From Octopus sinensis (Eukaryota), in NCBI RefSeq assembly GCF_006345805.1, contig NW_021835835.1, positions 1 to 38,046 on the forward strand: a stretch of 38,046 nt of DNA, in the 5' to 3' direction. Of this stretch, positions 1 through 38,046 are shown one piece after another; position 1 is the stretch's first letter, and the number at the start of each line of letters is the position of its first letter. The notes below the pieces were generated by a model. It was given only the letters and a program-made list of their open reading frames with translations, was not told where the DNA came from and made no database searches. The position numbers and the translations under genes are program-made.

Positions 1-504
1 TGAAATGGTTAATACGGAGACGCATTGTAGTCATTTGGAAACGTTGCACAAAACTTGGCAGAAAAGACGCTCATCACTGGCCAATCGTAAAGGGACATAA
101 CTTACACACACAAAAAAAAAAAAACCGCATGATTCCTATGCGGTATGCAAGACAAGATATTGTTCAAATCACTTACGAAGAGATTATGGTGATAAATACA
201 GATGTTATCCCTTATCCTCTTTATTTTAACATTGCTTCATCTGACTACCATCTCTTCAGATCATTGTAACATTATTTAGAGGGAGAACAGTAATTAATTG
301 CGAAGAGGTTAAAATGATATGGAGTGTTTCTAGGCTTTGAAACCTGAAATTTTTTACAAACGAGTGATTAACAGTTTGTAAATTTGATGGGATTATGTTA
401 TCAATAATGAAGGAAAATGTTATCTTGATAAAGCGCATCGAGATCTAAGAAGCATTTCTGTCTTTCCTACCTTGAAATCAACAGAACTTACTTAACAAAC
501 CAAT
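1..504 (+). mobile_element. Degraded mariner (Tc1/mariner) transposase 3' remnant
   Basis: Manual translation gives EMVNTETHCSHLETLHKTWQKRRSSLANRKG and DVIPYPLYFNIASSDYHLFRSL*HYL, matching mariner catalytic-domain motifs (KRP.L.NRKG; PHPPYSPDLAPSDYHLF). Stops and frameshifts present; possible TIR remnant at ~483-504. Confidence 0.75.
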
Positions 505-507
505 CAG

Positions 508-606
<99 letters not shown>

Positions 607-663
607 GTCTATCTGTCAGTCTGTCTGTCTGTCTGCCTGCATGCCTGCCTGCCTGCCTGTCTG

Positions 664-734
<71 letters not shown>

Positions 735-750
735 CTATCTATCTATATTT
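508..750. repeat. (TATC)n/(TGTC)n compound microsatellite
   Basis: Direct reading. Confidence 0.97.
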
Positions 751-1845
751 GTGTATCTGTGCGTCTGTATGTCCTTATATAATTTTACAGTTGAGTCAAT
801 GTTATTCTATACTGACAACAGGACGAATATCAAATCTCTAAAATATTTGGTACAAGTTCATATTCTCAACCGTCTCCACTTTGAGCATGTATACTCCTTC
901 CTTATATATCCTCGACTCTGTATTTTTCTTCCTTCCCTTCATCTTCTGGACCCCACCACAATGGCTAAGAGGCTTTGGACAATTCTTGTTGGTCTGGCAG
1001 ATATGTCATTGATATTTTAGCCCCAAATCAACTTTCATCACGCACTCACGTTCTCTAGAAAACAAACCAAGAATGCTGTCCTTGGCCCTTTACCTCGGAC
1101 GGTCTCTGACTTTAACAACTGTTGTCCATTTGGTTGTAATTTGGGTATTTCTGCTATCACTGAATCCTTTTCTGATAAATTCTTTAACAATCTTGAGGCC
1201 ATGATCATGTCTTCAGCGATAGCTGCATTCACTCAGTGCTTTAGAGCAGCTACTTACAACACCTTCGCCGGCCCCTGGCTCAGAGTACGGCGTCCTGAGA
1301 CTGTTTTTGATATAATCCATAGCACACTGTGAAGTCTTACCTGGGACATAATATAATGATATGGGATACGGAGAAAACGTGTATGCTGAATATAGTGTAC
1401 GTATATGAGGCTTTATGGGGTAGGTGGGACATTGTGTAAGCATTTGTAAAATACGTATGGCTGTAGATGGGATGCAGCATAAGTAAATAGAGCAAGGCAC
1501 ATGAAATATAGATGTGGGACGATGTAAGTATGCGTGTGTCATTGTGCAAATGAATGTCAGTGGAACATAGAGTAGGTGCATGGGGGACCTGAGGTAACCC
1601 ATTAGATTGTAAGCAGCAACAATGAAATGGCCACGACGTATGGAGGTTGGAGGGCGGTTCTTTTACACAAGCTCCCTCTCACGTCTCTCTTTATGATTAT
1701 TCTACACACTCCCTCTCTCCTTACTCTCTCACATTACTGTTTCTTCAATCTCCATTTCGGTTTCACTGTCTTTTAATATTACAGCATCTTCAGTTAGCCC
1801 TCCATTTCTTCTTTATCCGCTTGCTCCTACTTTCTTCTGGCAGAC

Positions 1846-2060
1846 TGTGTGTGTGTTTGTGTGTATGTTTGTGTGTCTGTTTGCCACCCCCACCATCGAT
1901 CGACAACCGATGTTGGTGTGTTTACGTCCCCGTAACTTAGTGATTCAGCAAAACAGACCGATAGAATAAGTACTAGGTTTACAAAGACTAAATCGATTTA
2001 TTGAATAAAGGCCGTGTTCCAGCATGGTCGCAGTCAAATGACTGAACAAATAAAAGTATA
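1846..2060 (+). mobile_element. 3' half of tRNA-derived CORE-like SINE (family A)
   Basis: gacaaccgatgttggtgtgtttacgtccccgtaacttag...gatagaataagtactagg...ccagcatggtcgcagtcaaatgactgaa matches the copies at 6645-6861 and (reverse complement) 19893-20100. A second tail piece lies at ~2166-2230. Confidence 0.85.
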
Positions 2061-2063
2061 AAA

Positions 2064-2133
<70 letters not shown>

Positions 2134-2249
2134 TAAGTATATGCATACATATATATATATGCATATCGATTTGTTCGCGTAAAGGCGCTGCTCCAGCATG
2201 GCCGCAGACAAATGACTGGAAGTAATAAAACAATAGAAGAATATATAAA

Positions 2250-3160
2250 TTGTGTCATCCTATGATTAATGCGGTGTTTTAATCCACTTTTTCATTTTTC
2301 AAAATTAAGACAAAGGAATTTCTTATTTTAATCTAAAATATACTCTCCTTCACTCTCTGCAATGCTCTTCCATCTATCTAGTAGACATGCAAGGCCCCTC
2401 TTCAAAAATTCACTTGTCCCTGACCAAAAATACTTCTGCAGTACCGTTCTGACCTTGTCTAGAGAATTCGTATTTTTTCCGCTCAAATGATTTTGAAAAC
2501 TGCTGAATAAATGATAATCAGATGTGGGAATGTTTAGCGAATACGGGGAATGGGGCATCATTTCACATTCAAACAGCTCCAGCTTTTGGAATGTCATCCT
2601 CGCTGTATGTGGCCGAGCTTTATCCTGATGGAAGAACACCTTGCGTCTTCAAACCAAAGATGGCCGTTTTCCTTCTAGCGTAGTTGTCGATGAATGGTTG
2701 AATGACCAAATCCAAGATTCTTTGTTAGTTCCTCAACAGTTACGATGGGATTTTGTTCCAGCAGGGTTTTCAAGTTATGCTCGTCGAGCTCTACAGATCT
2801 TCCAGGATATGGCTCGTCCTCCAGTTTGTAGCTTCCGACTTGGAATTTCTGGAATCACTGTTGACACTAGCATATGCCTAATAATTCACGCACTTCCTGT
2901 AGCTTAGTTGCCTTTATTGAACTGATAAAGCAAAATATGCCGAATATGCTCTTTTCTCGTTTCCATTATAGCTTTGAAAAAAACTAACAGTTAAAATCGA
3001 ACTGCACTATTCAAAACTTTCACTATCAATACATACATGGTAAAATTACTACCTGGTTTTATAGTAAGTTGATGCGGGTAGTTTATCCCTCCCGTCCCCC
3101 TCCGACTTTTGGTTCATGCATTTGAAAAAAAAAAAACGCATTAGTTATGGGATGACTCAA
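2250..3160 (-). mobile_element. Internally deleted mariner element with both TIRs
   Basis: Imperfect TIRs ttgtgtcatcctatgattaatgcg (2250-) and cgcattagttatgggatgactcaa (-3160) enclose a transposase pseudogene. Confidence 0.9.
2328..2966 (-). pseudogene. Mariner transposase pseudogene
   Basis: N-terminus METRKEHIRHILLYQFNKG...LEDEPYPGRSVELDEHNLKTLLEQNPIVTVEELTKNLGFGHSTIHRQL is fused at ~2680 to KRPSLV*RRKVFFHQDKARPH...PHSPYSLNIPTSDYHLF...EGEYILD*. The WVPHEL linker and first catalytic Asp are deleted. Confidence 0.9.
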
Positions 3161-3579
3161 AATATGTACACACACACACACATATTACGGAGATGTACTT
3201 GCATAGAAAGTGACCTGATCTGAGATCGTGTGCTGAAACAAAAAGAATTGCAGCGTGGAAGGTTTTATCAGCTATTTAAGAAGCACACAAAAACCACTAT
3301 GTTCGCTTCCACATTTAAATTTAATTTGTCAAAATATTTTCGTCGCTTTGAGACCTCGACCTGTTTACTGAGAAATTTCCGTGCTGCTTATATATATATA
3401 TTGCGGTTCAGCTATATATATTTATTATTTAAGCTTACGTTTATTATTTAAGCCTTCATAGTACTGTTTTGCATTTATAATAAAATAAATACAAATTATA
3501 AAAACATATACAGTACAGCATTTTCACATAAAATGGTGGGTTTTGGAACATAACACACGTGATAGCCGAGAGATTACTG

Positions 3580-4010
3580 CACATATATATATGTATATAT
3601 ATATATTGATAAAAATAGTAAGACAACAAAAGAAAGAATATATATATATATATCATAAATTATGCATATTCATATATGTATATATATTTATATATAAGCA
3701 AATATATATACGTATACAAACAAGCAGATAAATATATATATATTTATATATATATATATATGTATAGATAGATAGATATATAGACAGACAGATAGATAGA
3801 TAGATAGATAGAAAGATAGATAGATGCCACTTACACACCAAATGTAGTAAGATACATTGGTACGTATAACTGCAAACAGTCATAAAGCAATATTCACACT
3901 CACACTTCTTTATACACACACACACACACGCGCCGCGAACACACACATACACACACACGCAAACACACACACAAACACATAAATATAAGCACACAGGCAT
4001 GCGCACAAGC
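3580..4010. repeat. Compound (TA)n/(GATA)n/(CA)n microsatellite field
   Basis: Direct reading. Confidence 0.9.
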
Positions 4011-4276
4011 ATGTATCTCCTGTATAACTATAGTGGTTTATATCAATGTAATCGTCTTTTCACCTAATCGACTCCTCATCCAGTTATCTGCTAAACGGCA
4101 TGGCTATTTTACCAAACCGGATTAAAGGAGGAGATTTGTCCCTAATTAACCGTGAATTACAGATAGCTTTAATCGGCCTCAGTTATAAAACCCGAGTGAA
4201 AACTTTCAATAGAATTAAAAAAACGAAAAACTAGGAAAATATCGGACATATTCATATGCTATATCGCAAATATGCA

Positions 4277-4364
4277 TTATATATATATATTATATATTAT
4301 ATATATATATATATATATATCTTTGTGTGTATGAAGGTACGTATGTTTGTGTGCATATACATAA

Positions 4365-4397
<33 letters not shown>

Positions 4398-4409
4398 CAT
4401 ACATACATA

Positions 4410-4462
<53 letters not shown>

Positions 4463-4589
4463 TATAGATATATATATATATATATCTTTGTGTGTATGAA
4501 GGTACGTATGTTTGTGTGCATATACATAAATAAATATATATAAATAAGTATATATATATATTATATATATACATATACATACATACATA

Positions 4590-4622
<33 letters not shown>

Positions 4623-4623
4623 C

Positions 4624-4654
<31 letters not shown>

Positions 4655-5591
4655 ACGTAAGTATATGTCCGTCTATAGGCATTTATATTTAATTATAGCA
4701 AAATTTATAAGGCATTCATATATGTAACTCCCACCTATGTATATGTTGATATATATACATACATACATACATACACTAACAAACACAGAAACACACATAT
4801 ATTACATATGTGCATGTGTGTATATAACATGCCTTTATATCTCTTCGTATATCTGTGTGTTCGTATATATATATATATATATATATATGGATGTATATAT
4901 CTGTATACATGTAAATAGATATGCTGTATATATGTATATATATATATATATATATACACACACAGATGTATATGTATGTATTCATGTGTGCATATATATA
5001 CATATATGTTGTATGTGTGTCTAAATATGGGTGTGAACGTGTGTATATATTATCATATGTTCATAAAAAAAGCTTGCATACGTATGAAGGAGAGATAAGA
5101 ATGTGTACATAGATTTATGTTTGTTTATTTTATGTTCGCATAAGCCTTTTAAATATTACCTATGGAATTTATTAAATTATATTATAAATCTTGTTATTTA
5201 CTGCACAAACAAGAATGAAAACACCACAGGCTCACATACACACATGCATACATACATACATACATACATACATACATACATACATACATACATACACACT
5301 CATACACTCTCAAATGTATGTGTGTATATATATATATGTATATATATGTGTGTATATATACATACACACATATATATGTGCGCATATGTCAATATATATA
5401 CACACAGATACATATATGTATATATGTATATTCATAAATATATATATATAATATATATATATATATGTGTATAATATTATATAGATATATATTTATATTT
5501 ATATATATATATATATATATATTTATTTATTTATATATTTATTTATATCTATATATATATGTATATACATACATGCATACATATATATATG

Positions 5592-5640
<49 letters not shown>
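4277..5640. repeat. (TA)n/(TACA)n/(TG)n microsatellite field with a local 165-bp-period duplication
   Basis: ctttgtgtgtatgaaggtacgtatgtttgtgtgcatatacataaataaat occurs at 4321 and 4486. Confidence 0.9.
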
Positions 5641-5643
<3 letters not shown>

Positions 5644-6350
5644 CACGGGAAAGCGGTGATTCAATTTCCAAAGCGTGCCTGTAAATATTTCATAGCAAAT
5701 AATTAATGGCAAGTCTACTTAAAATTCCATTTAATCGTATACGCAAAGCGTCACGTCTGAGATTGTAAGAAGGTATCATAAGTTCCAATCGGATCTTGTC
5801 CATAACGCGTATTATAAAGTGAATGTGCTAATAATGAAAGGAAATTGTAACGCTGGCAGCATTTCGACTTTGAACATAAAGGGGTCTAGCCAAAATATGG
5901 TATGAGCTTCGATACATGTAAGAACAGGCTACATTAAACATGGGAAACCCTTTTCGTGAAGCAGACCCCATAAAACGTGGTTCAACATCTGCTGAGACGC
6001 ACCATGAAAATTTGAAGGTTATTTTTCGTTAAGGCATTTCGTTAATGCATTACCAAACCCATACAGTTTACACGAATACACAAGAGACCAGTTATAATAT
6101 TGCAATGCGCTGTAGAGGTACTTGGCTATGCTATTTCATTGCAGAAGAAAAAAACAGGAAAGAGAAAAGGAGCTGCTAAGATAAGGCGAGTCAAAATGCA
6201 CTATCACTACGTTATAGTTTATAATTTTCGCGACATGATAAGTGCTAATATGTCGAGATCAAAGTATCAGCAGAATTGGTAAGACTTCTTAGAATTTGAA
6301 GTGTAAGTGGTAGCAGAAAAGAAAAGAAGATGAACAAGAGCCATTTTTTT

Positions 6351-6593
6351 CTCTTTTACTTGTTTCAGTCATTTGACTGCGGCCATGCTGGAGCACCGCA
6401 TTTAGTCGAGCAAATCGACCCCAGGACTAATCTTTTGTAAGCCTAGTACTAATTCTATCGGTTGCTAGCATCGGTAATTTACGAACCGCTAATTTACGGG
6501 ACCTAAACACACCAGCATCGCATCGGTTGTCAAGCGATGTTGGGAGACAAACACTAACATATACACACACATACACATATATATATATATATA

Positions 6594-6625
<32 letters not shown>

Positions 6626-6861
6626 CGTATATATATATATATGTATATGTGTGTATATGTTTGTGTGTCTGTGTTTGTCCCCCCAACATCCCTTGACAAC
6701 CGATGCTGGTGTGTAAACGTTCCCGTCACTTAACGGTTCGGCATAAGGGACTGATAGAATAAGTACTAGGATTACAAAGAATAAGTCCTGGGATCGATTC
6801 GGTCGACGAAAAGCGGTGCCCCAGCATGGTAACAGTCAAATGACTGAAACAAGTAAAAGAG
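6351..6861. mobile_element. Two family-A SINE 3' halves in inverted orientation around a (TA)n/(CA)n spacer
   Basis: ctcttttacttgtttcagtcatttgactg (6351-) is the exact reverse complement of cagtcaaatgactgaaacaagtaaaagag (-6861); imperfect complementarity continues for ~210 bp. Confidence 0.9.
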
Positions 6862-7454
6862 TATAACATTTAGTTTTCCTTCGTAGCATATTTGCACGAT
6901 ATGTTTTCACCGACAGCTTGATATCTGTTGCACTAATTGCTTAGAAAACCAGAGATAGGCTGATCGTTGATGTAAACGAACTTTTGTAAAGAAAATAGCG
7001 TTCAAATGTTCAACTCCCCAGTATTAACATTTCCAAATCTTAGCGTTTCTTTTCATTGCAGATATTTCCAGTATAAGTTTTCACATATTCAACAAAAGAA
7101 TGTATGGATTAAGATCGTATTTCTTTGTACCGGAACATAGCATTAACTCATTCATTAGAATTTTGTAAAAGAGATGGCAGCAGATTAAATCCAAAATGGA
7201 AGGGGGAAATCTGACTTCCTTTATAATGTACGTAATGCAAAGCTTTATAACATCGAAGATAACGGTTTTGCTTTTAATTTCGAGGATGAGTACGGTTGGT
7301 CAGGTCTTCACCAGGTTTTCATAGGGGGCGACTAAGGCAACTGTTTAAGCAAATGTAGGTATTCCAGCAACAACGAGTGGATAATGAAGGCAAACTGTAT
7401 ATATACATATATACACTCACAAGCGTGCGTACCTGCTACCTCCACATACAGATA

Positions 7455-7650
7455 CGAGGGGTACCGAAAAGATCCTGATTTTGGGTAAAAGAAAATACTG
7501 GAGGATCATTTAACTATGATTATATTCTACATATTCCCCTCTTATTGCAGTGGTTCTTCAGTTCCTCTAAGCCCTGTAAAAGAACTCAAAAGGCTGGGCC
7601 TCTAACCAGTCTTTTAGCGATGTCGTTAAAGACTTTTCTGAACCCCCTCG
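7455..7650 (-). mobile_element. Mariner-derived MITE / deletion derivative
   Basis: Termini ta|cgaggggtaccgaaaag and cttttctgaaccccctcg|ca are inverted. Internal minus strand reads DWLEAQPFEFF...GLEELKNHCNK...GEYVE, a mariner transposase C-terminus. Confidence 0.75.
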
Positions 7651-7707
7651 CATATCATTAAATCGAACGCTTTTTGAGTTTGCTATGCAAGAGCAAAAAT
7701 GAGAGTT

Positions 7708-7869
7708 CAGTTTTATATTTAAGAGATGAGGAATTATTTACATTATTTATATTATTTACATTTGACGGATATTTACAACGTTTCGGCTGGTATACCCTCC
7801 AGCCTTCATCAGGTGTCTTGGAGAAATTTCGAACCTGGCTTCTCATTCCTAAGGTATTTTTCGATATTA

Positions 7870-7914
<45 letters not shown>

Positions 7915-8060
7915 GGGTCACTACCTGGAATCGAACTCGGAATCTTCGGGTTAGTAGCCCGCGCAGTTAACCACTGCGCCATATGATGAGGACAAATATC
8001 CGTCAAATGAAAATAATGTAAATAATGTACATAATTCCTCATCTCTTCAATATAGAACTG
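7708..8060 (-). mobile_element. Small element: 67-bp inverted repeats enclosing a tRNA-like head, (AAT)n and a hammerhead-like motif (probably Penelope-related, non-autonomous)
   Basis: IRs at 7708-7774 and 7994-8060. Minus strand: TGGCGCAGTGGTTAA (A box) ... GAGTTCGATTCC (B box), (AAT)n, then CTGATGA-a-GGCTGG-agggtata-CCAGCC-GAAACGTT. Confidence 0.75.
7775..7817 (-). ncRNA. Minimal type-I hammerhead ribozyme-like motif
   Basis: CUGAUGA and GAAA core boxes bracket a perfect 6-bp helix II; palindromic AACGUU stands in for helix III; helix I is only 2 bp in this copy. Confidence 0.55.
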
Positions 8061-8320
8061 TATTAACTATTTTGTAATTTGCGAATTTTGAATGTAAATA
8101 AAATAGTGACTTCATGCAAAATTTCCTCATTTTAAGATGTGAATTTATATTATTATCATGTGTTGTCCTCTAGCAGACAAGTGAGATAATAATTTCTTCA
8201 TAATTTTTGACAAGAATTTGAAATTAAGGAATTATAACGTAAAAGACACATAGAATACACACCAGTAACTTCTTGTTTACATATTATTATTACCAAGGCC
8301 TTAACATTTGTTATCACTGG

Positions 8321-8363
<43 letters not shown>

Positions 8364-9084
8364 CCCTATTTCATTCTTTTTAGAAATCGACAGCATGATA
8401 TAACATGAGATATATTAAACGTTATGCGCTGTCGGCACAACCCTCATTTTCTAGCAATAATTCACGAATTCAGTACAGAAAAAATGAAATATAGCTTCTT
8501 ATACACATCATCTACATATGTACCATAGATACCGAGATACGAAATTTTATAGATAAATATTCGTCCACTAAAAATACATATGTGCAAGGAAAAATTGAGA
8601 ACATTCTTGATATTGAATACAAACATTTTCAACGCAATATATATTGGTGAAGAGTTCCCCTCAAATCTTTCTCTATCTGTAAAGTCGTAAAGGGAGAAAA
8701 ATAATACATTTAGATATGGAAGTTTGCTGCACTCTAAATGCTGGTGCCCCAGCACGGCCGCAGCTTTCAGGCTGAAACATTTTAAAGGAGTTAAGGATTT
8801 ATTGCTTTGAAAATGTGCAAGTAACTACCGATGTACTTGGTTATGTTGGTAAATTTCTATATGGCAATCTCAAAACACTAAGGTTTATGGACAAAGTAAA
8901 AGGCCAGCTTTGGAATTCCGAAAATGCAATCTTTAACGGTCAATATGGAACCTTTATTACTTTTGTCAACCAAGTTCCAACGATGCAGCTTTGATGCTTT
9001 GTGAGATATCAGTTATTTCCTTTGAGAAAAAATTCCAAATAATTTCAGAAATGCGATCGTATCCTCACGAGAAAAAATACGTTC

Positions 9085-9660
9085 ACATATACGTACATAC
9101 GTTCATACATACATACATACATACATACATACATACATACATACATACATACATACAAACATACATACATACGCAAGTATACTTATTCACCTACATCAAA
9201 ATATTCAAGCATACATACAAGCCTAAATACATACATACATATATACATACGTACGTATATCGAAATTCATACCTAAATATATACGTTCATTCATTCTTAA
9301 GTTCATATACGTTTATTCACATATACAGTTAGATTCCAGCCAGAATACATACGTATATGGGTAAATATATGCCAAGATTCAAATATACACACAAGCATAC
9401 ATATTAACATACTCATACATACATACATACATACATACATACATACATACATACATACATACATACAAACATACATACATACATACATATATATGCATAT
9501 ATAATCATATATAATCATATATAAATAGAAACATATACAGTCATAAATGTATATATATATATATAAGGGCATATATACATACACATTTATAGATGCATAC
9601 ATAAATACATTAATACAAAGATATAAGTACATAGATAACTATATACATGCATATATATAC
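9085..9660. repeat. (TACA)n microsatellite field
   Basis: Direct reading. Confidence 0.9.
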
Positions 9661-9785
9661 ACGCATAAAAGATATTGATAAAATATTGTTGCTTGACGTC
9701 GTAATCTCAACTCGTTTTAATTTATCAAGAAAAATACTGGAAATGATAACACACAAAAGTAAGGAGAGGTTGTAATGAAATATTA

Positions 9786-9938
9786 AACCAATATATTTTA
9801 CCGATATATATTATCGATATCTTTTTAACGATATATATTACCGATATATTCTACAGATACAGTTTAGCGATATGATATGCCGATATTAATTTGCCAGTAT
9901 GATTTACTGACATAGTTTGCTGACGTATTTCACGGACA
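9786..9938. repeat. Degenerate ~13-bp minisatellite, about 11-12 units (consensus near taccgatatatat)
   Basis: Units taccgatatatat, tatcgatatcttt, taacgatatatat, taccgatatattc, tacagatacagtt, tagcgatatgata, tgccgatattaat, etc. Confidence 0.75.
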
Positions 9939-10260
9939 CTCTTTCTAAGTCGCCATTTTGTTTATAGGATAGCGAGAGTATAAGACTGTAGAAAAATTCT
10001 GTAGTCATACAGTTTAATGCTGAAATATCATTGAGGGTTTGGTGCCAGAGTAAGTATATAGATACTGTACTGAGGAACGGTTCAGTCAGAGAGAAACTCC
10101 TCTACTCAGTTGGTCGATCTGCTAGAAATAAAAGCTAAACTACATTAAAATCATGCCTTAATAATCAAGAATATATTGAACAGTCTACAATCTGAATGGT
10201 ACAGAATACACACACACATGTACACTCGCTTACATACGCATACACACACGTACATATACC

Positions 10261-10596
10261 TATTTATTTACTACCCGCAAGGGGCTAAACACAGAGAGGA
10301 CAAACAAGGACAGACAAACGGATTAAGTCGATTATATTGACTCCAGTACGTAACTGGTACTTATTTAATCGACCCCGAAAGGATGAAAGGCAAAGTCGAC
10401 CTCGGCGGAATTTGTACTCAGAACGTAGCAGCAGACGAAACACCGCTAAGCATTTCGCCCGGCGTGCTAACGTTACTGCCAGTTCACCGCCTTCGAAAAA
10501 TCGACCTCGACGGAATTTGAGCTCAGAATATAAAGGCAGACGAAATACAGATAAACATTTCGTCTGGCGTGCTAACGTTACTGCTAGCTTGCCGCC
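10261..10596 (-). mobile_element. tRNA-derived SINE family B (Nin/Deu-like core): one full copy (10261-10491) plus a second 5' head (10501-10596)
   Basis: Reverse complement of the copy at 13272-13503. Core GCCTTTCATCCTTTCGGGGTCGAT(A/T)AA..AAGTACC resembles the Nin/Deu SINE domain. Confidence 0.9.
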
Positions 10597-10940
10597 TTTC
10601 ACACACGTACATATAACACCTGTAGGGAACATTGGCTGATAAAGTAAGATCATAGGTACATTTTCTCTTCTATGTAAGTCAAGCAACTCAACTACTAAAT
10701 TTAAAAGGCTCATTAAAAAATCCAAACTTTAAGAAATTTATAATCGTTTAAGGAATGTCCAAAAATAATATTACCATATTTCTAATTTTAAAAAAAATTA
10801 CAGATATTCCCCACCTCTACATTTCTGTGTTGTCTTTACACTTGTGTGGAAGTAGAACACCCCTATTTGGTTGGCTCCTTATGGACTGTGCCACAATATA
10901 ACTGGACATGCGCAGAGAGTCGGTGAACTGTGTAAAGCCG

Positions 10941-12785
10941 GAAGGGTGTTGGTCGTAGTTTCTTTGACGTGAGTTCGAATTGTTACACACTATTATTGTT
11001 TACACCATGTTATATGTTTGTTGCAGTTCTCGCCGCGCGGGTGAATCAAGATTCATTGAATTGACTAAATTGTTGAATTGTTAAATTGCTGCATTTTTGT
11101 TGCTGCGTTCTGCCTGTTTTTGAAAATTGCTTATTCCCCATTTATGGGTGAAGTGGTGAAAAGAGGAGAAATGGAACGTGTCGCAAGTTATACATCCGCA
11201 ACTACACAAGGTATTACGACCAACACCCTTGAAGTTCGCGAGATAAAAATAGAGACAAAGGAATGGAAAAAAGGAAACAAATTGTTACAATAGGAAGGGG
11301 CCAGTTTAAAGCTGACCCCATGAGAAGAAGTGACGAAGAATGTTGCAAGAAAGACGTTTGTGTACAGGACGTTATCAACCGCTACCAAGAAAATAGAGAT
11401 TGCTCCAATAGGGGCAATAGAGGAATGTCTAGGTTACGTGAGAGGATTAACCACCTTCTATACACGTGGAAGAAAATACGGCACAGTGGAGGTCAGGTTC
11501 TCCAGTGAGGAGGACGTTATTAACCATTCCACTGAGCCAGTAAGGACACAAGAGTGGGTGCTGCTGCCGATGTACTATGGCAAACATGTTTGCAGAGTGA
11601 GATTCGGCAGAGTGCCCCCAAGATCGAAGTGGCATGGCTGGTGGCAGCAGTCATGCATGGAATGGAGGAAGATTCAAGGATTCTGAAGATAACCAGAACG
11701 AAGAAAATTAATTGGTGGGGCTACGGCCTTGAAATGATAATTCAAGTTGGGTTAAAAGACCTACATGGAATTGTAGAAGAGATTCTTCTCCCAGAAGACA
11801 TTACACTAAGAGTGGTGGTGGAGGGAAGACCTCCAGCATGTTTTCTATGTAAACAAAAAAGGACATATGAGAGCAAAGTGCCCTCAGCGAGAAAGTAAAG
11901 TAGAGAAACAACAATGCGAAGAGCAGCCCGCCGAAGAGGAGAGGTTGGAAAAAAAGAGAAGACTTTTATTGTTGTAAATAAGAGAAAGAGAAAAGAGCGG
12001 GTGAGCTCTCCAACAGAGGACCAAAAACGAAAGAAGGAAGTAGAGGAGAAAATAGAGGAGGTACAGAGGAATTGGTTAGCTACAGCAGCAGAAGTATTGC
12101 AACATAGAGTGGAAGATATAATCGCGGGCGATTATGATTACAGACGGAAGAACCAAGGGAAACGAATAGCCCGGACAGCCCAGGTCTGGAGCGTAAACAA
12201 GTAAATACTAATAAAAAAAAGTAACATATGTGAAAAGTACCGCAATAGAGTAGAAAATAACGAAATTCAAAGGTGCCATAAGGATTAAATTACCAGCTGA
12301 ACGTTACTCGGAACACATAAAGGGAATGGTGATTGACAAGGAAAGGTATAAAAGGCTGAAAGAACTATTTGTAGATGAAGTCAGCCCTTTGGGGGAAGAA
12401 ATTGAATTTGAAGAACTACTAAAAGTAGTTACATACAATGAGTTAAAAGCTCTAATGAATGGTAATATAGGAGTACTGTAAAAGAGAAAAAAATAGACTT
12501 TTTAACAAAGGAGAAAAAGAAGAGGAAAAAAAGGAAATAGACTTAAAAAAAACTGGGCAAAAAAGATGCAAAAAGGAAAAGAGAAAACTTTCATAACTTG
12601 TATAAATTAACAGTTAAATGGAACTGCTTGAGAGGTGGGGTTCAATGCAGCCATTTCGTTTTCATCGATTTCATTATACATTTTTTTTTTCATTTCTATT
12701 CGTTTTTGTCTCCGCCGTGGTGTTCTGTCTGTCATTGTGCTGTGCGCTCCATGTTATGGCCTGCGTGGCAAATAAAGAAAAGAGG
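10941..12785 (+). mobile_element. ORF1-only non-autonomous L1/Tx1-derived retroelement (HAL1-like)
   Basis: Frameshifted ORF1 homologous to ORF1 at 28343, followed by a ~300-bp UTR ending ggcctgcgtggcaaataaagaaaa like the LINE 3' end; no ORF2. The 5' boundary is tentative, from an 11/13 direct repeat at 10928-10940 and 12786-12798. Confidence 0.7.
11144..12481 (+). pseudogene. LINE ORF1 (gag-like, CCHC zinc knuckle), frameshifted
   Basis: RKTFVYRTLSTATKKIEIAPIGAIEECL..GRKYGTVEVRF..LLPMYYGK..WLVAAV..VVVEGRPPACFLCKQK/GHMRAKCP..EHIKGMVIDKERYKRLKELF aligns with KKTIIYKVINKKTRRTENAPQEKIEKCL..GNKFGTVQVRF..MIPVYLNK..WLVSAI..IVVEGRRPRCYLCGSETHLKKTC..DHIKILHISKSLHHTLKGIF. Confidence 0.85.
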
Positions 12786-13271
12786 CTGTGTGAAGTCGAG
12801 AGTTGAGTATCATCAAATGAAATTACAAGTATTATGTCTCTTGAGAACGATTTCCGAGGAAGTTACTTCTTATCCCGTCCTATCGTACGCCAAACGTGCG
12901 ATACACCAACACTACGCTACATTTCCTACACATATTTGAGTAACGTTATTATTAGAATGATTACAAATATTATAAATTTCACAAGAAGAGACTCAGTAGT
13001 CGTTTGCTCAGAAGAACGACTTGTTCCTTAATCCGACACGCAGCACCTGCGATTTTAAAGAAATTTTTATTACTTGTTTTAAAATTACATTCCCTTTTTA
13101 TATATAGGTTTTATACACTGTTTTAATAGTAATATTACTTATTGGTTGATCATCACTCTCCCTCCCGTTGGGTAGATACTCAGGGTATAAATTTGCCATA
13201 AAAATTGTCCATAGTGAATTGTACCCCCCAAAATGGACAGGAAAATGTAAAGTGACGAGTAAGAAGCGAGA

Positions 13272-13688
13272 AGGCGGCGAGCTGGCAGAGTCGTTAGCAC
13301 GCCGGGCGAAATGCTTAGCGGTATTTCGTCTGCTGCTACGTTCTGAGTTCAAATTCCGCTGAGGTCGACTTTGCCTTTCATCCTTTCGGGGTTTATAAAT
13401 TAAGTACCAGTTACGCACTGGGGTCGATGTAATCGACTTAATCCGTTTGTCTGTCCTTGTTTGTCCCCTCTGTGTTTAGCCTCTTGTGGATAGTAAAGAA
13501 ATAGGTATTTCGTCTGTCGCTACGTTCTGAGTTCAAATTCCACCGAGGTCGACTTTGCCTTTCATCCTTTCGGGGTCGATAAATTAAGTACCAATTACGC
13601 ACTGGGGTCGATGTAATCGACTTAAACCGTTTGTCTGTCCTTGTTTGTCCCCTCTGTGTTTAGCCCCTTGTGGGCAATAAAGAAATAA
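13272..13688 (+). mobile_element. SINE family B dimer (one head plus two 184-bp bodies) with 15-bp TSD
   Basis: TSD gagtaagaagcgaga at 13257-13271 and 13689-13703; gtatttcgtctg at 13321 and 13505; A-box-like TGGCAGAGTCGTT and B box GAGTTCAAATTCC. Confidence 0.95.
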
Positions 13689-14994
13689 GAGTAAGAAGCG
13701 AGATTGAAGCAAAACAAAAACCGATACCTATTTCAAGCACGAGCGTATCTTTTTGTTACATGCTGTAGAAGGTGCGTTTGTCCGTCGGGTCGGAAAACAT
13801 AGATATATATATATTAACTAAGCTAATATCAGATGTGTATTTACGCAACATTTGGACAACAGCATATTTTTCTTGTCAGTAAATAAACGACAGAAATTAC
13901 GAGACATTACACAACAGATGAAGGAGACGTTATGACAAGAGCGAAGCGTCGGTGTAAAGGCAATACAGGAATCGTCTAACTTTCATTACGTTATCGATTC
14001 AGTGGCTCTTTAGATTGTCAGTGACGGGTGATGGGCATTGGACAATGATGAATAATTGGGAACGAAATGAGGGAGAAATGTGAACAGAGAAAAATTATCG
14101 ACAAGCTGTTTGGTTTATTAAACACATCACTTGTCACCTTCACTGATATTGCTGTTTCTGTAATTATTATGGTTGCTGGTGTTAGTGCTGTTGGTATTGC
14201 CATATAGCGTTGTTGCTGCTGTTGTCGTTCTTGTTGTTGTTGTTATTGTCGTTGTTAACACTGATGTTGATAATGCTGATGGTTTTTGATGGAAGTGTTT
14301 TGTATAATATTTGTTCGTTCACTTTGTTTGTTTGTTTGTGTGTAGTTATAACGGGGGTGTATGCGTGACTGCAAGGAAGAGAAGAGAAGAGAAGCGAAGA
14401 AGAAAAAATAAAAAAGCCCTTCCCATTTGCACCTTGATTATCTGGCCGTGAATAATAAAGACCGCAGAGATTTGGAACATCCAAGCAATTCAGATGGAGC
14501 AGGAGGTGTGTCCTAAGCAACAGTCTGGAAGAAAAGGCATGATCAGCACTTTGCTATCTGTGAACAAATCTAGCCACAATGGAGACAATCAAAGAGATTT
14601 AGAGGCGAATGGGAAGGTGGGTGGTGATTGATGGTGGAGCCGGGGCGTGACGAGAGGGGACTCGAAAATAAAAGATAAAGAAGAGAAGCGAAAATTAAAG
14701 AAGGAGAAGAAGAAGAAGAAGCAGGCGGTGGGAGAAGGGATAAGGATAAGGATTGGGGAGAGTGGGGTCGGAGAGGAGGCGATAGAAAGAGAGGAGATGG
14801 AAATGAGATTAGAAGGAACGATGGAAAAAAGATGGTGGTGGTAACGGTGGAAGTAGGGAAGTATGGGAATGAATAATAAGAATTATAATAACGGGAAAAA
14901 GCCAAAGGAAGAGGAGAGAAACTGCAAAGAATAAAGAGAGGAAACATGTAAAAGAACAATTAAAAAATATGAACAATATAAAAGTGGGATCAGG

Positions 14995-15145
14995 ATGATG
15001 ATGATGATGATCTTCATCATCATCATCATCATCACCATCATCACCATCACTACGACCACCACCGCCATAATAATAATAATAATAATAATGATAATATTAA
15101 TAATATTAATAATATTAATAATAATAATAATGATGATGATGATGA
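14995..15145. repeat. (GAT)n/(CAT)n/(AAT)n trinucleotide field
   Basis: Direct reading. Confidence 0.9.
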
Positions 15146-15164
15146 TCATAATATTAATATTGGG

Positions 15165-15557
15165 TTCAAATGTTTCCACAAGGGCAGCAATTTTAGGGGG
15201 AGGGGATGAGACTATTACATGGACCGCAGTATTTGACTGGTAATAAATTTATCGATCCTGAAAGGCTGATTGGGAAAGTCGACCTCGGTTGAATTTGAAC
15301 TCAGAACTTTGCAACGGCCGAAATACCTATTTCTTTACTGCCTACAAGGGGCTAAATACAGAAAGGACAAACAAGGACAGACAACGGATTAAGTCGATTA
15401 CATCGACCCCAGTGCGTAACTGGTATTTATTTAATCGACTCCGAAAGGATGAAAGGCAAAGTTGACCTCGGCGGAATTTGAACTCAGAACGTAACGGCAG
15501 ACGAAATACGGCTACGAATTTCGCCCGGCGTGCTAACGCTTCTGCCAGCTCGCTACC
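15165..15557 (-). mobile_element. SINE family B dimer; the terminal unit has the alternative tail
   Basis: Head at ~15505-15557; junction gaaatacctatttc at 15320-15333; diverged left unit ends (minus strand) cccctcccctaaaattgctgcccttgtgg. Confidence 0.85.
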
Positions 15558-15611
15558 TTTATAATGATGACGATGCTGCTGCTGATGATGATAATAATAA
15601 TTTATGATTCA

Positions 15612-16092
15612 GTGTGACCCGTGAGATAGAGAATAAGAAGCTGGACATAGTCTTAGTTGAGAAGGAAAATAAACGATGCTGGATCATAGATATAGCATGC
15701 CCAGGTGATAACAAGGTATGCGATAAGGAAGAAAGAAAAGTCAATGGACATGAGAGATTAGCTTGGGAAGTTATGCAGTGGTGGTCGATGAAAAAGGTAG
15801 CAGTAGTACCAATAATTGTCGGAGCCCTGGGTACAGTGAGCAAGAATCTCGAGAATACGTGGAAGAAATAGGAGCTGCAATAAGAGTGGAGCACTTGCAG
15901 AAAACAGCACTGCTTGGAACGGTTGAATACTCCGGAAATGAAACGATGAAAAAAGAAGGGTATACAAAGAATACAATCGAAAGGAAAAGACAGACACGCA
16001 GTATACAAAGGTTTTTAAAAAGAGTGGAGAGATGGTAGAGATGTAGCCGTTGTAATACAGGACGATCTCTAGGGATAATCGGAGAATCCCAA
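15612..16092 (+). mobile_element. 3' fragment of RLE-type non-LTR retrotransposon (R4/Dong-like)
   Basis: KKLDIVLVEKENKRCWIIDIACPGD..KEERK..LAWEV..W..VVPIIVGALG..LQKTALLGT matches the PD..D..K restriction-like endonuclease C-terminus; flanked by (GAT/AAT)n. Confidence 0.85.
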
Positions 16093-16101
16093 ATAATAAT
16101 G

Positions 16102-16132
<31 letters not shown>

Positions 16133-16139
16133 TATTATA

Positions 16140-16606
16140 AAAGATCAGACAAAAAGGATATGTTTATTAATTGACATGAGTATTCCCTGTGATCACAATA
16201 TAGCGGCGAAAGAATTTGACAAGATTAGTAAATATAAAGACCTGCTAATAGAAATTGAAAAAATGTGGCATCTCAAGGCGACTACAGTACCAGTGATTGT
16301 AGGATCTCTAGGAATGATAAAAAAAGGTACTGAAACCTATTTGGAAATGATTCCAGGCTTACCATCCCTACAGGAAGTGCAAAAAATCGTATTAACTGGA
16401 ACGGCTCATGTACTGAGAAGAGCACTATCGCTGTGAAAATAACATCCATCCATAAATTTATTTATTTATTAATTTTTAAATACATATTTTATCTGTGAAT
16501 TTGCGCGTGTAATCTGGGAATGCATACAATGCCCCTCTCTGCCCTAGGTGTATGGAAAAACACTCGGCGAGAAACGGAAGAAAATTTGAAGAAAGAAGGA
16601 AAAAAC
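16140..16606 (+). mobile_element. 3' fragment of a second RLE-type (R4/Dong-like) family
   Basis: CLLIDMSIPCDHNIAAKEFDKISKYKDLLIEIEKMWHLKATTVPVIVGSLG..VQKIVLTGTAHVLRRALSL* (stop 16436) plus 3' UTR; (AAT)n on both sides. Confidence 0.9.
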
Positions 16607-16788
<182 letters not shown>

Positions 16789-16791
16789 CTA

Positions 16792-17131
16792 CTATTTTAT
16801 TGGCCACAAGGGCTCACGTAAAATTACATTAATAGACATGCAACAACATGACAAAAACAGGACGATACAATGGTTTTCGCGTGTACACAATGTAATAATA
16901 AAAATTTAACAAATCAAAACTCCCAATAGGGAAGGTGCTTTAAGATCCCCACAAAAAACCCCTACAAAAGCCACGGATGCCTGAACAACAGAGCAAGAAC
17001 CCTTCTGTTTTTTTTTACAGGTGTACGCTCAAATTTGTAATTTCACACTGGCCATTTTTCCAACATTCGCCCACCTTTCAACAAACTTGCTACAAGGCAA
17101 TACTTCCCTCTCCACGCTCAGCTTGTATTTC
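16792..17131 (-). mobile_element. 3' fragment of a Tx1-like LINE related to 28235-33754
   Basis: Minus strand KYKLSVEREVLPCSKFVERWANVGKMASV parallels KRKVRVERQ..SSECFKKRWVNVARMARM; 3' end gagcccttgtggccaataaaa. Confidence 0.8.
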
Positions 17132-17336
17132 AAGAGAATAATTTCAGGGTCTTGTCACAAGGTCACCAGTTTTGGGGGCAATGATAAGGGAATTTCATCG
17201 ATCTCAGTTCTGGCCTGCAATCTTATTTTATTGAGGTATTGAAATCGTGTGAACACCTGAGGCTGCCGGGTGAAATACGAAACGTTACTCACATATATTA
17301 TGTCGGGAATAAGACCTTTTCTGAGACAAGACAATG

Positions 17337-17376
<40 letters not shown>

Positions 17377-17378
<2 letters not shown>

Positions 17379-17662
17379 TGACAGGTTAGCTTGGGAAGTT
17401 AAGCAGTTGTGGTCGACAAAAAAGGTGGTAGTATTACCAATAATTGTCGGAACCCTGGGAACAGTGAGTGAAAATCTTGAGAAGTACATGGAACAAATAG
17501 GGGCTGTAATAAGGGTGGGGCACTTGCAGAACACAACACTGCTTAGAAGCGGCCGAATACTCTGGAAGGTGCTAAAAAAATAAGGGATGTTACCTTAGTT
17601 CACTGGTAGTGAATAGCTGACACCGTAGTACATCTTCAGCATTAGAAGCTGTGCAAAGGCAG
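17377..17662 (+). mobile_element. 3' fragment of RLE-type LINE, same family as 15612
   Basis: YDRLAWEVKQLWSTKKVVVLPIIVGTLGTVSENLEKYMEQIGAVIRVGHLQNTTLLRSGRILWKVLKK* (stop 17583); (TAA)n on the left, (GAT/AAC/AAT)n on the right. Confidence 0.88.
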
Positions 17663-17718
17663 TGATGATGATAACAACAACAACAATAATAATAACAATG
17701 ATAATAATAATAATAATG

Positions 17719-17754
<36 letters not shown>

Positions 17755-19249
17755 TCAAATTTTGGCGCAAGGCCAGCAATTTTGGTGGAGTGGAGAAGTC
17801 GATTACATCGACCCCCAAAGTACAACTGGTACCTATTTAATCGACTTCGAAAGGCTGAAATGCAAAATCGACTTTGGCGAAATTTAAACTCAGATCGTAC
17901 GTAGAGACGGAAGAAATACCTATTTATTTACTACCCACAAGGGGCTAAACACAGACAGGACAAACAAGGACAGACAAACGGATTAAGTCGATTATATCGA
18001 CCCCAGTGCGTAACTGGTACTTATTTAATCGACCCCGAAAAGATGAAAGGCAAAGTCGACCTCGGCGGAATTTGAACTCAGAACGTAACGGCAGGCGAAA
18101 TACTTATTTCTTTACAACCCACAAGGGGCTAAACACAGACAGGACAAACAAGGACAGATAAACGGATTAAGTCGATTACATCGAACCCAGTGCGTAACTG
18201 GTACTTAATTTATCGACCCCGAAAGGATGAAAGGCAAAGTCAACCTCGGCGGAATTTGAACTCAGAACGTAACGGCAGGCGAAATACTTATTTCTTTACA
18301 ACCCACAAGGGGCTAAACACAGACAGGACAAACAAGGACAGATAAACGGATTAAGTCGATTACATCGAACCCAGTGCGTAACTGGTACTTAATTTATCGA
18401 CCCCGAAGGATGAAAGGCAAAGTCACCTCGGCGGAATTTGAACTCAGAACGTAACGGCAGGCGAAATACTTATTTCTTTACAACCCACAAGGGGCTAAAC
18501 ACAGACAGGACAAACAAGGACAGACAAACGGATTAAGTCGATTATATCGACCCCAGTGCGTAACTGGTACTTATTTAATCGACCCCGAAAAGATGAAAGG
18601 CAAAGTCGACCTCGGCGGAATTTGAACTCAGAACGTACGGCAGGCGAAATACTTATTTCTTTACAACCCACAAGGGGCTAAACACAGACAGGACAACAAG
18701 GACAGATAACGGATTAAGTCGATTACATCGAACCCAGTGCGTAACTGGTACTTAATTTATCGACCCCGAAAGGATGAAAGGCAAAGTCAACCTCGGCGGA
18801 ATTTGAACTCAGAACGTAACGGCAGGCGAAATACTTATTTCTTTACAACCCACAGGGGCTAAACACAGACAGGACAAACAAGGACAGATAAACGGATTAA
18901 GTCGATTACATCGAACCCAGTGCGTAACTGGTACTTAATTTATCGACCCCGAAAGGATGAAAGGCAAAGTCAACCTCGGCGGAATTTGAACTCAGAACGT
19001 AACGGCAGGCGAAATACTTATTTCTTTACAACCCACAAGGGGCTAAACACAGACAGGACAAACAAGGACAGATAAACGGATTAAGTCGATTACATCGAAC
19101 CCAGTGCGTAACTGGTACTTAATTTATCGACCCCGAAAGGATGAAAGGCAAAGTCAACCTCGGCGGAATTTGAACTCAGAACGTAACGACAAGCGAAATA
19201 CCGTTAAGCATTTCGCCCGGCGTGCTAACGTTTCTGCCAGCTCTCCGCC
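17755..19249 (-). mobile_element. SINE family B multimer: one head, seven ~184-bp bodies and a diverged terminal unit
   Basis: ggggctaaacacag at 17941, 18125, 18309, 18491, 18674, 18855 and 19039; single head at ~19195-19249. Confidence 0.95.
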
Positions 19250-19255
19250 TTGATA

Positions 19256-19290
<35 letters not shown>

Positions 19291-19892
19291 ATTTACCTGC
19301 CGAACGACCTGCACAAATGAATTTGTTTATAGTGATCACTGGTTTGTGGCGCACAGTACCTCATTCCTTCCATCAAATCGATGTTGTCTGAACATTGTAA
19401 TAATAATGATGATGATGCTAATGATGATGATATTAATTCTAATTCTATTAATAATAATGAAGCCGCAGCCTCCCTATTATGCACAAGAGATGTAGAAAGC
19501 GAAGAATAACAAATATACAAGAAAGACAGACAAGGGCAAAAAAAAAAGAGAGACAGAACGATGTGAGAAATGAAGAAGTAATTTAAGCAACCAAGTAAAT
19601 GAAGATACTGCGGCAAGAATAAGGGATAAGATGAAGCAACACCAGAACCAGCATCACACACATCATCGATGCTAACCAGGCAGCGTTTATTTCTCTTTTG
19701 CACGTCGTCACTTTTTAAAAAGAGTTTCCTCAGTCCTACGACTCATACGGCCGGTTACCTAGACTCCATTTGGCATGAGTGACCAAGATTACAACATTCA
19801 CCCTGAAAGGGTTGGGGTTTCGTTACTGGAATGAAGGCCAACAATTTTGAGTGGCTGGTCAAGTCAGTTACAACGACCCCATTACCTGGATA

Positions 19893-20289
19893 CTCTTTTA
19901 TTTGTTTCAGTCATTTGACTGTGGCCATGCTGGAGCACCGCCTTTAGTCGTGGAAATCGACCCCAGAACTTATTCTTTGTAAGCCTAGTACTTATTCTAT
20001 CGGTCCCTTTTACCGAACCGCTAAGTTATGGGGACGCAAACACACCAATGTCGGTTTTCAAGCAATGGCGGGGGGACAAACACAGATACACAAACATATA
20101 CACACACACATATATTTACATATATACGACAGGCTTCTTTCAGTTTCCGTCCACCAAATCCACTCACAAGATTTTGGTCGGCCCGAGGCTATAATAAGAA
20201 GACACTTGCTCAAGGTGCCACACAGTGGATCTGAAACGGGAACCATGTGGCTGCTAAGCAAGCTACTTACCACACAGCCATTCCTGCGC
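19893..20289 (-). mobile_element. Full-length family-A SINE (tRNA head, CORE-like block, internal microsatellite, 3' tail)
   Basis: Minus strand TGGCTGTGTGGTAAG (A box) ... GGCACCTTGAGCAAGTGTCTT (resembles the MIR/CORE ccttgggcaagt motif) ... (TA/TG)n ... CAGTCAAATGACTGAAAC. Confidence 0.9.
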
Positions 20290-20613
20290 TATTGTCGAAG
20301 ACATTTCACCAAGATGTCGCGCAGTGGGGCTGAACCCAAAACGACGTGTTTACAAACAAGCTTCTTAACCACTAATGATATGTGCGCCTTATTTTTCTTC
20401 TTTCCACTTATGAGCCTGGCATGCAACAACCGAGTCATTGCCTACGACTTATGAGCAAGACAACATAACTGATTAAACACTTTCACTTTCTACACAGAAG
20501 TTGCTTTATACATTTTACAATCCAATATTAAAATACATTACAAAAATTCACTTTTTTCTCAGCAAATAATTAACGTGTATGTGATGTGATTTGTAAAAAG
20601 GAATTTTGGTTTA

Positions 20614-21204
20614 TATTCTTTTCTACTCTAGGCACAAGGCCCTATATTTTGGGGGAGCAATCGATTAGATCGACCACAGTACGCAACTTGTACTTGATTT
20701 ATGGAACCCTAAGAATGAAAGGCAAAGTCGACCACGGCGGAATTTGACGAAATACCGCTAACCATTTCGCCCGGTGTGCTAACGTTTCTTATTTCTTTAC
20801 TATCCACAAGGGGCTAAACATGGAAGGGACAAACAAGGATAGACAAAGGGATTAAGTTGATTACATCGACACCAGTACAGAACTGGTACTTAATTTATCG
20901 ACCCCGAAAGGATGAAAGGCAAAGTCGACCTCGGCGGAATTTGAACTCAGAACGTAGCCGCAGACGAAATACCTATTTCTTTACTACCCTCAAGGGGCTC
21001 AACACAGAGGGGACAAACAAGGACAGACAAACGGTTTAAGTAGATTACATGGACCCCAGTGCGTAACTGGTACTTGATTTATCGACCCCGAAAGGATGAA
21101 AGGCAAAGTCGACCTCGGTGGAATTTGAACTCAGAACGTAACGGCAGACGAAATACCGCTAAGCATTTCGTCCAGCGTGCCAACGTTTCTGCCAGCTCAC
21201 CGCC
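20614..21204 (-). mobile_element. SINE family B dimer (20790-21204) abutting an older partial copy (20614-20789)
   Basis: Junction gaaatacctatttc at 20966-20979; head ends at 21204. Confidence 0.88.
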
Positions 21205-21374
21205 TTGGTTTATATTATTGGTGATATCAAAGTTCAAAATAGGACTGGCATATGCGTGATATAATCGTGTGTGTGTGCGCGTGCCTTTACATACCTGCAT
21301 GCAAATATATACATAGATACATATATATATATGTATATTATTATTAATATATATATATATATATATATATTAAT

Positions 21375-21410
<36 letters not shown>

Positions 21411-21426
21411 ATAATAATATATATAT

Positions 21427-21668
21427 GGCGCAATGCTTAGGGCAGCGGACTCGCGGTCGTAGGATTGCGGTTTCGATTCCCTGACCGGGTGTTGTGTGTG
21501 TTTATTGAGCGAAAACACCTAAAAGCTCCACGAGGCTCCCTGCTGTACTCTTTCACCACTCTTTCTCTCACTCTTTCTTCTGTTGGCCTGCTCGCTTAGC
21601 GAACGCATTGTGACCAGCGATGTGTAACAACATCTGATAGCCTGATCGGTCACGGTGATCACGGTGAT
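21427..21668 (+). mobile_element. tRNA-derived SINE family C, internally deleted
   Basis: ggcgcaatg..ttagggcagcggactcgcggtcgtaggattgcggtttcgattccc head; gagcgaaaacacctaa and ctttctctcactcttt are shared with 36032-36337. Confidence 0.82.
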
Positions 21669-22020
21669 ATATATATATACATATATATGTATCTTATACA
21701 TATAAATATATAGCTGAACAGAATATAAATTTATTCTATTCACCTAATTTGGAATCTGCACTTCCGAAATACTATAGAACTTACCATTATAAATAGTACG
21801 TATTTGAATAACCAAGTGCGGATACCTTTACTTAGCTGGGTTCCGTTGTCAACACAGTTTGGGTACAAATACCCCTACAAGGAGTCTTCACATTCACTGT
21901 TCAAATAATATCGTTGGAGGTCCGCGGACTATACCGAACTTTTAAGATGCCTCAGTTTAAGTTCCTAATCCAACTGAGTCTTAATTATATATGTGTGTGT
22001 GTGTGTGCTTAGTTCCTCGT

Positions 22021-22150
22021 GTTCTTTTCTGTTGAAAAGCGCAGGATCGAAACTAAAAGACTTTCTTACCTTCCCGAGCGTCAAACTAATACACCTGCTT
22101 GTCGTTTATACACTTGTCTTAGTCTTTTGTTTTACTGTAAATTTCAACTA
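22021..22150 (+). mobile_element. Interspersed repeat fragment with a degenerate hammerhead-like motif (Penelope-like?)
   Basis: Shares ttgaa.agcg...cgaaac.taaaagacttt...gtcaaactaatacac.tgct with 24901-25025. Confidence 0.6.
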
Positions 22151-22202
22151 TACATATATATATATATATATATATATTCATATATATATATATATATATA
22201 TA

Positions 22203-22247
<45 letters not shown>

Positions 22248-22457
22248 CTTTTATATATATATATATATATATATTATTGAGATTCATACATGCATTCACA
22301 CACACACACGCACACATATATATGAATATATATGTGTGCGTGTGTAGTGTAAAGTTTAAACATAAACAAAGTCATAAACCTATAAGCACAAAACGGTATT
22401 TAATATTGATTTGTAAGTGTAGAGTTTGATGAATATAAATTAAATTAAATGACACCG

Positions 22458-22649
22458 TTATTATTATTACTATAATTATTACTATGATTATTATTATTAT
22501 TACTATAATTATTACTATGATTATTATTATTATTATCGTTATTATTATTATAATTATTATTACTATTATTATTACTATGATTATTATTATTACTATTACT
22601 ATTATTATTATTATTATTATTATCATTATTATCATTATTATCATTATTA

Positions 22650-22704
<55 letters not shown>

Positions 22705-22817
22705 TTATTATTACTATTATTATTACTATGATTATTATTATTACTATTATTATTATTATTATTACTATTATTATTATTATCATTATTATTATTATTACTA
22801 TAATAATAATAATAATA

Positions 22818-22853
<36 letters not shown>

Positions 22854-23008
22854 GTTATTACTTTTATTATTACTATTATTATTATTATTATTTTTATTAT
22901 CATCATCCTCATTACTATTAATAGTATTATCATCATCATTACTATTAGGAATAGTAATAGTAGAAGCAGTGTAGGTGGTGATGGTAGTATTAGTAGTAGT
23001 GTTAGTAT

Positions 23009-23040
<32 letters not shown>

Positions 23041-23055
23041 ATGGTGGTGGTGGTA
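22458..23055. repeat. Long (ATT)n array grading into (AGT)n/(GGT)n
   Basis: Direct reading. Confidence 0.97.
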
Positions 23056-23652
23056 GTGAAGGCGTTTGGTGGTGTTGTCGAATTACTGTTGGTGCTGCTG
23101 TTATTTTTATCAGCAAATTCATCGTCAAACTGAATACCAACATCAGTAACATGTCTATCAACAGCATCATTTTGATTGTGATGAATCTCGCTTATCTCTA
23201 ATGTTGCAGGCTGTGTACGTGTGTACGTGTGTACGTGTGTATGTGTGTGTGTGTGCGTTCGTATATGGAGTATTGCGTTCTCTATATCTCTTGTTTAATC
23301 ATTGGAGGTCAGCAATGCAAGATGTTTGTGTGATTATTGATCCACGCAGGTTTTCCTGATTCAGCCTGATACCGAAGACACACAGCAATGCTGACAACTT
23401 GAAATATTCATGGCGATGCGATGGTAAATATTATTAAACGATAATTTCAATTCTCTTTACTCCAACCGAGTATAACCTTACTCGGAGTTAGATGTAGATT
23501 TGTACCGAAGCAAAAGGTTGTTGCTCAACGACAGCTTGTCAAAAGAAATGAATACCCCAACTGCGCTGTGATTAAGGGAGACTAGAACAACAGTTTAGAA
23601 ACACGTTTCGATTGTATGGTATTAGTCTATGAGAGATGGGTTGAAAAATATT

Positions 23653-23819
23653 GTGGCCGTGTGGTGAGTAGCTTGCTTACCAACCACATGGTTCCGTTTT
23701 CTGTCCCACTGCGTGGCACCTTGGTCAAGTGTCTTTTGCTATAGCCTCGGGCCGACCAAAACCTTGTGAGTAGATTTGGTAGACGGAAACTGAAAAGAAG
23801 CCCGTCGTATATATGTATG
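23653..23819 (+). mobile_element. 5' half of family-A SINE
   Basis: gtggccgtgtggtgagtagcttgcttaccaaccacatggttcc...ggcaccttggtcaagtgtctt...gacggaaactgaaa; reverse complement of 20125-20289. Confidence 0.9.
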
Positions 23820-23825
23820 CCTTTT

Positions 23826-23922
23826 TGAACAAATAAACACACAAAACGCCTGGCCTGGGAATCGAAACCGCGATCCTCCGACCGCAAGTCCGCTGCCCTA
23901 ACCACTGGACCATTGCACCTCC
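23826..23922 (-). mobile_element. tRNA-like head of family-C SINE
   Basis: Minus strand GGTGCAATGGTCCAGTGGTTAGGGCAGCGGACTTGCGGTCGGAGGATCGCGGTTTCGATTCCCAGGCC. Confidence 0.85.
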
Positions 23923-23950
23923 ACACACACATATATATATGCACGCACGC

Positions 23951-23951
23951 A

Positions 23952-24048
<97 letters not shown>

Positions 24049-24061
24049 GTCTATCTATCTG

Positions 24062-24120
<59 letters not shown>

Positions 24121-24149
24121 GTCTATCTATCTATCTATCTATCTGTCTG

Positions 24150-24213
<64 letters not shown>

Positions 24214-24238
24214 CCTATCTATCTATCTATCTATCTAT
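23951..24238. repeat. (TATC)n microsatellite
   Basis: Direct reading. Confidence 0.97.
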
Positions 24239-24867
24239 CCCCCTCTTTCACATTTCCTGGCTTTCTCTTCATGCTCACTTTCTCTCCTATTTCACTTCAC
24301 TGTGTCCCTCTCATTTTTTTATCGCTCCTCTTTAATTCTTCTATCCCTCTGCCTCCACCTCTCTCTCTCTCTCTTCTCTCCCCACGTGACCGGTGTTCGG
24401 CCAAGTCTGACCTCTCTTTCTTGGTTCGACTAAATCCGTGCAACATCTATATTCCTCCTTGTACCTGCCAAATCTTATGTCCCTGCCGAAAGGTTTTACT
24501 TTCGCACACATCAGCTTAATTTAATTCGTCCTATTGTTATGTCCTGTTATTTGCATTCGTATTTGTATAACATTTCTCCGCTAGTTTTCGTCCTTGTTTT
24601 CGTATACATTCGCTGCTTTATTCCAAAGAATCTAATGCTCTTAGCTTAGTTTTTCCTTGAGCTGGCCAGATTGGAGCAATCTCGAATATAACCAGCCGAG
24701 ATTACAAAGATTATCTGGAACTCGACTGTGGAAAGATAACTCCGGATTACCCGTCCTTGTTTTCTTTGTATCATCTGTCTGGATGTCTTGCGTTCTCATC
24801 CTATATATATATATATATAATTATATGTATATAAGTATATATGGACTGCTGAACTTTCTACAGTTTT

Positions 24868-25025
24868 TTCTTTCTCTGTTTCTTTATTTCTTCTTATTAC
24901 TTTTTTATTGAAGAGCGTATGCCCGAAACGTAAAAGACTTTTTCATTTTTCTCAAGTGTCAAACTAATACACTTGCTGGTTGTTCATATACCTGTCTTTG
25001 TCTTTTGAATCTTTGTTTTTCAACA
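24868..25025 (+). mobile_element. Second copy of the repeat at 22021, with TTGAAGAGC-gtat-GCCC-GAAACGTA motif
   Basis: Direct similarity to 22021-22150. Confidence 0.6.
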
Positions 25026-25083
25026 CACATGCACAAAGATATGTATATATATAAATACATATATATACATGCATATATATACA

Positions 25084-25116
<33 letters not shown>

Positions 25117-25165
25117 GTATTTATACAGATATATACGTACATATGTACATATATATATGTGTCTG

Positions 25166-25216
<51 letters not shown>

Positions 25217-25555
25217 CCATGTATATATATATAAGCATCCACTTATATGTGTGCGTGTGTATATCTGTGTGTAATATGTATATCTATATATGTGCGTGTA
25301 TGTGTATATCTGCACGTCTGTACGTGTGTATGTGATGGTCAACTCATAGATTCGTCACTCAAAACGAGAAATATGGACAGGAAAGTATTTAATAAGTTTT
25401 TGGTAGATAATAGAAAAACCAGATAGAATTTCTTGTACTGCCAATCTCCGTTCATTTTGCTACTGGCATGACTAGTTTCTGAAAAGGCGTTTAACTGTCA
25501 GGACTGTCAATAATCTCAGAATGCATATTTCATGTAACCAAACCATTTTCTCTTA

Positions 25556-25700
25556 CAGTTCTATATTTCTGAGTGGAAGAATTATATTATGTAGTGTTTA
25601 TATCAGTCGGAGGGGTGTCTTCCTCTTTGAGTGTTGATTTCACTACGTTTCAGCGGTGTATTCTCGGGTCTTCTTCAGGTGACTTGTGATTCCAGAAATA
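25556..25700 (-). mobile_element. Relative of the 7708 element carrying a minimal hammerhead-like motif
   Basis: Same terminus tacagttctatatt...gaattat as the 7708/8060 inverted repeats; minus strand 25682-25640 reads TCAC-CTGAAGA-(20 nt)-GAAACGTA-GTGA. Confidence 0.6.
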
Positions 25701-25877
25701 CAGAATTTTATTATCCAGTCGGTAGGGAACCGACATAAGAATATCAATGGAGGTTTATAAGACTTAAAAATTTACTCAGAAACTGCCTGTGCGTGTAGCG
25801 TAGTGGATAAAGGCGTTGTTTAATGCAATGTGGTCATCTACAATTTTCGAGTTCCATCCCAGGCATATTGTTTATAA

Positions 25878-26472
25878 TCTTTCTTGTTTCAGTCATTTCA
25901 TTCCAGCCATGCTGGGGCACCCCTGTCAAGGGTTTAACCTAGCAAATCCACATGAGTACTTCTGCTTTTACGTTTGGTACACATTGCAATATTCTTTTTT
26001 TCACAGAAAACTCTAAGTTACAAAGGCTTAAACAAACCAACATCGGTTGTAAAGCGGTGACAGGGTCAAGCAAAAAGACATAGACACTTACTCACTCACT
26101 CACTCACTAAATTATAACTATTAATTAAGTCAGATTCGCAAGGAGCCATGAAAGCGTCGATTTTTGAGGTCGATTCTGCCTGAGTATAGCTCATCATTTT
26201 TCAGTCACTTGCTTATATTTAAAAATTGTCGCTTCAAATCGCAGAGTAAATATCATTATGATATATATCATACACAGTTATATATAAATATATATATGTA
26301 TATATACACGTCGGAAATCCATAGAGTTTCTGTCTTACGATATTCACTTACAAAGAATTGGTCGACCCGAGGCGGCAGTAGAGGACACTTGATCAAGTTG
26401 CGGTGCAGCAGGGCTGAACCAAAGCCAAGTACTTGCATAGTAAGCATCTTAAACATACAACCATGTCTGCGC
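25878..26472 (-). mobile_element. Old, diverged family-A SINE (3' half 25878-26080, 5' half 26308-26472)
   Basis: ttgtttcagtcattt..gccatgctggggcacc; catcggttgt; ttggtcgacccgaggc..gacacttg..caag. Confidence 0.65.
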
Positions 26473-26987
26473 TTTTAATGTCTAATATTACTTCATATCA
26501 AAGCCCTTTAGCCATGAAGTCCTTCACGATGTAATGGTATCTAAATATGGCCGCTAAGAATAGGAAGGCTACTTAAAAATCCGTGTCGGACTCGTAAGTA
26601 CAATGAAAAGCATTTTAAATGCAAACGCAAACAATGATTCTTATTTTTTTGATTTTAAATTTAATTGTTAAAATTTTTCTTGACCACATGGAACTTATTC
26701 GGTTTCCATAACGGATAATGACAAAGATCAAAATGTTCCCTCTAAATGAGACGCCGGTTCGTTGCGGGACTCAAAGCGTGTAATTTTGAGGAGAAGGGGC
26801 AACTGGACTACATCGACCCCCGTACTTGATCGGTTCTATATTTTATCGACTTCCGAAAGGCAAAATTGGCCCCCAGCTGGATTTGAACACAAAACGTAAA
26901 GAGCCCGAAGATATGATTCTAAGCATTTCGTCCGACGCAATGACAATCCTTACAACTTAAATATAAATATACAGATATAGAAAGAGG

Positions 26988-27083
<96 letters not shown>

Positions 27084-27130
27084 AACAGGTGCTGAGACAT
27101 TCAGACAGACAGGCAGATGGACAGGTGGTC

Positions 27131-27180
<50 letters not shown>

Positions 27181-27353
27181 GTTTCTTTATTGGCCACACA
27201 GGGCTGCACACAGGTGGGACAAGTTACAAGGTAGAGCTTTTCTTTTGGGGGATGAAAAAAACAAAAAACAAAAGAAACAAAAAAAAGGGGGTGGCGTAGG
27301 TTTTCGATCAAGAGGGATCGTAAAAGGGAAGTAAAGAACAAAAAAAAAATAAA

Positions 27354-27425
<72 letters not shown>

Positions 27426-27488
27426 ATACATACATACATACATACATACATACATACATACATACATACATACATACATACATACATA
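26988..27488. repeat. (GATA)n/(GACA)n/(TACA)n field interrupted by a LINE 3' end
   Basis: Direct reading. Confidence 0.95.
27181..27353 (-). mobile_element. 5'-truncated 3' UTR copy of the Tx1-like LINE
   Basis: Minus strand ttacgatccctcttgatcgaaaa..aaaagaaaagctctaccttgtaa..tgtgtgcagccctgtgtggccaataaagaaac matches ~33635-33752; (GATA)n on both sides. Confidence 0.92.
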
Positions 27489-27714
27489 GAGTGTTTTTTA
27501 TAATAGAATGAAAGCACAAATAAGAGAATAAAAAGAATCGATGGAATGGACATGAATGGAATACCTTCGTTTAAAAGTCTTCTAGATCTGAACGTATCTT
27601 GGTCTTTAAAAACCACAATTGTCAAGAGAAAGATGAGTCACCGGTTAAGCTTCTTCGTGGTCGTCGGACAGGCTGAAGGCAGCAGCTATATATCTCTTGA
27701 ATTTTACGGCTTTT

Positions 27715-27882
27715 CTTTTTCACTTCTCCCAGACTGTGGCCATGCTGGCGGACCATCTGGAAGAGTTTAGTCGAACAAATCACACCTAGGACTTATCTCG
27801 TACTCATTTTGCCAGACAACTAGCGCCCGGGGCCGTAAGTATACCAACACCGTTGTACAAGCAATGGCGAGGAAAAAAACAC
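27715..27882 (-). mobile_element. 3' half of a diverged family-A SINE, split by the LINE
   Basis: gactgtggccatgctgg..tttagtcgaacaaat..ggacttat..caagcaatggcg matches 19917-20070. Confidence 0.7.
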
Positions 27883-27884
27883 TC

Positions 27885-28167
27885 TATGTATGTATGTATG
27901 TATGTATGTAGGTATGTATGTATGCATGTATGTATGTATGTATGTGTGTATGTATGCATGTATGATGTATGTATGTATGTATGTAAGTATGTATGTATGT
28001 ATGTATGTGTGTGTGTGTCTGCCTGTATGTATGTATGTATGTATGTATGTATGTTTGTATGTATGTGTGTATGTATGCATGCATGTATGTATGTATGTAT
28101 CTATCTATCTATGTATCTATGTGACCATCTGCCTATCTACCTGTCTGTCTGAATGTCTCCTCACATG

Positions 28168-28234
<67 letters not shown>
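27885..28234. repeat. (TATG)n/(TATC)n microsatellite
   Basis: Direct reading. Confidence 0.95.
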
Positions 28235-28235
<1 letters not shown>

Positions 28236-28342
28236 AAGCCGCCTACCAAAGCAACACCGCCAACACCAACACCACTACTACGACGTCAAATGCTACATCT
28301 AAGCCTTCTGCTGCTAATACCGCCAACACCAACACCACTACC

Positions 28343-29910
28343 ATGACTTCAATTAACACTGCCACAATTAACACTTCTACTGCCAAATTCAAAACGAATT
28401 TTGCGGACGTAACAAAACAAAAAAGAACAATTGTAACATTCACCACACAAGAGATAAACCGCACAAAGGCACTCTTCTCCAAAGAAGGAGACAAATTGCC
28501 CCTTCACATTCCACAACACATCGTGGAAAACACACACAAAAAAACAATAATTTATAAAGTAATAAACAAAAAAACAAGAAGAACAGAAAATGCACCGCAG
28601 GAAAAAATCGAAAAATGCCTTCGTCCTGTATGGGACTCCAAGGAATATATCAGTTGGGGAAACAAATTTGGTACAGTCCAAGTACGTTTCCTCAACGAAA
28701 GTTTAGCAAAACGTTTTTCCATATTGGAGCTGCATTCGGACGACTTGGTAATGATACCAGTCTATTTAAACAAAAGGGTCACGAAAGTCCAAATAAAAAA
28801 CATACCACTTGAAGTCGAAACACAATGGTTGGTCTCTGCCATCTGCTTTGAAATGACAGAGACAATGTCAGAGACAAACATCCTTGAAATCGCGGTTCTA
28901 GGAGAGAAAGACTATGTGGACAAATCAATCGAATTCCTGCTTCAATTGGATGAAGCAGCAAGAGAGAAGATACCCACCGCTATAGAACTGCCAGGAGGCT
29001 ACAAACTCTATATAGTGGTAGAGGGCAGGCGACCACGCTGCTATTTGTGTGGAAGCGAAACACACTTGAAAAAGACGTGCCCAACCACTGCACACCAAGA
29101 GCAACAACAACAACCACTACCACAACCAAAGCACTCCGGAAAAAAAGCTCTACTACCCACACCACCATCAACATAGAAGACGACAAGAGAAGCACACCAA
29201 GCTAATCCGTCATCAACCAAAAACCACTCAACACCTGAAAAAATACCAACACCACCAAACAGCCAAACCCCAAAGAACAGAAAAACAAAGAAAACACACA
29301 CAAACTGATCCCCCATCCCTTATACCGCACTCAACACACACAAACACTCAACAACCAACAACAACGAAAACAACAACACAACCACTTACACAGACATACA
29401 TAGAAGCCCACAACATACCCCTACCCCCTACTGATTCCTCAGAAATTTCGTCGGAAGACGAAACCAGTGAGGAGTGGCAAATAGCTACAAAAAGAAGGAA
29501 AATAAAGAGCAGAAACAACCAAACCAAATGCAAACACGAACAAAGCAGGGGGAAATACATCTCCCGAAGACATTTCAAAACCCAACGCAAACAACAGCCA
29601 CACCAACACCACAAAAATATATACAGCAAACATGCTCACAGCTATAGACACCAAAAACACAAATTTGATGGAATACATCCAATCAAAAACATACATAACA
29701 GAAGATGACATAAAAACAAACAATCACCCATACACAGCACCACCAGACCACATCAAAATATTACACATCTCCAAAAGTCTGCACCACACACTCAAAGGCA
29801 TTTTCCCCAGCGCGGTTGGTAAATGCCAAAAATATCTCACAAAGAAACTGTACTGGGATCTCCTCGAGGACAAACCAAAGGAGGAGAAAGCAAAAACTTT
29901 CGAGCAGTAA
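28343..29910 (+). pseudogene. LINE ORF1 (zinc-knuckle nucleic-acid-binding protein), frameshifted after ~29170
   Basis: NFADVTK N-terminal motif; CYLCGSETHLKKTC (CX2CX4HX4C); Pro/Thr/Lys-rich linker; C-terminal block 29632-29910. True start uncertain because the frame is open back to 28235. Confidence 0.85.
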
Positions 29911-29954
29911 GTAACCCTCTGTTCCTTTCACTTGTATTCTAATTCATTAGGACT

Positions 29955-32900
29955 ATGATCAAGATTGGTTGTGTAAATGCGCGTGGCTTGGGGTGCCCTT
30001 GGAAACAAGGGTACCTCTTAAATGACATACAGTCACACGGGTTAGAAATCATAGCCATAAGTGAGACCAGACTCCACAATCCGCGGGCCCTAAAGACCAT
30101 GTTTGGCGGACAGTTCAACATTTATTTTCACCCCTGTCTGCCGAGAATGGGCGGTAGTGGCACCGCGGTACTTTTTCACAAGAGTCTGGATCTCAAAGTA
30201 AGGACAATATTCGTAGAGCCGGAGGGTAGACTGGTCGTCCTGGATGTCGACGGCAGCAATGGGTGCGCTTTTCGACTCGTATCAGTCTACGCACCGCCCT
30301 TAACAGGTCGGGCGGATTTCTTTCAACGTCTAGAAGTATTCTTGGGAACGTCTCGTCCTTTACTCTTAGTGGGGGATTGGAATGCTACCTTGGACACGCA
30401 TGTAGACTACGTGGGTAGAGATAGGAATAGACGGGGATGCAAATGCCTCAGAGACCTGCTCAGACGCTTTCAACTGTCTGACAGGTTCCGACTAGACCAC
30501 CCGAATGCGCCAACGTGGACATGGAGCAACCGCATCGGGTCGTCGAGATCGTATCTAGATAGGATACTGTGTAGGACAGTAGACAGAGATAGCATAGGAT
30601 GTCCACAATTCCACATAGTCAGCTACACGGATCACAAACTTGTGACATGTACGCTAGACTTAGGTAAGACACTTAGGCAGGGTCCCGGATACTGGAAACT
30701 AACGCGTCTTTCCCATCGAGACAGGTTTTCAGAGACCGGATTAGCACACTAGTAAAGAGGGCTTTGACGGGAGCCATCATCAACAACAAATGGTGGTTTG
30801 CCCTCAAGAGAGCAGTAAAAGCAGAAGCGATTAGGTACAGCAAAGCACTAGCCATAGATAGAAATAGAGTAGAGGGTGAGCTAGTTAAGAAGCTAGAAGA
30901 GGCAATTAGAAGCGGCATCGCATCCGACGTTTTGGCGGTGAGGTTGGCCCTCGACCAACACTTCAACGCCAAACACGAAGGATGCGCTGTCAGAGCTAGG
31001 ATGCGTGCTCTAAGGAACGAAGGTGTTGGAGCCGCGAGAGAGGCCCGGGTGGCAGAGGCGCAACAGGGCAACAAAGCCACCATTCGGTCCCTGGTAGATG
31101 AACAGAGGCGCGAATTGCTCGAGCCAAGTAAAATGTGTGAGGCCTTTCAGCAGCATTTTGCCCGACTGTTCGGAACGAGTGGAGGGCAAGAACGTAGGGT
31201 GGACTTCAGTGCCTACCTACATAGCCTACCACGACTCTCGACAAGAAAGGCAGGGTGCTGCGAAGGTGCCATCACGGCGGCGGAAGTGCAGGAAGCGATG
31301 GCAGAATGCTCGGGGACAAATCACCGGGTTTGGATGGTCTACCCTACGAGCTTTACAATTGTATGCCAGACTTGTTTGGAGATCTCTTAGCGGCGGTGTA
31401 CTGCAACTGGCAGCAAAACGGGAGCATTCCTGGTTTTGTGAGCCGAGGAGCGTAACACTGCTGAAGAAAGATCTAAACAAGGGAAATGTAATAGATAACT
31501 TTAGGCCCATCACTCTGCTTAATGCAGACTTGAAAATTTTGGCCAAGGTGCTAGCCAAGAGGTTGGCGCTTGTCATCGAGAAACTGGTCGACAAGGCGAA
31601 CATGCGCCGTGCCAGGCGCGGACCATCCATGACAACCTCCACCTGATGCGCTACATCATAGACAGGGTAGTTAACGAACCTGGCATGGGTGGGGCGCTGA
31701 TCAATTTGGATCAATCGAAAGCTTTCGATAGGGTGGACCATCGATACTTGGAGGCGGTCCTCGGAGCGGCTGGCTTCGGTCCCGTCTTCCGCGGCTGGAT
31801 AGCCGCTTTGTACAGAGGCATCTGTTCGGTAATTCGCGTGAATGGACATCTATCGAGACCCTTCGACATCGCACGTTCGGTCCGTCAGGGATGCCCCCTC
31901 TCGTCGCTTCTATACGTATTGACTCTCGAGCCATTATTGCGGAAGCTGGCAACCTTGAGAGGCATCCCGCGAGAACTGGGATGCGGGACGAGCGTGTCTG
32001 CATACGCAGACGACGTCACCGTCATAGTGTCTAGCCACGAGCACATCGAGCTGGTCGGCGAGACACTGAAAAACTACGAAGCGGTGACAGGAGCGAAAAT
32101 CAACCGGGAAAAGTCAGTGGGCTTGCGACTAGGCACCTGGAGAAGCAAGCCCATGCCGTCCACCAGCGCCTCCGTCGTGGGACGCTGGACCGACGGCCCG
32201 GTTGAGTTGCTCGGGGTCTGGTTTGGTCCGGACCTCCAAGTGGAGAAGAACTGGAACGAGATAACGAGTAGGGTGGTCACTCTCGCCCGGCAATGGGCCG
32301 AGAGGAAACTGTCCCTAAAAGGTCGGGCGGAGGTGGCGAACACGTACATCACGTCCGTCATCTACTACCGCCTGACCGTCGTACCTTGTCCCGACCCTAC
32401 TATCACCAAACTACAACGCATTCTCTTTCGCTTCTTGTGGAAAGGATGCGTCCCGATGGTCAGGCGATCCATTTGCTGTCAACACCCGTTAAAAGGAGGG
32501 CTGGGCATGCCGTGGTTGATGATGCGCAGACACGCGCTGAGACTGCGACATCTCTGGCTTTATGTAGACGACGGTGAACAGGTGTGGTCGCCGTTTGTGA
32601 GGCACGCTTTCAGCAGCTCGTCTCCATGACCGAACTGCAGTCGTGGATCAAAAAGAGGCCGAGGAAGGGCGAATGGCACCGCGAGTGTTGCGTTGCTCTC
32701 AAGCAACTCTGCCGTCCTGGGTCGACCTTGAGTGACTTCAACACAACCAAAGCATTCTATAGGGGTTTAGTGGAGGGGAGGTACGACGTCGAGCTCGGGG
32801 CGAACCTGGACGTCGACGAGGAGTACCTGACCCACCTGTTCAGGACGACTTTCGGGCCAGGGACCATGGACAACTTCAGAGATCCCTGGCCTGGCAGTGC

Positions 32901-33389
32901 TAACGAGAAGCGCTACCGTTCGGGATAAGCTCTACAGACACGGCTCGAGAAAGAAACACGGGGCCGACCTGCCCGAGATGCGGTCAGAGCGACGAAACCG
33001 TTCTGCACGCACTCGTGCAGTGTCCAACAATTTCCGACACTGTGGGCATGTCGAACAACTGCTGTCACGTGTGGGACGAGTCGGTTTATCAGCTGAGTCT
33101 ATCGTCAATATTGTCACGGCTCCTTCCTTCAAACGGGAAGGAAGAGCTATTTTCATCATCCTTGTGGCTATGGCGAAAGAATGTATCTGGTGGACGCGTC
33201 TGAAAGGATTGGAGACAAACACTTTCCTCTCTGGTCAATCTCTCATCAACTTCTTCAAGTACCACTTGAAAAGGAAAGTGAGAGTAGAGAGGCAAGGTTT
33301 TGTCTAGCGAATGTTTTAAAAAAAGATGGGTGAATGTAGCAAGAATGGCACGTATGAATGACGAAGCCACCTTGAGCATGATCCTATGA
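29955..33389 (+). pseudogene. LINE ORF2: APE endonuclease plus reverse transcriptase, split by roughly ten frameshifts
   Basis: CVNARGL, ISETRL, SVYAP, VGDWN, SYLDR, TDHK (APE); KSPGLDG, NFRPITLLNADLKILAK, LDQSKAFDRVDH, VRQGCPLS, AYADD, GGLG (RT); CPRCG..ETVLHALVQC across frameshifts. Confidence 0.95.
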
Positions 33390-33754
33390 ACCCAGAATTG
33401 AAACAGAGAGTTGCTTATTCGCCAAAAAAAAAAAAAAGAAATATAACATGTGACTCCATTGACCGAGGTTACCGTGGTCTTTTCCGTAGGCTTTTCTTTC
33501 CACGGGTAACCTCACCTGTCCTCCCCTTTACACTTCATATTGACATTTCTGTGATAACGATCCCTATTGATCATTTTTTTTTTTTCCTCTCCCCTTTTTT
33601 TTTAAGCCCCCTTTGTTTTGTCCTCTTTCTTCTCTTACGATCCCTTTTGATCGAAAATCCCCTTCCTTTTTTTTTTTTTAAACCTTCAAAAGAAAAGCTC
33701 TACCTTGTAATTTGTTCTATCTGTGTGCAGCCCTGTGTGGCTAATAAAGAAACA

Positions 33755-33826
<72 letters not shown>

Positions 33827-33932
33827 CACTATCTACCTACCTACCTACCCACCTACCTACCTACCCACCTACCTACCTACCTACCTACCTACCTACCTAC
33901 CCACCTACCTACCTACCTACCTACCTACCTAC

Positions 33933-33998
<66 letters not shown>
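33755..33998. repeat. (TATC)n/(TACC)n microsatellite
   Basis: Direct reading. Confidence 0.97.
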
Positions 33999-33999
<1 letters not shown>

Positions 34000-34146
34000 C
34001 GACAGGTTTCCATATAGTTCCCGTTTAACAAATTAAATCTCACAAACTATTGTTCAACCTGGGGGTCATTCACTTATTGTGCCACGCACCCGAATCGATA
34101 TGGTTGGGAAGCAAACTTTCTTAATGACAAAAGCACGCATGTGCCT
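33999..34146 (-). mobile_element. 5' half of the diverged family-A SINE split by the LINE
   Basis: acgacaggtttc..agttcccgt..caaat..ctcacaa..gtgccacgca..atggttgggaagcaaact matches 20127-20289. Confidence 0.65.
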
Positions 34147-34559
34147 GTATACCATTAAGGCAAAAAAAACCCAAAAAAAACAAAAACAGGACCACTAGTT
34201 TGCGTTATAAGGAAGATTTCACAGGTATTTTTCACTGGACTGGCTTTCACTGAATTCTGCTAGTCATTCGGTAAGTTAGAGGAAATGAGACGGAAGTGTA
34301 TTCGTTATGTAATAATACTTTTCGCTGACTTTTGACTGCTGATGTGTTATAGGTTAACAACAACGGAAATCTTCACAGGCTTAGAACTCAAATACGTACT
34401 TATGCACGCAAAAATACAGAAAAAGGATGCAAACACACATGTATGTACACAGTCTCATACGTAGATATGCTACGTATATACTTGCAATATACGCGTAGAT
34501 ATATTTATATCTACCAACATAATTACTATATTACGTCTATGAATATATAAATATACTTG

Positions 34560-34597
<38 letters not shown>

Positions 34598-34789
34598 TAG
34601 ACATGAATAGAAAGAACCACTTATACGCCATTAATATATACGAAAGCAACATGCGTGTGTGTATATAAGGATGTGATTGCATGTGTATATATAATTGTGT
34701 GCGTCCATATATATTTACGACTTTATATACTGCAAATATGTGTGTGTGAGTAGGCATACACATACACACACAGAAACATATATGCATAA

Positions 34790-35045
<256 letters not shown>

Positions 35046-35589
35046 TTATGAGTGTATATAGCTGTATATATAATTAAAAACTGTTTATTAATTCCTTGTA
35101 GTTAAAAATGGCATAAATAATTATTTCTTCGTATAAAATTCATATGAATACATCAAATCATACATTCACTGATATTATGTGATATTTCGAATCATTGCTT
35201 ACATAATCTATTGAGAAATATTATTGAAATATATGTTTACCTATTATAACCTCAGTAAATACGAGGAAATGTTATTTACATATTAATACCCAATTCCAGA
35301 TATTAGACCACGTCAAGCTCCAGTTATTTTGGTTATATGATTTGTGCAATGTTTTCGTTTCTGTCAGAAATTATTAATTTGTGAACATATTATTTTCGAT
35401 TGCCAAATAAGAGATTAGCTACTAATATGCTGGTTACATATTCAGATAATTTGCCTTTCTAATTTCATATTTGGTTTTTCAACTCCTTAATTTATGAGAA
35501 TATAAACAAACAATCACCGGTAGCCAAGCCATGGTGCATAATACATATATAAAAACGCACACACTTCATATTTTTTCTCTACTTTTATT

Positions 35590-35626
<37 letters not shown>

Positions 35627-35863
35627 CGCACATACACATGTATACAATTTGCATTCCAGAAAGTTTTAGACTTTGTTAAGAGAAACAGTTATAACTGTCA
35701 GAGAATATTGTAATTTTGATATATCATTACTACACATCAAATAAGCTGACCTGCCACCTTTTGTTCTTGCAGATTGAAAGAGACTGAAGTAAAGGCACCT
35801 TACTAAGCACCATACTAAGCACTGCTTGTCCCACTTGACTAGTTTGCAGAATGCAGTCGAGAC

Positions 35864-36583
35864 ATGAAGTCAACTTAGGAGCTCACCATGTAAACAAAGT
35901 GTTTTGTTAGGTTGGACACAAAAGCTAGAGAAACTTATGAAATGCCCCAGACTGGTCGTGGATTAATTTCAATGAGCCAAATATTTGTTTCTCGCTGGCA
36001 CAATAAGTTCAAGTACAGTACAGAGGAAGTGTGGAGGCACATGGCCTAGAGGTTAGAGTAGCGGACTCACGGTCGAGGGATCGCAGTTTCGAATCTCAGA
36101 CCGGGCGATGTGTGTTTATGAGCGAAACACCTAAGACCCACGCAGCTCCGGTAGAAGGTAATGGCGAAACTTCTGCTGATTCTTTCGCCACAGCTTTCTC
36201 TCACTCTTTCCTCCTGCATCTTGCAGCTCACCTGCGACGGACCGGCGTCCCGTCCATTTGGGGAACCTATACGCCAAGAAACCGAGAAACCGGCCCTTAT
36301 GAGCCAGGCATGGCTCGAGAAGGAACAAACAACATCAACAGAGGAAGTGAGAGACGATGGAGTGTGTGGAAAGGAGAGGGACATCAGAATATCAGAGGTG
36401 GCAAAGGAAATTCGCAATTTTCAGCGTGAAAATCTTTGTGTGTCTATAAGGACAACAAACCTATAGTTTGGAGTTGGTGTGACGACTTTACTCAGAATTA
36501 TTCATGAAGATTTGTACTTACGCAAAATTTATGCAAAGTTTCTTCTCAGGATGCTCTGTGACGAACAGAAGGAAAGAAGCGTT
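35864..36583 (+). pseudogene. Mariner transposase N-terminal (HTH) remnant interrupted by a SINE
   Basis: KCFVRLDTKARETYEM..MSQIFVSRWHNKFKYSTEEV | RDDGVCGKERDIR..VSIRT..FGVGVTTLLRIIHEDLYLRKIYAKFLLRMLCDEQKER. Confidence 0.8.
36032..36337 (+). mobile_element. Full-length family-C tRNA-derived SINE with 12-bp TSD
   Basis: TSD acagaggaagtg at 36020-36031 and 36338-36349; A box TGGCCTAGAGG, B-box-like GTTTCGAATCTC; (AAC)-like tail. Confidence 0.92.
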
Positions 36584-37419
36584 GGTTCAAAGAGAGGAAA
36601 TTGAACATGAGCCTGCAGTGTCTTGGAAAGCAAACCACCTGATGAAGGATCGGCACACATCTGTTGTTAGGCTATATGTGTTTATGTTATTATTTATAAA
36701 ATAACTTTATGTAGTGGTATGAGAATAAAAACTCAGATACTTGCAGCTGTTGCCACTGTACAGAGATATACGTTGTAGCTTGTAATTAAAGTCAGTCTAT
36801 TTCATTTTCAGATTCTGTATGTATGTATTATGTCATTGCTCAGTTTTATTTCAAGATTTCTTGCCAAGACTCCTTCATTGGAATTTCAACAACATCAACA
36901 GTGTATTTGCGAAAGTATGTGTGCAGTTTTTGCAGCCAGTGCATGTGCATTCTCATGCGTATAGTTGCATGTCTAGACGCGCGCACATATACTTAAATGA
37001 TAAACGTTCGGAATGTTTCACAGATATTACTGTTCCAGTCATGGCTTGGATCTGTTGTTTTCCAACCCAGAAAGCAAACTTGTTTAGAGTGGAAGAAGTA
37101 GCCGTACCTGGCTTGATGTGTTGTGGTTCTTCGTCGCTCGGGTTCACTTCGGCTGGTCGTTGCCAAATTCACACTCAGTTTTCGTAGCCAACTTCACCCT
37201 GGCTGTCTTTCACTGTTTGTTCAAGCTGCCATCTTCACACTCTGCGTTCTTTACGACACCAATTTCACATTCCGCGTTCCTTACGTCAGCAATTGTTACT
37301 GCACGTTCCTTCGCCAGTTCAAATCGTCCACCTCACAGCAAAGACGCACGAGAAGAAAACATGCGACATGCTTCAGATTAGTCACGTGGTCAATAACGTT
37401 ATTTCTCTTTAGTAAGAGT

Positions 37420-37427
37420 ATGTATGT

Positions 37428-37460
<33 letters not shown>

Positions 37461-37895
37461 TAAATATATACACACAGTCTAACAAGCACACGCACACAAA
37501 ATCTCTCTCTCTCTCTCTGTCTCTCTCTAACACACATACAAACACACACACACACGCGTACAGGCACACACACATAAGTAAATATATACACACAGTCTAA
37601 CAAGCACAAGCACACAGACACTCTCTCTAACACACATACACACGTACCGACACACACACACCCATACAGACACACACACACACAAGACACACACGTACAG
37701 TCACGCACACACATAAATAAATATATACACACTGCCTAACAGGCATACGCACACAAATAAATATATACACACAGTCTAACAGGCACACGCACACAGACTG
37801 TGTCTGTCTGCCTGTCTTTCTCTCTCTAACACACTCACGCACAGACACAGATAGACACACGCACACACACACACACACACACACAACACACACAA
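37420..37895. repeat. (CA)n/(CT)n field with a recurring aaatatatacacacagtctaaca.gcaca unit (4 copies)
   Basis: Unit starts near 37462, 37581, 37719 and 37759. Confidence 0.85.
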
Positions 37896-38046
37896 GCCAT
37901 GGTAATGTTGCTGTAAGCAAAACCGTCAAATTTCTGGCGTTATATTCTTATATATAACCTCAAAAATAATGTTAAGTTATTTGTGCAACCGTCAAATTAG
38001 TTTTGTTCATACATAACAAATAAATTACTTTAGTTGCTTACACAAC

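Follow-up and report, generated by a model that had tools for sequence, protein, structure and literature searches.

Elements that share fixed target sites are described in crocodilians, where a Tx1-type LINE (Tx1-Mar) and a SINE (SINEU) occupy common fixed sites in a Mariner DNA transposon (PMC4494074). In the account given there, tandem SINEU copies arise by sequential insertion with a target site duplication (TSD) sandwiched between them, and different Tx1 families are proposed for the different sites. The same source names other APE-type LINEs with sequence-specific targets, including Tx1L in Tx1D, Keno in U2, and Kibi and Koshi in microsatellites. For S. broughtonii, a blood clam, SINE arrays are described as TSD1-(SINE)n-TSD1, with inner units truncated at both ends and unequal recombination as the suggested cause (PMC11481361), and squamate SINE-derived satellites (sSats) are tandem repeats built from SINE parts (PMC10702118). 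Pairing of the RNA 3' end with the target is described for RTE, R1Bm and R2Ol (PMC6007223), and annealing-type joining of the 5' end has also been described (PMC4245944).

Here we analyze a 38,046-nucleotide stretch of Octopus sinensis DNA (contig NW_021835835.1), hereafter the window, in which a SINE forms multimers with recurrent joints. The named octopus SINEs are OK, OR1 and OR2, reportedly described by Ohshima and Okada in 1994. Full-text literature searches, with repeat libraries and subscription papers outside their scope, returned no published account of such a system in this animal group. We consider it likely that the joint is a landing site at which new SINEs nest in older copies, probably through the enzyme of a LINE lineage and probably with the aid of the end of their own RNA.

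Results

A SINE dimer within one target site duplication

The dimer lies on the forward strand of the window between two identical copies of a 15-bp TSD (13257-13271 and 13689-13703). A sequence-only reading of this DNA had stated that a single TSD encloses the whole dimer, and our analysis confirms this, with one extra A before the right copy that has no counterpart in the upstream flank. The dimer opens with the SINE head (bases 1-48, 13272-13319), which has 2 differences from the family majority, and continues with two units, each covering bases 49-232 and belonging to the young family F1. Unit 1 (13320-13503) carries the T variant of the tail, and unit 2 (13504-13687), likely the resident copy, carries the older C variant (divergence 0.053 for the C variant vs 0.039 for the T variant). 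We take the A box to lie in the head and the B box in the unit behind it, as assigned by eye against the box consensus. The joint between the tail of unit 1 and base 49 of unit 2 is contained in an 18-mer at 13495-13512 and coincides with the insertion site of a LINE, LINE-B. The tail itself (13438-13503, and again 13622-13687) is akin to the 3' ends of L1/Tx1-like LINEs and beats all shuffles for three LINE families, with scores of 62-77 vs shuffle maxima of 45-56 for LINE-A, LINE-B and the LINE at locus L038.

Within the dimer (13272-13687), the two 184-nt units differ at 12 positions and are unlike at bases 62 and 63. The TSD starts with GAG and comes after an A, which is near the AGAA preference of C-variant copies. 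In sequencing run X14, from another organism, one contig spans both flanks of the dimer with 87 letters between them, the length expected of the empty site. Runs X9 and X12 have 59 + 27 letters as insertions at this locus, in line with that length, and they also show SINE sequence here, for which a monomer and a dimer are alike possible. We lean towards an origin in which a C-variant monomer was present first and a T-variant copy then inserted into its base 49; one-step copying of a dimer formed that way at another locus is also a serious possibility.

Structure of the SINE and census of its joints

The SINE is a dispersed, TSD-flanked element of 232 nt with 98,609 exact tail ends. A tRNA-derived SINE is recognized by a head that is at least 60% tRNA-like, with A and B boxes. 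In this head, A- and B-like boxes are visible by eye, and none of the 9 tRNAs of this genome that were compared, a part of the tRNA set, aligns better than shuffles. ARAGORN found no tRNA in the window, and an Rfam scan of 13000-21500 gave no ribozyme or tRNA match at E ≤ 5, only microsatellite noise. The anticodon-arm position that had been assigned to the joint is left without support. The joint does lie at the head hairpin loop as had been claimed, on the 3' edge of that loop as predicted (36-nt fold, z = -3.1). The complementarity noted between the unit ends is present by inspection, but the junction region folds like shuffles (z = 0.36). Elsewhere, seven tRNA-Cys genes form a tandem cluster at L262, four of them spaced 156 bp.

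We surveyed 0.6 Mb of DNA flanking known joints, 30 loci selected by their tails, and 0.8 Mb sampled at even spacing and without bias. Junction and tail patterns guided the choice of loci L001-L100 and of the window, which are biased, and frequencies are taken from L101-L180 alone. In the genome (2.7 Gb), the exact 18-mer junction has 40,480 copies and its reversed control 0; such counts include re-copied joints and are not independent events. Among 80 tail ends in the 800 kb of unbiased DNA, 28 lead into base 49, 7 into base 16, 3 are indel variants and 42 lead into other DNA; by extrapolation, the genome would contain ~270,000 tail ends. The base-16 joint, which occurs in the window at 20789, has 3,436 exact copies genome-wide. 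A census of this kind, which the sequence-only reading had called for, thus bears out the base-49 joint as recurrent but not as the sole joint, and the claim that units always meet at the same junction has to be given up.

In the unbiased set, arrays that open with the young family consist of 1 unit in 35 cases, 2 units in 11, 3 in 4 and 4 in 3. Adjacent units of dimers are nearly as unlike as random pairs (0.091 vs 0.102), and arrays of at least five units are homogeneous (0.049 vs 0.101). The long arrays, homogeneous and with block patterns such as AAABAAB at 17921-19203, would fit duplication at the DNA level, and assembly artefacts may contribute to them. We also observed two near-identical four-unit SINE loci (L232 and L233) with the same flanks, ~0.9 Mb apart and in opposite orientation, which represent a segmental or assembly duplicate.

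Composite loci end in older SINE families

Four further SINE loci were read in the window, all on the reverse strand. At 10261-10597, an F1 monomer (10261-10492) lies behind an older 5' fragment (bases 1-101) with a TSD around both, and the GG at its 3' joint is not present upstream. What had been taken for a partial junction trace at 10256 is actually the start of a TSD at a non-SINE site. At 15160-15558, a head and an F1 unit continue through a base-49 joint into an older body and tail of family F2 (15160-15327). At 17752-19250, a head and seven F1 units of two types, in the order AAABAAB, are followed by a terminal F2 unit (17752-17920). At 20606-21205, a head and two F1 units with a base-49 joint lead through a base-16 joint to an F3-family copy (20618-20789), and a 12-bp TSD surrounds the whole. 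A fixed joint had been claimed for four loci: the exact 18-mer is present at 13495, 15319 (-) and 20965 (-), but the joint at 17920 has a tail with a one-base variant, and six inner joints of the array at 17796-19201 have A, not G, at base 49. An orthologue comparison at one of these loci (15160-16080) met repeat flanks and no bridging contig. No locus showed the old SINE by itself in another organism.

The terminal units at 15165 and 17755 had been noted as diverged; they are not copies of the same unit but members of an older family with another tail, and the F3 copy at 20618-20789 likewise belongs to an older family with a tail of its own. Four families share a common head and body and have unlike tails, with median divergences from the majority of 5% (F1), 11% (F3), 13% (F4) and 16% (F2); comparisons among families leave out 61 of 464 units whose tails are unclassified. 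In divergence, terminal F2, F3 and F4 units equal the solo copies of their own families (0.09-0.14 vs 0.11-0.16) and exceed the unit ahead of them (0.104 vs 0.070 for F3; 0.154 vs 0.056 for F2/F4). They are mutually unrelated, the closest pair being 0.096 apart. Of 32 F1-F1 arrays, 22 have an older last unit and 7 a younger one (p = 0.011, polymorphic columns removed).

At bases 57-72, F1 and old-family terminal units have 20 variants in common vs 10.6 expected, and beyond this range 18 vs 17.7. This excess, modest and partly on polymorphic sites, is the pattern that an inner TSD would give. At base-16 joints, sharing at 16-31 shows no excess (2 vs 1.2), and an excess is found at 32-66 instead. 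Composite heads show more divergence than monomer heads (284/2748 vs 238/3196), and head divergence follows the last unit weakly (p = 0.096). Outer TSDs have a divergence of 0.064 in F1+F3 composites, 0.054 in solo F1 copies and 0.096 in solo F3 copies, and are old in F1+F2/F4 composites (0.19, 5 loci). F1-F1 dimers have variants in common along the whole unit, and two pairs are just 0.024 apart. Because of the young outer TSDs of F1+F3 composites and this sharing along F1-F1 units, many composites appear to have been copied whole or duplicated.

A LINE inserted at the same base

The window contains a broken, near-full-length L1/Tx1-like LINE with APE and RT domains, LINE-A, inserted in (TCTA)n (28236-33754, +). 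Its 3' end resembles the F1 tail. Long open frames are preserved in many copies of its family, which targets (TATC)n. LINE-A was considered as the SINE partner and rejected: its copies end in (TATC)n, and the matches of LINE-A-type tails at base 49 and base 16 (4 and 1) are all SINE variants. With the same tail type and another target, LINE-A is likely not the partner. RTE, considered as a partner in view of PMC6007223, was also set aside, as the tail instead matched L1/Tx1-like LINEs. Other retroelement remains in the window include a 3' fragment of a LINE-A relative (27180-27300, -) and ORF1-like pieces akin to LINE-A ORF1, apparently with no ORF2 behind them (11324-12131, +). A high-copy repeat at 15600-16436 contains a frame (16056-16436) with no Pfam match, presumably the C-terminus of a retroelement protein by its likeness.

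A tblastn search of the sampled loci turned up LINE-B (L011:1-4407), whose RT is 59-65% identical to that of LINE-A. Both LINEs have ORF1 and an APE-RT ORF2 of the L1 group (PF03372, PF00078), and their endonuclease is closest to L1 ORF2 among solved structures. Protein-atlas matches are to generic RT, and both are target-specific, for (TATC)n and SINE base 49, respectively. We take both to be Tx1-like from motifs, structure and targeting.

The 3' end of LINE-B lies at SINE base 49 in all 30 best-hit loci (29 exactly, the remaining one with a small duplication), and genome-wide the same holds for 126 of 140 exact matches of the LINE-B tail. At 20 of the 30 loci, the 5' end was read as well, in 1.9-kb pieces. 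All 19 full-length copies read are preceded by SINE bases 1-64, and the 20th copy (L287), which is truncated, by bases 1-62. The two copies of this region are unlike mostly at bases 62-64, and the LINE-B TSD is therefore 13-16 bp long. Outer SINE TSDs surround LINE-B in 15 of 19 cases, of which two or three are possibly due to chance. These copies directly show that base 49 is a site-specific insertion point and that the head stays in place when LINE-B inserts. We note that at L306-L325 the 5' SINE copy before LINE-B always ends in CG at bases 63-64 and is unlike the 3' copy beyond what the age of the LINE allows. LINE-B RNA may start with SINE sequence.

LINE-B copies are 0.4% apart and F1 copies are 4-6% diverged, which does not indicate concurrent activity. 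LINE-B is therefore too young for most F1 joints, and an older relative is predicted as their maker. The closest match to the F1 tail (51/67) is in a decayed L1/Tx1-like LINE of another family (L038:9060-9160, +), with another repeat behind it, and its lineage is a candidate tail donor. A search for copies of this LINE tail returned itself alone. The 3' end of a further LINE, at L025, does not score above shuffles against the SINE tail, and the matches and loci read include no LINE with this tail type at base 16.

Target sites and the choice of base 49

F1 copies at unique sites have 44 TSDs with a mode of 15 bp. At 27 such sites of the T variant, the upstream copy, which predates the insertion, has G, G, T, A and T at its first five positions in 16, 18, 23, 24 and 19 cases, respectively. 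Among 104 non-SINE sequences following the tail, 28 start with GGTA (0.27 expected) and 14 with AGAA (0.72 expected), which are the motifs at SINE bases 49 and 16. The tail variant, located 12 bases inside the element, predicts which SINE base follows: T-variant tails lead into base 49 in 132 cases and base 16 in 3, and C-variant tails in 6 and 13 (p = 5e-12). At unique sites, GGTA follows 27 of 66 T-variant tails vs 0 of 37 C-variant tails. A few 3' joints (10256 and 13688 in the window, and L101+) carry bases of the motif that are missing upstream. A C before the TSD, which seemed enriched by eye, is present in 9 of 27 on counting.

Several other features of SINE insertions were observed. 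TSDs of F2, F3 and F4 copies (e.g., L043, L069 and 20606 in the window) begin with AATAT or TATT, the same as the ends of their own tails. At L109+ near 2087 and L034- 3533, we found an F3-type tail at base 16 and 5'-truncated copies starting from bases 13-21; base 16 may be a hot spot for further families. The first 16-20 bases of the head are briefly duplicated ahead of full-length copies at L088, L047 and L065, and the SINE copies at L054:4721-4992 (-), L072 and L220 have inverted 5' parts or head pieces in inverted orientation.

Base 49 separates SINE joints from LINE-B joints. Exact intact heads have C at this base in 20,305 cases and G in 27,955 (42% C), and two thirds of LINE-B joints have C (20 of 30, with G in the other 10), whereas G is found in 40,480 SINE joints and C in 432. 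At LINE-B, base 49 agrees with the target on either side in all 19 copies, follows the resident SINE subfamily and is independent of LINE distance (p = 0.6), which rules out an RNA tag at this position. The LINE-B nick therefore needs no G at base 49, since LINE-B is found at C49 targets. C49 copies are no younger (0.036 vs 0.039), and in 13 composites the first head has C49 and the joint G49. The G at SINE joints, despite C in heads and LINE joints, would point to RNA pairing. Together with the tail variant that predicts the follower, it would agree with an RNA that continues beyond the tail and base-pairs with the primer, as described for RTE, R1Bm and R2Ol (PMC6007223).

Discussion

The age of the terminal units, the GGTAT targets and LINE-B at the same base back one of the explanations offered by the sequence-only reading, namely insertion of new SINEs into older ones at a fixed site. 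We propose that such nested insertion would begin with an endonuclease nick between bases 48 and 49, with the other strand cut ~13-16 bases further on. In a second step, which we hold less firmly but still consider fairly probable, SINE RNA would continue beyond its tail, to GGUAU in the T variant or AGAAA in the C variant (base 16), and pair with the nicked primer. The cDNA would then end in bases 64 to 1, which match the resident head, and anneal there, for a net gain of one headless 184-nt unit. Neither a second head nor an inner TSD would then be seen, since the cDNA head would anneal to an identical resident head. Among 146, a single nested SINE (L061+, base 16) does have a duplicated head, which leaves this third step an inference. 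Read-through transcripts of composites would subsequently be copied again as a whole, and local DNA duplication would enlarge arrays of at least five units.

It is possible, though in our view doubtful, that endonuclease specificity alone is sufficient, with successive LINE families (GGTAT, AGAAA and TATC targets) moving successive SINE subfamilies. This would keep nested insertion and drop only the pairing of read-through RNA. The distinct targets of LINE-A and LINE-B, the greater age of the C variant compared with the T variant, and the target-derived base 49 at LINE-B are all in line with it. However, C49 is accepted by LINE-B and almost never found in SINE joints, the few 3' joints with motif bases missing upstream (10256, 13688 and L101+) are not expected from it, and base 16 yielded no LINE with this tail in the matches and loci read.

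We think it unlikely that most multimers are whole copies of many pre-formed composite sources, with reverse transcription starting at any tail and read-through microhomology giving the TSD starts. Whole copying would agree with the young outer TSDs of F1+F3 composites, the lack of an inner T4 terminator in head and unit, the recurring order of T unit, C unit and base-16 joint, and the absence of the entire dimer in X14. But the terminal units are mutually unrelated and as old as solo copies, the outer TSDs of F1+F2/F4 composites are old, and both the origin of the joint and the LINE at the same base would be left unexplained. Of the multimeric master proposed in the sequence-only reading, a single master is excluded, but re-copying of many composites likely contributes.

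Template jumping, in which the reverse transcriptase stops at the head hairpin and moves to the 3' end of another RNA held by GAAAUA/UAUUUC pairing, is very improbable. The position of the joint at the edge of the hairpin loop, the near-identity of some adjacent units (e.g., L065- and L227+) and the short head duplications at 5' ends would agree with it, but one event would give units of one age while the ages differ, the base-16 joint does not have this pairing, and GGTAT belongs to the DNA target at unique sites. Least probable is a 184-nt circular RNA formed by loop cleavage and ligation and copied repeatedly, as it could give headless units of fixed length and homogeneous long arrays but would have no head, although arrays start with one, and it is at odds with the unlike units of dimers, the AAABAAB-type blocks, the unit numbers in unbiased DNA, the unsupported anticodon position and the Rfam result for 13000-21500. 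Neither jumping nor a circle can yield terminal units of three older families, a second joint, TSDs starting with GGTAT, or a 5.4-kb LINE at the same base; a 184-nt circle may occur as a by-product.

Nested insertion at base 49 would have further implications. More tentatively, we suggest as a possible extension that a SINE with a Tx1-type tail, together with the enzyme of a LINE lineage that homes to SINE heads, forms a closed self-targeting loop, in which the read-through end inherited from the last landing site picks the next site. If true, SINE subfamilies would differ in where they aim (base 49 or 16), and proto-satellites would be seeded by the tens of thousands. Nested insertion would also provide a mechanism by which a dispersed SINE turns into tandem repeats. 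The LINE keeps strictly to a single nick site (90%) that its passenger uses loosely (roughly half of the young copies), and the contrast at base 49 makes the roles of endonuclease and RNA pairing in target choice directly testable. LINE-B, very young (0.4%) and with an exact target, is a candidate for studying site-specific APE enzymes.

Comparison with described systems places these features in context. Non-LTR retrozymes, in the descriptions drawn on here, similarly consist of tandem 150-400-nt units and offer the model for the proposed circle, but no hammerhead or other Rfam ribozyme match was found in the region scanned here, and the SINE has a putative Pol III-type head and a LINE-type tail. 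As in the accounts of 3' pairing and annealing, the RNA 3' end would correspond to the TSD start and the 5' end would be annealed, with a TSD of 15 bp; here, however, that RNA end would stem from read-through into a SINE rather than from a microsatellite tail. Long arrays here look like an early stage of what is described for squamate sSats, although tens of thousands of dispersed 2-4-mers are found here, with one joint in common with a LINE. The arrays described in S. broughtonii likewise have one TSD per array and inner units that are headless from a fixed place, but in the octopus the tails are complete, the last units belong to other families, and insertion takes place at the joint. LINE-A resembles Kibi and Koshi in its microsatellite target (TATC)n. 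In contrast to Tx1L, Keno, Kibi and Koshi as described, the target of LINE-B is a SINE with a related tail, so that the passenger would supply the landing sites and the loop would be closed. There is also a likeness to SINEU and Tx1-Mar, in which a LINE and a SINE also share fixed sites inside a mobile element and tandem SINEs are attributed to sequential insertion. Relative to that account, the SINE here is targeted in its own head, the units lack a head, and a possibly tRNA-type head is combined with a LINE-related tail. By this analogy, the octopus system appears to work like SINEU and Tx1-Mar, except that its target is the SINE itself.
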